Shown: positions 1 through 64,000 of the stretch, piece after piece
Layout: every line of letters begins with the position of its first letter
Numbering within the stretch: position 1 is the first letter of the stretch
Source of the DNA: Promethearchaeota archaeon
Lineage (GTDB): Archaea > Asgardarchaeota > Lokiarchaeia > Sigyniarchaeales > SOKP01
Assembly: GCA_048939995.1 (NCBI GenBank)
Contig: JBHLOY010000012.1
Coordinates: 1-64,000 of the forward strand
Direction: 5' to 3'
Length of the DNA: 64,000 bases
The notes under the pieces: model-generated
What the model was told of the DNA's origin: nothing
The model's database searches: none
Seen by the model: only the letters and a program-made list of their open reading frames with translations
Translations under genes and position numbers: made by a program

Positions 1-152
1 AAATAATTATTTTATTCTACATTATTTCCTATTAAGATTATAATTAATGGTAAAATTTAAAATTTTTATGATATAGAGATCATTATAAAATTATAATTTA
101 ACTAGGTTCATATAAGTTATTCAAAAAAAATCTTTATGATTCATAAAGGTCC

Positions 153-923
153 ATGAGTATGACAGATAAAAAGAAAGAAAAAGATCAGAAGGAACACTCG
201 ACTCAATCTGATAACAAGGTCAAAGAAAAGAGTTCAGAGGCTGAAGGCCCAAATACAATTGAAAAATCAGATACCAAACTTATTGAGGGTGTGGAACCGC
301 GAAAATTAGAGTACTTTTCCAAAGAAGAATTAGTAGAAAAACTTAAAATATTAGAATCAGATGTTAAAAAAAAGGAAGAATCACTTAATCAATCTCAAAC
401 ACAAGCGAATGACTGGAAAAACAAATATATGAGACTCCAAGCAGAATTCGAAAATGCTCAAAAAAGATGGGAGAAAAATCGTCAAAATTTAAACATTCAA
501 TATACCGCGTCAACACTAAAAAGCTTTTTACCTTTATATGACTCTTTTAAAAAAGCACTTGAGGGGAATAATCCTCATAAAGATATATTAAAAGGCTTTT
601 ATGACCAGTTTATGAATATTTTGAAGTTTTATAAGGCAGAACCGATAAAAGTAAAAGTGGGTGATCCCTTTGATTATAGCTATCATGACGCTGTGAGTAC
701 CATTGAGAAAAATGATGTCACGAGTAATACAATTATAGATATTGTTCAAGATGGATGGAAATTAGACAAAGAGGTAATTCGATATGCTAAGGTAGTAATT
801 GCTCGCGAACCTAAGCCTCCCGAACCTCAACCTGAGCCAGAAGAAAAAGAGAATATTGAACCAGAAAAAGAGAATGTAATTGATAAAGAAGAAGCTGTTT
901 CTAAAGAGAACTCAAACAATTAA
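153..923 (+). CDS. grpE: nucleotide exchange factor GrpE
   Basis: Coiled coil, 'RLQAEFENAQKR', 'GDPFDYSYHDAV', 'QDGWKLDKEVIRYAKVV' GrpE motifs; acidic/Pro-rich tails. Confidence 0.93.
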   Translation: MSMTDKKKEKDQKEHSTQSDNKVKEKSSEAEGPNTIEKSDTKLIEGVEPRKLEYFSKEELVEKLKILESDVKKKEESLNQSQTQANDWKNKYMRLQAEFENAQKRWEKNRQNLNIQYTASTLKSFLPLYDSFKKALEGNNPHKDILKGFYDQFMNILKFYKAEPIKVKVGDPFDYSYHDAVSTIEKNDVTSNTIIDIVQDGWKLDKEVIRYAKVVIAREPKPPEPQPEPEEKENIEPEKENVIDKEEAVSKENSNN

Positions 924-1014
924 ATCACATTTTTTTCTGTGCAAATGTTTTTATATTAAATAGCCTTTTTTAACAAGTATTATCTTTTATAAATAGTTTG
1001 AGGGATGAAATAAT

Positions 1015-1305
1015 ATGAAAAAACCTATTTTATTTTATCTAGTTTGGATTGTTGGTATCATAGTACTTGCCTTTTTTACTATCTGGATGGTTTTTTACAT
1101 TTTCCCCATAGAGCCTTGGCTAACTTCTACGGCACATGCTGATCCATCGATTGATGCCTTAGGGCTCTTCTTACTCCTCTTAAAGCATCTTTTTCTAAAT
1201 ATATTTATTTATTTGATATTAATATTTTCCATTACTTTTCTGATCTTATATAAAATCGCAAGAAAAAAAAAAATAATAAAAAACCCTCTAATTGAATGGG
1301 TCTAA
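1015..1305 (+). CDS. small membrane protein (2 TM), unknown function
   Basis: Two hydrophobic stretches, basic C-terminus, purine-rich upstream sequence. Confidence 0.65.
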   Translation: MKKPILFYLVWIVGIIVLAFFTIWMVFYIFPIEPWLTSTAHADPSIDALGLFLLLLKHLFLNIFIYLILIFSITFLILYKIARKKKIIKNPLIEWV

Positions 1306-1476
1306 ACTTCTTCTCTAAAGTAATTTAGCTTTAAAGGATGAACCTCTAGATTATAAAAATTTTGCCTGTTTTTTTGTAGTTTTTAATCTTCCTCTATAAT
1401 CTTCTTATTACATATAATAAAAATCTATTTTTAGGTATACTTCTTCGATTAGAATATATAAATTTAAGGTGAAAAA

Positions 1477-2334
1477 ATGAATTCTATTAAAAAAGTGAAA
1501 TTAGCTTTAAGAAGCCGTCCTACTATGGAAGGAGCGGGAGTAAGGCTAAAGCGGGCATTCGGATATGCAGACCCTTCTTTAGACCCCTTTTTACTTTTAG
1601 ACGACTTTCATTCTGATGATCCTAACGATTATATAGCCGGATTTCCTTGGCATCCACATCGTGGAATCGAAACCATTACTTATATGCTTCATGGAAAAAT
1701 TGAACACGGGGATAGTCTAGGAAATGGAGGAGTTATTGAAGCGGGGGATGTTCAATGGATGACAGCTGGTTCAGGAATCATACATCAAGAGATGCCAAAA
1801 AAAGATAATAAAAATTCACTTTTATGGGGATTCCAACTTTGGGCAAATTTGCCCGCTTCACACAAAATGATGGATCCACGGTATAGAGAGATTAAAAAAA
1901 ATCAAATTCCCGAAATTGAAGTAACTAAAGGTGTAAAAATTAAAGTATTAAGTGGAGAGATCAATGGTACAAAAGGACCTGTTCAAGATATAGTTACTGA
2001 ACCAGAATATTTAGACGTCCAAATAGACTCAAATTCAGAATTTAGACATACGATTAAAAAAGGACATAATGTGATTGCTTATGTAATAGAAGGAGAAGCT
2101 TATTTTGATGATTATAATGAAAAATTGGTTGGAATTGAAAATCTTATCATTTATGGAGACGGTGATGAGGTTTTAATTAGAGCTGTCGATAAAAATGTTC
2201 GATTCCTATTAATTTCTGGAAAACCATTGAGCGAACCAGTAGCTTGGCGCGGCCCTATTGTTATGAATACCGATGAAGAGTTAAGAATAGCATTTCAAGA
2301 ATATAATAACGGGACTTTTATTAAACACAAATAA
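1477..2334 (+). CDS. pirin family protein
   Basis: 'DPFLLLD', 'GFPWHPHRGIETITY', 'QWMTAGSGIIHQE', 'GPIVMNT' pirin signatures. Confidence 0.95.
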   Translation: MNSIKKVKLALRSRPTMEGAGVRLKRAFGYADPSLDPFLLLDDFHSDDPNDYIAGFPWHPHRGIETITYMLHGKIEHGDSLGNGGVIEAGDVQWMTAGSGIIHQEMPKKDNKNSLLWGFQLWANLPASHKMMDPRYREIKKNQIPEIEVTKGVKIKVLSGEINGTKGPVQDIVTEPEYLDVQIDSNSEFRHTIKKGHNVIAYVIEGEAYFDDYNEKLVGIENLIIYGDGDEVLIRAVDKNVRFLLISGKPLSEPVAWRGPIVMNTDEELRIAFQEYNNGTFIKHK

Positions 2335-2372
2335 AAAAAATACAAATTGATATTTAGAATTGCTTTACTAAA

Positions 2373-3044
2373 TTAACTAAAAAATAATAGCCATCCTCCA
2401 ATAAGGATTTCAAATAGAATCGCAGATAATCCTGCAATTGACGACAGAATTTCATAGATTTTAGAATTAGGTTTCGCAAGTTTTATCCCATTAAAGGAGC
2501 CAATGAAGATGCTAGTAACAATTCCTAACCATCCAATATATAGAGGTACAACTCCATAGATAACTAATACTATAGAGAATGCGAGTGTGCCTATTGACCA
2601 TGAGATCATTGCAATTGCAAATCTGAAGCTTTTTGTTTGAAGAATTATTCGAAATGAATCAATGAACGATTTTTTTTCCGTACCAATAGTATATGAGTAT
2701 CTTTTTGCTATATTGAGGAGTCTCCAGTAATCTTTTTCACTATAGACTTGGATTGAGCCTTCTATTATTCGGAAGATTATTAAAATTATTCCAAGTATTA
2801 TGTTATAAGGACTAAAAACAATAAATAAAGTTATAGCGAGCGTAATGACGCTACAGTGTTCTATTACCGCCAATACAACGCTTAATTGAAACTTTTTTGG
2901 ATAATTGTTGAATTTTATCAACTTAGCATCTGATTCATAATGCTTCGGCGTTGGTTCTAATATATAACCAAATGCTGCCATTGCAATTTGTAAAACCAAG
3001 ATAAAGAGAAAGAGAAAACCAGATAATCTTGTCAAGATAATCAT
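2373..3044 (-). CDS. DUF4386-like multi-pass membrane protein
   Basis: About 6 TM helices, 'VPxxIGWLG' and C-terminal '[10 protein letters not shown]'; 4-nt overlap with upstream oxidoreductase. Confidence 0.7.
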
Positions 3045-3991
3045 CGAGAATCCTCCAATTTATTCTTCATTTTTTGAATAGTTATGACTACATTTCCTCT
3101 TTTATGTCCTGTTTCAACATACCTGTGAGCCTCGATAATTTCTTCCCAGGAATAATGTCGATCTATAGCCGATTTTAAATTACCCGCCTCAATTAAATCC
3201 TTAATAAAGATTAAATACTCAGTCTTTAATTTGCTTGGGGAATCCTTAATAACATTAAGATAGATCCCTCCCTTCTTTAGAACCTTTTTACCATGTGAAG
3301 GTGAAAGTTTAGCTACTGCATCAAAAATAACGTCATAAATCTCGCTCTTTTGGGTAAAATCATCTTTAGTATAATCTATTACTTTATCTGCTCCGAGAGA
3401 TTTCACCAATCCTAAATTTGTGGTACTACAAACTCCGGTCACTTCAGCTCCGAAGTACTTAGCAATCTGCACTCCAAAGGTGCCTACACTTCCAGAAGCT
3501 CCATAGATAAGTACTTTTTGATCCTTCTGTATATGTGCCTTTCTAAGTACAGTCAATGCTGTAATTCCTCCAGAAGCAAAACCAGCTGCGGCTTCCTCAA
3601 TACTTATATTGGTTGGCTTTAGTGCCAGTATTCTATCTTCAGGTAAGCTTTTGTACTCAGCATAAGCACCAAACTTCATCTCTGTAGATCCAAAAACCTG
3701 ATCACCTTTCTTAAACCGCTTAACATCCTTTCCTATTGACTCGACTTCTCCAGCAAGCTCCATCCCTAAAATAGGTCTTTTTGGTTTTTTAATCCCCATC
3801 ATTATATGCAACATAAAAGTTTGAAATTTGGAGGTTGGGTGTTTGCCTCTTCGCATTATTACATCCCCAATTGTTACTGATGTTGCATGAACTTTTATAA
3901 GGACTTCATTATCCTTAGGAGTTGGTTTTACAACCTCCTTGAACTGAAGAACTTCTGGAGGTCCGTAATTTGTATATACAATTGCTTTCAT
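3041..3991 (-). CDS. NAD(P)-dependent medium-chain dehydrogenase/quinone-reductase-like protein
   Basis: 'MKAIV..YGPPEVL', 'GMELAGEV', 'YGASGSVGT', 'GHKRGNVVI'. Confidence 0.92.
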
Positions 3992-4203
3992 TTTTTTCCT
4001 TTCTATTTTTTCACGTATGAATACACTTTATCTTTACAAACTAATAAATATTTAAAAAAGAAATCTTTCTTAGTTTATCTTAAATGCATATACTTGAAAA
4101 GAACAGAGAGATTAATGAATTCTTATTAACTTAATCTTGGAATTTAATTAACTTTTTATTTGGTAATATAATAATTCTATTACCAAAAAGATAAAAAGTT
4201 ACT

Positions 4204-5025
4204 ATGTCCACTTGTAAATATTGTGGAAATGAGATTGGTAAACTTCCTTTTAAATGTAGATATTGTGGAAATAATTTTTGCTCTGATCACAGATTACCCG
4301 AAAATCATGAATGTAAATTTGATTTTAAGGGTTCCTCAATTGATAAAATCTTAAAACCTAAAGTTAGGAAACAAATTAATGGAACACTATTATTATTTTT
4401 GGTTATTACTGTACTTTCAATCCTTACTTTATTTATTCCACAATACTTATGTGCTATTGGCTTCTATACACCCATTTATTATCCAATTTTAACTATTTTT
4501 ACTTCACTTTTCATTTACGGAATGATAAATCCAATTGATTTAATTTACTTATTCCTACTTCTCATCTTATCCTATTCCATAATAAGAGGATTCGAGTTAA
4601 AATGTGGATTTAAAAGACTTCTCTTACTTTATATTCGATTAAGCTTTTATATCTGGTTAATTAATTTAATGTTCTTAATATTTTATTTTGGTAACATTAT
4701 ATTCTATGGGATGCCAATTGGTTTTGCTTCTGGAACAATAATAGCAATTATCTCGTCCAGTATGGCTCTTGATCCTGATTTTGAGAGAAAATCGCCATTA
4801 TTGATGAAGAAAACCAATATTAGAATAAAGAATTCTACAATAGTAGCCATTCTAATAGTGGTTCACTTATTATTAAAAGGCTTAGCAGTTTATTTTTCTG
4901 AAAGACCTTCATTTTTCTTCATATATAACTTATCATACTTTATGATTGGTTATTTTGTACTAGATTTTGTTGGATTCGTGTTATCTTGGATCTACTTTAC
5001 TAGGAACTATTCAAAATTTCAATGA
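4204..5025 (+). CDS. AN1-type zinc finger fused to rhomboid-like membrane domain
   Basis: N-terminal '[28 protein letters not shown]' is an AN1 finger; about 6 TM helices with 'GFASG'. Confidence 0.75.
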
Positions 5026-5114
5026 CCTCTTCAGATTGTTATATTTCAAAACCTAAAAAATTAATAGGATTACTTAATTAAAACTAAATAGTAATAAAGT
5101 TAAGGTATTATTAA

Positions 5115-5363
5115 ATGTCGGAAGAGCCTCAATTCCCAGATATCCCAGATTTAGGAGAGATTGATAGAAAAGATAGATTCATCCAAAAGAAGACATCAGT
5201 TATTAAATGTAGCCAATGCAAGGCAAAAAGGGAACGTCCTTTCAAGGTAGGGGATTATACTTTTAAAAAGCTTAATGATGAAGAATGTGAAAAATGTCAT
5301 AGCACTATGTCCAGTATAGAAGAGATCTATGCAGAATGGGTGGATCCTAAAAAATCTAAATAA
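5115..5363 (+). CDS. small zinc-ribbon protein
   Basis: CSQC and CEKC pairs, 'RPFKVGDY'. Confidence 0.75.
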   Translation: MSEEPQFPDIPDLGEIDRKDRFIQKKTSVIKCSQCKAKRERPFKVGDYTFKKLNDEECEKCHSTMSSIEEIYAEWVDPKKSK

Positions 5364-5452
5364 TAATAATTCTATAATAAAATAATTAAATTCTTTTTAT
5401 AGAGTAGTTCCTTTATCTTATTTAATTTAAATTCTATAAAAAGTGAATTTTT

Positions 5453-6559
5453 TTGACAAAAAAAGAAGATAGATATATAATAGATAATTTTCATGCAAAA
5501 TCCTTAGAGAATAATCCACTAAATAGTCCTGTGGATCGAGATATCAATATATATTTACCTCCAGATTATTATGAAGATACTGATGTCAAATATCCTGTGA
5601 TTTACTTTTTACATGGATATTCTAGTAATAATTGGAGTTGGACAACCAACTTCAAGGATTCAAAAGATATTGCCTTTGACTTTAATGCTGCGCCACCTAA
5701 GATTTTAGAGAAATTGGACATTGATCGATTATTAACTTTTGAGAAGCTAGACGAGTTGATTCAAAATGGTGAATTACGATCATTTATTTATATTCAGCCT
5801 GATGGAAGCCTAGAGATTCCAAATATATTCAAACGGAGAGATTTAAGAGGTAAAGTAATGACTAAGGGAAGTTTTTATGTGAATTCTCCCTATACTGGAA
5901 ATTATATGGATTACATTATAAATGACCTACTAAATTTTGTGGATTCTAAATACCGAACGATTCCAGATAAATACCACAGAGCATTGATGGGTGGTTCGAT
6001 GGGCGGTTATGGTGCTTTATATTTAGGCTTACACCATCCTGACAAATTTAATGCGATATCTTCATTAAGCCCTGCAAATGCTGGTAATCTTGATAGGCTA
6101 GATTGGGAATTAAGAATTCCAGTTTACACAGAACTTTTTGGTGAAAAAATGTCTGCTCAAACAGGTGATTTCGCTTGGAAAGATATTATGGATACATATG
6201 ACCTTATTTTTTCTAATGATAATAAATTAATCCCTTCTATTAAAAGAGATGAAAACGGAGATATCATAGATTATAATAAAAAGGCAATTGAAAATTGGCA
6301 ACAACATAATCTTATCAATTTATTAGAAAAATATCCTGATTCTTTAAAGAAAGTTCATTTACAATTAAACTGTGAAAGAACTGATGAGTTTGGACTAGCT
6401 GATGCAGCTATTCAACTTCATGAAAAGTTATTAGAACTTAAAATTGAGCACGATTATGAGTTGTATGCTGATCCAAAAGCAGCTCTTACTCCCCATATAT
6501 TAGGAATTGGATATCATATCTTACCGGGAATTAAATTTTGCTTACAATTTATAGAATAG
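5453..6559 (+). CDS. alpha/beta-hydrolase, putative esterase
   Basis: 'IYLPPDY', 'YPVIYFLHG', nucleophile motif GGSMGG; TTG start. Confidence 0.88.
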   Translation: MTKKEDRYIIDNFHAKSLENNPLNSPVDRDINIYLPPDYYEDTDVKYPVIYFLHGYSSNNWSWTTNFKDSKDIAFDFNAAPPKILEKLDIDRLLTFEKLDELIQNGELRSFIYIQPDGSLEIPNIFKRRDLRGKVMTKGSFYVNSPYTGNYMDYIINDLLNFVDSKYRTIPDKYHRALMGGSMGGYGALYLGLHHPDKFNAISSLSPANAGNLDRLDWELRIPVYTELFGEKMSAQTGDFAWKDIMDTYDLIFSNDNKLIPSIKRDENGDIIDYNKKAIENWQQHNLINLLEKYPDSLKKVHLQLNCERTDEFGLADAAIQLHEKLLELKIEHDYELYADPKAALTPHILGIGYHILPGIKFCLQFIE

Positions 6560-6584
6560 ATCGCATTAAAATAGGTTTTAATAG

Positions 6585-7538
6585 ATGATCCAGGTAGAAT
6601 CAAAGAAACTAAGTTCAGAAGATTGTCAAATAATTGCCAGTATCGTTATTTCAGCAAGAAAAGGCACTCCACTAGAATTAGACAAGACTATTGATGAGCT
6701 AGCAGTAAATATTGAAGATCTGTCTAAAAATGTAGATTATCAGATCTTTATAGCACGAAATGAAAAAATGATCATTGTCGGATGGATTTACTATTATGTT
6801 GGTATTGCTCCTATGGCTTTCATTAACGGGTTTCTTCCAATTGTAGATCAGTCAAGTGAATCCGAAAAGATAGGTTTATCACTAATTAATGCATCAAAAC
6901 GAAATGTTGTTGAGCGGGGATACAGTAGATTGGAGATTCAAAATGATTTACCCTCAGATGCGCATAGAAAAATGTCAGGGGATCTTCTTAATTGGTATAA
7001 AAAATGTGGTTTTAAATTTGCTGCCGAAGAGATGCATATGAAAACAAATCTTGGTAAAATTAAGCTTCCAGAATACAATATACCAAATGGTTATACTCTT
7101 AGAAAATTTTCTGAAGTTTCTTATGAACAACTAGAAGATGTAGGATTTCAAGTACTTCAGAATAGCGGTGATGAATTATTTATTTCTATGAGTCAAGCAG
7201 AACAAAAAGTTTCTATAGAATATTTCTTTGATAAATCTCGTAATTTTATTGAGGATGGATCGCTTATTTTAGAGAAGCAAGGTAAGGTTGTTGGTTTCAT
7301 TATAACTCGAGTGAATGGCGAAGAAGCAGATATTGGACCATTTGGACTTATTCCAGAGGTTAGAGGGCAAGGACTTGGTAAATACTTACTTGGGTTTGCT
7401 TTAAACAATATGATAGAGAATGGATTTGTATCAGTATGCCTTGATGTGTCTACATCCAATCTTTCCGCGAAGAGACTATATAACAGTTATGGTTTTGAAA
7501 ATATGTATTATAAGCGATTCTATTACTGGTCACCTTAA
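6585..7538 (+). CDS. tandem GNAT acetyltransferase
   Basis: 'RGQGLGKYL' acetyl-CoA motif, 'N..A.RLY..YGF'; two GNAT-like halves. Confidence 0.85.
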   Translation: MIQVESKKLSSEDCQIIASIVISARKGTPLELDKTIDELAVNIEDLSKNVDYQIFIARNEKMIIVGWIYYYVGIAPMAFINGFLPIVDQSSESEKIGLSLINASKRNVVERGYSRLEIQNDLPSDAHRKMSGDLLNWYKKCGFKFAAEEMHMKTNLGKIKLPEYNIPNGYTLRKFSEVSYEQLEDVGFQVLQNSGDELFISMSQAEQKVSIEYFFDKSRNFIEDGSLILEKQGKVVGFIITRVNGEEADIGPFGLIPEVRGQGLGKYLLGFALNNMIENGFVSVCLDVSTSNLSAKRLYNSYGFENMYYKRFYYWSP

Positions 7539-7606
7539 ATTGAAATTTCCATTGGATTAACCGAGTTTATAGAATTGGTTAAATAAAAGTATCAATTTTA
7601 ATATCT

Positions 7607-8128
7607 ATGTTAATTGGAAAAAATATAAACTTAAGACTCATAGAAAAAACAGATTTACCTCTTATTAAAGAATGGATAAATGAAAGTAATATTGATGGAG
7701 ATTTTGAGCCAATAACCCAATTTAGTTTAAGGGATCTTGAGAAAGATTATGAAGGTAATACAAAAGGTCAATGGTTCTTTCTAGAGAAAAAAGATAAGAC
7801 CAAAATAGGGTATATTGCTCACTTTCTTTCAAAATCAAGTATAGCAATTGGTTATGCATTATTACCAAATGAGAGATCCAAAGGTTATGGGTCCGAAGCC
7901 GTTCAAATGATAGTAGATTATTTATTTCTCTCAAAAGATATAGTGCGAGTTCAAGCAGAAACACATCCTGAAAATTTAGCATCTCAGAGAATCTTAATTA
8001 AAGCAGGTTTTCAAAAGGAAGGAATTATACGCAAAAGTTTCTTCAGTAGGGGAGTATGGCGCGATACAGCCTTATATAGTGTCTTGAAGGAAGAATGGAA
8101 AGAACCCAAAATAATAACAAAGATTTAG
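7607..8128 (+). CDS. RimJ/RimL-family GNAT acetyltransferase
   Basis: 'IGYALLPNERSKGYGSEA', 'ENLASQRILIKAGFQKEGIIR'. Confidence 0.9.
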   Translation: MLIGKNINLRLIEKTDLPLIKEWINESNIDGDFEPITQFSLRDLEKDYEGNTKGQWFFLEKKDKTKIGYIAHFLSKSSIAIGYALLPNERSKGYGSEAVQMIVDYLFLSKDIVRVQAETHPENLASQRILIKAGFQKEGIIRKSFFSRGVWRDTALYSVLKEEWKEPKIITKI

Positions 8129-8190
8129 ATTCCTTCTAATCTCCAATAATTGCTTTTTTTAAATCATTTAAACTGTAATTATAATTTTTT

Positions 8191-8209
8191 TGCGCAAATG
8201 TTAAATATT
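8191..8209 (+). promoter_or_regulatory. putative BRE/TATA promoter of the 8368 gene
   Basis: TGCGCAAATG-TTAAATATT; near-identical to TGCGAAAATA-TTAAATATT at 57781. Confidence 0.6.
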
Positions 8210-8237
8210 AATTTGGTCTAAATTAACTTTGATCATT

Positions 8238-8317
8238 TTTGATCAGAGATCTATAGATGGCGATTGATATATATAATTAAACTTAACAGGATAGATCAGG
8301 ATAGATCATCGATCAAA
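8238..8317. promoter_or_regulatory. two palindromic GATC-N3-GATC sites (8238-8254, 8301-8317)
   Basis: tttgatc-aga-gatctat and atagatc-atc-gatcaaa; same motif pair recurs at 57828 and 57908. Confidence 0.65.
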
Positions 8318-8367
8318 GTGTTGATCATTTTCGACAATAAATAGAATTAGAAATTGAGGTAAAAAAA

Positions 8368-9150
8368 ATGAAAAAATCTTCAAAATTAATAATGTTGGCG
8401 GCACTAGGAATTCTTATTTTTAGCTTCATACCTGTAGTTGCAGCAAAAGAAGTGAATCAAAGACCATTAGATGATTGGTTAGATCCAAATTATGACGTTT
8501 TTTCATGGGGTGCAGATAATTGGGCTTTTGCAGATTTTGTTAGTCCCTATTCAATGCTTGTATGTAAGATGGGATTACCTTGGCCTAAAGCTGGTTTACC
8601 TTGGGCACCAGGGATTAAATACGACCTTGTTTATGAAAATGGTTTAGTAGAAGGAGCCACTATAATCGAGGGGAGTATAAAAGAAAGAAAGTATGACGAT
8701 GGAAGAGCTTTAATAACGTTAATGTTAGATGTTAAAAATGCTCCTTTAACGGTATATAATTACATTGAATTTATTGGTTATTGCTTTAATAATACAGATT
8801 GGTGGCCAGATGAAGGAATACCCCCTTCGGCAATACTAGGGGAAGGGATTGATGGATATATTAATTACAAAGTGATATGTAAATTCTTTATCTCTGCACC
8901 TGGAGATCCTTTACCGATCATATGGGACATCTGGTATGACTATATCTCCTGTAATATTATAGGTACAGGCTATGGAATTTTAACTGAACACGCTGCTGCT
9001 TACGGATTTACCCCTGGAGAATTAGGTATGGTAAAAGTTCATCAAATTTGTCTTTTTAAACCAGATTTTAAAGAAACCCACCCTAAATATGATCCATTTT
9101 ATGGAGATTTGTGGCCTGTTGAGACAGTAGAAATTCATGAAATCGGCTAA
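8368..9150 (+). CDS. secreted protein of unknown function
   Basis: Basic N-terminus, hydrophobic core and 'VAA' cleavage-like site; GAGGT SD; Trp/Pro/Gly-rich mature part. Confidence 0.8.
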   Translation: MKKSSKLIMLAALGILIFSFIPVVAAKEVNQRPLDDWLDPNYDVFSWGADNWAFADFVSPYSMLVCKMGLPWPKAGLPWAPGIKYDLVYENGLVEGATIIEGSIKERKYDDGRALITLMLDVKNAPLTVYNYIEFIGYCFNNTDWWPDEGIPPSAILGEGIDGYINYKVICKFFISAPGDPLPIIWDIWYDYISCNIIGTGYGILTEHAAAYGFTPGELGMVKVHQICLFKPDFKETHPKYDPFYGDLWPVETVEIHEIG

Positions 9151-9202
9151 ATGTTGACGGTATAAAGAATATTATCAATTGAGATTATGGATCTTTAAGT
9201 TT

Positions 9203-9296
9203 ATATATAGAAGGCGGAGGAAAAAGTTTAGATAATTGGCTTCTCGAATGACCACACCTAAACTAATATTCCCCCAATCTATATATTTTTTTTTTC
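9203..9296 (+). terminator. long imperfect hairpin followed by a poly-T tract
   Basis: ATATATAGA(9203-9211)/TCTATATAT(9278-9286) and AGTTTAG(9225-9231)/CTAAACT(9258-9264), then a T run. Confidence 0.45.
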
Positions 9297-9352
9297 TTTA
9301 ATAAATTTTTAGAAATAATCTCCCTAAAGGAAATAGCTAAAAAAAGTTTAAA

Positions 9353-10345
9353 TTAATCGATTCCAAGTAGCTTTATTATTAGATTTGCCATAGAATATGG
9401 ATCTAAGCTTTTATCCATAACTAAATTAATATATTTCTCAATTTCAGAATTAGAAGAAAGTAACTTTTCTACTTTCTTTGTCAATTTATGTTTTAAAATT
9501 TGCAGGGTTTCATTCTTTATCCGATTTTTAGTATAACTTTCGATTATTCCTGTATCGTTTAAAAAAAGTTTGTGTTGATTAATCATTTCAAGAAATTCAT
9601 TGAAACCTTCGCCTGTTTTTGAATTTACTTTAACAATTTGGGGAGTCCATCGTCTTATCTTTGAATACTCTTTAAATAAATCTTGATCATCATATTTAAA
9701 GCTGGATTCTAGTTCGAGCATTTGTGAAATCTCGGCTACTTTTCGATCTGCTCCTGGAAGATCCATTTTATTCACTACAAAAATATCAGTAATTTCCATT
9801 ATCCCTGCCTTAATAGCCTGAATATCATCCCCTACTTCTGGTTGGAGCAATACAGCTACAGTTTGAGCAGATTTGAATATATCTACTTCAGATTGACCTA
9901 CTCCTACAGTCTCCACTATCACTACATCAGATCCATAAACATCTAAGATTTTAATTGCATCTTCTGTTGCTCGTGCCAATCCTCCTAATTGACCTCTATT
10001 TGCCATGCTTCTAATGAAAACATTATCTAGATTAAAGTGCTCTTTCATTCTGATGCGATCTCCGAGTATAGAGCCTCCTGTGAGCGGCGAGGTCGGATCA
10101 ACACAAATAATTCCAATCCTCTTTCCTTGTTCAACAAAGATCTTAGTTAAAGTTGAAATAAATGTAGATTTCCCGCTTCCTGGTGATCCAGTTACCCCTA
10201 GTATGTAAGCATTTCCAGTATATTTGTATATAGAGTTAATTATTTCTTCAGCAGCCATGATGTTATTTTCTACAATCGTAATTAAGCGTGCTGCAGCCCT
10301 CGAGTCTCTATTGAGAAGTTTCTCAATTAAAGTTGAATAGCTCAT
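9353..10345 (-). CDS. meaB: MeaB/ArgK G-protein chaperone of B12 mutases
   Basis: 'GVTGSPGSGKST', 'DPTSPLTGGSILGDRIRM', 'ETVGVGQSE', 'NKMD'; adjacent to mutase genes. Confidence 0.95.
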   Translation of the reverse strand: MSYSTLIEKLLNRDSRAAARLITIVENNIMAAEEIINSIYKYTGNAYILGVTGSPGSGKSTFISTLTKIFVEQGKRIGIICVDPTSPLTGGSILGDRIRMKEHFNLDNVFIRSMANRGQLGGLARATEDAIKILDVYGSDVVIVETVGVGQSEVDIFKSAQTVAVLLQPEVGDDIQAIKAGIMEITDIFVVNKMDLPGADRKVAEISQMLELESSFKYDDQDLFKEYSKIRRWTPQIVKVNSKTGEGFNEFLEMINQHKLFLNDTGIIESYTKNRIKNETLQILKHKLTKKVEKLLSSNSEIEKYINLVMDKSLDPYSMANLIIKLLGID

Positions 10346-10352
10346 CTACAAT

Positions 10353-10754
10353 TTATCTCTTAAGGTTATTCTTTACAAATTCTACGATTGTTTTTAATTC
10401 AGTTCCGGGTCCATGAAAGCCCTTAAGGCCATGATTCTCAAGGAAGGGTTTATCCTCATCAGGAATTATTCCCCCTACCGCAACAAGAACATCATCAATG
10501 CCATTTTCTTTTAACTTCTCCATGATGATTGGACATAATGCGTTATGAGCTCCTGATAACATACTTAACATAACTGCATCAGGATCCTCCTGAATTACTG
10601 TATTAACAATATCGTCGGGGGTTTGATGGAGTCCTGTATAGATAACCTCCATCCCTGCATCTCGTAATGCTCGAGCTAATACTTTAGCCCCCCGATCATG
10701 ACCATCCAATCCTGGTTTACATACTAGAACCTTTATTTTCCTTTTTTCAGTCAT
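10353..10754 (-). CDS. acyl-CoA mutase small (cobalamin-binding) subunit
   Basis: 'KPGLDGHDRGAK' (DxHxxG), 'SMLSGAH', 'GGIIP'; start reassigned to ATG 10754 to remove the overlap with the large subunit. Confidence 0.93.
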   Translation of the reverse strand: MTEKRKIKVLVCKPGLDGHDRGAKVLARALRDAGMEVIYTGLHQTPDDIVNTVIQEDPDAVMLSMLSGAHNALCPIIMEKLKENGIDDVLVAVGGIIPDEDKPFLENHGLKGFHGPGTELKTIVEFVKNNLKR

Positions 10755-10764
10755 TTTTCTCTCC

Positions 10765-12399
10765 TTAGAAAATTGAATCTTCTTGATATGTGCCAAATAC
10801 TTCTTTTAACGTTTCAATTATTTCACCAATTGAAACATATTCTCTCACAGCATCAATAATATAAGGCATTAAATTTTCGGTACCTTGCGCTGCTTTTTTA
10901 AGGCTTTCTAATTTTTCTTGAGCTTTCTTGTTATCTCTTTCTTGCTTTAATTTCTTTAACTTTCTTATTTGCTCTTTAGCTACCTGTTCATCAATCTTTA
11001 ATAGGGGTGTAGAACAAGGTTCTCTGAAAGTTACATCATTAACTCCTACGATAATTCTTTCTTTCTTTTCCACTTCTTTTTGATATTTGTATGACGCATT
11101 TGCAATTTCTTTTTGGAAGAAATTTGCCTTAATAGCAGGAATTACTCCTCCTAACTCATCAATCCTCTGGAAATAATTTTCAGCTTCCTCTTCCATTTTA
11201 TTAGTAAGCCATTCAACATAATAACTCCCCGCAAGTGGATCCACGGTATCAGCTACTCCCGATTCGTGAGCGATTATTTGCTGTGTTCGCAATGCAATTT
11301 TAGCAGCTTTTTCAGTTGGTAGACATAACGCTTCATCAAAAGAATTGGTATGTAATGATTGAGTGCCTCCCAATACAGCAGCTAAAGCTTGAAGTGTGAC
11401 TCTAGCTATATTAATTTCAGGCTCTTGTGCTGTAAGTGAGACACCGGCAGTTTGTGTATGAAATCTGAGTCTCATTGACTCAGCATTTTTAGCACCATAC
11501 TTATTTTTCATATGTTTGGCCCATATTTTCCTAGCAGCTCTGTATTTTGCTACTTCTTCAAAAAAGTTGTTATGTGAATTAAAGAAAAATGATAGCCTCG
11601 GAGCAAAATCATCAACATCCAATCCCCTCTCCATTGCGGCTTCAACATACGCGAATCCATCAGCCAATGTAAATGCTAATTCTTGGACAGCAGTCGAACC
11701 TGCTTCTCTAATATGATAGCCACTTATAGATATTGTATACCATTGAGGTATATACTTAGTGCAATATTCTATCGTGTCAATAATAAGTCTCATAGAAGGT
11801 TCAGGTGGAAAAATCCATGATTTCTGTGCAATATATTCTTTTAAAATATCATTTTGAATCGTTCCTCTCAATTCTTCTGGGCTATGTCCCTGTTTCTCAG
11901 CAGTTACTACGTACAACGCTAAAAGGATTGCAGCAGGACCATTGATTGTCATAGAAGTGCTAATTTTTGAAAGATCTATACCATCAAATAAAGTTTCCAT
12001 ATCTTTTATGGTATCAATACTTACGCCCTCTTTCCCTATCTCTCCTAGTGCTTTTTCATCAGTTGCTTCAATACCATAGATTGTATGAAGGCTGAAAGCA
12101 ACGCTCAGTCCTGTTTGACCATGTTCTAATAGAAACTTATAACGTTTATTTGTTTGGTCAGCAGTTCCAAATCCCGCAAACTGTCTCATAGTCCAAAGTC
12201 TACCACGGTACATACTTTTATAGGCTCCACGAGTGAAAGGATATTTTCCTGGTTCTCCTAGATCCATTAGATAATTTAAATCCTTGACATCTTCTGGAGT
12301 ATATAGTCTTTTTATTTCAATATCAGAAAGATTTCGAAACTTTTCTTTTCGTTCTCCTTTAGTTGGCTTTAACGTTTTTTGCTCATCTATTTCTGTCAT
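10765..12399 (-). CDS. acyl-CoA mutase large (substrate-binding) subunit, isobutyryl-CoA-mutase-like
   Basis: 'YPFTRG', 'RQFAGF', 'QNDILKEYIAQ', 'ISISGYHIREAG', 'QSLHTNSFDEA'. Confidence 0.93.
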   Translation of the reverse strand: MTEIDEQKTLKPTKGERKEKFRNLSDIEIKRLYTPEDVKDLNYLMDLGEPGKYPFTRGAYKSMYRGRLWTMRQFAGFGTADQTNKRYKFLLEHGQTGLSVAFSLHTIYGIEATDEKALGEIGKEGVSIDTIKDMETLFDGIDLSKISTSMTINGPAAILLALYVVTAEKQGHSPEELRGTIQNDILKEYIAQKSWIFPPEPSMRLIIDTIEYCTKYIPQWYTISISGYHIREAGSTAVQELAFTLADGFAYVEAAMERGLDVDDFAPRLSFFFNSHNNFFEEVAKYRAARKIWAKHMKNKYGAKNAESMRLRFHTQTAGVSLTAQEPEINIARVTLQALAAVLGGTQSLHTNSFDEALCLPTEKAAKIALRTQQIIAHESGVADTVDPLAGSYYVEWLTNKMEEEAENYFQRIDELGGVIPAIKANFFQKEIANASYKYQKEVEKKERIIVGVNDVTFREPCSTPLLKIDEQVAKEQIRKLKKLKQERDNKKAQEKLESLKKAAQGTENLMPYIIDAVREYVSIGEIIETLKEVFGTYQEDSIF

Positions 12400-12514
12400 T
12401 ATACCATACCTATTAAACTAATAAGTGTAACATTACCTTTAATTCGCTATAAAGATATTTTATTACAAGTTTGATAATAAAATAAAGTTATTAATTTTTC
12501 TTATTCAAGAGATT

Positions 12515-13651
12515 TTAAGCGATTTTATAAGCTTCATTAATTGCAGAACATCCACCACATCTTACACAACCAGCTTTATTCTTTAAAGGATCAACGCCAT
12601 AGTCTTTCATTAATTCAGCAGCTTCTTTATAAACCTTGGTTAATAGTTTATGGTCGGTTTTTGGCAAACTTTTCCCTCCAGGAATGGACCTTACTGGAGT
12701 AATAAGTGGTATTATCCCAATAGAAATAATATCTTCTAGACCAGATATTAATTTATCATAATCCTCTCCAAATCCAGTTAGTATAAATGTCTCAACTTGA
12801 TTATCACCAAAAATTTGATGGGCATATTCCCAATTAGTCTTAAAATCCTCATATGAAATATGATATTTACCGGGAGTTACTTCTTTTCTAATGTTTTCAT
12901 CAAGCACTTCAAGATGGATGCCTATTGTATCCGCTCCAGCCTCTTTTAATTTTTCAATGTAAGTTAAATCATCTAACGGTTCGATTTGAACATGGAGAGG
13001 AAGTTTTGGATAATTTCTCTTAATTTCTTGTAATAGTTGAATATATCGATTAGCACCCTTATCGTCAGTTTCATCCGTACCACTAGTTAAAGTCATATGA
13101 TTACACCTTCCTTCCTTCTGAGCAGCTTTAATTACCTCAATCATTTGTTGGGGCGTTTTTTCCAAAATAGTAGCATCTGAAAGTAAACTTAACTCAATAC
13201 CACAAAACGCACACCCCTCCCCACAAGCCCAATAAACGCATTTTTGGTATATTGTGCTAGCTAAGCAATCTATTCCATGGACTAATGCTATCTTTTTCAT
13301 TGGAATTCCATCAGATGTAATATATTCGGGATTGTAATATTTTGGGTTAGACACTAATTTCATTCTACTATAAGGACCATTAGTTTTAGTATCGAAAATT
13401 TCAAAATGCCCATCATTATAATCTCCTAGCAATAAGTTTGTTCTGATTTTATTATCCCATAGAGCAACATTTACCAAAACTCCATTCTCAAATAAAAAAT
13501 ATCGCCCACCAGATGGACCAGCACCTCCTTTTCTACCAAAATCAATTTCGATCCCTTGCCTTCGATAATCTTGAATTCGATTTTTATCTAGATACAATCC
13601 TTTACATAATAACTCGGTTTTTTTAACAAATGCAGTATAATCATCAATCAT
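12515..13651 (-). CDS. radical SAM protein, MSMEG_0568-like
   Basis: 'GRKGGAGPS', 'KIALVHG..CLASTI.Q.C', CGEGCAFC cluster motif, C-terminal 'AGCVRCGGCS'. Confidence 0.85.
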   Translation of the reverse strand: MIDDYTAFVKKTELLCKGLYLDKNRIQDYRRQGIEIDFGRKGGAGPSGGRYFLFENGVLVNVALWDNKIRTNLLLGDYNDGHFEIFDTKTNGPYSRMKLVSNPKYYNPEYITSDGIPMKKIALVHGIDCLASTIYQKCVYWACGEGCAFCGIELSLLSDATILEKTPQQMIEVIKAAQKEGRCNHMTLTSGTDETDDKGANRYIQLLQEIKRNYPKLPLHVQIEPLDDLTYIEKLKEAGADTIGIHLEVLDENIRKEVTPGKYHISYEDFKTNWEYAHQIFGDNQVETFILTGFGEDYDKLISGLEDIISIGIIPLITPVRSIPGGKSLPKTDHKLLTKVYKEAAELMKDYGVDPLKNKAGCVRCGGCSAINEAYKIA

Positions 13652-13818
13652 AATAAGGAAATTTATTGTTTAGAATCCCAATTTAATAAAATTTTTTAAT
13701 TAGTCTTCATGAAATTTATTTATTACAGACTTATAAGTATAGTTCTTATTAATTGTAAAGGTTATACTTTCTAAGCTTATTTAAAATTAAATGTAAAAAT
13801 TTATTAGGTGTATTAAAT

Positions 13819-14445
13819 TTGGCGCATAAAAGACCATGGAGATGTTACTCTGGGTGGACACGCCGCCCGTACCAGCATAAGCGAAGTAGAAATCACCGTA
13901 GAGAATATGCTCGTGGAGGAAGTCAATCAAAGATTGTTAGATATTGGGGAGGAAATAAAGATATTGCTTGGAAAGATTGGGAACTTGTAGTTTCTCTAAA
14001 GGTTGATAAGCAAGTACAGATTTCCTCAAATGCTCTTGAAGCTATTAGAGTTACAATTAATGGTGCGTTACAAAAACTTTTAGGAAGAACTAACTATCGA
14101 CTACGAGTGCGACCTAAACCCTTTCAGAAATATCGCGAAAATCGCATGTTGGCGTTTGCTGGAGCTGACCGCGTTCAAAGTGGTATGAGGAACAGCTTTG
14201 GGCGTTCTACAGGCGTTTGTGCGCGAGTTCGGGCCGGTTCTATTATTTGTGATATTGGAACTCATTTGAAAAACCTCCCTTTAATCCGAGAAAGATTGAG
14301 AATAGCTAGTATGAAAGTACCATGTTCCTGTTCAATCGTTATTTTAAGCTATAAAGCCCCAGAATTTTTCAAAAAAGCTGGTTTACCTCTATACGATGAT
14401 AAGAACCGAAAAGAGATTCCTCTATATGAACTTGCTTTTACATAA
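13819..14445 (+). CDS. rpl10e: 50S ribosomal protein uL16 (L10e, archaeal/eukaryotic type)
   Basis: 'RPWRCY', 'QISSNALEAIR', 'RENRMLAFAGADRVQSGMRNSFG'. Confidence 0.93.
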   Translation: MAHKRPWRCYSGWTRRPYQHKRSRNHRREYARGGSQSKIVRYWGGNKDIAWKDWELVVSLKVDKQVQISSNALEAIRVTINGALQKLLGRTNYRLRVRPKPFQKYRENRMLAFAGADRVQSGMRNSFGRSTGVCARVRAGSIICDIGTHLKNLPLIRERLRIASMKVPCSCSIVILSYKAPEFFKKAGLPLYDDKNRKEIPLYELAFT

Positions 14446-14556
14446 TTCAATTTTACTCTCAAGAGTAGATTACTTTTATAATCAACAACTTTTTAATACT
14501 CCAAAATCTCTTATAATATAATTTTAAAATAAGTATTTATGATTTTAAAGTAAATC

Positions 14557-15906
14557 TTGAAAAATCTCATACCATTTTTCAATCCCAAAAGTGTATTAAT
14601 CGTTGGAGTTTCTAGAAAGGCTCTTTCTTTTAGTTATACTGTTTTAAAAAATTTATTAGAAATATTCTATCAAGGACGGCTTTATATATTAAACCCAAAT
14701 GCGAGTGAAATTTTGGGAGTTCACGCTTATCATTCATTTGAAGAACTTCCAGAAGTGCCCGAACTTGCGGTAATTGTGTTAGGTAAAAACATCTTAGAGA
14801 TAGTTGAAAAATTAGGTGAGATGGGTCTAAAATATATCGCAATTCAAACTGAATTGAAGCCCGGTACAAATATCTCTGATATAACAATAAAACTACATCA
14901 GATTTGTGAAAAATACCATATTACTTATTTAGGACCATCAATGTTAGGAGTTATTAATTTCATTGACAATTTTACAACTTCGATTATACCAGTAAGACAA
15001 CATATTATGCGAGAGAACAAAAATGTTAAGGAAGGATTAAGTTTTATAGCACAAAGTGGGGGTCTTGCAGGAGCAATGGGTTGGTGGACTCCCTCTCAAA
15101 AGTTACCAATATCTAAAGTCATCCACTTAGGAAAAGGTTATCACATTGATGAGGCAGACATTCTTGATTTCTTTTTAGAGGATAAAACAACAAAAGTTAT
15201 CTCCTTATTTTTGAGAGAAATTTCAATTGAATTAATCGAAGCAGTTAAAAGAGTGTCAGTTTTTAAGCCTGTGCTCTTTTTTCATGTAGGTAAAGAAGAA
15301 GAAAATGTACATAGAATGAAGCAAGCTGGAGGAATCGAGGTGTTCAACTATATTGAGCTTTTTGAAATTGCTAAAATTTTTCTATGGTGTCCTGAACCAA
15401 AAGGCCCAAGACTAGGGCTTATTGGACCATCATCAGGAGCAATACATCTAATAGTTAGAGAGATGAGGAAACAAAATTTATCCCTTGCTCAGCCAAGTGA
15501 AGAATCAAGAAAAATAATATTGGATAAAGTAGGGGGCTCTACCTGTGCTTTTGGAAATCCTGTTGATTTTTGGCCCCCCGAAAAGTTTATTGGTATAAAG
15601 ATCTGTGGCATCTACAATACTGCATCGCAGGCATTATTAGAAGATCCTGCGGTTAATGGTTTGATTTTAGCTTTGGAATTTTTTATTGAAATCGAATTTG
15701 ATATTGGGATCTACGCTTCATTAAAGCATAAATTTCCAGATAAACCAATCATAATTATCTTAATCCAAGCTGAACATGAAGGTGCAAAACGTCTAATAAA
15801 AACTGCAAATGAATTAAAAATCCCTGTATTCGAAAATGAAGTAGAAAGAGCAATCAGGGGTTACAAGCTATTATTTGATTGGCATTCTAAAATAAAAAAG
15901 AAATAA
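14557..15906 (+). CDS. ADP-forming acyl-CoA synthetase alpha-subunit-like protein (degenerate)
   Basis: 'FFNPKSVLIVG' CoA-binding domain, 'LGPSMLG', 'AQSGG', 'NPVD'; SHTG phospho-His loop absent. Confidence 0.8.
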   Translation: MKNLIPFFNPKSVLIVGVSRKALSFSYTVLKNLLEIFYQGRLYILNPNASEILGVHAYHSFEELPEVPELAVIVLGKNILEIVEKLGEMGLKYIAIQTELKPGTNISDITIKLHQICEKYHITYLGPSMLGVINFIDNFTTSIIPVRQHIMRENKNVKEGLSFIAQSGGLAGAMGWWTPSQKLPISKVIHLGKGYHIDEADILDFFLEDKTTKVISLFLREISIELIEAVKRVSVFKPVLFFHVGKEEENVHRMKQAGGIEVFNYIELFEIAKIFLWCPEPKGPRLGLIGPSSGAIHLIVREMRKQNLSLAQPSEESRKIILDKVGGSTCAFGNPVDFWPPEKFIGIKICGIYNTASQALLEDPAVNGLILALEFFIEIEFDIGIYASLKHKFPDKPIIIILIQAEHEGAKRLIKTANELKIPVFENEVERAIRGYKLLFDWHSKIKKK

Positions 15907-15909
15907 GAT

Positions 15910-17163
15910 TTAACTTAAAAAGATATTTTTTAATTCTTCTGGTACTTCGCTATCTTCATCTATTAGAGAGATAGCATAAATATTTTCACCGCATTTACAT
16001 TCTTTTCCTTCAAATAAGTAAAATTTAAACTGATTTTTCCAATTACTGATTTGAACACTTCGGATATATGCTAGTTCACCACATACGCAGTATATGCCCA
16101 TTTCTTTAGAATAATTGGGGATTATTTCATTAAAAGGACGGGGAGCTTCCGAAAACTCAGAATCATTTAACATTTTATTTATGTCATCTGCAATTATATC
16201 TTTTAAAGTAGGAATAAAGCTAGATATAACACCATCTTTTCCTTTCATTTCATTTAATACAATAAAGTTTTTCTCGGGTTTTTGTTCGGAGAATAAGGGT
16301 TTTTCATATTGTTGTAGGTTTTCGGGAATCGGGAATGGGGCCATACCTTCTGGATACTCAAAAACAAAATAATATTGTGATACTCCTCTCAAAGTCCTCT
16401 GATTAATAAGCATTAAATTTTCATAGTCCCTACTATAAAGTCCAAATTTTATTAGTTGAAGTGGAACCTTTAATTCTAAAAGCTTAGCTCGGATATTGGT
16501 TAAGATATCATTTACAAAACTCTTTAAAATCATGACATCCCCACGATTTTGAGCATATACCTCATTTTTATTCTCCTCTTTAAATTTTATCCATTTCTTG
16601 AAAACAGAATTCCTAACAAATTGAGGTATGATACAAAAAACACATAAAATAGGAAAAATGAATAAATAGAAGTCTCCAATGTTTGGGATAAACATTAATA
16701 CCGTAATTGCAGCAATAAGGGGGATCGTTAAAATTAAATTTAAATTTCTTAATCGTTTATCTACTGAATTCTTTAATCCTTTACTCAAAGCAATTTCCTC
16801 TGCTCGAACTTTGAGTCTATAAATAGTGTCAAGAATTTTCTTTTCATCATAGCTTAATTTTAATAATATATCTTCTTCCGTTCCTATTTCAGCCCTATCA
16901 ATTTTTTCAGTTAATCTTTTGACATATTGGTCGAGACTTCGGTCTTTATAAATAAAATCTAAGGTTTCCTCAACAAAATAATCAAGAAATCTGGCAATAA
17001 ATAATTTTTCTTCAATATCTTGAATGTCTTCTGGCTTTAAACCTAACGCTTCTTGAATCATTTGACCTTGTGTTTTTTTCACTGATCTCTTCCGTTTTGA
17101 TTTTTCCTTTTTTCTATCAGAAGTATCTTCTTCTTCAATTTCATTCTTTTCGATTTCGTTCAT
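15910..17163 (-). CDS. hypothetical membrane protein (2 TM, C-terminal Cys cluster)
   Basis: 417-aa ORF, central TM hairpin, 'YCVCGE' and 'CKCGE'. Confidence 0.75.
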   Translation of the reverse strand: MNEIEKNEIEEEDTSDRKKEKSKRKRSVKKTQGQMIQEALGLKPEDIQDIEEKLFIARFLDYFVEETLDFIYKDRSLDQYVKRLTEKIDRAEIGTEEDILLKLSYDEKKILDTIYRLKVRAEEIALSKGLKNSVDKRLRNLNLILTIPLIAAITVLMFIPNIGDFYLFIFPILCVFCIIPQFVRNSVFKKWIKFKEENKNEVYAQNRGDVMILKSFVNDILTNIRAKLLELKVPLQLIKFGLYSRDYENLMLINQRTLRGVSQYYFVFEYPEGMAPFPIPENLQQYEKPLFSEQKPEKNFIVLNEMKGKDGVISSFIPTLKDIIADDINKMLNDSEFSEAPRPFNEIIPNYSKEMGIYCVCGELAYIRSVQISNWKNQFKFYLFEGKECKCGENIYAISLIDEDSEVPEELKNIFLS

Positions 17164-17306
17164 AATTCTTAAAAAAGCATATCTAAATTAATATTTAGTC
17201 AATAATAGTTGTAAAATAATTAACTTTATGAATTTTTCGTTGAATAATAATAATTATCTGTTTTTTAGATTATATCTATAAATAATTATTAGAAAAAATA
17301 ATAATT

Positions 17307-18140
17307 ATGAACAAATTAACCACAACAGTCTTGGTAAAAGATTTGAAATTTCCAGAAGCCCCAAGATGGCATGATGACAGATTATGGTTTTCTGATATGG
17401 AAGATCGCAAAGTTATATCTGTTAATATAAAAGGAGAGATAGAATCAGTACTCAAAGTACCAAATCGCCCCTCTGGTCTAGGATGGTTGCCTGATGGGAA
17501 AATGTTAGTGGTCTCTATGGAAGATCGAAAATTGTTTCAACTCGAATTAGGAGTCTTAAAAGAATTCGTCGATTTAAGTAAATTAGCAACTTATCATTTA
17601 AATGACATGGTTGTTGGTAAGCATGGATATACATATATTGGAAATTTTGGATTTGATTATATTAACAACCAACCATTTATTCCTGCTGCGATTATTATGG
17701 TTACTCCTGATAAGGAAATTAAAATTGTAGCTGAAAATATGTCGTTTCCAAACGGCATGGTTATTACACCCGATGGCAAAACAATTATTATAGCAGAAAC
17801 GCTTTCAGCTCGATTAACTGCTTTTGATATAAAAAACGATGGAACTCTTATCAACCGGAGATTATGGGCTGATTTAAAATCTATTCCCCCCGATGGAATT
17901 TGTCTTGATGAAGAAGAAGCTATCTGGGTTGCTGCTCCGGGACAACATAGAGCAGTAAGAGTTCTTGAGGGAGGGTCGATAACTCATATTGTAGAAGTAA
18001 AGAATGAAGCCTATGCTTGCATGTTAGGGGGTTCAAATTTGACAACCTTATTTATTGCGACAGCAACAAGTCATCTTATAAGAGAAAAAGGTCAGATTGA
18101 ATATGTGGAAGTTGATGTGCCTAAAGCAGGATTTCCATAA
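17307..18140 (+). CDS. SMP-30/gluconolactonase family protein
   Basis: 'FPEAPRWHD', 'NDMVV', 'FPNGMVITPDG', 'PDGICLD'. Confidence 0.92.
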   Translation: MNKLTTTVLVKDLKFPEAPRWHDDRLWFSDMEDRKVISVNIKGEIESVLKVPNRPSGLGWLPDGKMLVVSMEDRKLFQLELGVLKEFVDLSKLATYHLNDMVVGKHGYTYIGNFGFDYINNQPFIPAAIIMVTPDKEIKIVAENMSFPNGMVITPDGKTIIIAETLSARLTAFDIKNDGTLINRRLWADLKSIPPDGICLDEEEAIWVAAPGQHRAVRVLEGGSITHIVEVKNEAYACMLGGSNLTTLFIATATSHLIREKGQIEYVEVDVPKAGFP

Positions 18141-18250
18141 AAATTTCAGTTTTGTTTAAATAACCATTAAAAAAAAGGAATTAGATTTTTAAACCTTCAT
18201 TCTAATCTTCCATTATTTAATTTTAATATTAACAAACTAAAGGTGATTAA

Positions 18251-19132
18251 ATGACAGCTATTCGAAAACCTGGAAAGATAAATGATCATACATTTTTAAT
18301 TGATGCAAATATGATGGGGATTCCTGGAATATTGAGCATTTTTCTCATAGATGATGATAAAACGTGTTTAATAGACACAGGAACCCATATAGAAGCACGG
18401 AAGACTCTCAGAAAACTAAAAGAGTTGAATATGTTCCCTCCAGATATGATTATTTTGACCCATTCTCACTGGGATCATGTTCAAGCAATGCCCTTTCTAA
18501 GCCAGCGAGCAAAAAAAGAGGGAAAAGAAATTGAAATCTTCGCAGCAGCCTCTGCAATCCCCCATTTAAGAGACCAATCCTTTAATGCGGTATTTGAGAC
18601 CGGACCCTTTAATAATATTGAAGACGAAATCATTCCTCTTAAAGAAGGCGATTCAATTGAATTGAGAAACATATCCTTACATATAATTGAGACTCCGGGC
18701 CATATGGATGATGAGATCGCTATTTTGGATGAGAAAAATAAGAATCTATTCATTGGAGATGTACTTGGCATGAAAGTAACAGATACGGTTTTTGTCCCAC
18801 CTTTTATGCCTCCGCGATGGGATAAAACCGCTTACTTAAAATCCGTCGAAAAACTAAAGGAAATCGATTACGAAACCTTGTGTCTTGATCATTTTGGATA
18901 TTTTTATGGAACTGAGGCCAAAACAATCCTAGATGAATCTGTGCAAAATTGTAATCAATTTTGGAAGAGCTATGAAGAAAATGTAGGCCATATAGATGAC
19001 GTTCCTTATTTAATCGAAAATGTTCTTGAAAAACATATTTCTAAATCTGATATCCAAAATTTCCCTGAAAAATTAGTTCAAGGTGTGATTTATTGGCTTA
19101 GTCAAGGCTTTAAAATCTATAAAGCGCTATAA
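18251..19132 (+). CDS. metallo-beta-lactamase-fold hydrolase
   Basis: 'THSHWDH', 'TPGH', 'GD', late His. Confidence 0.9.
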   Translation: MTAIRKPGKINDHTFLIDANMMGIPGILSIFLIDDDKTCLIDTGTHIEARKTLRKLKELNMFPPDMIILTHSHWDHVQAMPFLSQRAKKEGKEIEIFAAASAIPHLRDQSFNAVFETGPFNNIEDEIIPLKEGDSIELRNISLHIIETPGHMDDEIAILDEKNKNLFIGDVLGMKVTDTVFVPPFMPPRWDKTAYLKSVEKLKEIDYETLCLDHFGYFYGTEAKTILDESVQNCNQFWKSYEENVGHIDDVPYLIENVLEKHISKSDIQNFPEKLVQGVIYWLSQGFKIYKAL

Positions 19133-19262
19133 AATAAATTAAGTCTCTTTTTTTATATTGCAGAAAAAAATAGACATTTTTATCAAAACATCTCCTTATC
19201 GCATAAATATAAAAATACAATTGATTATCAATAGTAATAATCTATTTAATTTATTTTAAAAA

Positions 19263-21677
19263 GTGTTAAGGGATATGAAATCAAAAAACAACAAATTAAA
19301 ATCATTATTATTTATTCTTTTTTTCATGGTTTCGATGGCTTCTATGACTAATTTTATATCGAACATTAAAGCAGATACATATATTCCTGAAGAGAATGAA
19401 TACAATGGCTGGCATTGGGCATTAAGTGAGGGAGACCAGATCTATTTTGAAGCAGAGTTTATTCTGACTAACTATACTACATCCGAAATAGAATTAATGT
19501 TTAGAGATATTTGGATTTATAATATTACAGCTATTGGGAATGTTACTACCGATTGGTTAGGAGTACACTCATTTTCTCAAATAAATGCGACACAATGCTA
19601 TTATAATATAACATCTGGAGAACTAGAAGCATATGATATTCCATCAGAGTTTGCTCTATTTGGATATAATAATTCTGATCCAATTACACATAGATATCGA
19701 GCAGGTCAAATGGGTATGGCTTTAGTTTTACCTTTGAATAGTTCAAATATAGAAGTTGATATTCTAGATGATATTATAAATGAAACGATGTATTATCCTG
19801 CCTCTCAAATGGGGGTTTTTAATCAATTCGATCATTATGAGTCTGATCCCTATCAAAATAGGATTTTGTTCACTAATTCTACGGATGGATATTTTTCAGA
19901 AGCATATTACTATGATAATGGTACTTTAAGAAGTGGAAGCGCATTTTTAATGGCTCAATTTGGTACAGGCCCAATGTTAATAAATGCCACCTTTACTCAG
20001 GTGTTTGATTATAATATAACGGATCAAGTAGAATGGGGTGTTAATGTTGGAGATAATCTTTATTTTGATTGGTATGAGGGTTATGATTGGGGGGGGGATG
20101 CTGATGATTATAGGATGAATATTGTGGATATTTCTGAAGAAATACTCGAAAAATCTAAAAATACCTTTAGTGATAACTTGATTTACATGACATACCAAGT
20201 GGTATATGCTGATATATATGCCTGGAATGGAGCTAATTATATACTTGTTGAATCCAACTATGAAATTGGATTTGCTAATAACTTCTATCCATTGTATTTT
20301 GATGAGTTAAACTTTGAAGCTGGATTTTACGCATTTCTTTATCCAAATAATTTTGCTATGGAGGATTATGAATTTACATTAAATAATAATACTCTAGATA
20401 TTTCTGAATTTATTGTGGATGAAATCTCCTATTCACAAAATACATTTTTTGAAACCTTCATTAGAAATTCTACGAATAATGATTTTGTAAAAATTGCTTT
20501 TGACAAATCGACGGGAATAATTCAGTCAAATTTAATGATTTTTGATGATTACATTTCGTTTATCGAATTAAAACAACAGAGTTTAGTAGATTGGTCCGTT
20601 AATGTAGGAGATGTCCTATACTATAAACAGAATAGTGATTATGTAGTTGATCAAAGAGTAAATATAACAGGAACTTTCACTTTATTTGTTAATTTGACTG
20701 AACTCTACAATCAATTCAGTTCTATGGGAATGCCATTAACCTTTCCCACTTCTCAGCCAGAATTACAATTCTATTCATACGTTGAGGCTAATTTTGAAGA
20801 ATGGGATCCTACTACAGAATCTTGGCATTACACTGGTAATTATCCTCTAGCTATTGCAAATATATATTGGCCTATATCTCCAATGCAATTTGAATTTGGT
20901 CCACCATTGTTAATGCCTGAAAATACTGATAGTTCCGAACTCCTGGAACTATTTAGTGTATATAGTGCTGTTTATGATGAAATTACTTACGGTCCTGGTT
21001 ATGTAATACTCAAAAATTCTACTTTAGATCGATCATTATATTATTACTTTGATGGAGCTTCAGGCAGAGCTACTATGATATATGGATGGACTACCCAACC
21101 GATTCCAGGATCAGAGTGGTCTTATATGTCAATTTACCCAAAATTTTATAGAACTTGTCCTGCGGGTTCTAACTTATTTCAATTACAATCATATTTTCCG
21201 ATGGATATAACAGTAAACGTAGCGTTTAATGTAACTCCTCTTAGTCCTGATGTTGAATATATATATTCAATGTTGCCTTACAACCCTATTAATGAAACCT
21301 TACCTGAAGGAACAGCTTTAGTTTATTTTGATCAATTAACTACTAATTACATATATATTGATGGGAATCTTAGCATGACTATTACACTTCCATCTTCAAT
21401 AGATTTGAGTTCTATTACATTATATTTCTTTGCCTGGAACATTACTGGAACTGAAGAATGGATTCAACCACCTCCAGAATTCTATGACTCTATTATATAT
21501 GATTATAGTAGTAATTCATTTACAATACAAACGCCTTCATGGGGCTCTAGTTCAATTATTTCAGCAATTTCGTATACAGGAGGGGAGGCAATACCCGGAT
21601 ATAATCCTATTTTCCTTTTAATTGGAATGATAGGTATATCAAGTATCTTCTTGATAAAAAGAAAGCGATCTAAATAA
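19263..21677 (+). CDS. cell-surface glycoprotein with three internal repeats and Loki-CTERM-like sorting signal
   Basis: Signal peptide; repeats beginning 'W(A/G/S)(L/V)xxGD..Y'; many N-x-S/T sequons; C-terminal 'IPGY' + TM + KRKRSK. Start may be ATG 19275. Confidence 0.82.
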   Translation: MLRDMKSKNNKLKSLLFILFFMVSMASMTNFISNIKADTYIPEENEYNGWHWALSEGDQIYFEAEFILTNYTTSEIELMFRDIWIYNITAIGNVTTDWLGVHSFSQINATQCYYNITSGELEAYDIPSEFALFGYNNSDPITHRYRAGQMGMALVLPLNSSNIEVDILDDIINETMYYPASQMGVFNQFDHYESDPYQNRILFTNSTDGYFSEAYYYDNGTLRSGSAFLMAQFGTGPMLINATFTQVFDYNITDQVEWGVNVGDNLYFDWYEGYDWGGDADDYRMNIVDISEEILEKSKNTFSDNLIYMTYQVVYADIYAWNGANYILVESNYEIGFANNFYPLYFDELNFEAGFYAFLYPNNFAMEDYEFTLNNNTLDISEFIVDEISYSQNTFFETFIRNSTNNDFVKIAFDKSTGIIQSNLMIFDDYISFIELKQQSLVDWSVNVGDVLYYKQNSDYVVDQRVNITGTFTLFVNLTELYNQFSSMGMPLTFPTSQPELQFYSYVEANFEEWDPTTESWHYTGNYPLAIANIYWPISPMQFEFGPPLLMPENTDSSELLELFSVYSAVYDEITYGPGYVILKNSTLDRSLYYYFDGASGRATMIYGWTTQPIPGSEWSYMSIYPKFYRTCPAGSNLFQLQSYFPMDITVNVAFNVTPLSPDVEYIYSMLPYNPINETLPEGTALVYFDQLTTNYIYIDGNLSMTITLPSSIDLSSITLYFFAWNITGTEEWIQPPPEFYDSIIYDYSSNSFTIQTPSWGSSSIISAISYTGGEAIPGYNPIFLLIGMIGISSIFLIKRKRSK

Positions 21678-21761
21678 TTTCTAATTTTTTTTTTAATTTA
21701 TCTGAAATAGGATAAAAATAGATGGTAATAATTAAATAAAAAAGAATTTAAATAATTAATT

Positions 21762-22088
21762 TTATATTTCGGGCATTTCAAGACCCACAAGCGGCAAGGC
21801 TTCAGCACCTGACATAAAAACTTCGAAATCTACCTTATATCCTTCTATGTCGAAATATTCGAGTATATTCTGATAAAACCGCTTCATATACTCTTTGAAC
21901 TTGCCATCTTTAACTTCAGTAACAGAAATTGCCTTCATTCCCTTTTTTGTTGTTCTTACAGCTACAGGTACAATTGGCTTATCTATGGATCTATCTGTAG
22001 GGAACTTTTTTAAAACTTCAAGGTACTTTTTTCCAACTTCAGTTGACTTGTCTGCTGGAAAGTAGGTTGTTGCCACTACTAAAACCAT
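21762..22088 (-). CDS. small hypothetical protein
   Basis: Clean ORF; GAGGTG SD precedes ATG 22088. Confidence 0.7.
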   Translation of the reverse strand: MVLVVATTYFPADKSTEVGKKYLEVLKKFPTDRSIDKPIVPVAVRTTKKGMKAISVTEVKDGKFKEYMKRFYQNILEYFDIEGYKVDFEVFMSGAEALPLVGLEMPEI

Positions 22089-22331
22089 ACAATACACCTC
22101 TATTTTTTTTTGGTTAATTGGATTAAGCAGTACTGTATGATTATTTCAAATTTATAAAAACTTTTGCAATTTTGTCCAAGTAGAAGAAGTAGGTAGAAAT
22201 ATAATCCCATTTTAGGATAGTATTTAAACCACAATTCTTAAAAAAGCAATTTGTAAAGGATTTTAAAAAAATTGATCAAGATATATAAACTTTTTACTTA
22301 AAAAGAAGATAATATTATAGAAAAAAGCTTC

Positions 22332-22559
22332 TTACATAACATTCTGAACTGCTTTTACCTCGGGTACAAATTGTTTCACAGCTCGTTCAATTCCTTGTGA
22401 AAGAGTCATTTGAGAGTAAGGACAGCCGGCACAATGCCCCACTAATCTAACCTTCACAATTCCATCGTCTGTGATTTCAACTATTTCAACGTCTCCGCCA
22501 TCAGCTTGCAATTGAGGTCTGATTTTCTCTATAACTTGTTTAACTTTTTCTTTATCCAT
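22332..22559 (-). CDS. NifU/NfuA C-terminal-domain Fe-S carrier
   Basis: 'IRPQLQADGGDVE', 'GHCAGCP'. Confidence 0.93.
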   Translation of the reverse strand: MDKEKVKQVIEKIRPQLQADGGDVEIVEITDDGIVKVRLVGHCAGCPYSQMTLSQGIERAVKQFVPEVKAVQNVM

Positions 22560-22796
22560 AATTAATCCTCATATTTTTTGATTATTTCTTAATAATATAA
22601 ATAAAAATTGCTATATAAAACATAGTATAATATTTTATGGAATTTTTTTTCATTAGAATTATCGTTAGGAATGAACTTCTATCCTTAGCTAATAAATTAA
22701 AAACTGAAGGATATTTTGAAAATAAAATCTTTAATTCTATTACTTAAAGGACTAAAAATGCCTAAAAGTAAGCTAGTTCAATATTCTTAATTTACA

Positions 22797-22816
22797 CTTT
22801 GCTTGAACAAGCAAAG
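22797..22816. promoter_or_regulatory. perfect inverted repeat next to TATA box (putative operator)
   Basis: CTTTGCTTG-AA-CAAGCAAAG immediately followed by cTTATAAAA. Confidence 0.6.
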
Positions 22817-22906
22817 CTTATAAAATATTGAAAATTAGAAGCTTTTAGGTATCAATAAATTAACGAAAAATCAAAAGTTGTATTTACTTTATAGGAGAGA
22901 TCTTAG

Positions 22907-24202
22907 ATGAATGAATATGATGTTATTGTCGTAGGAGCTGGATGTGCTGGACCAGCAGCAGCTAAAAAAGCAGCTGAATTAGGATTAAAAGTTTTACTCC
23001 TCGAGAAAGCACAATTCCCTGGTGAAAAAAACATATCTGGGACTTGCTTAAACGGAGCTGCTTTAATCATTCCTGATTTACATTATTTAGTAGAAGGTCC
23101 TATTGAAAGAGTAATACGAGAGATGAGAACCTATCACATCAATAAGGATCGAACAACAATTTTTCATGAAATACCTTCAGAAGGTATTTTACTTCTTTCT
23201 ATTCGAAGAGATAAGTTCGATGCTTGGCATACCGAAAAAGCCAAGGAAGCAGGAGCGGAGGTTAAACTCTCAACAACCGTAGTTGATATAATCGAAGAAA
23301 ACAGCTATATAAAAGGAATTATAACCAATAGCGGAGAAAAGTATTATTCTAAAGTTCTAATTGATGCAGGAGGAGTAAATTCTATTGTGGGAAGAAAAGC
23401 AGGTCTGATTCCAAAAAGAAAAGGCAAAAATATGATATTATATGTCACTGTCTGTGTTCATTTAGGGAAAGAAACCGTTGATGAGCGAATTGGAGAGTGT
23501 ATTGAGTATTATTTATCACCAGGAATTCAATATAAAACATGGCCTTGGATTTTTCCTAAAAAAGATACGGTAACTCTTGGAACTGGTGGATATATGGATG
23601 AGAATCTAATAAATGATGACTTTCCAAATGTAAATAAATACATGGAAAATTTTCTCAATTTACCTTTGGTAAAAGAAAAATTAGAAGGCGGGAAAATCGT
23701 TGCTTGGGGATGCCATTTAGAGTATGATGAAGCCATAGAAAAAAGAGTGAAAAATGGATTAATTTTAACAGGAGAAGCTGGAGGTTTTGTCGTTCCCTTC
23801 TTAGGCGAAGGAATGCCTGAAGCTTTCTTTACTGGAATTTATGCTGCTCAATCAGCGGCGAATGCAATTAAAGCCAACGACTTTTCAGAAGCTAAGTTAT
23901 TTGAAACATATCAAGAACTAATTGCTAGTAATTTCTTTATGCAAGCTTTTCGCCATATTGGTGCTGTAAATAAAGAAACAGCTTTAAGCAAATCTGATGA
24001 GGAGATTACAAAAATGATGCAAAATGTAATAATGGGAGGAGGATTTATTTCAAATGCAATACACACTAAATGGATGAAAGGAGTTGAGGATCAGGACATG
24101 GACCTTCTGCAGGAAGCATATGATTTATTAGAGCTTATACAACCTTACGCAAATGTAGATCCAGATTTTGAAAATTTATATAACGAGAGGGGAAGACAAT
24201 GA
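22907..24202 (+). CDS. FixC/geranylgeranyl-reductase-family flavoprotein
   Basis: 'VVGAGCAG', 'GEKNISG', 'WIFPK', 'GEAGGFVVPFLGEGM'. Confidence 0.88.
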   Translation: MNEYDVIVVGAGCAGPAAAKKAAELGLKVLLLEKAQFPGEKNISGTCLNGAALIIPDLHYLVEGPIERVIREMRTYHINKDRTTIFHEIPSEGILLLSIRRDKFDAWHTEKAKEAGAEVKLSTTVVDIIEENSYIKGIITNSGEKYYSKVLIDAGGVNSIVGRKAGLIPKRKGKNMILYVTVCVHLGKETVDERIGECIEYYLSPGIQYKTWPWIFPKKDTVTLGTGGYMDENLINDDFPNVNKYMENFLNLPLVKEKLEGGKIVAWGCHLEYDEAIEKRVKNGLILTGEAGGFVVPFLGEGMPEAFFTGIYAAQSAANAIKANDFSEAKLFETYQELIASNFFMQAFRHIGAVNKETALSKSDEEITKMMQNVIMGGGFISNAIHTKWMKGVEDQDMDLLQEAYDLLELIQPYANVDPDFENLYNERGRQ

Positions 24203-24459
24203 AAGTGGAAATGAAAGTTGATTATTATCCTGGAGATACGGGAGAGTTCATAAAAGTTGATGAGGAAAAATGTACTGGATGCGGGGACTGTGCTAAATTT
24301 TGTACAAGAGAAGTGTGGAAACCAGATGGGCCTATATATCGCCCTATAAATTTGAAACTGTGTGTTGAATGTGGTGCTTGTTGGAATGTTTGCTCAGATG
24401 ATGCAGTTATATTTGAAGAACCTAAAGGAGGAACTGGAGTTCGCTTCAGTTATGGATAA
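24199..24459 (+). CDS. FixX-like 2[4Fe-4S] ferredoxin
   Basis: CTGCGDC...C and CVECGACWNVC; C-terminal 'PKGGTGVRFSYG' typical of FixX; ATGA overlap. Confidence 0.88.
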   Translation: MKVEMKVDYYPGDTGEFIKVDEEKCTGCGDCAKFCTREVWKPDGPIYRPINLKLCVECGACWNVCSDDAVIFEEPKGGTGVRFSYG

Positions 24460-24467
24460 TTTAGTAG

Positions 24468-24827
24468 GTGATTGAAATGGTAAATCGAGATGAATTAATG
24501 AAAATCTTAGATGACCAACTAAAAAAGTATACACACAAAGATGTAGCACGGCATTTCAAGGACTGGAATAAAACTCTCCAATACTACTTTACTGATATTG
24601 AGGAATATTATGTTATTGAATTAGTTAATGGAAATCCTAAACCAGTTGTCAAAGAAAAGCTAGAAAATCCTGATATTATGTATTCCATGAGTTCAGACAC
24701 ATTCATGGCTCTTAATAAAGGAGAAATAACTGGATTCAAAGCATATCAACAGGGTAAATTGAAAATCAAGGCTACTATGGCAGAAATAATGAAATTACAA
24801 AAACTTGATAAATTAAAAATTGAATAG
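24468..24827 (+). CDS. SCP2 sterol/lipid-binding domain protein
   Basis: 'PDI..SMSSDTFMAL.KGEI....AYQQGKLKIK' SCP2 pattern. Confidence 0.82.
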   Translation: MIEMVNRDELMKILDDQLKKYTHKDVARHFKDWNKTLQYYFTDIEEYYVIELVNGNPKPVVKEKLENPDIMYSMSSDTFMALNKGEITGFKAYQQGKLKIKATMAEIMKLQKLDKLKIE

Positions 24828-24996
24828 TATGAATACTTACTAAAAGTTAATTTTTATCCTAAATTTGATAATTAATATCAATTATAAAGCAGGCGTTCAA
24901 AAATAGATTACTTTACTTTTAGATTTTGAATTGTAAATACTTATAAATTAGAAATTATTAAATTCCAATAACTTAAAAATCAAAACTGAGTTAACT

Positions 24997-25374
24997 ATGG
25001 AATCTAAAGAATTCATGGAGGATTTAAGTAAAGTTCAAAAGCTGATGTCTCAAGAAATGTACAAAGATGCTCTTATATTGCTTGAGAGACTAAAAAAGAT
25101 TGAAAAGCAAGGCAACTTTGATTACAATTTAACTCATAAACTATATCAGTTATATTCTAATGCTCAATCACTTTATAATCAACAAAAAATACTGAACTTA
25201 ATTTCTGAGATCTCTCAACAACATAAGTCAATGAATTTTACCGAGCTTCGAAAGAAATTAAAGGAAAAAGAGCAGATTGATCTTGATGAGCCAAGTTTAA
25301 GAAGAGAAATAGAAATTCTCATTTTACGAGAGCTTTTATTTTGTAAAATCAAGGAAGATAAATTATTCTTTTAA
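24997..25374 (+). CDS. hypothetical protein (helical hairpin plus possible winged helix)
   Basis: ORF with typical codon pattern; fold guess from sequence only. Confidence 0.65.
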   Translation: MESKEFMEDLSKVQKLMSQEMYKDALILLERLKKIEKQGNFDYNLTHKLYQLYSNAQSLYNQQKILNLISEISQQHKSMNFTELRKKLKEKEQIDLDEPSLRREIEILILRELLFCKIKEDKLFF

Positions 25375-25452
25375 GAATTTAATATTAGAGAAATTCTTGG
25401 ATTTTATAAATCTAAATATAGAATCAATATAAAACCCAATTATTATCTTAAA

Positions 25453-26058
25453 ATGATAATAAATTCACTTGAACGTTCGATACAAATTAAAGTCTGTTAT
25501 TATGGACCTGCAATGTCCGGGAAGACAACTACACTTAAATCTTTATTCAATCATTTTGGAAAAAAGAAACTGGTCGAAAGTATTGAGACATCACATGAAC
25601 CCGCGAAAAGAAGGACTCTATTCTTTGATTATGGAACAATAAGCTTCCAGAACCAGGAATGGATGCTGAAAGTTCATTTATACTCAACTACAGGTCAAGA
25701 TTACTATATAATTACCCGGCCTGCTACACTCCAAGGCGTTGATGGCATAATATTCGTAGCAGATTCTCAAAGAGATGTATATGACCGAAACTTGATTTCA
25801 TGGAATGAATTAGCTACTTATTTTGGAGATGCTATTTCAAATATGCCTAAAGTTATGGCATTTAATAAACAAGATCTGCCTGAAAAGTTCAATCCGAATA
25901 TTTTTCTGCACCAGATTGATTACTATAAATTCTCAAATATTGATGTAAAAAAGACGATTGCGATTAATGGAGAGGGCGTTTTGGACTCCTTTGAGGAAAT
26001 AATAAGTTTAATCTTTAAAAATTTGTATAAGAGTCAGCTTGTATCAGTATTTCAATAA
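25453..26058 (+). CDS. MglA-like small GTPase
   Basis: 'KVCYYGPAMSGKTT', 'RTLFFDY', 'LYSTTGQ', 'DGIIFVADSQ', 'NKQD'. Confidence 0.88.
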   Translation: MIINSLERSIQIKVCYYGPAMSGKTTTLKSLFNHFGKKKLVESIETSHEPAKRRTLFFDYGTISFQNQEWMLKVHLYSTTGQDYYIITRPATLQGVDGIIFVADSQRDVYDRNLISWNELATYFGDAISNMPKVMAFNKQDLPEKFNPNIFLHQIDYYKFSNIDVKKTIAINGEGVLDSFEEIISLIFKNLYKSQLVSVFQ

Positions 26059-26125
26059 TTTTTGTTATTTTTACCTTTTTTGCAATAACTATAAAGAAAT
26101 TATACCAAGTTAGATTAAATTATAA

Positions 26126-26929
26126 TCATAATCGTAGAGTTTTTGGATTAACAGTCTCAGTTTCTCCAAAAGTTGGGATAATCCACATATACATTACATA
26201 GTTTAGCTTTTTATAGAGTGGTCGAGCAAAGTTACTATGACCTAGACTTCCAGGGAAAAAGAGGCCATCTCCATTAGAAAGGTTTTTACAAACTGAATCT
26301 CCTTCTTGATTAATTAAGTATTGAGTAATAGCGTACTTATCATCATCAATACACATAATATATACTTCAGGATATTCGGGGTGAATGTGTGAGTAAATCT
26401 CAACATTATTATCCGCGTTTAGCTCAAGATTCACGCTAGTTATAACTCCACATCTAAGGGACTCATTAGGAATTTTTGTAAAACCAGACATAAAAAAAGA
26501 ATTTTTAATTGCTGTCCATACAGTTCTATATGTTGTTATATTTCCTTTAGAGCCAAATTCTCCTCTTGGTAAAAACTTCTGTGGGCTATACGATTTAACT
26601 ATAAATTTAAAATTAATAATTTTATCCGTTTTATATCTACATACACATAACTTAGAAAATTGAGGTTTGTATGTAATTTTAACTTCGGTTTCTGGTGGCA
26701 TCAAAAAAAAATCAAACTGTTGTAGGTCATAGGATTCATTTTTATATCTTAATTTAACATTTCCAGATAGTAAGCAACCATTAAGAATTTCTTGAGAATT
26801 AGTTTTAATAGTGAGATCTCCATTCAGATAAAAATATTGTATTTTTGTATTATTTAATTTTCTTTCAACAAAACTCTCTTTAGGGTCTTCGAAAAAATAC
26901 GAAAGCATTTCTGTTGTAGAAGCAGGCAT
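26126..26929 (-). CDS. cupin-fold protein (KduI/IolB-like)
   Basis: Beta-rich, 'HIHPEYPEVY' plus a later His metal motif. Confidence 0.6.
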   Translation of the reverse strand: MPASTTEMLSYFFEDPKESFVERKLNNTKIQYFYLNGDLTIKTNSQEILNGCLLSGNVKLRYKNESYDLQQFDFFLMPPETEVKITYKPQFSKLCVCRYKTDKIINFKFIVKSYSPQKFLPRGEFGSKGNITTYRTVWTAIKNSFFMSGFTKIPNESLRCGVITSVNLELNADNNVEIYSHIHPEYPEVYIMCIDDDKYAITQYLINQEGDSVCKNLSNGDGLFFPGSLGHSNFARPLYKKLNYVMYMWIIPTFGETETVNPKTLRL

Positions 26930-26956
26930 AATTTTCCGGTATTAAACTATTAATAT

Positions 26957-28165
26957 TCAGAAGAAACCAGATGATACAGGAGATTGTAATCGTATTAGTT
27001 TCTGGCTATTATCTTCTAATATAGTGATTAAGGCTGAAATATCTTGTTTTGTTCTAAAAATTACTTCTTTTTCTTCATTAATTTTCCAAATATTAAAACC
27101 AGTTAAATTAGGAGCAGTCTCGAATAGACCTTCTTGAAGTCCAGAAATTCTCACTGTAACTCCTTTTAGATTTTCTTTTGAAATATTTTTGATTTTGACC
27201 TTATATTTCTCCAAATCAGAGTCTATTGAGACTACCTTATAAGTTTTCTGAAATTTAGAGGAAATTCCATCAAATAAAGTAGGGGCTGCTGATGGTGTTC
27301 CAGAGAATAAATCAATTTCTTTCTTATTATCTCCAGTTGGTTTTGAAACTATTGTTATTGGAAGTTCAAAACTGATTGGCTCACGGCCATATTCGAATTT
27401 TGTTTTTCCAATGATTAATAATGAATATTGTGTATAATCTCCGAATTTAAATCCCCAGTACTCTTTTTCAGTTGGTTCCCATAGGTAATTATGAGAAGGT
27501 TCAGCAATTTCCGGAACTTTTAATAATAAAAATCCCTTTTCAATGTCTGAAGTTTTCGCATCACCAGCAATCGCAGGAGGTAGCTCTTCCACCTTTCTAC
27601 ATTTTTGACCATATGTATCACAGAAACACACTAGATTTGATTTTTGTAAAAGCCGTACCTCGATATGTTTAAGTACATCAGATGAAAAGCTAACTTTAAT
27701 TGTTTCTCCTGGTTTAAACAAATCCTTACTAAGGAGCACATTAAGTCCAGAAATTGAAAAGGAAATAGGGTTAGATTGTTTTCGTTGAGCAACTGAATCT
27801 CGTGATCTTATTTCTACTTTTTGTGTTCTATTAATAACTAAATCATCATCTGGATCAGTAGGATGTGGTTGCCTAACAATTAATTTGAGTTCATATTCCA
27901 AATTACGATTCTTGATTGTCGGTACTACATTAGTTTTTATTAATAGAGAGCGTTCTCTAGTATATTCTCCAGCCTCAAAATGGCCCTTTGAGAAGATTTC
28001 TTCTTTTGAGATTTGTAATTCCTTTACGCAAGGTGGTTGTGTGATTAATTTAATCCCAGCCCATAGAATAGATGTATCCTCTTCAAATTTGAAATTAGTT
28101 CTCACATTAAGTTTATCTCCTATAGAAACCGAACCGTTATTTAAATCTTGGAGCTCTAATTTCAT
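26957..28165 (-). CDS. arrestin-like beta-sandwich protein with C-terminal Ig-like domain
   Basis: Alternating beta patterns, 'VPT......YELK' arrestin-N-like end, second sandwich 'DLFKPGETIKV'; fold is inferred. Confidence 0.55.
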   Translation of the reverse strand: MKLELQDLNNGSVSIGDKLNVRTNFKFEEDTSILWAGIKLITQPPCVKELQISKEEIFSKGHFEAGEYTRERSLLIKTNVVPTIKNRNLEYELKLIVRQPHPTDPDDDLVINRTQKVEIRSRDSVAQRKQSNPISFSISGLNVLLSKDLFKPGETIKVSFSSDVLKHIEVRLLQKSNLVCFCDTYGQKCRKVEELPPAIAGDAKTSDIEKGFLLLKVPEIAEPSHNYLWEPTEKEYWGFKFGDYTQYSLLIIGKTKFEYGREPISFELPITIVSKPTGDNKKEIDLFSGTPSAAPTLFDGISSKFQKTYKVVSIDSDLEKYKVKIKNISKENLKGVTVRISGLQEGLFETAPNLTGFNIWKINEEKEVIFRTKQDISALITILEDNSQKLIRLQSPVSSGFF

Positions 28166-28368
28166 AATTTTAATTAGCTTATGAGCTTATGAAGTTCACT
28201 ATATTATAATCAATAGTTGAATTTTCTTAATATATATTATTAATTGCTAAAAAAAATAGAAGTTCTGCTTTTATTATTTATGATTTCTTTCATTTTTAGA
28301 AAGATAAATAGTGAATTACATATTCTATCACTTAATAAGAAAACATCAGATAAAAAATTAGAATTAAC

Positions 28369-29070
28369 GTGATACAGTACGAATATAAAGCAATCCTATT
28401 TGACCTAGATGGAACTCTGATTGATGTAGACTTGAAAAAATTTATTCCAAATTACTTAAAGCTTTTAGCAAATAGTATTTCCCATTTAGTCCCTCCAAAC
28501 AAAGTAATTCCTAAAATTTTAAAAGTTTCAGAGGAAATTAATCAAAATGACGGAAAAATTACCAATGAACAAATCTTTATTAATAAATTTTTTCCGATAG
28601 AAGGCTTTAATCAAGAAGAAATTCAACCATTGTTTGATAATTTTTATGAAACTAAATTTTCAGAATTACGTCAATACACCATTAAAAAACCTGAAACACG
28701 AGCATTAATGCATAAGGTATTTAAAAAGGGATACCAAGTAGTCATTGCAACAACCCCTGTACTTCCTTTGACAGCAATCCAGCAAAGACTTGATTGGGCT
28801 GATGTTGGAGACTTTGAATACAATTTGATTACTACTATAGAAAATTCTCGAGCAAATAAACCAAATCCTATTTATTATAGACAAATTATAGATTATTTAG
28901 GACATTCTGCAAAGGATTGCTTAATGGTTGGTGATGAAGATAAAGATATGGCAGCTAAAAATATTGGATGCCAAACTTTTCTAATTTATAGTTCTAATAC
29001 GGATGTAAATAACGAAACTCCCAAGCCTAATTACACTGGAACTTTAGAAGATTTAATTAAAATGCTCTAA
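28369..29070 (+). CDS. HAD-superfamily hydrolase
   Basis: 'FDLDGTL', 'KPNP', 'MVGD..KD'. Confidence 0.92.
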   Translation: MIQYEYKAILFDLDGTLIDVDLKKFIPNYLKLLANSISHLVPPNKVIPKILKVSEEINQNDGKITNEQIFINKFFPIEGFNQEEIQPLFDNFYETKFSELRQYTIKKPETRALMHKVFKKGYQVVIATTPVLPLTAIQQRLDWADVGDFEYNLITTIENSRANKPNPIYYRQIIDYLGHSAKDCLMVGDEDKDMAAKNIGCQTFLIYSSNTDVNNETPKPNYTGTLEDLIKML

Positions 29071-29092
29071 TCTTAATTAAAAAATAAAGATA

Positions 29093-29248
29093 TTATTTAA
29101 GATAACTCACTCTTCTTACTTTTTTAACTTGTTCTTCTTTAGAGGGATCAAGGAGTTGCTCATGGTTCTTCTCAAGTTTAGATTTTACACATTCTTCGCA
29201 ATATTTCAACCAAATTTCAGAATTTTTTTCTGGTTTTCGATTACTCAT
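29093..29248 (-). CDS. 51-aa small protein (not in ORF track)
   Basis: ATG 29248 to TAA 29093: MSNRKPEKNSEIWLKYCEECVKSKLEKNHEQLLDPSKEEQVKKVRRVSYLK; fills an otherwise empty gap. Confidence 0.5.
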   Translation of the reverse strand: MSNRKPEKNSEIWLKYCEECVKSKLEKNHEQLLDPSKEEQVKKVRRVSYLK

Positions 29249-29434
29249 GATATATGCCTTGATTAGGATAATTAGAAAATCTCATTATTCTAACATAGTT
29301 TTTTAATTAAAAACTTTTTTAAAACGATATAATATCTATGGATATGTTACAAAAATTACATATATGAAAAAATTTAAATAAAAATTCTAATGTATGAGAA
29401 AGAGTTGGTTATAAGTAAAAATAATTTTTCTAAT

Positions 29435-30025
29435 TTAGAATTTCCAAGTGACTAAGTCGTCATCATATTCTTCAAACTTAAGATTTTTAATAAATTGATA
29501 GGATTTAGGATTCTTCTTGTATACTTTACATCTTAATTCTTTAACACTTCGTTTTTTGAAGTATTCCCAAACTGTTAAGCCTAATAATGTACCTAATCCT
29601 TTATGCTGAAATTTAGGAATAACTCCTAAACCAGCGATTACACCTACTTCATTATTACGCCCAGAAAAATATATAAGAGCAAAACCGCAATCAATAGAGT
29701 TCGCTTGAGCTATTAAGAAAATAATATCAGGGTCTTCCATCATTTCACTTAAGTTTTGTTCATTTAGGTTATGATAAGGCATTGAAGTAGAATTCCATGC
29801 TAATTTATATAGCTTAGTTATACTTTTAATATCTTCCTTATTAGCTTCTCTAATATTATATCGTATATTGTTCTCATTTATTCTTTGTCTCAACTTATTC
29901 TCAAAATCTTCTGTAATCGCATCTACAAGAAGTCTCATCTGAATATAATCAGATTCACTTTTCAAAGTTTCTTCTACATTTGAAGTAATTCTTGTAATAA
30001 GGTTTCTAAACCATTCCATAATCAA
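29435..30025 (-). CDS. GNAT acetyltransferase
   Basis: 'GVIPKFQHKGLG', 'N..SYQFI..L.F'. Confidence 0.85.
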   Translation of the reverse strand: MIMEWFRNLITRITSNVEETLKSESDYIQMRLLVDAITEDFENKLRQRINENNIRYNIREANKEDIKSITKLYKLAWNSTSMPYHNLNEQNLSEMMEDPDIIFLIAQANSIDCGFALIYFSGRNNEVGVIAGLGVIPKFQHKGLGTLLGLTVWEYFKKRSVKELRCKVYKKNPKSYQFIKNLKFEEYDDDLVTWKF

Positions 30026-30151
30026 AAGAATTGGAAATTATAATAATTATAATAATAAAGAGTGAAGAACTCATAAACTCATTCAAATTGTATTAAGATA
30101 TCAAAATAATAAATAATAATATTTTTTAGAATAAAAAAAATTTTTTTATTT

Positions 30152-30976
30152 TTATTCATAGAGAGGTGAACCACAGGTTCCACAATACCTACCACCTTTT
30201 TCAACTTCTGATCCACAGTGTGGACAGAAATTCATGGATACGCTTGCTTTTGGTTGTTCTGGGGTATATGGAGTTGAATAAGTAGATGGAACAGGAACCT
30301 TAGGAGGTTGTGGTGCTTCTGGGATAGTAGGAGGAACAACCTTTTTTGAAAATGTTGGAGCGACTTCAGCAAGAGAAGACAGCTTAAAATATCCTACTAT
30401 ATACATTATATATCCAATTATGATAGGGACAATTAAAAATCCGAGTGCCCATAATAGTGCAGCTGAGCTTAAATTGCTTGCTCCCTCATTGATACGAATA
30501 TACCATCCGGGAGGAAATTGATCTTTACTTACATAAAAGTAGCTTTTAAGATTTTCCCAGCCACCTTTTTCTATTCCGCAACCGATAATCATAAGAATAA
30601 ATCCAGGAACTAATGCGCTTAGGATTAAGGGATTGAAAATTCCTAGCGGAAATGGAAAGTAATAATAATAATACATATAAGAACCTGTGATAAATCGCCC
30701 AAGTATAAATATAAAAGCAATATTAACCAATATCAGACCTATAAATTTAATTATCGCAGCTGCTAAATATTTCGAACTAAAACTACTGAGATATGGACTT
30801 CTTAATTGCTGATTTATCGCTTTGATGCGGCTAACTGCTATACAAACAAAGATTAGAATAATTAGATTAGCAACAAAGGCAAAAAAAGGTATTACGATGA
30901 AAATGCTAAAAATAGCTACGATTCGAATATTCTTCCCGAAGCTATACCATTTCAGTTCTAAATTATCATTTGACAT
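30152..30976 (-). CDS. membrane protein with C-terminal double zinc ribbon (DUF973-like)
   Basis: TM helices, Pro-rich linker, 'FCPHCG...YCGTCG'. Confidence 0.8.
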   Translation of the reverse strand: MSNDNLELKWYSFGKNIRIVAIFSIFIVIPFFAFVANLIILIFVCIAVSRIKAINQQLRSPYLSSFSSKYLAAAIIKFIGLILVNIAFIFILGRFITGSYMYYYYYFPFPLGIFNPLILSALVPGFILMIIGCGIEKGGWENLKSYFYVSKDQFPPGWYIRINEGASNLSSAALLWALGFLIVPIIIGYIMYIVGYFKLSSLAEVAPTFSKKVVPPTIPEAPQPPKVPVPSTYSTPYTPEQPKASVSMNFCPHCGSEVEKGGRYCGTCGSPLYE

Positions 30977-31111
30977 TTATTTAAACCTTCTAATTAATTG
31001 GTTTCTTTAAGGATAATAACACTAAAATAATTTAAATAGTTTTAGGAGACCAATTTTTTTTTGTCAATCTTTCTTAAATGAAAAGTAATAAGAAAAAATT
31101 TTAATTAGAAC

Positions 31112-31930
31112 TTATTCTTTCTTTAATGAAGAACCACATACTCCACAAAATCTCGCTTCTAATGGTACTCTTTCTCCGCACATTGGGCAAAATTTAGCTA
31201 AACTAACTGGTGCTTCCTCTAAGGAGTCCGTTGATGGTAATTGTGGCTCAGGTTTTAGCTCAACTTCTGCTTTGACTTTTAAAGTTTCTACAGGCTTATG
31301 AATTTCTGCTACTCGATAGAAAGATGCCAATTTGAAGTAACCTATAGCCTGAAAAATGAAGCCTATAAATATTGTGATAACTAAAAATCCTAAAGCTAAC
31401 AATAATGCTCCAGTATGGGATTTATTCGCACCATCTATTAGATCTCCATAAACTGACTGTGGAACTAAATCTTGATTTTGCTGTAAAAAAGATGTGAAAA
31501 GTTTCCAAGCGCTCATTTCAGTTGAGGATCCAACAATAATAAGAATATATCCTATAAAAATTGCAATTGCTGCACCGATTATAAAAACTGTGGAAGGTGT
31601 GAAATAAAACCAAGGAATACCTCCATATATTCTATTTCGAATGAAGATGAGGATGGGAATCATTAAACTTCCAATTATACATATAATCATTCCGACTACT
31701 CTAGTTAGAATTCCATTAAGCAACTTTCTACGAAATTCCTCGAGTGTTGGATTGTTAAGCCCTTTATTTATATCTCTAAGATCGGCTGACATTAATATAA
31801 TGATTATGAATGTAATAACCATACCTATTAAAGAGAGATAAGGAAAAATACTAAGAATAGCAGCAATTCCTAAGATTCGCATGTATCTTCCAAAATCATA
31901 AAATATGTTTATTTTCCTTTCAGATGACAT
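31112..31930 (-). CDS. membrane protein with C-terminal double zinc ribbon (tandem paralog)
   Basis: Shares 'ALL.ALGFL...I.IG.I....GYFKL' and 'FCPMCG...FCGVCG' with 30152-30976. Confidence 0.8.
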   Translation of the reverse strand: MSSERKINIFYDFGRYMRILGIAAILSIFPYLSLIGMVITFIIIILMSADLRDINKGLNNPTLEEFRRKLLNGILTRVVGMIICIIGSLMIPILIFIRNRIYGGIPWFYFTPSTVFIIGAAIAIFIGYILIIVGSSTEMSAWKLFTSFLQQNQDLVPQSVYGDLIDGANKSHTGALLLALGFLVITIFIGFIFQAIGYFKLASFYRVAEIHKPVETLKVKAEVELKPEPQLPSTDSLEEAPVSLAKFCPMCGERVPLEARFCGVCGSSLKKE

Positions 31931-32049
31931 AATAAATCAACTTTAAATAATATTCTAGTTTAGGTAAAAATGGAATCTAATATATATATAATTATAGTAG
32001 TCTGATCTTTGATTGTCAGCTTTATAATATATTTTAGGAATAGTAATAA

Positions 32050-33264
32050 TTAGCTAAATAATTCTAATTTATCTGACTCTTGTGAAGTTTTTTTCATAAT
32101 TTTCGATGTGGCTTTTACAAAATCATCATTATTTATTTTATTTGAATCTCTTCTGATAGCAAACATTCCCGCTTCAGTGCAAATTGATTTAATATCTGCT
32201 CCAGTGGCATTTTCAGTTAGTTTAATTAATTCTTTATAATCAACATTCTCCTCAACATTTAGGAATCGTGTATGAATTTTAAAAATTTCTGTTCTTGATG
32301 CCTTATTAGGCATTGGTAATTCTATAATTCTATCAAACCTCCCAGGTCTTAATAAAGCACGATCTAAAATGTCAATACGATTTGTAGCTCCAATAAATTT
32401 AACATTCCCCCTCATGTTAAAACCATCTAATTCACTTAACAATTGCATTAATGTTCTTTGAACTTCTCTGTCTCCAGAAGTGGCATCTTCCATCCTCTCG
32501 GCAGCTATTGCATCTAATTCATCAATAAATAGAATTGTTGGGGCTTTTTTTCTTGCTAATGTAAAAATTTCTCGTACATAACGAGCACCCTCACCAATAA
32601 ACTTTTGTACTAATTCTGAGGCGATTACCCTAATAAAGGTCGCTTTTGTTTCATGAGCTACAGCTTTTGCTAATAATGTTTTACCTGTACCTGGAGGACC
32701 ATGAAGTAGAACTCCTCTCGGAGGATCAATTCCCACTTTCTCAAATAATTCTGGTTTTAATAAAGGTAATTCTACTGTTTCTCTTACTTCCTGTATTTGG
32801 TCATCTAAACCACCAATATCATTGTAAGATACATCCGGTATAGTATCAACTAATTCCATTCCTCTGATAATTGGATCTAAATGTGTGGGTAATATTTCCA
32901 TAACAGAATAAGTATTTTGATTTAAGGCAACATTTAATCCGGTAGTAAGGTTTTCTTCTCTCACATTTTTACTTGTATTTACAACAAAACTGGAGCCAGT
33001 AGAAATATTTATTATTACTCTCTCTTTTTTCTCATCCAAAATGTCTATTATAGTACCAGTTATTAGAGGAGCCTCTCTTAGATGCCCCATTTCATTTCTT
33101 AAAGTATTTAAATCATGTTCTAATTTTAAGCATTCAGTTTTTAGAGTTCGCCTTTCACTTTCAAGATCTTTTATACGTTTCTCTAAATGATTGACATAAT
33201 TTGTGAGGTATTCCTCATCTTTCATGTCTTTCCTTTTTCTATCGTCTCTTCCTGTAGATTGCAT
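32050..33264 (-). CDS. pan: proteasome-activating nucleotidase (AAA+ ATPase)
   Basis: Coiled coil + OB, 'GPPGTGKT', pore loop 'KFIGEG', 'FIDELD', 'DREVQRT', 'RPGRFDR'. Confidence 0.95.
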   Translation of the reverse strand: MQSTGRDDRKRKDMKDEEYLTNYVNHLEKRIKDLESERRTLKTECLKLEHDLNTLRNEMGHLREAPLITGTIIDILDEKKERVIINISTGSSFVVNTSKNVREENLTTGLNVALNQNTYSVMEILPTHLDPIIRGMELVDTIPDVSYNDIGGLDDQIQEVRETVELPLLKPELFEKVGIDPPRGVLLHGPPGTGKTLLAKAVAHETKATFIRVIASELVQKFIGEGARYVREIFTLARKKAPTILFIDELDAIAAERMEDATSGDREVQRTLMQLLSELDGFNMRGNVKFIGATNRIDILDRALLRPGRFDRIIELPMPNKASRTEIFKIHTRFLNVEENVDYKELIKLTENATGADIKSICTEAGMFAIRRDSNKINNDDFVKATSKIMKKTSQESDKLELFS

Positions 33265-33520
33265 GTAAAAATAAAGTAAATTTATGTTATTATCTGCTTT
33301 TTATAAAATTATTCCAAGTATTTATTCTTTGTTTATTGCTTTCAAAATTCTAAAAGTAACTTTACAGATAAAAACTAAGTCTTTTCTCAAATATGTAAAT
33401 GATTATTAATTAATACTTTTATAATTATATGTATAGGATCTCAATAATCTAATCAATATGTCTAATACCAAAATTAGAAAAATTAGATATTTGGATAGAT
33501 AAATAACATTGTAGACAATT

Positions 33521-34180
33521 ATGACTAGTTTCAAAACTGTGGTTAATAATTTACAAAAACATTATAAAGATGCTGAATCGGTTGCAATTATCAGTAAATC
33601 AGGAAAGTTGTTATATTGTACAAAAAATTGGAACATAAAAGGGGATATAAGTAATTTATTATCAAGATGGGCTAGTGGGTCAGCACAATCAGTATCAGTA
33701 GATTCAATTCGATATTCCATAGTTCAAATGGAACCAGAAAGGTTTATAGCTACAAATCGGCATAATAAAGGACATTTAATTGGTGCTACTACCCCTGATG
33801 GAGAAAATTGTATGGTTGCTCACATTAGGTCTAAGGCAAAGGGTTGGTTTCACCTGGCATATCCTGCAGTTGCCAGGGCAGCAGCTATGTTAAAGAAGGG
33901 ATCTACTTCTGAATTTGTTAAAACTGAGATCGACTTTTCAGAAGAACCAACAAAAGGAAAAATCAAAAAATCGGAACAATATACCACGTATGGTTATACT
34001 ACTTCTGCTCCTATGATGGATCTAAATCTAAAGGCAGAAATAGAAGCATTTTTAGAATGGATCAAAAATCCAGATGGACTGAGAGGCTATCTTTCTTACT
34101 ACTTACAAACAAATGATCAATATTTCCTTTCTAAACTTGCTGAAATTTATCAAGATTTATATAGAATCTTTTATCCTTAA
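33521..34180 (+). CDS. Asgard profilin-like protein with C-terminal extension
   Basis: 'AII...GKLLY.T.NWNI', 'IRYSIV....ERFIATN...KGHLI' resemble Loki profilin; about 90 extra C-terminal residues. Confidence 0.72.
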   Translation: MTSFKTVVNNLQKHYKDAESVAIISKSGKLLYCTKNWNIKGDISNLLSRWASGSAQSVSVDSIRYSIVQMEPERFIATNRHNKGHLIGATTPDGENCMVAHIRSKAKGWFHLAYPAVARAAAMLKKGSTSEFVKTEIDFSEEPTKGKIKKSEQYTTYGYTTSAPMMDLNLKAEIEAFLEWIKNPDGLRGYLSYYLQTNDQYFLSKLAEIYQDLYRIFYP

Positions 34181-34240
34181 TTCAATAGCTGTCAATTATT
34201 AATAAATCTACTTTTAAAAAGAATAAGATATAAATTTTTT

Positions 34241-35158
34241 TCAATCTGTATGAGCAGATATAATTAAATCTGCAAATAGTTTCATATCATTTAATAGCGT
34301 ATTTAGCTTATCTTGAGATGTTCTATCTAAATCTCCGGTCTTCATTATTAATACTGAAATAATATATTTGAATATATGTAGTTCAACTTCTTTTCCTTCA
34401 TCGTTTCTTCCTTTAAATACAGCCGAGTCTGACATAAAAATATTCTCTCTTACTGTATTACATGAATTTATGAAATCCCTTAAATCTCCTCTTAAAGTTA
34501 GACCACTACTTACACCTTGTACATTGTGTACAATAACATTACCGGAAACATCAGAGATTATGATTTTTGCTTTAATTTCTTCTAATTGCTCTTCGGCTTT
34601 CTCAACATGAGCTTTTAATTCTGAATAGCTTGAAATTAATATATCTCTAAAAACTTTAGCTAACTCATCTTGTAAGTAAATGCTTGTGAGCTTATAATCA
34701 AAATCATATTCTTTAAACATATCTAAGAAAATTTCTTTTGCCTTCTTAACATTTGTATCAAGAAGCTCTTTTTGATAATCTTCAGTATCATATTTATGAA
34801 GGAAAAGGAAGATTTTCGGCTTTTCATTATTTTTTCGATATATATCTAGCAATCCATTGAAGTATTCCTTAGCTTGTATAAAATCTTTAGGTGAATGTAG
34901 GTCCACCACAGGGATTAGAATATCTGTTCCTCTTATTACTTCCGGTTTTTCCATATACTCTTTTCGATATTGTTCTTGTCCGCCAAAGTCAAAAATTCCG
35001 ACTTGCAAGCCTAGAAATGGATGTCTTCTAGTTTCATACAATATGGTTGGGCTTAAACTTTTTGTGTCTTCTGCACTTTTTTCAGCAAAAGCAACTGAAT
35101 AAAGACTCGTTTTACCACAACCACTCAAGCCAACTAAACTTATTTTCAAGGAGCACAC
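34241..35158 (-). CDS. Rag/Gtr1-like GTPase with C-terminal roadblock/longin-like domain
   Basis: 'GLSGCGKTS', 'L.PT', 'DFGGQ', Rag-type 'HKYD', 'TSIY'; C-terminal 'IIISDVSGNVI'. Confidence 0.82.
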   Translation of the reverse strand: MCSLKISLVGLSGCGKTSLYSVAFAEKSAEDTKSLSPTILYETRRHPFLGLQVGIFDFGGQEQYRKEYMEKPEVIRGTDILIPVVDLHSPKDFIQAKEYFNGLLDIYRKNNEKPKIFLFLHKYDTEDYQKELLDTNVKKAKEIFLDMFKEYDFDYKLTSIYLQDELAKVFRDILISSYSELKAHVEKAEEQLEEIKAKIIISDVSGNVIVHNVQGVSSGLTLRGDLRDFINSCNTVRENIFMSDSAVFKGRNDEGKEVELHIFKYIISVLIMKTGDLDRTSQDKLNTLLNDMKLFADLIISAHTD

Positions 35159-35238
35159 ACCTTTTTATGGGTTCTTTACTATTTTCTTTTTTTATATAAT
35201 TAATTATTTCATTTAATCTTTTATTAAATTAGATCGTT

Positions 35239-36738
35239 TTATTTTTCTTCTTTAGGTGTTAGTTTAAAAGTCCTTGAGAAGATTTTACCATAATCCTCAG
35301 TTGAAGCTTCAACTAATACATTTCCATATACAATTTGTCCATCCTTTTCTTCAAGAGGATATCCAATTTCTATAGTTTCGAATGGAAATAATTCTTTTAT
35401 GGTAGTAACCCATGGTCGTTTTTCAAATAACTCTTCTAAACTAACAATTCTAATTTTTGCGTCTTCTAAAACATAACCAATAGTATTTGTAATTGAAATA
35501 TTTAGAATTTTATTTTCTTCATCAATATCTTTAGATACGCTTAAGAATTTTTTACTTCCTAAAGTTGGTGTTACTGCAACTTGATCGTCCTCAGGTTTAG
35601 TTTCAATTCTAGGTTCTTCCTCTGCCATGTCTTTCACTATAAAGACCTTACGTTTTTGAACTGTATATTGGGATACCTTCTTTAATTTTGCTAAAAATAA
35701 GACTGAATTCAAATTAATTGCATTGAATGAATCTATTTTTAAATATCCTTTCTTGGCAGCATCTTCAATTATTTCTGCCCCAAGACCAGATCTAGCGAAA
35801 ACAGTATTTTTATTAGGACCACTACCAACAGAACCCACAGAAATATCTGCTTTTTCAGAAGTCAAGTCTACGCAAAAATTGCAACTTGAAGACTTAAATT
35901 TATCTAGCTCTTTTATAGTGTAGGATTTCACCGGATTACTCTCGGGATCATAATAAATATGAAATTTACCTTTATTAATATCCATTTTCTTAACTTTTGA
36001 GAGATCAATTCCATCTTTTTCAAAAAAAGGATAAATAGCCTCCGGGGCAAAAGAATCCATACAGAAGATACCAATCGTAAAGATATGAGCTCGCATGAAA
36101 TATTTAAGCATTCCAGCTGGAGAATTCAGCATTTTATATACCGCATCGATATTACATGGAGTACCCACGAATGCTATTGAATGGAATCCTTGTCGGATAG
36201 CCTCCATTAGAGCCTCTACTGTTTGGGAATGACAATAAATTGAACCACTTGCTTTAATTGCATCATTTTTATTTGTGACTATTTGAGCTACGGGATACCA
36301 TGGTTTTTTGGGATCCTTCATAGTTACAACAGCAGCATCAATTAAATGTTCATCAAATAAATAAGAGAGGAGTGAAGTAACTGTACCACCATCTTGAGCT
36401 CCAATTACTTCCGGAATATTAGTATTTGCTACATAACCATTTTTGAATTCACCCATTAGTTGGATTGGGTCAGTAATAGTACGTGGACACTGATTATAAC
36501 AGATTCCACACCCAGTACACTTGCCTATTAACTTTGGTTGACTTGTAACATAGTCCCATTCAAGGACAGGACATACAGCAGCACAAGTCCCGCATTCCGT
36601 ACAAATACCAGCACGGATTATTTCTTTCATTAGCATTCCATAGGAATCCTTTTTACCTTCCAGTTTCTTTTGAATATAATCGAAAGAATATTCGTATTGG
36701 GACGATTTTTGATTTTCCTCAGTTTTATTCTCAGTCAT
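35239..36738 (-). CDS. FrhB/FdhB-family (F420-interacting) Fe-S flavoprotein with C-terminal extension
   Basis: Two CxxCxxCxxxCP motifs, 'QDGGTVT', 'GTPC', 'GIFCM', 'CNFCVD...ADISVGSVG'. Confidence 0.9.
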   Translation of the reverse strand: MTENKTEENQKSSQYEYSFDYIQKKLEGKKDSYGMLMKEIIRAGICTECGTCAAVCPVLEWDYVTSQPKLIGKCTGCGICYNQCPRTITDPIQLMGEFKNGYVANTNIPEVIGAQDGGTVTSLLSYLFDEHLIDAAVVTMKDPKKPWYPVAQIVTNKNDAIKASGSIYCHSQTVEALMEAIRQGFHSIAFVGTPCNIDAVYKMLNSPAGMLKYFMRAHIFTIGIFCMDSFAPEAIYPFFEKDGIDLSKVKKMDINKGKFHIYYDPESNPVKSYTIKELDKFKSSSCNFCVDLTSEKADISVGSVGSGPNKNTVFARSGLGAEIIEDAAKKGYLKIDSFNAINLNSVLFLAKLKKVSQYTVQKRKVFIVKDMAEEEPRIETKPEDDQVAVTPTLGSKKFLSVSKDIDEENKILNISITNTIGYVLEDAKIRIVSLEELFEKRPWVTTIKELFPFETIEIGYPLEEKDGQIVYGNVLVEASTEDYGKIFSRTFKLTPKEEK

Positions 36739-36920
36739 AATTATTTAATAAAGATTTAATTAAGAATTTCAACAATTCAAAATCTATGTAAAAGAAATGG
36801 AATACTGAAAATAAAATTTATTAATTAATTTAATAGATTTAGGAGAGGATAAGCTTAATTTTAATAAACAGAATTAAGTCACCTATAAAATTTTACTTAG
36901 ACATAATATGGAATTAGGTT

Positions 36921-38519
36921 TTAGGGTTTTTCTAATTCAAGCTTTTCTTCGATTCTTTTTATTGCGTTCGAAGCATGGATTCTTACAACCCTGTGAAAGT
37001 CATTTATCCTTCGAAGTAATGCCTCTAGGGCTTTTTCTCCACCAAAAGTTTCTAAAAATTTAATTAAGCTTAATTTAACTTTAAAATCTTCGTCATCATT
37101 AACTTTTAGATATTCTATTAATGTCGCGAGATGGATATTCAATTCTCGCTTTAAATCGGGTGCTTGTTCTTTTAATTTATACCAATTGCGATGGAAAATG
37201 TTAAAGATGGCATCTACAGCCACCTTTTTAATTAGCCAATAAACTTCTTTATTATCTAATAAGCTAATTAAATCATCAAGAGGTTTAAGATTTCCAATTT
37301 TCCCTAGGGCGATAATTGAATTTTTCTTTATTTCCAAATTTCTTTCATGCAATAAATTGAGTAGTGGATTGACAAAATCTTCCTTTCCTAATTCGCCAAA
37401 TAAAAAAGCAACACTTTCTTTAATAGTATCATTATCTTTTTCCAAATAAGAATACAGATGGTCATATCGTGGTTTTTTATTGTTTAAATAAATACTTTTT
37501 ACAGCATCTAATATAAATAACCTCATATCCAAGTCTGTATATTCAAAACTCACATCTTCTATATCTAATACACTTAATAGATCGGGAATTGCTGAAACAT
37601 CACCAATTTCTCCCAACGCTTTAATTGAAGCAACACTGACTTCGTTGTAAATATTATCGAGATTTGTAATTAATAAATCTACAGCATCAGTTAACTTTAA
37701 TTTTCCACTTAGTTTTATAGCATTTTGTTTAACTATAAAATCATCCATAAGTATAAGCTTTATAATTTCATCCTTAATCTCTGGTTCAATCAGTTTTGTA
37801 ATAGTCAATATTGCATCCATTAACTCAGCATCTTCTTCTTTTAAAATCCGTGTTATCTCATCTAATAATATATTCTTATTTGCGATTAATTCTGAAATTA
37901 CTTTTGGATATTTTTGTTTTAAATAACTTACATCTTCAAAAGAAATGTCAATAGTGGATAATTCAGTCCCAAGTAGCTTTATAATCTCAGTATTATGCTC
38001 ATCAGAGAATTCTTTTTCTTTCAGGGATTTTAATAGGATTTTAATTAATTTTTCAGGATTAAGGGCTATAAGTTGATTTAGTATAAAATCTCTAACAGAA
38101 TTGTGAGGGCTATCTAACTCACGGATAAATAATTCAATTTCTTCGTCGTCAAATTTAATTTTCTTTATTGCTTTTAATACAGAGAGTTTAATTTCCAAAT
38201 TATCTGATTTCTCTTCTAAAATCCACTTCAAAGGTTTAAGGGCTTTATCGTATTTGAGTTTCCCTAAGGCTTTAGCAGCTTCGCATTTGAATTCAATACT
38301 CTCTTCAGAAACCAATATATTTTCTAAAGTGCTAAAACATTCTTTTATTGATAAAGGAGCTTCTCTACCCACTAAACCTAAATATTTTATAGCCCCCCTT
38401 CTTTTGCTTTCTACTTTTTCATTATTAATGATCTCTCTTAAAATCTTAATAGAATTGTCTATCCCAAGCTCCTCTCTTCTCTGAAATATTTCTTCTGGAG
38501 GAGGTTTTTGTTCTACCAT
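36921..38519 (-). CDS. HEAT-repeat protein
   Basis: Recurrent 'AAKALGKL', 'IKALGEIG', 'IIALGKIG'. Confidence 0.88.
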   Translation of the reverse strand: MVEQKPPPEEIFQRREELGIDNSIKILREIINNEKVESKRRGAIKYLGLVGREAPLSIKECFSTLENILVSEESIEFKCEAAKALGKLKYDKALKPLKWILEEKSDNLEIKLSVLKAIKKIKFDDEEIELFIRELDSPHNSVRDFILNQLIALNPEKLIKILLKSLKEKEFSDEHNTEIIKLLGTELSTIDISFEDVSYLKQKYPKVISELIANKNILLDEITRILKEEDAELMDAILTITKLIEPEIKDEIIKLILMDDFIVKQNAIKLSGKLKLTDAVDLLITNLDNIYNEVSVASIKALGEIGDVSAIPDLLSVLDIEDVSFEYTDLDMRLFILDAVKSIYLNNKKPRYDHLYSYLEKDNDTIKESVAFLFGELGKEDFVNPLLNLLHERNLEIKKNSIIALGKIGNLKPLDDLISLLDNKEVYWLIKKVAVDAIFNIFHRNWYKLKEQAPDLKRELNIHLATLIEYLKVNDDEDFKVKLSLIKFLETFGGEKALEALLRRINDFHRVVRIHASNAIKRIEEKLELEKP

Positions 38520-38732
38520 TATGAGCTGTTAATTTATTATAAAAGCCAATTTTTTTGTTAATTATTATGATTTTAGGTCGTTCCTTTATAAAAATATTTT
38601 CAAATTAAATCAAAAGTCTCAAAAAATTCAGTAGAAAATAGATAAAAATTTTGAATTTATACTCAAAATTTTTTATTAAATAACTTTTTATTAATTTATT
38701 CTTTAAATAATCAAAATTTATCGAGGCTTTTT

Positions 38733-39428
38733 ATGACTATAAGAAAATCTATAAATAAATTAAGAGCAAATATATTTGAGAAAACTATTAACTTAAAAAT
38801 TGTCAGAATCTGCGGGATTATAGTTATTGTTACCTACCTATCTTTACTTATAATTGGTGTTTTGGTCGCTTCATTGTTACACCCCGGTGGTTATTCAATC
38901 ATTGATAATTGGATTAGTGATCTTGGAAGTTTTAATCATACACCTGCACCTTATTTATACGATATTGCCTGTATAATTGCTGGTGTGTTCACTATCCCCA
39001 TAACATTTTACCTGGAAAACTTACTTCTTCCAATTCCACAGAAGACAGTAAAAAATTATACTAGGTTGAGGATCAGACTAACAAGCGGTGCTTTTATCTT
39101 TGGACTGATAGGAAGTTTAGCTTATATTGGTGTTGGTATATTTAGTGAAGATAGAAGTTATTTTGGGCTTCATGGAGTGATGTCGGAATTAGCATTTGTG
39201 GGTTTTGTACTTTCTGCTTTCTTTATGGGATGGTTTATTGTGCTTTACAAAACAAGAGTGCCAAAATTATTAGGCCTTTATGGCATTATTGTTCCATTTA
39301 CTACTATCATAATCTTTCTGATATTCAGTAATGAATTATGGGAATGGTTACTCCTCTTTTCTATTCTTCTATGGATTATTCCGTTAGCATTATTTGTCTT
39401 TATAAAAAAGTTGGAACCTGAAAGATAA
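38733..39428 (+). CDS. DUF998-family membrane protein
   Basis: 'GYS..DNWISDLG', 'GVGIFSED...LH'. Confidence 0.82.
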   Translation: MTIRKSINKLRANIFEKTINLKIVRICGIIVIVTYLSLLIIGVLVASLLHPGGYSIIDNWISDLGSFNHTPAPYLYDIACIIAGVFTIPITFYLENLLLPIPQKTVKNYTRLRIRLTSGAFIFGLIGSLAYIGVGIFSEDRSYFGLHGVMSELAFVGFVLSAFFMGWFIVLYKTRVPKLLGLYGIIVPFTTIIIFLIFSNELWEWLLLFSILLWIIPLALFVFIKKLEPER

Positions 39429-39454
39429 TTAACTTAAAATCTTTTTTATTTTTT

Positions 39455-40135
39455 TTAGATATATTTTCCAAAAAAGTATTCCATTGCAAGATTTCGAGTA
39501 TTCTTTAGATGTTTATTCACAGTAGCTTCATTAATTTTAAAATGCGTAGCGATTTCCTTCCCAGAAATTTCTTTTGGAGTTTTAAAATAACCCTTTTTTG
39601 CTGCATAACTAGCAATTTCTCTTTGTCTTTTTGTAAAATGAGGGAGAGGAATAAATGTTCTCCAAATTGCTTCATCAAACTCATTAGTTTTATTAAGGTC
39701 AAACATCCCAATTATTTTAAAATCGTTAGTGTAAGATGATAGAATATCAAATAAATTTTCTATATAATCTTTATGGGAAATAATAGAAAGCAAAACTAGT
39801 TCACTTGAGACCTGAATAGGAAAGAGAAATGCCCATGGACCTGAATCTATTATTGGAAAGAAACCAGAAGTCCTACTTTGATCCATAATACAGATTATTT
39901 CATCTCCAGATTGATTTAAAACTTGCAAAGATTCAGGTTTAAAGTAGTCCATGATAAATTCTTTAATATCTATATTAATATTACGTTTAAAACGAATCTT
40001 CTGCAAAGCAAAAAAATGAGTTTGGTCATATTGAAATGCATTTAAAATTTCTACAAATTCAACTTTGTCAAATAGATCTTTAAAACCTATTTGTTCTAAG
40101 AAATTACCTGGAATTTGTAATCTTACTATTTTCAT
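39455..40135 (-). CDS. Bat/HTH_10-type transcriptional regulator
   Basis: 'TKRQREI...A.KKGYF..PKEIS..EIA..F.I...TV.KHL'. Confidence 0.85.
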   Translation of the reverse strand: MKIVRLQIPGNFLEQIGFKDLFDKVEFVEILNAFQYDQTHFFALQKIRFKRNINIDIKEFIMDYFKPESLQVLNQSGDEIICIMDQSRTSGFFPIIDSGPWAFLFPIQVSSELVLLSIISHKDYIENLFDILSSYTNDFKIIGMFDLNKTNEFDEAIWRTFIPLPHFTKRQREIASYAAKKGYFKTPKEISGKEIATHFKINEATVNKHLKNTRNLAMEYFFGKYI

Positions 40136-40290
40136 TTATATTCAGAATTTTCAAGAATTTTACCTTGTTTAATTAAATTTTCTCATAATTTTTATAGGTT
40201 GCGATTGCTACCATTTAACTCTTTAGATAGTAATAATTATATAAAATAGGGTTTTTGTTTTGGTTTTGCAGTCTAACTTAATTTATAGTA

Positions 40291-41442
40291 ATGAAGGAGG
40301 AGAAATATTTGAAAATTTTAATAACAGGAGCATTTGGCAACGTTGGATTAAGCTCACTAAAAGAGTTACTTAAGAAAAACCATGAAGTAAGAGTAATTGA
40401 AATAAATAGTAAAAAGAATAAAAGATTAGCTAAAAATTTCAAAAATGAAATAGAAATCATATGGGGAGATCTTAGAAATAGTAAGGATGTTGAAAAAGCT
40501 GTAGAAGGGCAAGATTTAGTTATTCATTTAGCCGCTATCATTCCTCCTTTGGCGGACTACCATCCAGAATTAGCAGAAGCCGTGAATGTTGGAGGAACTA
40601 TTAATCTTTTAAATGCAATTAAAAAACAAGATAAACTACCAAAATTAATCTTCACCTCCTCAATTGCAGTATATGGAGATAGAAGAATGAATCCAATGAT
40701 TAGTCTTAAAGATCCTTTAAATCCAAATGAAGGAGACTTTTATGCTTTTACAAAAATATCAGCTGAAAAGGCTATTAGAGAATCTGGAATAGACTTTGCT
40801 ATTTTTAGATTAACTTACATCACCTCAGTCAATAAACTTGATATGGATCCATTAATGTTTCATATGCCCTTAGATACATGCATAGAAATATGTGATTCTA
40901 AAGATGTTGCCTTGGCATTATCTAATGCAATTGAATGTAATCAGATATGGGGTGAAACATTTCACATAGCTGGAGGGGTGCGATGCAGAACTACTTATAG
41001 AGAATACATTAATAAAATGATGGAAATCTTTGGATTGGGGAAAAATTTTTTACCTGAACAAGCTTTTGCTAAGAAAGATTTCCATTGTGGTTATATGGAC
41101 ACCAAAAAGTCCCAATACCTATTAAATTATCAAACTCATACACTAGACGATTATTTTAATGAAGTAAGAGAAAAAGTAGGATCGAAAAAACATTTTATGA
41201 AAATATTTAAAAATGCAATAAAAGTTCTGTTATTGAAAAGCTCAGAACCATACCGTAAGTATAGATTCTTTAAACATAAATTAGGAGCATTCACTGTATC
41301 TGAGAACAAGCTTATAAGGAAGTTATTATCTAGTAACTATGAAAAGATTGATCTCCTTGAACATAGAATTATTCAATTAGAAAATGTAATTCAAAAGTTA
41401 ACTGAAAATGATCCCAAAAATGAAATAATGACAATTAATTGA
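40291..41442 (+). CDS. NAD-dependent epimerase/dehydratase (extended SDR)
   Basis: 'ITGAFGNVG', 'HLAA', 'TSSIAVYG', YAFTK (YxxxK); C-terminal coiled coil. Confidence 0.9.
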   Translation: MKEEKYLKILITGAFGNVGLSSLKELLKKNHEVRVIEINSKKNKRLAKNFKNEIEIIWGDLRNSKDVEKAVEGQDLVIHLAAIIPPLADYHPELAEAVNVGGTINLLNAIKKQDKLPKLIFTSSIAVYGDRRMNPMISLKDPLNPNEGDFYAFTKISAEKAIRESGIDFAIFRLTYITSVNKLDMDPLMFHMPLDTCIEICDSKDVALALSNAIECNQIWGETFHIAGGVRCRTTYREYINKMMEIFGLGKNFLPEQAFAKKDFHCGYMDTKKSQYLLNYQTHTLDDYFNEVREKVGSKKHFMKIFKNAIKVLLLKSSEPYRKYRFFKHKLGAFTVSENKLIRKLLSSNYEKIDLLEHRIIQLENVIQKLTENDPKNEIMTIN

Positions 41443-41464
41443 AGAAGATACCTTAAAGGATTAA

Positions 41465-42133
41465 TTATGGATATAATATAAAGAGATAATTTAAGAGGAT
41501 ACTATAAATGAAATTTGTAGCAAATGCGGTTAACCCTAAAATCCCTACAACCAAAAGATTTTTATGTTTATTTTTAGCTCCGTCAATTATTAATAAAATA
41601 AAAGCATTCAGGTTTACAATAATAAAGCTAAATCTAACAAAATTGTAAATGTTATTTTGTATGATAGGGAAACCGTAAAGTAAACTTATAACTGCTAATA
41701 TACTCTCAACAATCATTACAAAACCATAATAACTCATCCAAAGAATCCCAGCAATCATCGAATATACATTAATCTCTTCCTTATTTCTTTTACCAAAAAC
41801 ATAAAAAAAGACTCCATAAGCAATAAAAAATGGTACAGATGACATTAATTCAAAAATAAGGATATAACTAATTAAAATTAGGGTCTCAAATGCAGTTTCT
41901 GAGTAAGCTTGAACTCCTGGAAGTGCAAAAGGTAATAATTTAAAAATAATTATTAAAATCCCTGCAACCTTTAATAAGTTTGAAGATTGAATTGTTTCCT
42001 TTCGAGATCTATGAACCCTAAATAGGAAAATGGAAATAATAATTGCAAAATTTGCTGAGATTATCGCTGGTACGACAGTATAAAGAAAAATAAATAAATT
42101 AAGATATTGAAAATAGCCAAATATAATCGTCAT
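41465..42133 (-). CDS. multi-pass membrane protein, unknown function
   Basis: About 6 hydrophobic segments. Confidence 0.7.
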   Translation of the reverse strand: MTIIFGYFQYLNLFIFLYTVVPAIISANFAIIISIFLFRVHRSRKETIQSSNLLKVAGILIIIFKLLPFALPGVQAYSETAFETLILISYILIFELMSSVPFFIAYGVFFYVFGKRNKEEINVYSMIAGILWMSYYGFVMIVESILAVISLLYGFPIIQNNIYNFVRFSFIIVNLNAFILLIIDGAKNKHKNLLVVGILGLTAFATNFIYSILLNYLFILYP

Positions 42134-42503
42134 TTAAAATACCTTTTGAACTTGGATTTACTTAATTATAAGAAAATTCGATTAAAAACCTTTTTTATAT
42201 TATGATTAAATCCAATTATTTTTTAGTTTTATATTATTTAATTTCTCAATCAATTAACGTATAGTTTTCAAAATAGGATAAAACTACCTATTTCTTTAAT
42301 TTAACTTTCAGATTTAACTTATAACGCTAAATAACAAATTATTTAAATAAATACAACATAAGAATTAAAATGAGTATAAAAAAAATAAGCTTCTCGATAT
42401 TTAATATATTTTCAATATCAGAAGTTTATCAATATCAGTTTTTAAAAAAGCTAAGTAAAGATATAGACATAATTGTTAATCAAGAGGTGGATGTGTAAAG
42501 AAG

Positions 42504-44447
42504 ATGGAAAAATCTGATACTCAACGGATTGGATACTATGCTTGTCAATGAGGAATAAATATTCGTGGAAAAGTTGATTGCAGTAAGCTAGTGGAATACG
42601 CTAAAGATATAGATGGAGTTGTTGTTTCTAAGCAACACAGCTTCCTCTGCACTGAGAGTGGACAAAACGAAATTATCGAAGATATCAAAGAAAAGAAACT
42701 TAGTTGCATTGTTGTTTCTGCTTGAACTCCACGTACTCATGAACCTGTTTATAGAGGATCGATCGCTAAAACTGATTTAAACCCCTATTACTTTCAAATG
42801 GTAAATGTGCGTGAACATTGTTCTTGGTGCACTGAAAGTAATGAAGAGGCTTTAGAAAAAGCTAAAATTCTAGTAAAGAGTGGTATTGAACGTGGAAAGT
42901 TATTAGAAGTCGTTCCAATTAGAACTGTTCCTGTAGAGAAGGCCACTTTAGTTGTGGGTGGAGGAATAGCAGGTATGAATGCAGCTTTGGACCTTGCAAA
43001 TCAAGGAATTAAAGTATATTTAGTTGATAAAAATACAACCATTGGAGGTCGAATGGCGCAATTAGACAGAACATTTCCTACGGACGACTGTGCTATTTGA
43101 ATTTGCGGGCCTAAGATGCTTGAAGTAAATCGTAATGAAAATATTGAGATTCTTAGTTATTCAGAAGTTAAAAAAGTCGAAGGTTATGTGGGTAATTACG
43201 AAATTACTATTGAAAAGAAGCCTCGATATATAAATCCAGAAACTTGTAACGGATGTGGAGCCTGCGCAGAAGTCTGTCCAACCTACACTACAAATTACTT
43301 TGATGAATATTTAGGAGCAAGGAAAACAATTGATATTGCTTTTGGTCAGGCAGTCCCTTTTCTATATGATGTTAATAGAGATACTTGCGTGGAATGTTTT
43401 AATTGTGTCGATGCTTGTGAGTTAGATGCAATAGATTTCAGCCAAATACCAGAAGAAGTTAAATTTAAAGTTGGAACCATTATCATTGCTACTGGTTGGG
43501 ATATATATGAACCATACGGAGAATACGGCTATGGGGAATATGCCAATGTAATTACCCAATCTCAACTCGAGCGAATGTTGGCTCCAAATGGACCATTAGA
43601 AGGACATGTTCGAAGAATTTCCGATGATAAAAAATTGAATGAGATTGTTTTTATTCAATGTGTTGGAAGTCGAGATACTGAAAGAACTTACTGTAGCGGT
43701 GTCTGTTGCATGCTTGCTTTAAAAAATGGAAAGTTACTTAAGGAAGAATTTCCTGATGCTAATATTACTATTTGTTATATTGACATTAGGACTAATGAGA
43801 AAGGTTTTGAAGAATATTACCAACGAGCTAAGGATTCGGATATTCGAATGATTCGTGGTAAAGTAGGTGAGATTTCAGAAGATCCAGATACAAAAAATGT
43901 TAAGATACGTGTATATTCGTCGTTAACTGATGAAATAATTAACATCGATGCCGATTTAGTGGTTTTGTCAACAGCAGCATTACCATCTAGAGGCACTCAA
44001 CAAATTGCAAAGGTTTTAAATTTAGATACTGATAAAAATGGATTTCTAACTGAATCCCACTTCGGTTTAATGCCACAAGAAACAAAAACTAAGGGTATTT
44101 TTATAGCTGGATTCGCACAAGGACCTAAAGATATCGCATATTCAGTGTCACAAGCAAGAGCAGCTGCGAGTAAAGTTGCCGAACTAACTTCTGCTGGTGA
44201 AATTGATCTCGAATTAATTGTGGCGGAAGTAGATAAAGATTTCTGCATTTCATGTAAAAGGTGTGAAAAGGAATGCCCAAAAGGTGCAATAAAGATTCTA
44301 GACAAAGAGGGAGCTGTTGTAGATGAAATTAATTGTGATGGATGTGGTATATGTGCTTCCTGCTGCCCAACTCGGGCAATTGATATACGATATTACAGAG
44401 ATTATCAGTTATATGCTGAAATTGAAGCACTACTAGGAGGAGATTAA
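42504..44447 (+). CDS. hdrA: heterodisulfide reductase subunit A, selenoprotein with 3 Sec (647 aa)
   Basis: One frame from ATG 42504 with TGA at 42549 (ACQUGINI), 42723 (VSAUTPRTHE) and 43098 (DDCAIUICGPKM); the paralog has CHCGINI, ASCTPRTHE and DCSLCILAPKM. Joins track ORFs 42798-43100 and 43116-44447. Confidence 0.93.
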
Positions 44448-44451
44448 ACAA

Positions 44452-44892
44452 ATGGAGAAAAATTTTAATATATTAATGTTTGCTTGCTTAAAGTGAGGTT
44501 ATAGTGCTGCTGATTTAGCTGGTGTCTCTCGTTTAAAGTATACTCCTTCAGTAAAAATCATAAAAGTTAGGTGCACTGGGCGAGTTGACTTAAAGCACAT
44601 TTTATATGCTATTAAATCTGGAGCTGATGGGGTAATGATAGTTGGATGACGACCAGATGAATGTCAATTTAAGAATGGCAATTTTAAAGCTCAAACTCAT
44701 GTCGATTTAGCCAATAGAATATTAGAACGCAGAGGATTTGGAAACCAGAGAGTTAATCAATATTGGTTAAGTGGTGCTGAATCTGAAAAATTAGTTAAAA
44801 GTGTTGAAGATACAATGGAAAAAGTGAGTCGCATGGGTAAAAATCCTATCCACGAAAAAAAAACAAAAAAAGTAAAAAGTGCAGCCTCTTAG
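44452..44892 (+). CDS. mvhD: MvhD/VhuD [2Fe-2S] protein, selenoprotein with 2 Sec (146 aa; absent from ORF track)
   Basis: AGGAGG SD; MEKNFNILMFACLKUGYSAADLAGVSR...CTGRVD...GADGVMIVGURPDEC; TGA at 44494 and 44647 align with CCNWCSY and GCHIGDC of the paralog at 52000. Confidence 0.93.
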
Positions 44893-44932
44893 AATGACTC
44901 TTATAAAAAAATATTCGTTATAAGATGACTAA
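44889..44932 (+). promoter_or_regulatory. eukaryote-like SECIS element
   Basis: UUAG-A-AUGA-C-UCUUAUAA-[AAAAAUAUUCG]-UUAUAAGA-U-GA-CUAA: 4-bp lower stem, tandem G.A k-turn core, perfect 8-bp upper stem, A-rich loop. Confidence 0.85.
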
Positions 44933-45004
44933 CCATGTGTTGGTGTAGAGGTATTTTAATAGAATTAAATTTCAATTGTTAATAAATAAAATAGAAGAAA
45001 AAAT

Positions 45005-46504
45005 ATGGTACAGGTTGTGAATGAGAAATCATTCAGTGGAATTTCTCCAAAAAATTTGCTTGAAGCAACATTTAAGGCGTCCGAAAATTTCCAAATTAGA
45101 GCTTTTTATGAATCAAAAAAGGAGATATTAAACACATCCAAATATACCGAAAGTGAATTTTTTGAAATATATGATGCAATGTTAGATGCGGAAACAGAAA
45201 GAAGGATTGTCTTAGAGAGGCTTAGAGGAAATAAACCATTATTTTTAGAAGAAATAATTAAGCTTATAAAAGAATTTCCTCCTGATAATGTTGTAAGAGA
45301 TGTTATCTATTTAAAAGAACAAGGTTATATCGAGGAACAGGTCGAGATTAAAACTAAATTAGTCATAAAAAAAATAAAAGGAGAAGAAAAAGAAGTAGAA
45401 GAAAAAGAATATTTTTATAGATATCAAGTGAAAAATTTATCAGAGGATTTTGTTGAAAAATATTTTGAACCCGTTTCAATCGTGTTTGAAGCAGAAGTAT
45501 GTTGTCAATGTGGTTGGTGTTCTTCTATATGTCCAGTGAATGCAATAAGTGTGACATCAGATTTGCTTGAAATTGATGAAGACAAATGTATGAAATGTGG
45601 TTTATGTTTTTCGGTGTGTCCTCGTTCATTTTCAATTGATCAAGCCTATAAAACTATCCGGCAATTGGATAAAAAACTTAATTGGTCAGATAAAATTGGA
45701 GGCTATTTTAATGCGTATTCGGGTTCAACAACAAAAGATGCAATAAAAAAGGTGAAACAGGATGGAGGTGTGGTAACCTCATTATTAGAATACTTATTAG
45801 AGAATAAGTTAGTGGATGCCATAATTGCTGTCAAACATTCAAAGGATTTATGGAAACCTGAACCAGTAATCGTCGATAATGTTAAGGATCTTTACATTAC
45901 TGGTGGTACTAAATATGCAAACGCTGCTACATTATCATTCATCGAAGCAGCTAAAAATTATGAAAGAATTGCTGTCGTGGGAGTACCTTGTATGATGAAG
46001 GCAATTGAAAAAGGTATTCTCTTTCCAAGTGGACTCCCTTTCTTCAAAAATATCAAATATACAATTGGATTATTCTGCATGGAATCCTTTCCTTATGAAG
46101 GAGTAGTACAATTAACTAAAGACAAATTTGATAAGGATATTAATGATCTAACAAAAATGAATATTGATAGTGGAAAATTCATTATTAAATTGAAATCTGG
46201 AGAAGAATTGAGTGTAGATTTGAAAGAAATTAAATCATATGCTCGTCATAATTGTCACTATTGTGAAGATTTAACTTCAGATTATGCTGATATTTCTGTT
46301 GGATCAATAGGTTCTCAAGGAGGTTGGTCTTCAGTTGTTACTCGATCTAAAGAAGGAGATGAGATTTATCAAGGTGCTATAGATGCTGGATTGATTGAAT
46401 CTCAAAGTTTAAAAGATGTAAAACCGGGGCTAGGACTTTTGGAACGAATTGCTGGAACAAAACGAAAAAATTGCAAATTGATTGAACTTAAAAGGAGTGA
46501 ATAA
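45005..46504 (+). CDS. FrhB/FdhB-family protein with N-terminal winged-helix-like extension
   Basis: CCQCGWCSSICP, CMKCGLCFSVCP, 'QDGGVVT', 'GTKY', 'GVPC', 'GLFCME', 'ADISVGSIG'. Confidence 0.9.
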   Translation: MVQVVNEKSFSGISPKNLLEATFKASENFQIRAFYESKKEILNTSKYTESEFFEIYDAMLDAETERRIVLERLRGNKPLFLEEIIKLIKEFPPDNVVRDVIYLKEQGYIEEQVEIKTKLVIKKIKGEEKEVEEKEYFYRYQVKNLSEDFVEKYFEPVSIVFEAEVCCQCGWCSSICPVNAISVTSDLLEIDEDKCMKCGLCFSVCPRSFSIDQAYKTIRQLDKKLNWSDKIGGYFNAYSGSTTKDAIKKVKQDGGVVTSLLEYLLENKLVDAIIAVKHSKDLWKPEPVIVDNVKDLYITGGTKYANAATLSFIEAAKNYERIAVVGVPCMMKAIEKGILFPSGLPFFKNIKYTIGLFCMESFPYEGVVQLTKDKFDKDINDLTKMNIDSGKFIIKLKSGEELSVDLKEIKSYARHNCHYCEDLTSDYADISVGSIGSQGGWSSVVTRSKEGDEIYQGAIDAGLIESQSLKDVKPGLGLLERIAGTKRKNCKLIELKRSE

Positions 46505-46505
46505 G

Positions 46506-47618
46506 ATGAGTTCCAAAACTTTTGAGGATTTAATTAAAGAAGTTCATGAAAAGGGTATCTGCCAAGAATGTGGAGGTTGTGTATCCTTTTGTTCCTCAGC
46601 AGAGTATGATGTAATAGGATTAAAGGACCCATACAAGCCTCCTGAATATATTAATAAAGAAAAATGCCTGGAATGTGGAATTTGTTACCATATTTGTCCA
46701 CAAACCCATATCTTAGATGATGATTTAAATGAGATATATAATTTCTCAGACTTTTCAGCAACTCCTATAGGATATTATGAAGATATCTATTCATGTCAAG
46801 CAACAGATCCAGAATTTTTAAAATATGGAACAGATGGAGGAGTTGTTAATTCTATTATTAATTTTCTAATTGAAAAGAAAATGGTTGATGGTGCAATAGT
46901 ATCTAAAACTGATGCTCCATTTTCCAGAGAAGCAACATTTGCTGATAGTAAATACGATCTATTAAAAGCCTCTGGAGCAAAATTAGATATCACCCCACAA
47001 TTAAATGAAATACAAAAGTTTTGCACCTACACTCATTCTATTCCCGAATTAAATCATTATAAGTTTAAAAAATTAGCAATAGTTGGAACTCCATGTCAAA
47101 TTTATACTATCAGGTGTATGCAAGATTTAGGAGTTACTCCTTCAGAAAATGTTGAAATTTGTCTTGGATTATTTTGTTATGAAAACTTTCTATTTGAAAA
47201 ATTTCAAATTGAGAAATTTGAAAAAGATTTTAATATAAGATTTAGAGACATTGTTAAGATAAATATTAAGGAAGATGTGATTTTTAAATTACGGAGTGAG
47301 GCTCCTACAGAAAAAATTGTACATGTTCCTTTTAATCATTTGAATGATTATATGCGTCCAGCTTGTAATGCTTGTGGGGATTTTACTAATATCTTTGCGG
47401 ATATATCATTTGGAGGTTTAGGGTCTCAAGATAAATATACTACTGTAATAACTCGAACTAAAAAAGGAAAAGAAATCTTTTCTAAAGTTGTTAATGAAGG
47501 AGTAATTACTAGCAAAGAATTAGATGCAACTAAAAGAAAGAAAATGCTAGATTCAATTATAGAATATTCGAAATTAAAAGTATTGCGTAAAGAAAAGTTT
47601 ATGCAGAAATTAACATAA
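46506..47618 (+). CDS. FrhB/FdhB-family protein
   Basis: Two ferredoxin motifs, 'TDGGVV', 'GTPCQ', 'GLFCYENF', 'ADISFGGLG'; ATG 46506 follows AGGAGTGA. Confidence 0.9.
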   Translation: MSSKTFEDLIKEVHEKGICQECGGCVSFCSSAEYDVIGLKDPYKPPEYINKEKCLECGICYHICPQTHILDDDLNEIYNFSDFSATPIGYYEDIYSCQATDPEFLKYGTDGGVVNSIINFLIEKKMVDGAIVSKTDAPFSREATFADSKYDLLKASGAKLDITPQLNEIQKFCTYTHSIPELNHYKFKKLAIVGTPCQIYTIRCMQDLGVTPSENVEICLGLFCYENFLFEKFQIEKFEKDFNIRFRDIVKINIKEDVIFKLRSEAPTEKIVHVPFNHLNDYMRPACNACGDFTNIFADISFGGLGSQDKYTTVITRTKKGKEIFSKVVNEGVITSKELDATKRKKMLDSIIEYSKLKVLRKEKFMQKLT

Positions 47619-47621
47619 AAT

Positions 47622-48878
47622 GTGAGAAGTATAACAGAATCGAAAAGAGATATTGAAAGGAAAAAATTCTTTGGTGATACATTAGATTATTTAGATAAAG
47701 TTTACGAATCTAACCTAAGAAATTTATTAAAAAAATGTTATCAATGTGGACGTTGTAGTAGTGTCTGCCAACTAAGCAAAGTTCAAAAATTTCCCCCAAG
47801 TAGGATTATTCAGTTAATCTTGGAAGGATTTGAAGATAAAGTATTGAATTCTGGGGTTTTATGGGATTGCCTTACATGTAACCAATGTTTAAAAGACTGC
47901 CCAGAAAAAATTAATTTCGCAGATATCGTTAGAATTGCACGATATAAAATGAGACACGAAGCTAATCAAAAATCTGACGATTTAGTTGCTCATAAGGGCA
48001 TTTATACTACAATAGCTGAAATTATGAGTAGACCATACATTACACCAGAAAGATCATTAGAATGGATACCAAAAGATTGCGGCGTGTCAGATAAAGGAGA
48101 TATACTTTATTATATTGGATGTTTACCTTTCTATGAATATGAATTTGAAGGTTCAAATAATATTGCTACAAGTACCATAAAACTCTTATGCCAAATTGAA
48201 AAGAAATCAATAGTAGTTTTGAAAGAAGAAAGTTGTTGTGGGCATGATATTTACTGGGGACAGGGCAAATTGAAGACTTTTATCAAATTGGCAAAGAAAA
48301 ATTTAGATAAATTTGAAAAAGCGGGAGTCTCTACAATAATCACCGCATGTGCTGAATGTTATAGAACTCTTAAAATTGATTATTCGAATATTTTTGAGAA
48401 TTTTTCATCTAAGTTTAAAGTAAAGCATATTATTGAATACATTTATGATAAATGGAAACAAAATGAAATAGCATTTAAGGGACCAGTAGAAGAGGATAAA
48501 GATACCACATTTACCTACCATGATCCCTGTAGGTTGAGTAGATTTTTACCTGAGGAGGTGAATTTAACTAAAAAAATTAGAGAAATTTTTAACGAATTAA
48601 TGAAGTTAGGATTCAACTTTAAAGAAATGAAACACAATCAAGAAAATTCTCTTTGTTGTGGAGTAAATTCATGGATGAATTGTAATGAAAAATCTAAAGC
48701 ACTCAGATATAAACGTATGCTAGAGGCAAAATCAGTAGCAACTATAATGGTTACTTCGTGCCCGAAATGTGAGCTACACTTTAAATGTCTTCAAAATGAT
48801 TTTGAAGATATTGCAAGTATTAAAATCTTGGATTTTTCAGAGTTTATTATAAACAATGTTGAGATAATTGGTACCTAA
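47622..48878 (+). CDS. HdrD-like (HdrC + two CCG domains) Fe-S oxidoreductase
   Basis: CYQCGRCSSVC, CLTCNQCLKDCP; 'CCGH..ACAEC' and 'HDPC..CCG..SCPKC'. Confidence 0.9.
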   Translation: MRSITESKRDIERKKFFGDTLDYLDKVYESNLRNLLKKCYQCGRCSSVCQLSKVQKFPPSRIIQLILEGFEDKVLNSGVLWDCLTCNQCLKDCPEKINFADIVRIARYKMRHEANQKSDDLVAHKGIYTTIAEIMSRPYITPERSLEWIPKDCGVSDKGDILYYIGCLPFYEYEFEGSNNIATSTIKLLCQIEKKSIVVLKEESCCGHDIYWGQGKLKTFIKLAKKNLDKFEKAGVSTIITACAECYRTLKIDYSNIFENFSSKFKVKHIIEYIYDKWKQNEIAFKGPVEEDKDTTFTYHDPCRLSRFLPEEVNLTKKIREIFNELMKLGFNFKEMKHNQENSLCCGVNSWMNCNEKSKALRYKRMLEAKSVATIMVTSCPKCELHFKCLQNDFEDIASIKILDFSEFIINNVEIIGT

Positions 48879-48896
48879 AAGGTGAGAGATAACAGA

Positions 48897-51800
48897 ATGG
48901 AAGGGTCTGTTTTAGTAATAGGCGGTGGTATTGCCGGAATCCAAACTTCATTAGATTTAACAGAATTGGGGTTTAAAGTATATCTAGTGGAGAGAAACCC
49001 ATCAATTGGAGGCCGCATGGCTCAACTTGATAAAACTTTTCCAACAAATGATTGTAGCTTATGTATTTTAGCTCCAAAAATGGTCGAAGTCTTTAGAAAT
49101 TCAAATATAGAACTCATGACATATCATGAAGTATTAAGCATATCTGGGGAAGCGGGAGATTTTACAGTAAATATTTTGAAAAAACCAAGATACATAGACG
49201 AAACTAAATGTAAGGGTTGTGGTGATTGTTCTCAGCGCTGTCCTAAAATAGAAGTACCAAATCTATTTGATATGAAATTAGGTAAAAGAAAATCCATTTA
49301 TATCCCCTTTCCACAAGCTGTTCCCCCTATTTATCTAATTGATCCTGAAATCTGTCTTAAATTAACTAAGGGCGTATGTGGTGTATGTGAGAAAGTATGT
49401 AAAGCTGAAGCAATCGATTATGAACAGAAGCCTAAAGAAATTCAAATCAAAGTGGGAGCGATTGTAGTTGCTACTGGTTTTGATATGCCCGCAGAGCGTT
49501 TAACTTCCAGATGGGGTTATCACTATAAAAATGTAGTCAGCGCTTTAGAATATGAAAGAATTCTGTGTGCTTCTGGTCCATTTGGTGGACATGTACTACG
49601 TCCAAGTGATGAAACTGAGCCCGAAAATATAGCTTTTATACAATGTGCAGGATCACGGGATCTACATGAAAATATTCCTTATTGTTCAAGTGTGTGTTGT
49701 ATGTATACAGCAAAGGAAGCTATTATCACAAAGGAACATTCTGAAAAGTCTAAGTGTTATGTTTTTAGACACGATATTAGAGCCTATGGTAAAAATTTCT
49801 ATGAATTCACCCAAAGAGCACAAGATGAATACGGTGTGCAATACTTTCAGACTAAAGTAAGTAAAGTCGAAGAGGACCCCGATAATAATGATTTAATCAT
49901 GCATTATGAAGATTTAAAAACAGGAGAATTTAAAAATTTTAGAAGTAACTTGGTAGTATTAGCAACACCATTAGTTCCATCACAAGGCACCGTGGAAATG
50001 GCAAAAATTTTAGGGGTTGAATTAGATAAGTATGATTTTTTTAAAGAAAGCTCTTATTTCAATAAATCACTATCGTCTAGGGAAGGTATATATTTAAGCG
50101 GTTTCTGCCAAGGACCAATGGATATTCCAGAAACCGTGGCAGATGCGAGTGGAGTAGCATCTCAAATCGCTTCATTGCTTAATTCTGTAAAGTTTAAAGG
50201 CATAAAAGAAAAACTTCGAGAAAAGTCTGAGTTAGAGGTTAAAATTTCTGATGAACCTCGAATTGGAGTGTTAATATGTCATTGTGGGATAAATATCGGT
50301 AAATATATTGATGTTTCCGAAGTTGTTGAATATGTAAAAACTTTGCCTTATGTAGCTCATTGTGAAGCTAATTTGTATTCTTGTTCAAGTGATTCTCAAG
50401 CAAGAATTAAAGAAATGATTGAAGAATATAATCTAAATAGATTTATTGTTGCTTCTTGTACGCCTCGAACTCATGAAGCTCTGTTCCAAGAAACTTGTCA
50501 AGAGGCAGGTTTGAATAAATATTTGTTCGAAATGGTAAATATTCGTGATCAATGTTCTTGGGTTCATATGAATGAATATGAATTTGCTACCGAAAAAGCT
50601 AAAGACTTAATTAGAATGGCTATTGCAAAAGCACGGTTATTAAAGCCTCTTAAAGAAGCGCGATTAGATATAACTCCAACAGCCTTAATAATTGGTGGTG
50701 GAGTTTCGGGTATGACTGCAGCTTTAAATATTTCAAATCAGGGATTTAAAGTATTTTTAGTGGAGAAAGAAAACCAATTAGGCGGAAATTTAAATCGATT
50801 AAATATTTTGTACCCCATTCATGAAGATGCTTCAAAATTTTTAAAAGATATAACGGGTCAAGTAAAAAGCAATAAAAATATTGAATTATATTTAAACTCT
50901 CAAATTAAGAGTATAAAAGGTTATATTGGTAATTATGATGTTTCAATCGTCGACTCAAAACAGAAAATTCATGATTTAAAAATTGGTACGATTATAGTAG
51001 CAACTGGGGCTCAAGAATTAAAACCAACGGGGGTATTTCAATATAATGAAAAAAATGAAAATGTTATTACTCAGCTTGAGTTGGAAAAAAAACTAAAAAG
51101 CAAAGATTTATCATGGTTAGATAAAATTGAAAGAGCAGCAATAATTTTATGCGTAAACGCAAGGCAAAAGGAGGGAATTACATATTGTTCTAACGTTTGC
51201 TGTGGAGTAAGTATTAAGAATCTAAGTCTGTTAAAAGAATTAAAGCCTGAAATTGAGATTGTTGTTCTTTACAGAGATTTTCAAATGGCTAAAAAAGAAT
51301 TTGAGGAGTATTATCGTGAGCGTAGGAAGAATGCTATTTTTCTTAGATACGATTTAGAAAACTTGCCAAAAATTGATAAATTAAATGATAAACCAGAAAA
51401 GTACAGAATTAGTTTATTTGATACAAATTTACAAGATGATATTAATTTTGATACAGATCTAATTATATTATCAACTCCTATGGTTCCTAATAACAATTTG
51501 ACAGAATTAGCAAAAATGCTAAAAGTACCTCTAGATAAAAATGGATTTTTTTTGGAAGCACATGTAAAGCTTCGACCTTTAGATTTTGCTACTGATGGAA
51601 TATTTTTAAGTGGCTGTGCTCAATGGCCGAAAAATGTTCAAGATTCTATCGCTCAAGCAAATGGTGCTGCTGGAAGGGCTAGTAGATTTTTAAGCGCAAA
51701 AACGATAACAACTTCTGGCTTAATAGCAGAAGTGAATACAAATAGATGCATTGGTTGTGGAAAATGCGAATCTGTTTGTCCATATAATGCGATTGAGATT

Positions 51801-51980
51801 AAAGAAGCATTAATGGAGTTCGAAGAGATCAGTATAAAAGTAGCAAAATCTTATATAAATTCAGCCTTATGTAAGGGATGTGGTACTTGTGCTGCTACTT
51901 GTCCTAATGGTGCTATTTCAGTTAAACATTATGACTTTGATCAAATTTATGCAATGATAGAATCATATTTATTAGAATAG
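48897..51980 (+). CDS. hdrA: large HdrA-like flavoprotein with two FAD modules (all-Cys)
   Basis: GGGIAG..QLDKTFPTNDCSLC, inserted ferredoxin, internal CHCG/SCTPRTHE/RDQCSW domain, second GGGVSG module, C-terminal ferredoxin. Confidence 0.92.
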   Translation: MEGSVLVIGGGIAGIQTSLDLTELGFKVYLVERNPSIGGRMAQLDKTFPTNDCSLCILAPKMVEVFRNSNIELMTYHEVLSISGEAGDFTVNILKKPRYIDETKCKGCGDCSQRCPKIEVPNLFDMKLGKRKSIYIPFPQAVPPIYLIDPEICLKLTKGVCGVCEKVCKAEAIDYEQKPKEIQIKVGAIVVATGFDMPAERLTSRWGYHYKNVVSALEYERILCASGPFGGHVLRPSDETEPENIAFIQCAGSRDLHENIPYCSSVCCMYTAKEAIITKEHSEKSKCYVFRHDIRAYGKNFYEFTQRAQDEYGVQYFQTKVSKVEEDPDNNDLIMHYEDLKTGEFKNFRSNLVVLATPLVPSQGTVEMAKILGVELDKYDFFKESSYFNKSLSSREGIYLSGFCQGPMDIPETVADASGVASQIASLLNSVKFKGIKEKLREKSELEVKISDEPRIGVLICHCGINIGKYIDVSEVVEYVKTLPYVAHCEANLYSCSSDSQARIKEMIEEYNLNRFIVASCTPRTHEALFQETCQEAGLNKYLFEMVNIRDQCSWVHMNEYEFATEKAKDLIRMAIAKARLLKPLKEARLDITPTALIIGGGVSGMTAALNISNQGFKVFLVEKENQLGGNLNRLNILYPIHEDASKFLKDITGQVKSNKNIELYLNSQIKSIKGYIGNYDVSIVDSKQKIHDLKIGTIIVATGAQELKPTGVFQYNEKNENVITQLELEKKLKSKDLSWLDKIERAAIILCVNARQKEGITYCSNVCCGVSIKNLSLLKELKPEIEIVVLYRDFQMAKKEFEEYYRERRKNAIFLRYDLENLPKIDKLNDKPEKYRISLFDTNLQDDINFDTDLIILSTPMVPNNNLTELAKMLKVPLDKNGFFLEAHVKLRPLDFATDGIFLSGCAQWPKNVQDSIAQANGAAGRASRFLSAKTITTSGLIAEVNTNRCIGCGKCESVCPYNAIEIKEALMEFEEISIKVAKSYINSALCKGCGTCAATCPNGAISVKHYDFDQIYAMIESYLLE

Positions 51981-51999
51981 AAACAAAATGTGAACTTAT

Positions 52000-52437
52000 A
52001 TGCCAAAAGCAAAAACTAAATCAAAAACCGTGCAATTTAATCCCGAAATTTTAGTGTTTTGTTGTAATTGGTGTAGTTATGCAGGGGCAGATTTAGCTGG
52101 GGTTTCAAGGTTCCAATACCCTCCTAATATGAGAATAGTTAGAGTTATGTGCTCGGGAAGAGTAGATCCTGCATTTGTTATAAAGGCTTTAAAGGAAGGG
52201 GCCGATGGTATATTAATAACTGGTTGCCATATTGGTGATTGTCATTATATTTCAGGGAATGAATATGCAAAAGAGCGATTCGAAAGATTACATAGTATTA
52301 TTATTAAGCAACTTGGTATTAATGAAAAAAGAGTAAGGTTAGAATGGGTTTCTGCTTCAGAAGGAAAGCGTTTTGCAGATTTGATTACAGAATTTACAAA
52401 TCAAATCAAAGAATTAGGACCACTTAAAATACTTTAA
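52000..52437 (+). CDS. mvhD: MvhD [2Fe-2S] protein (Cys form)
   Basis: 'FCCNWCSYAGADLAG', 'VMCSGRVD', 'GCHIGDCHY', 'EWVSASEG'. Confidence 0.95.
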   Translation: MPKAKTKSKTVQFNPEILVFCCNWCSYAGADLAGVSRFQYPPNMRIVRVMCSGRVDPAFVIKALKEGADGILITGCHIGDCHYISGNEYAKERFERLHSIIIKQLGINEKRVRLEWVSASEGKRFADLITEFTNQIKELGPLKIL

Positions 52438-52698
52438 TTCTAAATTTAAGATTTTCAAACATTTTTGTTTTTTGTAACATTATTAAAAATAAAGATATGA
52501 ATCTGAATTAAATAAAATATTTTTGGACGAGTTGTTATATTAAAAAGTAAACAGAAAAAAGCAATATCGGTAACCTACTGCACGAATTTTCAAAATTCTG
52601 ATGGAAATAAGCATTTCATGGAAATCCTAATTGAAAATTTAATTAACGCAAAATTAATTTATATTTAATATATTAAAATTTAATCAGTGTAATTTGTT

Positions 52699-53256
52699 AT
52701 GACAAAGAACTCTAACTTTTCAGAAGAGGATGATTGGTTTCAATTGGCTCTATTTTATAATAAAAAAGAAGACTATAATGAAGTCATTGAGAATTGTAAA
52801 AAAATATTAGCCATTAATCCAAATTATATAAAAGCATGGTTCTTGTTATCTATAGCTTATAAGCAAACTGGAAAAATAGAAGATTCTGTGAATGCTTTTA
52901 AAAGAACCTTTGAAGTAGAATCACTCGAAAAAACAGATTGGTATGAAGTTGCAGTAGAATATTATGAACAGAACGATATAAATAACCTTGTTGAATCTAT
53001 TAAGAATTTATTATTTTTTAATAAAGATAAAAAAGAAGAATGGCTCCAGCTTGCATCGAATTTTGAAAATTTTAATCTTTTCATTAATGCATATCACGCT
53101 TATAAGAAAGCATTAGCACTAGATCCTCTTGATATGCAAGTTTTAAATAAAATTGGTCATCTTTATAATGAAATTCAAGAAATCTCGGAAAAAGATATAA
53201 AAAAAAGAGAAAAAATATTATTTAAAAATTATAAGGTTAAGCCTAAAAATTATTAA
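52699..53256 (+). CDS. TPR-repeat protein
   Basis: 'INPNYIKAWFLL', 'YKKALALDP' TPR patterns. Confidence 0.82.
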   Translation: MTKNSNFSEEDDWFQLALFYNKKEDYNEVIENCKKILAINPNYIKAWFLLSIAYKQTGKIEDSVNAFKRTFEVESLEKTDWYEVAVEYYEQNDINNLVESIKNLLFFNKDKKEEWLQLASNFENFNLFINAYHAYKKALALDPLDMQVLNKIGHLYNEIQEISEKDIKKREKILFKNYKVKPKNY

Positions 53257-53578
53257 TAAAAAAAAAACCAAGTAAAGGCGAACTTAAGCTAGAAATTATC
53301 TTAAAAATAGTTCAATAAATTGACATTTTCATTAATTTAATTGAACTTAATTTAGTTTTTCAGTAAATAATAAAAAATTTTTTTTTGACTTGGTACAAAT
53401 TTAAAGAAAAGGATCGCGATTTCTGATCATAATTTCGATATCTGATAGATAACTAATCATTTAATTTATCATATTGAAAATATTTCATTAAATCATGATC
53501 GATTTGGATCAAAAGATTTAAAAGTGTAAATATCTCATTTTGATAGTAAAATTCTATTTTGAAATTGGGGATAAAAAA

Positions 53579-56323
53579 ATGGAAGGTTCTGTTTTAGTTA
53601 TTGGTGGAGGTATCGCTGGAATTCAGACATCGTTAGATTTAACGGAATTAGGGTTTAAAGTCTTTTTGGTTGAGAAAGAACCATCAATTGGAGGTCATAT
53701 GGCCCAATTTGACAGACTTTTTCCAAACGATGATTGTAGCCTCTGTATCTTGGCTCCAAAAATGGTGAGTGTATATAGAAATCCCAATATTGAGCTTTTT
53801 ACCCTATCGGAAATAACAGAAGTTGAAGGAGAAGTAGGAAATTTCAAAGTTACGATAAAACAGCGTCCAAGATATATTGATGAAAATAAGTGTAAAGGTT
53901 GTGGCGATTGTGCTAAGCGTTGTCCAAAGATAGAAGTACCTAATTTATTTGATATGAACTTAGGGAAGAGAAAATCAATATATATGCCTTTTCCTCAAGC
54001 AACACCTCCTGTATATATTATAGATCATGAAATATGTTTATATTTAAACAGAGAAGTATGTGGAGTGTGTAAAAAAGTATGTAAAGGTGATGCAATTGAT
54101 TTTGAACAAGAAGAGCGAGAAATTACAATAATAGTTGGAGCAATTGTTATAGCTACTGGATTCGATATGATTGGTGAAGATTTGCACCCAAAATGGGGTT
54201 ATCAATATAAAAACGTAATTAATGCTTTAGAATATGAAAGGATATTATCACCCACAGGTCCATTTGGTAATCAAATTCTTAGACCTAGCGATGAAACAGA
54301 ACCCGAAGTAATAGCGTTCATTCAATGTGCAGGTTCTGGTTACTTAAGAGAGAATATACCCTATTGTTCACGTGTTTGCTGTATGTATATTGCTAAAAAT
54401 GCTATATTAAGTAAAACATATGTTGAAAATGCTCAAATAACCATATTCAGACATAATATTCGAGTATTTGGGAGGAATTTTTATGAGTATACCAAATCTG
54501 CTCAAGATGAATATGGTATTAACTACATAAATTCAGGAGTCAACTTTATTGAAGAGAATCCCGAAACTAATGATCTAATTATAAATTATGATAATTTAAA
54601 AACAGGAAAAAAAAATCTATCTTTTCACGCTAATCTAGTTGTGCTAGCAGCTCCTTTAGTCCCTTCAAATGGAACGTCTCATTTAGCAAAACTATTAGGG
54701 ATTGAGCTTGACAATTATGGCTTTTTTAAGGAATCTTCTTATTTCAATAAATCTCTTTCTTTAAGAGAGGGAATTTATCTTTGTGGATTTTGTAAAGAAC
54801 CGATGAATATCACGGAAACAGTTGCTCACGCTAGTGGAGTAGCTTCACAGGTTGCAACATTATTAAATTCAGTTAGATCTACTTTAATAAGAGAAAAAGA
54901 AGTAGACATCCGCCCTGAAGAAGAAATCATAGAAATTATCCCAAGAGCATTAATAATTGGGGGAGGTGTTTCAGGCATGACTGCAGCATTAAATATAAGT
55001 AGTCAAGGATTTGGTGCAATTGTTATTGAAAAAGAAAGTATGCTAGGAGGGAATCTAAATCAACTAAACCAAATTTATCCAATAAAGCAAGATCCATCAT
55101 CTCTTATGCAAAAACTAAAAGAAAGCGTGCACACTGCAAGGAATATTGAAGTGCTTTTAAATTCTAAAGTTGAAAAAGTGAGTGGATCTATAGGTAAGTA
55201 TGAAATCACAATTAGAAAGGCTAGTTCTGAAGTGATAATGAAGATTGTTGGGGTTATAATTATAGCTACTGGTAGTCAAGAATTCAAACCTTACGGATTC
55301 TTCCAATACGGAGCTTATAAAAATATTCTTACTCAGATGGATTTAGAGAAGAAATTAAAGACTAAAGATTTATCATGGTTGAAGAATATAAACCACTTTA
55401 CAACAATTATGTGTGTAAATGCAAGACAGAAAGGAGGATTCCCATATTGTTCGAATATATGTTGTAGTAATACAATTAAAAATATCAATATTCTGAAGGA
55501 ATTAAAGCCAAAACTTGAAGCTGTTGTCCTTTTTAGGGAATTACATATGGCCAAAAAGGAATTTGAGGACTATGTAAGTAAAAGGAAGAAGTTAGCTAAC
55601 TATTTAAAATACGATTTAGAAAATTTACCTGAAATAATTAATGTTAAAGAACAACCTGAAAGGTTTGAAATTAAGTTAAGATATAATCAGAATACAGAAA
55701 AAATGATCAGCTTTAAAACTGATTTAGTAATATTATCAACCCCTATGATTCCTCCCAAAGGAATAGAGAATCTAGCTGATATATTAAACGTACCCATAGA
55801 TAAAAACGGCTTCTTTATAGAAGCTCATAAAAAGTTAAGGCCTTTAGACTTTTCATCTCAAGGAATTTTTGTTTGTGGATGTGCTCAATGGCCAAAAACG
55901 GTTCAAGATTCAATTTCGGAAGCTAATGGGGCTGCGGGGCGGGCAAGTAGATTTTTAAATATTAGAAAAATATCCACGACCAAATTAGAATTACTCTCAT
56001 TTTTACTTTCAATTGAATGCTATTTTAAGGATATTAAAGTGAATTCAGAAAAATGTAATGGATGCGGAAGGTGTGTAGAAGTATGCGAATTTAGAGCGAT
56101 TTCCCTTAATCAGTTAAAGCAAGAATATGAGGATATTAGTATTGCTACAAAGAAAGCCGTAATCAATCCAGCAATTTGCAAGGGATGTGGAAAATGCTCA
56201 GCAACATGCAGATTAAAAGCAATATATCCGCGACATTATGATTTCAAACAAATTTCGGCTATAATTGACCCCTATTTTATAGAAAAAGCTAAAACTGAAG
56301 AGTTGTCCTTAATTAATATTTGA
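53579..56323 (+). CDS. hdrA: third HdrA-like flavoprotein (two FAD modules, internal Fe-S domain missing)
   Basis: N-terminus near-identical to the 48897 protein (MEGSVLVIGGGIAGIQTSLDLTELGFKV); no CHCG/CTPRTHE segment. Confidence 0.9.
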   Translation: MEGSVLVIGGGIAGIQTSLDLTELGFKVFLVEKEPSIGGHMAQFDRLFPNDDCSLCILAPKMVSVYRNPNIELFTLSEITEVEGEVGNFKVTIKQRPRYIDENKCKGCGDCAKRCPKIEVPNLFDMNLGKRKSIYMPFPQATPPVYIIDHEICLYLNREVCGVCKKVCKGDAIDFEQEEREITIIVGAIVIATGFDMIGEDLHPKWGYQYKNVINALEYERILSPTGPFGNQILRPSDETEPEVIAFIQCAGSGYLRENIPYCSRVCCMYIAKNAILSKTYVENAQITIFRHNIRVFGRNFYEYTKSAQDEYGINYINSGVNFIEENPETNDLIINYDNLKTGKKNLSFHANLVVLAAPLVPSNGTSHLAKLLGIELDNYGFFKESSYFNKSLSLREGIYLCGFCKEPMNITETVAHASGVASQVATLLNSVRSTLIREKEVDIRPEEEIIEIIPRALIIGGGVSGMTAALNISSQGFGAIVIEKESMLGGNLNQLNQIYPIKQDPSSLMQKLKESVHTARNIEVLLNSKVEKVSGSIGKYEITIRKASSEVIMKIVGVIIIATGSQEFKPYGFFQYGAYKNILTQMDLEKKLKTKDLSWLKNINHFTTIMCVNARQKGGFPYCSNICCSNTIKNINILKELKPKLEAVVLFRELHMAKKEFEDYVSKRKKLANYLKYDLENLPEIINVKEQPERFEIKLRYNQNTEKMISFKTDLVILSTPMIPPKGIENLADILNVPIDKNGFFIEAHKKLRPLDFSSQGIFVCGCAQWPKTVQDSISEANGAAGRASRFLNIRKISTTKLELLSFLLSIECYFKDIKVNSEKCNGCGRCVEVCEFRAISLNQLKQEYEDISIATKKAVINPAICKGCGKCSATCRLKAIYPRHYDFKQISAIIDPYFIEKAKTEELSLINI

Positions 56324-56334
56324 CTCTTAATTCT

Positions 56335-57528
56335 TTATTTTTTCGAAAAAAAATATAACAATATTATGATAAAAACTAAGAAAAAAGAAACAATTAAAAC
56401 AACAAAATAGACCATTTGAATTCCACCGAAATGGTAAAATACATCATAAATTATTGGAACAAGAGCAATCCCTATAAACTGCCCCGCTGTGACCAATCCT
56501 GCTAAAGCTCCCCTTCTTTCCTTAGAAAGGGTCTGACTATAGTACATCATTGTAGGTATTAAAATACCCCCTGCTGCTCCAGTAAAAATTAAGGCTAGTG
56601 TTGAATAAAAAAGAAGGCTTAAATTTGTTATATCTCCCAAAATTAAGAATATTAAGATACTTATATAGAGTGAAATCAAACCTGAGATAATAGCAATTTT
56701 CACACCCTTAATTTTAATGGCATTCCCAATTATTAACCCTGCAATAGCACCAGTTATTCCTGATGAACCAATCACTAACCCAACAATAGCTTCTGGTAAT
56801 ATACCCGTAAAAGCTCTTGAAGTCCAAGTAATTATTGCTAAATAAGTTTGAGTAATCAAAAATGAAGTAAAAACCAACAATATAACAACAGGACGGCGAA
56901 TCTCTTGTGAGAAATGTTTTAGAAACATACGAATCCCTGCATTCTGAGTTGATACTTGAGAGGGTTGTTTTAAAATTAACAAAATAATAAAGCCGATAAA
57001 TGTAATTACAATAAAAATCAAATATAAATATCTCCATCCGAAGAAAGCTATTTGGCCTGCTATTATTGGGCCAAATCCCACACCTAAATTTGCGACAGCG
57101 CCTAAGTACCCCATTTTTTTTGGAATATTTGGAATATTGGTAATATCTGTCATTAAAGCAATTAAGACAGGATTCACAAAACCAAAACCAACCCCTCCCA
57201 AAACGTTTGCAATAATATACATTGGTAAAGATATTGACAAAATTGCAATAACCATGCCTAATCCAAAAATAGACAAACCAATTAATATCACTTTGAACCG
57301 TCCTTTAATATCTGAAATTGCTCCAGAGAATAATTGGATAATAGCGAATGGAAACATAAATGAAGGAATTGAAATCAGAATTGCACTTGTAGCTACGCTA
57401 AACTCTAGTGAAAGTACTCCAAAAAGAACCAATATCACATTTCCAGTTAATGGTCCTAAAGCAAAAAGAAGATAAATTACAATCTCAACAAATACATATT
57501 TTTTGGTACTTTGTTCAATATCTTGCAT
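56335..57528 (-). CDS. MFS transporter
   Basis: About 12 TM, 'GAISDIKGR' motif A, 'GFGPIIAG'. Confidence 0.9.
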   Translation of the reverse strand: MQDIEQSTKKYVFVEIVIYLLFALGPLTGNVILVLFGVLSLEFSVATSAILISIPSFMFPFAIIQLFSGAISDIKGRFKVILIGLSIFGLGMVIAILSISLPMYIIANVLGGVGFGFVNPVLIALMTDITNIPNIPKKMGYLGAVANLGVGFGPIIAGQIAFFGWRYLYLIFIVITFIGFIILLILKQPSQVSTQNAGIRMFLKHFSQEIRRPVVILLVFTSFLITQTYLAIITWTSRAFTGILPEAIVGLVIGSSGITGAIAGLIIGNAIKIKGVKIAIISGLISLYISILIFLILGDITNLSLLFYSTLALIFTGAAGGILIPTMMYYSQTLSKERRGALAGLVTAGQFIGIALVPIIYDVFYHFGGIQMVYFVVLIVSFFLVFIIILLYFFSKK

Positions 57529-57780
57529 AGTACTTCATCATTTTCAAACTAGTTAATCTGAATTAAACTTAACAATAATTAAAGTTTTAGTTTATAGAAT
57601 TATTCGTGAAAGGATGGATATACGAAATTGTGGATCAATAGAGTTCGATTGTCAATAAGTTTAAAAAGGCACATATCGGTCAATTTATTGATTATATTTG
57701 AAGTTAAAACTCAAAGATATGGATGAATTTCTATTTTAAAAGTTGCTTTTTCTAGATCTATGAGTTGATTAGGTTCAAAA

Positions 57781-57924
57781 TGCGAAAATATTAAATATTG
57801 GATTGTGATTAATCTAATTTGTTCATATTTGATCGTCGATCCAATGTTGGTCTAAATTAAGCATTTAATTTCATTAATATCCCCCAAAGATATGCACATA
57901 ATCAATTTTTGATCATAGATCAAA
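57781..57924 (+). promoter_or_regulatory. BRE/TATA promoter plus two palindromic GATC-N3-GATC sites (57828-57844, 57908-57924)
   Basis: tttgatc-gtc-gatccaa and perfect TTTGATC-ATA-GATCAAA; same layout as 8191-8317. Confidence 0.65.
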
Positions 57925-57983
57925 TAATGAATAATCAATTTCACAAAAAAATATATCAAAATTAAAAATTTGGAGAAATAAAA

Positions 57984-60900
57984 ATGAAAAGAAAAGCTAT
58001 GTTAGTAGTAATATGCTTAACGTTGGTAATTACTGTATTTACTATATTCCCTTCGAATGTTAGTGCTGTTACTGAAGATGAAATTGAGCAAGCAATAGAA
58101 GATGGAGTTGTTTGGCTTGCCGGTGATCAAGAACTTGATGGAAGTTGGCCGGCTTTTTGGGAAGATGTTGCTACTACAGGTCTAGCTGTTTTAAAACTTG
58201 AGACTTATGCATATGAGGTAGGTTATGAGTCACCATTCGATCCTGCGTACCCATATCATGAGAATGTTATCAATGGATTAAATTATCTTTTTGGATCAAC
58301 AGTAATGTACATAGAGAGTTTATCACTACAGGATCACACTACTGGTGCTACAGGTACAGTTGATGACCCAGATGTTAGAAATAATGGTATTGGGGTATAT
58401 TCACTTGGTTCACCATATTACTTTGAGGTATATGATACAGGGATTGTGTTAGCAGCAATATCAGCCAGTGGTACCCCAGATAGAATAGTAAATGTACCGG
58501 GAAGTATTGTCGATGGATGGAAATACAGCGAGGTAGCCCAAGATATGATTGATTGGCTAGCATATGCTCAGGCAGATCTTGGTGTAGGACAAGGTGGATG
58601 GGAATACAAGGCAGCGGATAATAGTCCAGGGAAAAGGCCTGAAGATCCCAATGCAATTTCGAGTTATGGTCCAGATAACTCTAACTCAGGATATGCGGTT
58701 TTAGGACTTGCTTATGCACAAGATTTTGGATGTATAATTCCAAATTGGGTGAAGATAGAACTCAATGCTTATATTAACAATATTCAAGATCCTGTTAACG
58801 GAGATGATGATGATGGCGGATCATGGTATACCGCTTATAGTACAGCAATTGGGACAAATATTTTGAAAACTGGAAACCTAATCTTCGAAATGGCACTTGT
58901 TGGAGATTCACCAACAACACCAAGAGTTGTTGACGCGTTGGATTATCTAGAACGCCATTGGGGCGATGCAAGTGGAGGTAATCTGCCACCAGGATGGGAT
59001 GGAAACCCTGCACAGTATCAAGCAATGTTCTGTGCGATGAAAGGTCTTGAATACATAGGAATAGATGTCTTTAACGGTATAGATTGGTATCAGGACTTTG
59101 CCCAAAAAATTGTTGAACAACAAAGTGGTGATGGTTCATGGCAGTTATCATCAGGACGTGGAAATCCTACGATAATCACAGCCTGGGCACTACTTGTTCT
59201 TGAAAAGGTTGCTCCGCCACCACCACAAGAGATTCTTCCACCCGAGGTTACTAAGACTGTTTCACCCGAAGATATCATTATTGGATCTGGAGAGAAAGCC
59301 ACAGTAACCATAGAAGTTACAGGTGCGGGTGGTACTGAGTCGACAATTACACCTATGGATGTTGTATTTGCCATCGATAGCTCTGGAAGTATGACCTCGA
59401 GTGATCCCTATAATTTACGCTTGGATGCAGCTAAAGATTTTGTTGATAAAATGGTGGACACACGAGATCAGGCTGGAGTAGTAAGTTGGGACATGATTTA
59501 TCCACCCACCTGGCCAACAGGTATAGATTTCACGTTTGGTCTTTCTAATGATTTTGATGATATAGATGGGGTAAAATACTGGATTGACCAAGTTGATGCT
59601 TCTGGTGGTACTGACCTTAACCTTGGTCTCGATACAGCAATAGATATGCTTGACGCTGGAAAACAGACTGAAGCATCCTGGATTATTATCTTTCTTACAG
59701 ATGGAATGGGGTTATATACACCTTCAGGTTCTCCTGGATCACCAGCTGATGAAGCTGCGTCTAAAGGATATATAATATATTCTATAGGCCTAGGATCAGG
59801 GCATTCTCCTGTACCTTTGCAAGACATGGCAGCAGCTACAGGAGGAGTATATTATGATTCACCCGATCCAGAAAATCTAGAGGAAATATATAACGCGATA
59901 TATGAAGAAATAACCACGAGTACAGTGCCACACTATGTTAATGTTACTGAAGTTACCGAGAGTTATGTCGTCGTTGATGAGACTAGCTTTAACGTTGAGC
60001 CAGATAGTATCACCCATAATCCTGATGGAACCACCACAATCATCTGGGAAAATATCGGTATGTATACTGATGACGATCCAGATATGTCAGCTGATGAAAT
60101 TGTAACTCTAACGTTCGATATAAAATTCAGAACAATAGGAGTTGATTTAGATGTTGATGTCGAAGGAGAATCAATAGTAGAGTATGGTGATAAAGATGGA
60201 AACTATATAGGTTATGTTGAGATCCCTCAGGCTACAATCAACGTTCTTCCATTTGTTACTGATTTGATTGCTGGTGGTGGAAATCCTAAAAGTGCCATTG
60301 ATGTGGGTGATGTTGTTATTTGGAATGATGAAGACTTTCTCTATATTACATATGTAACATATGGTGATTGGTTTATATCTGGGACGCACTTGCATGTTGC
60401 TGCTGATTTAGGGGATATTCCTCAAACTAAGAAGGGTAACCCCATTCCAGGACATTTTGATTATAACACTTGTCATGATCCACCTGTCCAGAATGTTTTA
60501 TATACCATTCCATGGACATGGGCTCCAGAAACAACGCTTTACATTGCCGCTCATGCTGATGTAGTAAAAATTATCGAGGATTGCTTTGAAATTGTAAGTG
60601 ATCAGTCAGTTCTTTGGTCATCAGATGGGATTTCTTGGGAAAATTCATACTCAACTTATGTTCATCCGAGTTGGCCATCAGATCCTTCGATTGAGGGAGC
60701 TACATGGATTTGGAGAACATCTATAACAGATCCTGCTCTCGAATATGCTACAGTACCAGATGGAGGATGGTATTTCCAGAAAAACTTCTTAATCCCCGGT
60801 GTTCCTACTTCAGGCGAGATTTCAATAAATGTAGATAATGCTTATGAACTTTATTTGAATAATGTAATGATTGGTGGAGAAGGTTCAATGAGTAAAGATG

Positions 60901-61154
60901 GTCCAGATTTCTATGAATGGAATACAATTCAATCTTTTGATCTCCTCGATTATCTTAACTCTGATGATAATACTATACTTATCCGAGCTTTAAACTTTTT
61001 TGACGCGGGTACTGCTTACAGCAACCCAGCAGGGATAATTTTCAAGATGCAGGTGTGTTATGAATATATTGAAAAGGAGGAGACTGCGTGGGGCGATGGT
61101 GAAATTTTTGAAGGTGCAAACTGGGCAACATACATAGTATATGTGGATCCTTAA
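57984..61154 (+). CDS. large secreted multidomain protein: alpha/alpha-barrel (prenyltransferase-like repeats), vWA domain, C-terminal beta domains
   Basis: Signal peptide; 'Q..DGSW' repeats; MIDAS 'DSSGS','GGT','LTDG'; 'PQTKKGNPIPGHF'. Confidence 0.85.
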   Translation: MKRKAMLVVICLTLVITVFTIFPSNVSAVTEDEIEQAIEDGVVWLAGDQELDGSWPAFWEDVATTGLAVLKLETYAYEVGYESPFDPAYPYHENVINGLNYLFGSTVMYIESLSLQDHTTGATGTVDDPDVRNNGIGVYSLGSPYYFEVYDTGIVLAAISASGTPDRIVNVPGSIVDGWKYSEVAQDMIDWLAYAQADLGVGQGGWEYKAADNSPGKRPEDPNAISSYGPDNSNSGYAVLGLAYAQDFGCIIPNWVKIELNAYINNIQDPVNGDDDDGGSWYTAYSTAIGTNILKTGNLIFEMALVGDSPTTPRVVDALDYLERHWGDASGGNLPPGWDGNPAQYQAMFCAMKGLEYIGIDVFNGIDWYQDFAQKIVEQQSGDGSWQLSSGRGNPTIITAWALLVLEKVAPPPPQEILPPEVTKTVSPEDIIIGSGEKATVTIEVTGAGGTESTITPMDVVFAIDSSGSMTSSDPYNLRLDAAKDFVDKMVDTRDQAGVVSWDMIYPPTWPTGIDFTFGLSNDFDDIDGVKYWIDQVDASGGTDLNLGLDTAIDMLDAGKQTEASWIIIFLTDGMGLYTPSGSPGSPADEAASKGYIIYSIGLGSGHSPVPLQDMAAATGGVYYDSPDPENLEEIYNAIYEEITTSTVPHYVNVTEVTESYVVVDETSFNVEPDSITHNPDGTTTIIWENIGMYTDDDPDMSADEIVTLTFDIKFRTIGVDLDVDVEGESIVEYGDKDGNYIGYVEIPQATINVLPFVTDLIAGGGNPKSAIDVGDVVIWNDEDFLYITYVTYGDWFISGTHLHVAADLGDIPQTKKGNPIPGHFDYNTCHDPPVQNVLYTIPWTWAPETTLYIAAHADVVKIIEDCFEIVSDQSVLWSSDGISWENSYSTYVHPSWPSDPSIEGATWIWRTSITDPALEYATVPDGGWYFQKNFLIPGVPTSGEISINVDNAYELYLNNVMIGGEGSMSKDGPDFYEWNTIQSFDLLDYLNSDDNTILIRALNFFDAGTAYSNPAGIIFKMQVCYEYIEKEETAWGDGEIFEGANWATYIVYVDP

Positions 61155-61424
61155 AGGAAAAAGAGAGAATACCCGAAAAGTAAACAAGTATGGCAGTTTA
61201 AAATATCCAAAAATTTCTTTTTTTTTTTCTTATTAACTTTTCATGCTTTATGAAATTGAAAAAAGATTAAACAACTTAACCAATAAATCTTATTTCTTTC
61301 TGAAAGTGAAAGATTGGTTTCATGAAGTTCTTAAAAGCAGAACTAATAATTTACTCCTAATCAGAAACTATTAATATAATTTTGATTAATCTATATTCAA
61401 TATTCAAAATTTACTACAAGTAAG

Positions 61425-62777
61425 GTGACTAGAGTGTCAAAAAGTGACAGAGAAAGGTTCTCTATAGGACATACATTAGCATACAGTGCTGGTTTATTTT
61501 CAGATGTAGCATCATACCAATTTTTTACTTTCTTAATTTTTACGTTTTATTATTCAGTAGTTGGCTTACCTACTGATTGGATAACCTGGGCATTTATAGC
61601 TTGGAGCATCTGGAATGCATTAAATGACCCTATGTGGGGTATTATTTCAGATAGGACAAATACTAAATGGGGGAAACGACGCCCATATATTATAATAAGC
61701 TTCATCCCGTTATGCCTTATTATGATTCTTCTATGGACGCCAATAAGAACTAATCAAGTTTCTTCTTTTATCTACTTTTTTATCATAATAATGGCCTTCG
61801 ATACAATTTATACCCTCTATAGTATTAATCAGACTTCTCTTTTTCCAGAAATGTTTCAATCATTAGAAATTAGAACCAAAGTGAACAATATTAGGCAAAT
61901 TTTCTCTGTATTAGCTTTGATTTTTGCATTTATAATGCCAAGCTTTTTTATTTCAGACTATACTTTACCTGAGAATGCCCCCGGTTATGTAATTACCGGA
62001 ATAGTCATGGCTATTATGATGGCTATTGGAGCAATTATTTTTATTCTTTTCGGCATTAAAGAGAAACCTGAATTCTCGGTTGATAAAGAGACATTCCCCT
62101 CCTTCTTTTATTCGTTATGGATTACACTAATCAATAAATCATTTATTTGTTATGCTTTAACTGCTTTAGCAAATTGGTATGTATTTGGAATGCTTCCAAC
62201 AATCGTCCCAATATATGCAAAATTTGTACTTAATACCCCCAGTTCACTCCTTCAGTCTATTTTACTTGGTTTAGCTTTCATTTCATCTATTATATTTATT
62301 TTTCTGTGGCGTTTTGTTACTCTTAAAATTGGTTTAAGAAAGGGTTTCATACTTTCAATGTTAATGTTTATAGTTGTTCTTATCCCCTTTATGTTTATCT
62401 CTGACTTTCTTTCGGGTTTAATCGCATACTTTTTTGTTGGTCTTGGATTATCTGGCTCATTGTTTTTTAGAGACCCACTAGTTTCAGCTATAGCAGACGA
62501 GGATGAACTTGAAACAGGAGATCGTAGAGAAGGAAGTTTTTATGGTGTAAATGCTTTAATAGTAAGGCTTTCGACTATATTCATCTTTGTTACTATTAAC
62601 TCTGTATTTCAAAGTGTAGGTTGGAGAGTCTTCACGCCCGCAACAGTGGGACCAGAGACTATTTTCGGTCTAAGAATGCTAATGTTTGGTTTTCCTGCAA
62701 TTGCACTAGGTTTCGGAATCATTATGATGTTGCTCTTCCCCATTACTAAGAAGAAATTTGAAGTAATAAAAGAATAA
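61425..62777 (+). CDS. GPH/MelB-family MFS sugar transporter
   Basis: 'WNALNDPMWGIISDRTNTKWGKRRPY', 'DELETGDRREG.FYG'. Confidence 0.9.
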   Translation: MTRVSKSDRERFSIGHTLAYSAGLFSDVASYQFFTFLIFTFYYSVVGLPTDWITWAFIAWSIWNALNDPMWGIISDRTNTKWGKRRPYIIISFIPLCLIMILLWTPIRTNQVSSFIYFFIIIMAFDTIYTLYSINQTSLFPEMFQSLEIRTKVNNIRQIFSVLALIFAFIMPSFFISDYTLPENAPGYVITGIVMAIMMAIGAIIFILFGIKEKPEFSVDKETFPSFFYSLWITLINKSFICYALTALANWYVFGMLPTIVPIYAKFVLNTPSSLLQSILLGLAFISSIIFIFLWRFVTLKIGLRKGFILSMLMFIVVLIPFMFISDFLSGLIAYFFVGLGLSGSLFFRDPLVSAIADEDELETGDRREGSFYGVNALIVRLSTIFIFVTINSVFQSVGWRVFTPATVGPETIFGLRMLMFGFPAIALGFGIIMMLLFPITKKKFEVIKE

Positions 62778-62872
62778 GTAAATAAGCTCCATGAGGAGAA
62801 ACAAGCCAAATTATTATCCTCCTAACTTTAAATTTTTTTATTTTTTAAGTTAATTATTCATTTCTCATAGCC

Positions 62873-64000
62873 ATGACAGAAAAACCCAATATTATTTTAT
62901 TTATAACCCATGATCAAGGTCAATTTATAGGTTGTTATGACTCACCACAAACACCAAACTCATTAAACACTCCTAATTTAGACAAACTAGCCAAAGAAGG
63001 GGTTAGATTTACTAACCATTTTTGTACAGCCCCTCAATGTAGTCCAAGTAGGGGAAGTATTCAGACATCTTTATATCCACACCAGCATGGATTAATGGGA
63101 CTAGTAGATCGTGGTTGGACTCTCCCCTCTAACAATAAAACATTACCAATCTATTTAAAAGAAAACGGCTACACTACACACTTGATAGGATTACAACATG
63201 AAAGTAAAGATGTTAAAATATTAGGATATGATACCAACACAAAGCGAAAAAGAGAATTTTCCTATTCATGTAAAAAAATGGAAAGTCAATACTTAGAATT
63301 TTTGAAAGAACATAAGAATGATCCCAAACCTTTTTATGTTTGCATAGGTACATGGGAGATTCACAGACCATTTGATGGATGGGGAATACCGGTGAAACCT
63401 GATGAGGTTAATGTGCCTCCTTATTTGCCTGATCACGAAATGATAAGAAAAGATTTAGCCAATTATTATAGTGCTATTCATATCTTAGATAAATCAATTG
63501 GAAAGGTTACAAATCTGTTAAATGATCTAAGTCTAAGAGAAAATACTGTAATTTGTTTTACAACAGATCATGGAGAACCATTCCCTAGGGCTAAATGTAC
63601 ATTATATGATCCCGGAATTAAAACTGCTCTTCTGCTCTCATATCCTAATATTGATGATTTAAGCAATGGTAAAATAGTAAATCACATGATTAGCAATTTA
63701 GATTTGTTACCCACTTTACTAGACTTAATTGGTGTAAAAATACCTAAATCTATTCAAGGAAAGAGTTTTTTAAATTATGCTCAAGAAGAAACCTTTAGAA
63801 CTGAGATATTTACTGAAAAAACATTTCATGAGTACTATGATCCAATAAGAAGTATTAGAACCGAGAGATATAAATATATCATCAATTTTGAAAAAATGAA
63901 CAATCTATATCAGATAGATTTATTCACTGCTCATGATTCTGCGGGTAAATATATGGAAAATTTAATTAAAGCACCCCGACCTAACGAAGAATTCTACGAT
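62873..64000 (+). CDS. sulfatase (Cys-type, N-sulfoglucosamine-sulfohydrolase-like), truncated by window end
   Basis: Not in ORF track; ATG 62873 MTEKPNIILFITHD..TPNLDKLAKEGVRF..CSPSR (CxPxR), 'HRPF', 'TDHG', 'KCTLYD.G'. Confidence 0.9.
   Translation, partial: MTEKPNIILFITHDQGQFIGCYDSPQTPNSLNTPNLDKLAKEGVRFTNHFCTAPQCSPSRGSIQTSLYPHQHGLMGLVDRGWTLPSNNKTLPIYLKENGYTTHLIGLQHESKDVKILGYDTNTKRKREFSYSCKKMESQYLEFLKEHKNDPKPFYVCIGTWEIHRPFDGWGIPVKPDEVNVPPYLPDHEMIRKDLANYYSAIHILDKSIGKVTNLLNDLSLRENTVICFTTDHGEPFPRAKCTLYDPGIKTALLLSYPNIDDLSNGKIVNHMISNLDLLPTLLDLIGVKIPKSIQGKSFLNYAQEETFRTEIFTEKTFHEYYDPIRSIRTERYKYIINFEKMNNLYQIDLFTAHDSAGKYMENLIKAPRPNEEFYD

Follow-up and report, generated by a model that had tools for sequence, protein, structure and literature searches.

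A hidden two-gene selenoprotein unit in a Lokiarchaeia genome: five UGA codons in hdrA and mvhD, apparently served by one SECIS element

Introduction

Can one RNA element at the end of a two-gene transcript recode the in-frame UGA codons of both cistrons? The question is raised by a locus in a 64-kb window (the whole stretch of 64,000 nucleotides analysed here) from a Promethearchaeota archaeon, in which an hdrA gene and an mvhD (vhuD) gene were predicted, from the sequence alone, to be read through five UGA codons as selenocysteine (Sec) under a single SECIS-like hairpin. One RNA signal that recodes five or six stops, in two cistrons and over more than 2 kb, is unusual, and such shared-SECIS recoding bears on the origin of the eukaryotic Sec system from an Asgard-type ancestor, a point already made in 2016. 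As the original prediction itself allowed, the type of system is not new: Mariotti et al. (2016; PMC4989117) described Lokiarchaeota HdrA-VhuD tandems in which one lokiSECIS is shared and as many as six UGAs are spread over about 2 kb, and the arrangement was confirmed across Asgard archaea by Huang et al. (2024; PMC11227280), so that an hdrA-vhuD pair with one lokiSECIS is already known. The locus adds a clean and well-conserved example to this system, a comparative basis for it (17 orthologues, a synonymous-site test for hidden elements and a covariance model) and a correction to the chemistry of one of the Sec sites, U199.

Results and discussion

Two uninterrupted genes with five in-frame UGA codons

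Standard ORF calling of the locus yields fragments only. When TGA is read through, two adjacent genes emerge, with a pair of all-Cys paralogues further along the same cluster:

42504-44447, + strand: hdrA, homologue of heterodisulfide reductase subunit A, 647 aa, three putative Sec codons, TAA stop at 44445-44447
42549-42551, + strand: UGA codon 16 of hdrA (YACQ-U-GINI), in the CxC Cys motif of the N-terminal domain
42723-42725, + strand: UGA codon 74 of hdrA (VSA-U-TPRTHE), at the fourth Cys position of the N-terminal domain
43098-43100, + strand: UGA codon 199 of hdrA (DDCAI-U-ICGP), at the canonical HdrA Sec position, CxxU motif
44436-44442, + strand: Shine-Dalgarno sequence GGAGGAG of mvhD, inside the last hdrA codons, as read from the sequence
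44452-44892, + strand: mvhD/vhuD, [2Fe-2S] subunit, 146 aa, two putative Sec codons, TAG stop
44494-44496, + strand: UGA codon 15 of mvhD (FACLK-U-GY), Sec (X) in 9sfi_K, Cys in the in-window MvhD
44647-44649, + strand: UGA codon 66 of mvhD (VG-U-RPDEC), Sec (X) in 9sfi_K, Cys in the in-window MvhD
48882-52437, + strand: all-Cys paralogues, a fused HdrA-like protein of 1032 aa (48882-51980) and MvhD (52000-52437)

Translation confirms the predicted TGAs at 42549, 42723 and 43098 in hdrA and at 44494 and 44647 in mvhD; hdrA contains no TAA, TAG or frameshift within 42504-44447, mvhD continues without any of these to its terminal TAG, and the spacer between the two genes measures 4 nt, as had been noted.

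The hdrA product is matched over its full length by the M. maripaludis HdrA structure 9sfi_A (E 1e-201; residues 7-645 pair with 4-651) and is also matched by 5odc_A. It shows the HdrA domain order, with an N-terminal Fe-S domain, an FAD/TrxR-like domain into which a ferredoxin is inserted, and a further ferredoxin at the C-terminus, and has Fer4 and Pyr_redox matches in Pfam as well as matches in NCBIfam. In the latter it stays below the HdrA equivalog cut-offs (768 against 1100 bits), and the best-scoring model, HdrA2, covers a fused MvhD part, its positions 648-773 also matching the separate MvhD. The mvhD product is a FlpD domain protein (Pfam: PF02662), matched along the whole profile (147.7 bits, positions 1-123 of 123), and has the Cys motifs conserved for the [2Fe-2S] site; it matches 9sfi_K (E 6e-35) and scores 149 bits with the NCBIfam VhuD model, under the cut-off of 215.

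As predicted, and as now seen in alignments with the in-window paralogues, 9sfi and 5odc, every TGA falls on a Cys or Sec column. In the paralogues all five columns hold Cys, and three of the five align to Sec (X) in the solved M. maripaludis HdrA/VhuD, namely the two in mvhD and codon 199, which pairs with Sec197 of 9sfi_A. Codons 16 and 74 correspond to Cys in both PDB HdrAs and in the paralogue.

The UGA codons are conserved under purifying selection

We collected 17 orthologues of hdrA (80-94% identity), and in every orthologue examined from the same genus all five codons are TGA, whereas the Cys codons next to them switch between TGT and TGC. Codons 16 and 74 are TGA in 17/17 orthologues, with the neighbouring Cys14 codon being TGT in 10 and TGC in 7 of them; codon 199 is TGA in 20/20 homologues aligned, and both mvhD codons are kept in all 16 orthologues with downstream DNA. 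Given the conservation across 17 genomes, a sequencing error at the TGAs is very unlikely. Ratios of non-synonymous to synonymous differences in the hdrA segments between and after the UGAs range from 0.35 to 0.61, and the TGAs are thus conserved under purifying selection. The hdrA stop, TAA here, is TAA or TAG in 20/20 homologues and never TGA. Within hdrA codons 629-647, where the Shine-Dalgarno sequence of mvhD sits, there is less synonymous variation. Across the genus, Sec or Cys occupies five HdrA columns (16, 49, 74, 199 and 301), matching in number, as far as the comparison goes, the five published positions; most same-genus orthologues also use Sec at position 49. The same architecture is seen in two further hdrA-mvhD pairs of the same genome and in 16 orthologous pairs elsewhere.

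One SECIS element follows mvhD

The elements at and beyond the end of mvhD are:

44894-44928, + strand: lokiSECIS core, with AUGA at 44894-44897 and the 3' GA at 44927-44928
44898-44906 and 44918-44926, + strand: lokiSECIS stem arms, 9 nt each
44907-44917, + strand: lokiSECIS apical loop, 11 nt, AAAAAUAUUCG
44884-44889, + strand: 5' strand of predicted helix I, GCCUCU, overlapping the last mvhD codons and ending before the TAG
44932-44944, + strand: predicted hairpin III, ACCA-UGUGU-UGGU, directly 3' of the SECIS core
44947-44952, + strand: 3' strand of predicted helix I, AGAGGU, followed by a T4 tract at 44954-44957

Searched with a covariance model and with filters off, the 64-kb window holds one SECIS element, at 44891-44931 (60.4 bits, E 3e-12), the runner-up reaching 13 bits (E about 1). 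From the first UGA to its AUGA, at 44894, the distance is 2345 nt, in agreement with the value of about 2.3 kb originally given. Among 18 elements, seven of the nine stem pairs show changes in both partners, and pairing is seen in 93.8% of cells, compared with 39-51% in a slid-partner control. A SECIS stands at the equivalent place in 16/16 orthologues and in the other hdrA-mvhD pairs of the genome; in two of the orthologues (G006 and G007), the 3' side of the core reads AA in place of GA. Together, the TGA pattern and the uniqueness of the SECIS are far beyond chance. Covariance models took the place of a regular-expression scan (AUGA, 9-nt stem, loop, GA), which was uninformative, with 10 matches in the genome against 6-11 in shuffled genomes. 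At Rfam gathering thresholds no family was matched anywhere in the window, including SECIS_1; with its AUGA/GA core and A-rich loop, the lokiSECIS is predicted to work like a eukaryotic SECIS, but it is not a member of that family. The element lies 52 nt before the next gene on the same strand (45005), and may for this reason be internal to a longer operon transcript and not a true 3' UTR.

The genome encodes Sec machinery, including a tRNA-Sec with two putative introns

All the factors whose presence the original prediction had proposed to check (tRNA-Sec, SelD, PSTK, SepSecS and EFSec) were found in the genome. SepSecS scores 374 bits, and SelD carries one in-frame TGA and is itself Sec-containing. 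EFSec reaches 237 bits, against 136 for the next family, EF-Tu, and falls short of the NCBIfam equivalog cut-off of 242; PSTK is the best-scoring family for its protein (162 bits), under the equivalog cut-off of 290. The tRNA-Sec lies at 113475-113628 of another contig (G000:C23), where it was traced by a 26.7-bit match beside SepSecS and by comparison with intron-less relatives. Removal of two putative introns (113491-113524 and 113584-113613) gives a tRNA-SeC(tca) with a 9/4 fold. Whole-genome searches with ARAGORN, with and without intron mode, and with Rfam RF01852 returned no tRNA-Sec, the best Rfam match being a tRNA-Arg; the gene was missed because of its two introns, a warning that such a tRNA-Sec can escape the finders. 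A tRNA-Sec with two introns is possibly new.

In-frame TGAs are confined to a handful of the genome's genes, always by a SECIS and always at Cys columns. For a Sec-Sec protein encoded elsewhere in the genome, Foldseek gave no match at E <= 0.001.

How are the five codons read?

Two readings dispense with selenocysteine altogether. ORF calling gives fragments and public gene calls truncate genes of this kind, as would be expected if the TGAs were true stops, with hdrA and mvhD decaying as pseudogenes or only a 443-aa ORF from 43116 being made; 2.4 kb free of TAA, TAG and frameshifts, the recurrence of the TGAs at the same codons in 17 genomes assembled independently, the purifying selection acting on each segment, the placement of all five TGAs on Cys columns, and the presence of a SECIS and of Sec machinery contradict this, and we give it practically no credence. 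The argument against pseudogenes in the original prediction is thereby borne out. The notion that TGA is a general sense codon, read as Trp or Gly in the manner of genetic codes 4 or 25, draws on related double-TGA genes that some public gene callers render as W-W. It is contradicted by the use of TGA as the terminator of 16% of open frames of at least 300 codons, by the scarcity of in-frame TGAs, their adjacency to SECIS elements and their restriction to Cys columns, and by the dedicated tRNA-Sec(UCA), SepSecS, PSTK and EFSec, while no suppressor tRNA-Trp or tRNA-Gly with a UCA anticodon was found in the genome; its probability is likewise negligible. We conclude that hdrA and mvhD are very probably real selenoprotein genes, which leaves the source of the recoding signal for hdrA to be weighed. 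In Methanococcales each selenoprotein gene, including hdrA, has its own SECIS, in one M. jannaschii gene within the 5' UTR, and this precedent favours a separate signal here too, be it a divergent SECIS, placed within the coding region or the 5' UTR, or bacterial-style hairpins after each UGA. The covariance model used (R1) detects the lokiSECIS type only, so a very different second element would escape it. With filters off, though, nothing besides the lokiSECIS appears in the window at E < 1, and there is no Rfam match. The synonymous-site profile of hdrA disfavours a conserved second SECIS, since diversity is flat in 12-codon windows (mean 0.49, sd 0.06): it is 0.39-0.42 in those directly following codon 16 and 0.50-0.55 in those past codons 74 and 199, and the lowest windows (0.175-0.345) occur only at the ends of the gene. 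The region upstream of hdrA shows nothing more than a conserved Shine-Dalgarno block and a short AT-rich one, and the 4-nt spacer to vhuD also counts against a signal of its own for hdrA, which we therefore regard as quite improbable.

A single shared 3' SECIS, as originally proposed, is the best-supported reading of the sequence data, and the 16 orthologous pairs are built alike. We consider it highly likely that hdrA and vhuD are co-transcribed, that all five UGAs encode Sec, and that one 3' lokiSECIS recodes both cistrons. Co-transcription into one mRNA is suggested by the 4-nt spacer and by the Shine-Dalgarno sequence within hdrA. The lokiSECIS, immediately 3' of vhuD, would act with archaeal EFSec and Sec-tRNA(Sec) on UGAs located at 0.25-2.35 kb from it, three of them in the upstream cistron, and thus presumably across the stop/start boundary. 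To our knowledge, the literature holds no experimental case of an archaeal SECIS acting on an upstream cistron. Lokiarchaeia have no known SECIS-binding protein of the SBP2 type (PMC4989117).

Conserved structure around the SECIS core

The fold predicted for the whole SECIS region (z = -2.0) includes helix I in both the MFE and the centroid structure, and a closing helix I, with differing sequences, also occurs in orthologues and other families. Over 34 elements, native 5' and 3' flanks form duplexes of -8.7 kcal/mol on average, compared with -5.1 for mismatched flanks. Hairpin III is found in 24/24 elements folded, from at least four gene families, and starts 2-5 nt after the GA. In a 36-row model alignment, two of its C-G pairs never vary and another pair shows covariation (UA 11, CG 9, AU 4, UG 4); among orthologues, in a sequence-based alignment, covariation is weak, with 68.8% of cells paired and few double changes. 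The support for hairpin III thus comes from per-sequence folds and from a wider, model-fitted alignment, which leans towards structure. Beyond the genus, a second model (R2) gave no SECIS at E <= 0.001, and hairpin III is accordingly described here for this genus.

It is possible that the genus lokiSECIS is a three-way junction with helix I and hairpin III (GAC-N2-3-ACCNN-GCR-NNGGU), hairpin III being part of a platform for the archaeal SECIS-binding factor and helping the element to act over more than 2 kb and across the cistron boundary; we advance this tentatively and think it rather unlikely as it stands. Alternatively, helix I and hairpin III may be a generic structure that stabilises the 3' end or termination and takes no part in recoding, a reading to which we assign a little less than an even chance: a T-tract (44954-44957) follows helix I, the z-score of the whole fold is modest, and published SECIS models require only the core, the upper stem and the loop. 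Against it stand the position of hairpin III, 2-5 nt past the GA in every element folded, its invariant and covarying pairs, and the specificity with which helix I pairs with its own partner flank. The conserved three-way-junction form of the SECIS is possibly new, and helix I and hairpin III are mutable targets for the existing Methanococcus SECIS reporter system (PMC9622424, PMC11881835).

Chemistry of the Sec sites

[quoted passage not shown] By alignment, U16 and U74 take up two of the four Cys positions in the N-terminal domain, which holds the [4Fe-4S] cluster A3, and they would be two of its four ligands. For U199 such a role is doubtful, since the equivalent Sec197 was seen by cryo-EM in 2026 as a Cys-Sec bridge between A3 and FAD and not as a cluster ligand (PMC13518236); U199 may instead form a CxxU redox couple with Cys196, adjacent to FAD. 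In VhuD, U15 and U66 are at positions that probably correspond to Cys residues of the [2Fe-2S] site. A literature search for the Cys ligands of the two clusters, that of the N-terminal HdrA domain and the [2Fe-2S] cluster of MvhD, found no statement on them.

Comparison with known systems

Nothing essential separates the locus from the published Lokiarchaeota tandems. These share with it 1) a multi-Sec HdrA that always includes the position near 200, with Sec possible at five positions, each a conserved Cys column, of which this copy uses three (16, 74 and 199), 2) an hdrA stop that is never UGA, 3) a VhuD with two Sec directly downstream on the same strand, after a very short spacer, 4) one lokiSECIS after VhuD (AUGA, a stem of 9 bp, an A-rich loop of 11 nt that starts with A's and has G as its last base, and GA), and 5) an intron in the T loop of the tRNA-Sec, and an EFSec gene located on the opposite strand a few kb upstream. 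What differs is a second intron in the tRNA-Sec, located in the D arm, and helix I and hairpin III, of which we found no mention in either paper (PMC4989117, PMC11227280).

The M. maripaludis HdrA(u)/VhuD system (9sfi; PMC13518236) has in common with the locus full-length homology of both proteins, the order hdrA-vhuD, and Sec at HdrA 197 and at both VhuD positions, but it has a single Sec in HdrA, a SECIS of the Methanococcales type with a GAA_A bulge, one SECIS per gene and a methanogen host. In contrast, the host here is a non-methanogen, and the neighbouring cluster has FrhB-like and HdrB/C-like genes and lacks a hydrogenase. With eukaryotic SECIS elements, and SelenoP in particular, the locus shares the 3' location of the element, its kink-turn AUGA/GA core, the A-rich loop, a lower helix I and the presence of several distant UGAs. 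The lokiSECIS differs in its shorter upper stem (9 bp) and in the extra hairpin 3' of the internal loop, and it is carried on a presumably polycistronic mRNA with no SBP2 known, whereas SelenoP has two SECIS elements.

A selenoprotein gene pair with five in-frame UGA codons

With TGA read as sense, two unbroken proteins emerge 4 nt apart in the window, one of 647 residues ending at TAA and one of 146 residues ending at TAG, where standard ORF calling yields only fragments. Along its entire length, the first aligns with HdrA proteins of known structure (9sfi_A, E 1e-201; 5odc_A, E 2e-195). The second is MvhD/VhuD, covering the complete Pfam FlpD profile at 148 bits and matching 9sfi_K, the VhuD of a Methanococcus maripaludis complex, with E 6e-35; its Shine-Dalgarno motif, GGAGGAG, lies within the terminal codons of hdrA. 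Translation thus bears out the two adjacent frames of the original prediction, with three and two read-through TGAs.

Features of the locus, with all genes on the same strand
42504-44447: hdrA, in-frame TGA at codons 16, 74 and 199
44452-44892: mvhD, in-frame TGA at codons 15 and 66
44894-44928: SECIS core, directly 3' of the mvhD stop
45005-46504 and 46482-47618: two FrhB-like genes
47622-48878: HdrB/C-like CCG-domain protein
48882-51980: rearranged HdrA-like fusion of 1032 aa, all-Cys
52000-52437: all-Cys MvhD

No hydrogenase gene and no TGA stop were found among the genes scanned between 45005 and 52437. The fusion runs from a TrxR-like part through an N-terminal-domain-like part to a second TrxR-like part with a ferredoxin. 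As had been proposed, all five TGAs fall on Cys columns when aligned to these in-window paralogues, with the motif pairs (all-Cys/Sec) CHCGINI/CQUGINI, SCTPRTHE/AUTPRTHE and DCSLCI/DCAIUI in HdrA, and CNWCSY/CLKUGY and GCHIGDC/GURPDEC in MvhD. Likewise, in the sequence deposited for 9sfi, both VhuD positions and HdrA 197, the equivalent of U199, are given as X (Sec).

A search of the whole genomes of 30 relatives recovered hdrA orthologues in 16 genomes, all of the same genus, at 80-94% identity. Counting the window copy, the 17 orthologues have three to five in-frame TGAs apiece, distributed over Sec/Cys columns 16, 49, 74, 199 and 301. Columns 16, 74 and 199 are TGA in all 17, and both mvhD TGAs are kept in every orthologue with downstream DNA. 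The neighbouring Cys14 codon is split between TGT (10) and TGC (7), so that the invariance of the TGAs is not due to a lack of divergence. Non-synonymous to synonymous codon difference ratios of 0.61, 0.35 and 0.37 in the segments between and after the hdrA UGAs indicate that these are under purifying selection. None of the homologues compared uses TGA as the terminal stop of hdrA. Global reassignment of TGA is excluded, because it still terminates 16% of the open frames of at least 300 codons in this genome.

The other two columns are variable. Column 301 (43404-43406) is TGA in one orthologue only, that of the related genome G012, and column 49 (42648-42650) is TGA in 14 of the 17 and TGC in the remaining three (this genome, G010 and G007). 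Position 49 is the third Cys of the HdrA N-terminal cluster motif; of the four cluster positions in the N-terminal domain, Sec would therefore occupy three in most relatives and two in this genome.

The proposal that these selenocysteines ligate Fe-S clusters holds in part. In the 2026 cryo-EM structure of the M. maripaludis complex, Sec197 forms a Cys-Sec bridge between the [4Fe-4S] cluster A3, located in the HdrA N-terminal domain, and FAD, and is not a cluster ligand (PMC13518236). This bridge corresponds to the C196-x-x-U199 motif here, and the proposal needs correcting for U199. The N-terminal domain has four residues of Cys type, C14, U16, C49 and U74, and we infer that these would ligate its [4Fe-4S] cluster.

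A single lokiSECIS behind mvhD

The element behind mvhD reads AUGA-CUCUUAUAA-AAAAAUAUUCG-UUAUAAGAU-GA and conforms to the pattern published for the eukaryote-like SECIS of Lokiarchaeota (lokiSECIS) of AUGA, a 9-bp stem, an 11-nt loop with A's first and G last, and GA (PMC4989117). Every one of the 16 orthologues with downstream sequence has it at this location, and its stem changes are compensatory. In an 18-element alignment, seven of the nine stem pairs show double-sided changes, 93.8% of cells pair (against 39-51% with the partner slid by one to three columns), and the covariation score was matched by none of 500 shuffles. Rfam gave no match at gathering score. A covariance model made from these elements, scanned over the whole window with filters off, scored the mvhD-proximal site at 60.4 bits (E 3e-12); no other site exceeded 13 bits, in agreement with the one hairpin of the original prediction. 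Behind the orthologous mvhD of two related genomes (G006, locus L026; G007, locus L028), AA replaces GA on the 3' side of the core; such AUGA_AA variants have been noted in Asgard genomes, including some hdrA/frhD genes (Huang et al., 2024, PMC11227280).

Could a second signal be hidden in hdrA itself? Pairwise synonymous differences among the 17 orthologues, in 12-codon windows, form a flat profile (mean 0.49, sd 0.06) that dips only at codons 1-6, the translation start, and 629-647, the mvhD ribosome-binding site. Just 3' of the UGAs none of the values comes near the gene-end dips: they are 0.52-0.55 at codon 74, 0.50-0.55 at codon 199 and, a little under the mean, 0.39-0.42 at codon 16. In the 5' region, apart from a conserved Shine-Dalgarno block, there is just a short AT-rich one. 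This argues against a conserved RNA element within or ahead of hdrA, and the best reading of the sequence data, which remains that of the original prediction, is that one SECIS would serve both cistrons.

This kind of system is already known, as the prediction had recognised. Mariotti et al. (2016, PMC4989117) report for Lokiarchaeota that VhuD contains two Sec and without exception lies immediately downstream, that there is a single lokiSECIS, after VhuD only, and that hdrA never stops at UGA; Huang et al. (2024) extend the survey to hundreds of Asgard genomes. The finding is thus a correct rediscovery, with the observation confirmed and its interpretation supported; the interest of the locus lies mainly in the side observations.

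Helix I and hairpin III

Folding of the flanks places a helix I (44884-89 with 44947-52) around the SECIS stem-loop, overlapping the terminal mvhD codons, and a small hairpin III at 44932-44, 3' of it. Hairpin III begins 2-5 nt past the GA in all 24 elements folded, which belong to hdrA-mvhD orthologues and paralogues, to a Prx-like gene, to a small ORF ending in U and to a Sec-Sec family. Its folding energy averages -4.9 kcal/mol, where random genomic 26-mers give -1.15. After the kink-turn core its consensus is GAC-N2-3-ACCNN-GCR-NNGGU, with two invariant C-G pairs and one covarying pair (UA 11, CG 9, AU 4, UG 4) in a 36-row alignment that is itself model-fitted. Helix I differs in sequence by family (CCUCU/AGAGG, CCCCAU/AUGGGG, ACUCCC/GGGAGU, UUAUGAA/UUCAUAA, UCCGAAA/UUUCGGA), and on average a 5' flank pairs more stably with its own 3' flank (-8.7 kcal/mol) than mismatched flanks do with each other (-5.1). 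Support is moderate for a three-way junction fold of the lokiSECIS in several selenoprotein families of this genus: a covariation test on the orthologues alone gave a weak signal, and outside the genus the model found no SECIS.

Both structures may be new. The SECIS section of Mariotti et al. (2016) covers core, stem and loop only, and its text contains neither "helix" nor "lower stem"; the model section of Huang et al. (2024) is confined to core, upper stem and apical loop, although the authors did examine lower-stem composition, and "hairpin" is absent from its text.

Selenocysteine machinery

The full Sec machinery is encoded in this organism's genome (contig:position).

C23:113854: SepSecS, 374 bits
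C11:4162: SelD, one in-frame TGA, 188 bits
C23:108323: EFSec, 237 bits (next family, EF-Tu, 136 bits)
C37:88829: PSTK, 162 bits
C23:113475-113628 (locus L002:1122-1275): tRNA-Sec, outside the window, directly upstream of SepSecS

Unspliced, the tRNA-Sec gene was missed by ARAGORN and Rfam. A weak Rfam match just 5' of SepSecS is 95-97% identical over 58 nt to the intron-less tRNA-Sec of relatives, and two putative introns lie in the D arm (34 nt, 113491-113524) and T loop (30 nt, 113584-113613). With both cut out in silico, ARAGORN identifies the remaining 90-nt RNA as tRNA-SeC(tca); its acceptor/T fold is 9/4 and its D stem has 7 bp. Some same-genus relatives have intron-bearing and others intron-less genes. 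The original Loki tRNA-Sec is described with a T-loop intron, and with an EFSec gene that lies on the other strand, a few kb upstream (PMC4989117); relative to that description, the putative D-arm intron is an addition.

Other lokiSECIS elements in the genome

Covariance models detect six to seven SECIS elements genome-wide. One lies behind another hdrA-mvhD pair (contig C8), and direct inspection revealed a third pair of like architecture at C17:74340. The others include:

C17:215783 (L083:1355-1465): behind a short ORF of uncertain start ending ...FRFK-U, maybe VhuU-like
C17:97626 (L086:961-1488): behind a Prx-like gene (AhpC/TSA) whose motif is W-U-NHC
C36:9830: candidate, covariance-model match

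Two paralogous small genes contain a pair of adjacent in-frame TGAs, and behind each gene is a lokiSECIS:

C16:9345-9803, + strand (L085:1028-1486)
C11:426349-426774, - strand (L084)

Their motifs are HAD-UU-ADN and GC-UU-EKV. TGA-TGA is present in 35 of 35 homologous places of this Sec-Sec family, in 24 of 31 related genomes. The family has no Pfam match; most database homologues are truncated, to about 114-118 aa, and in the three examined that are full-length, W-W takes the place of UU. An AF2 model (pLDDT 85.6) predicts a beta-grasp fold like that of SAMP1/MoaD/CysO (Z 5.9-6.6), in which the UU would coincide with their terminal Gly-Gly.
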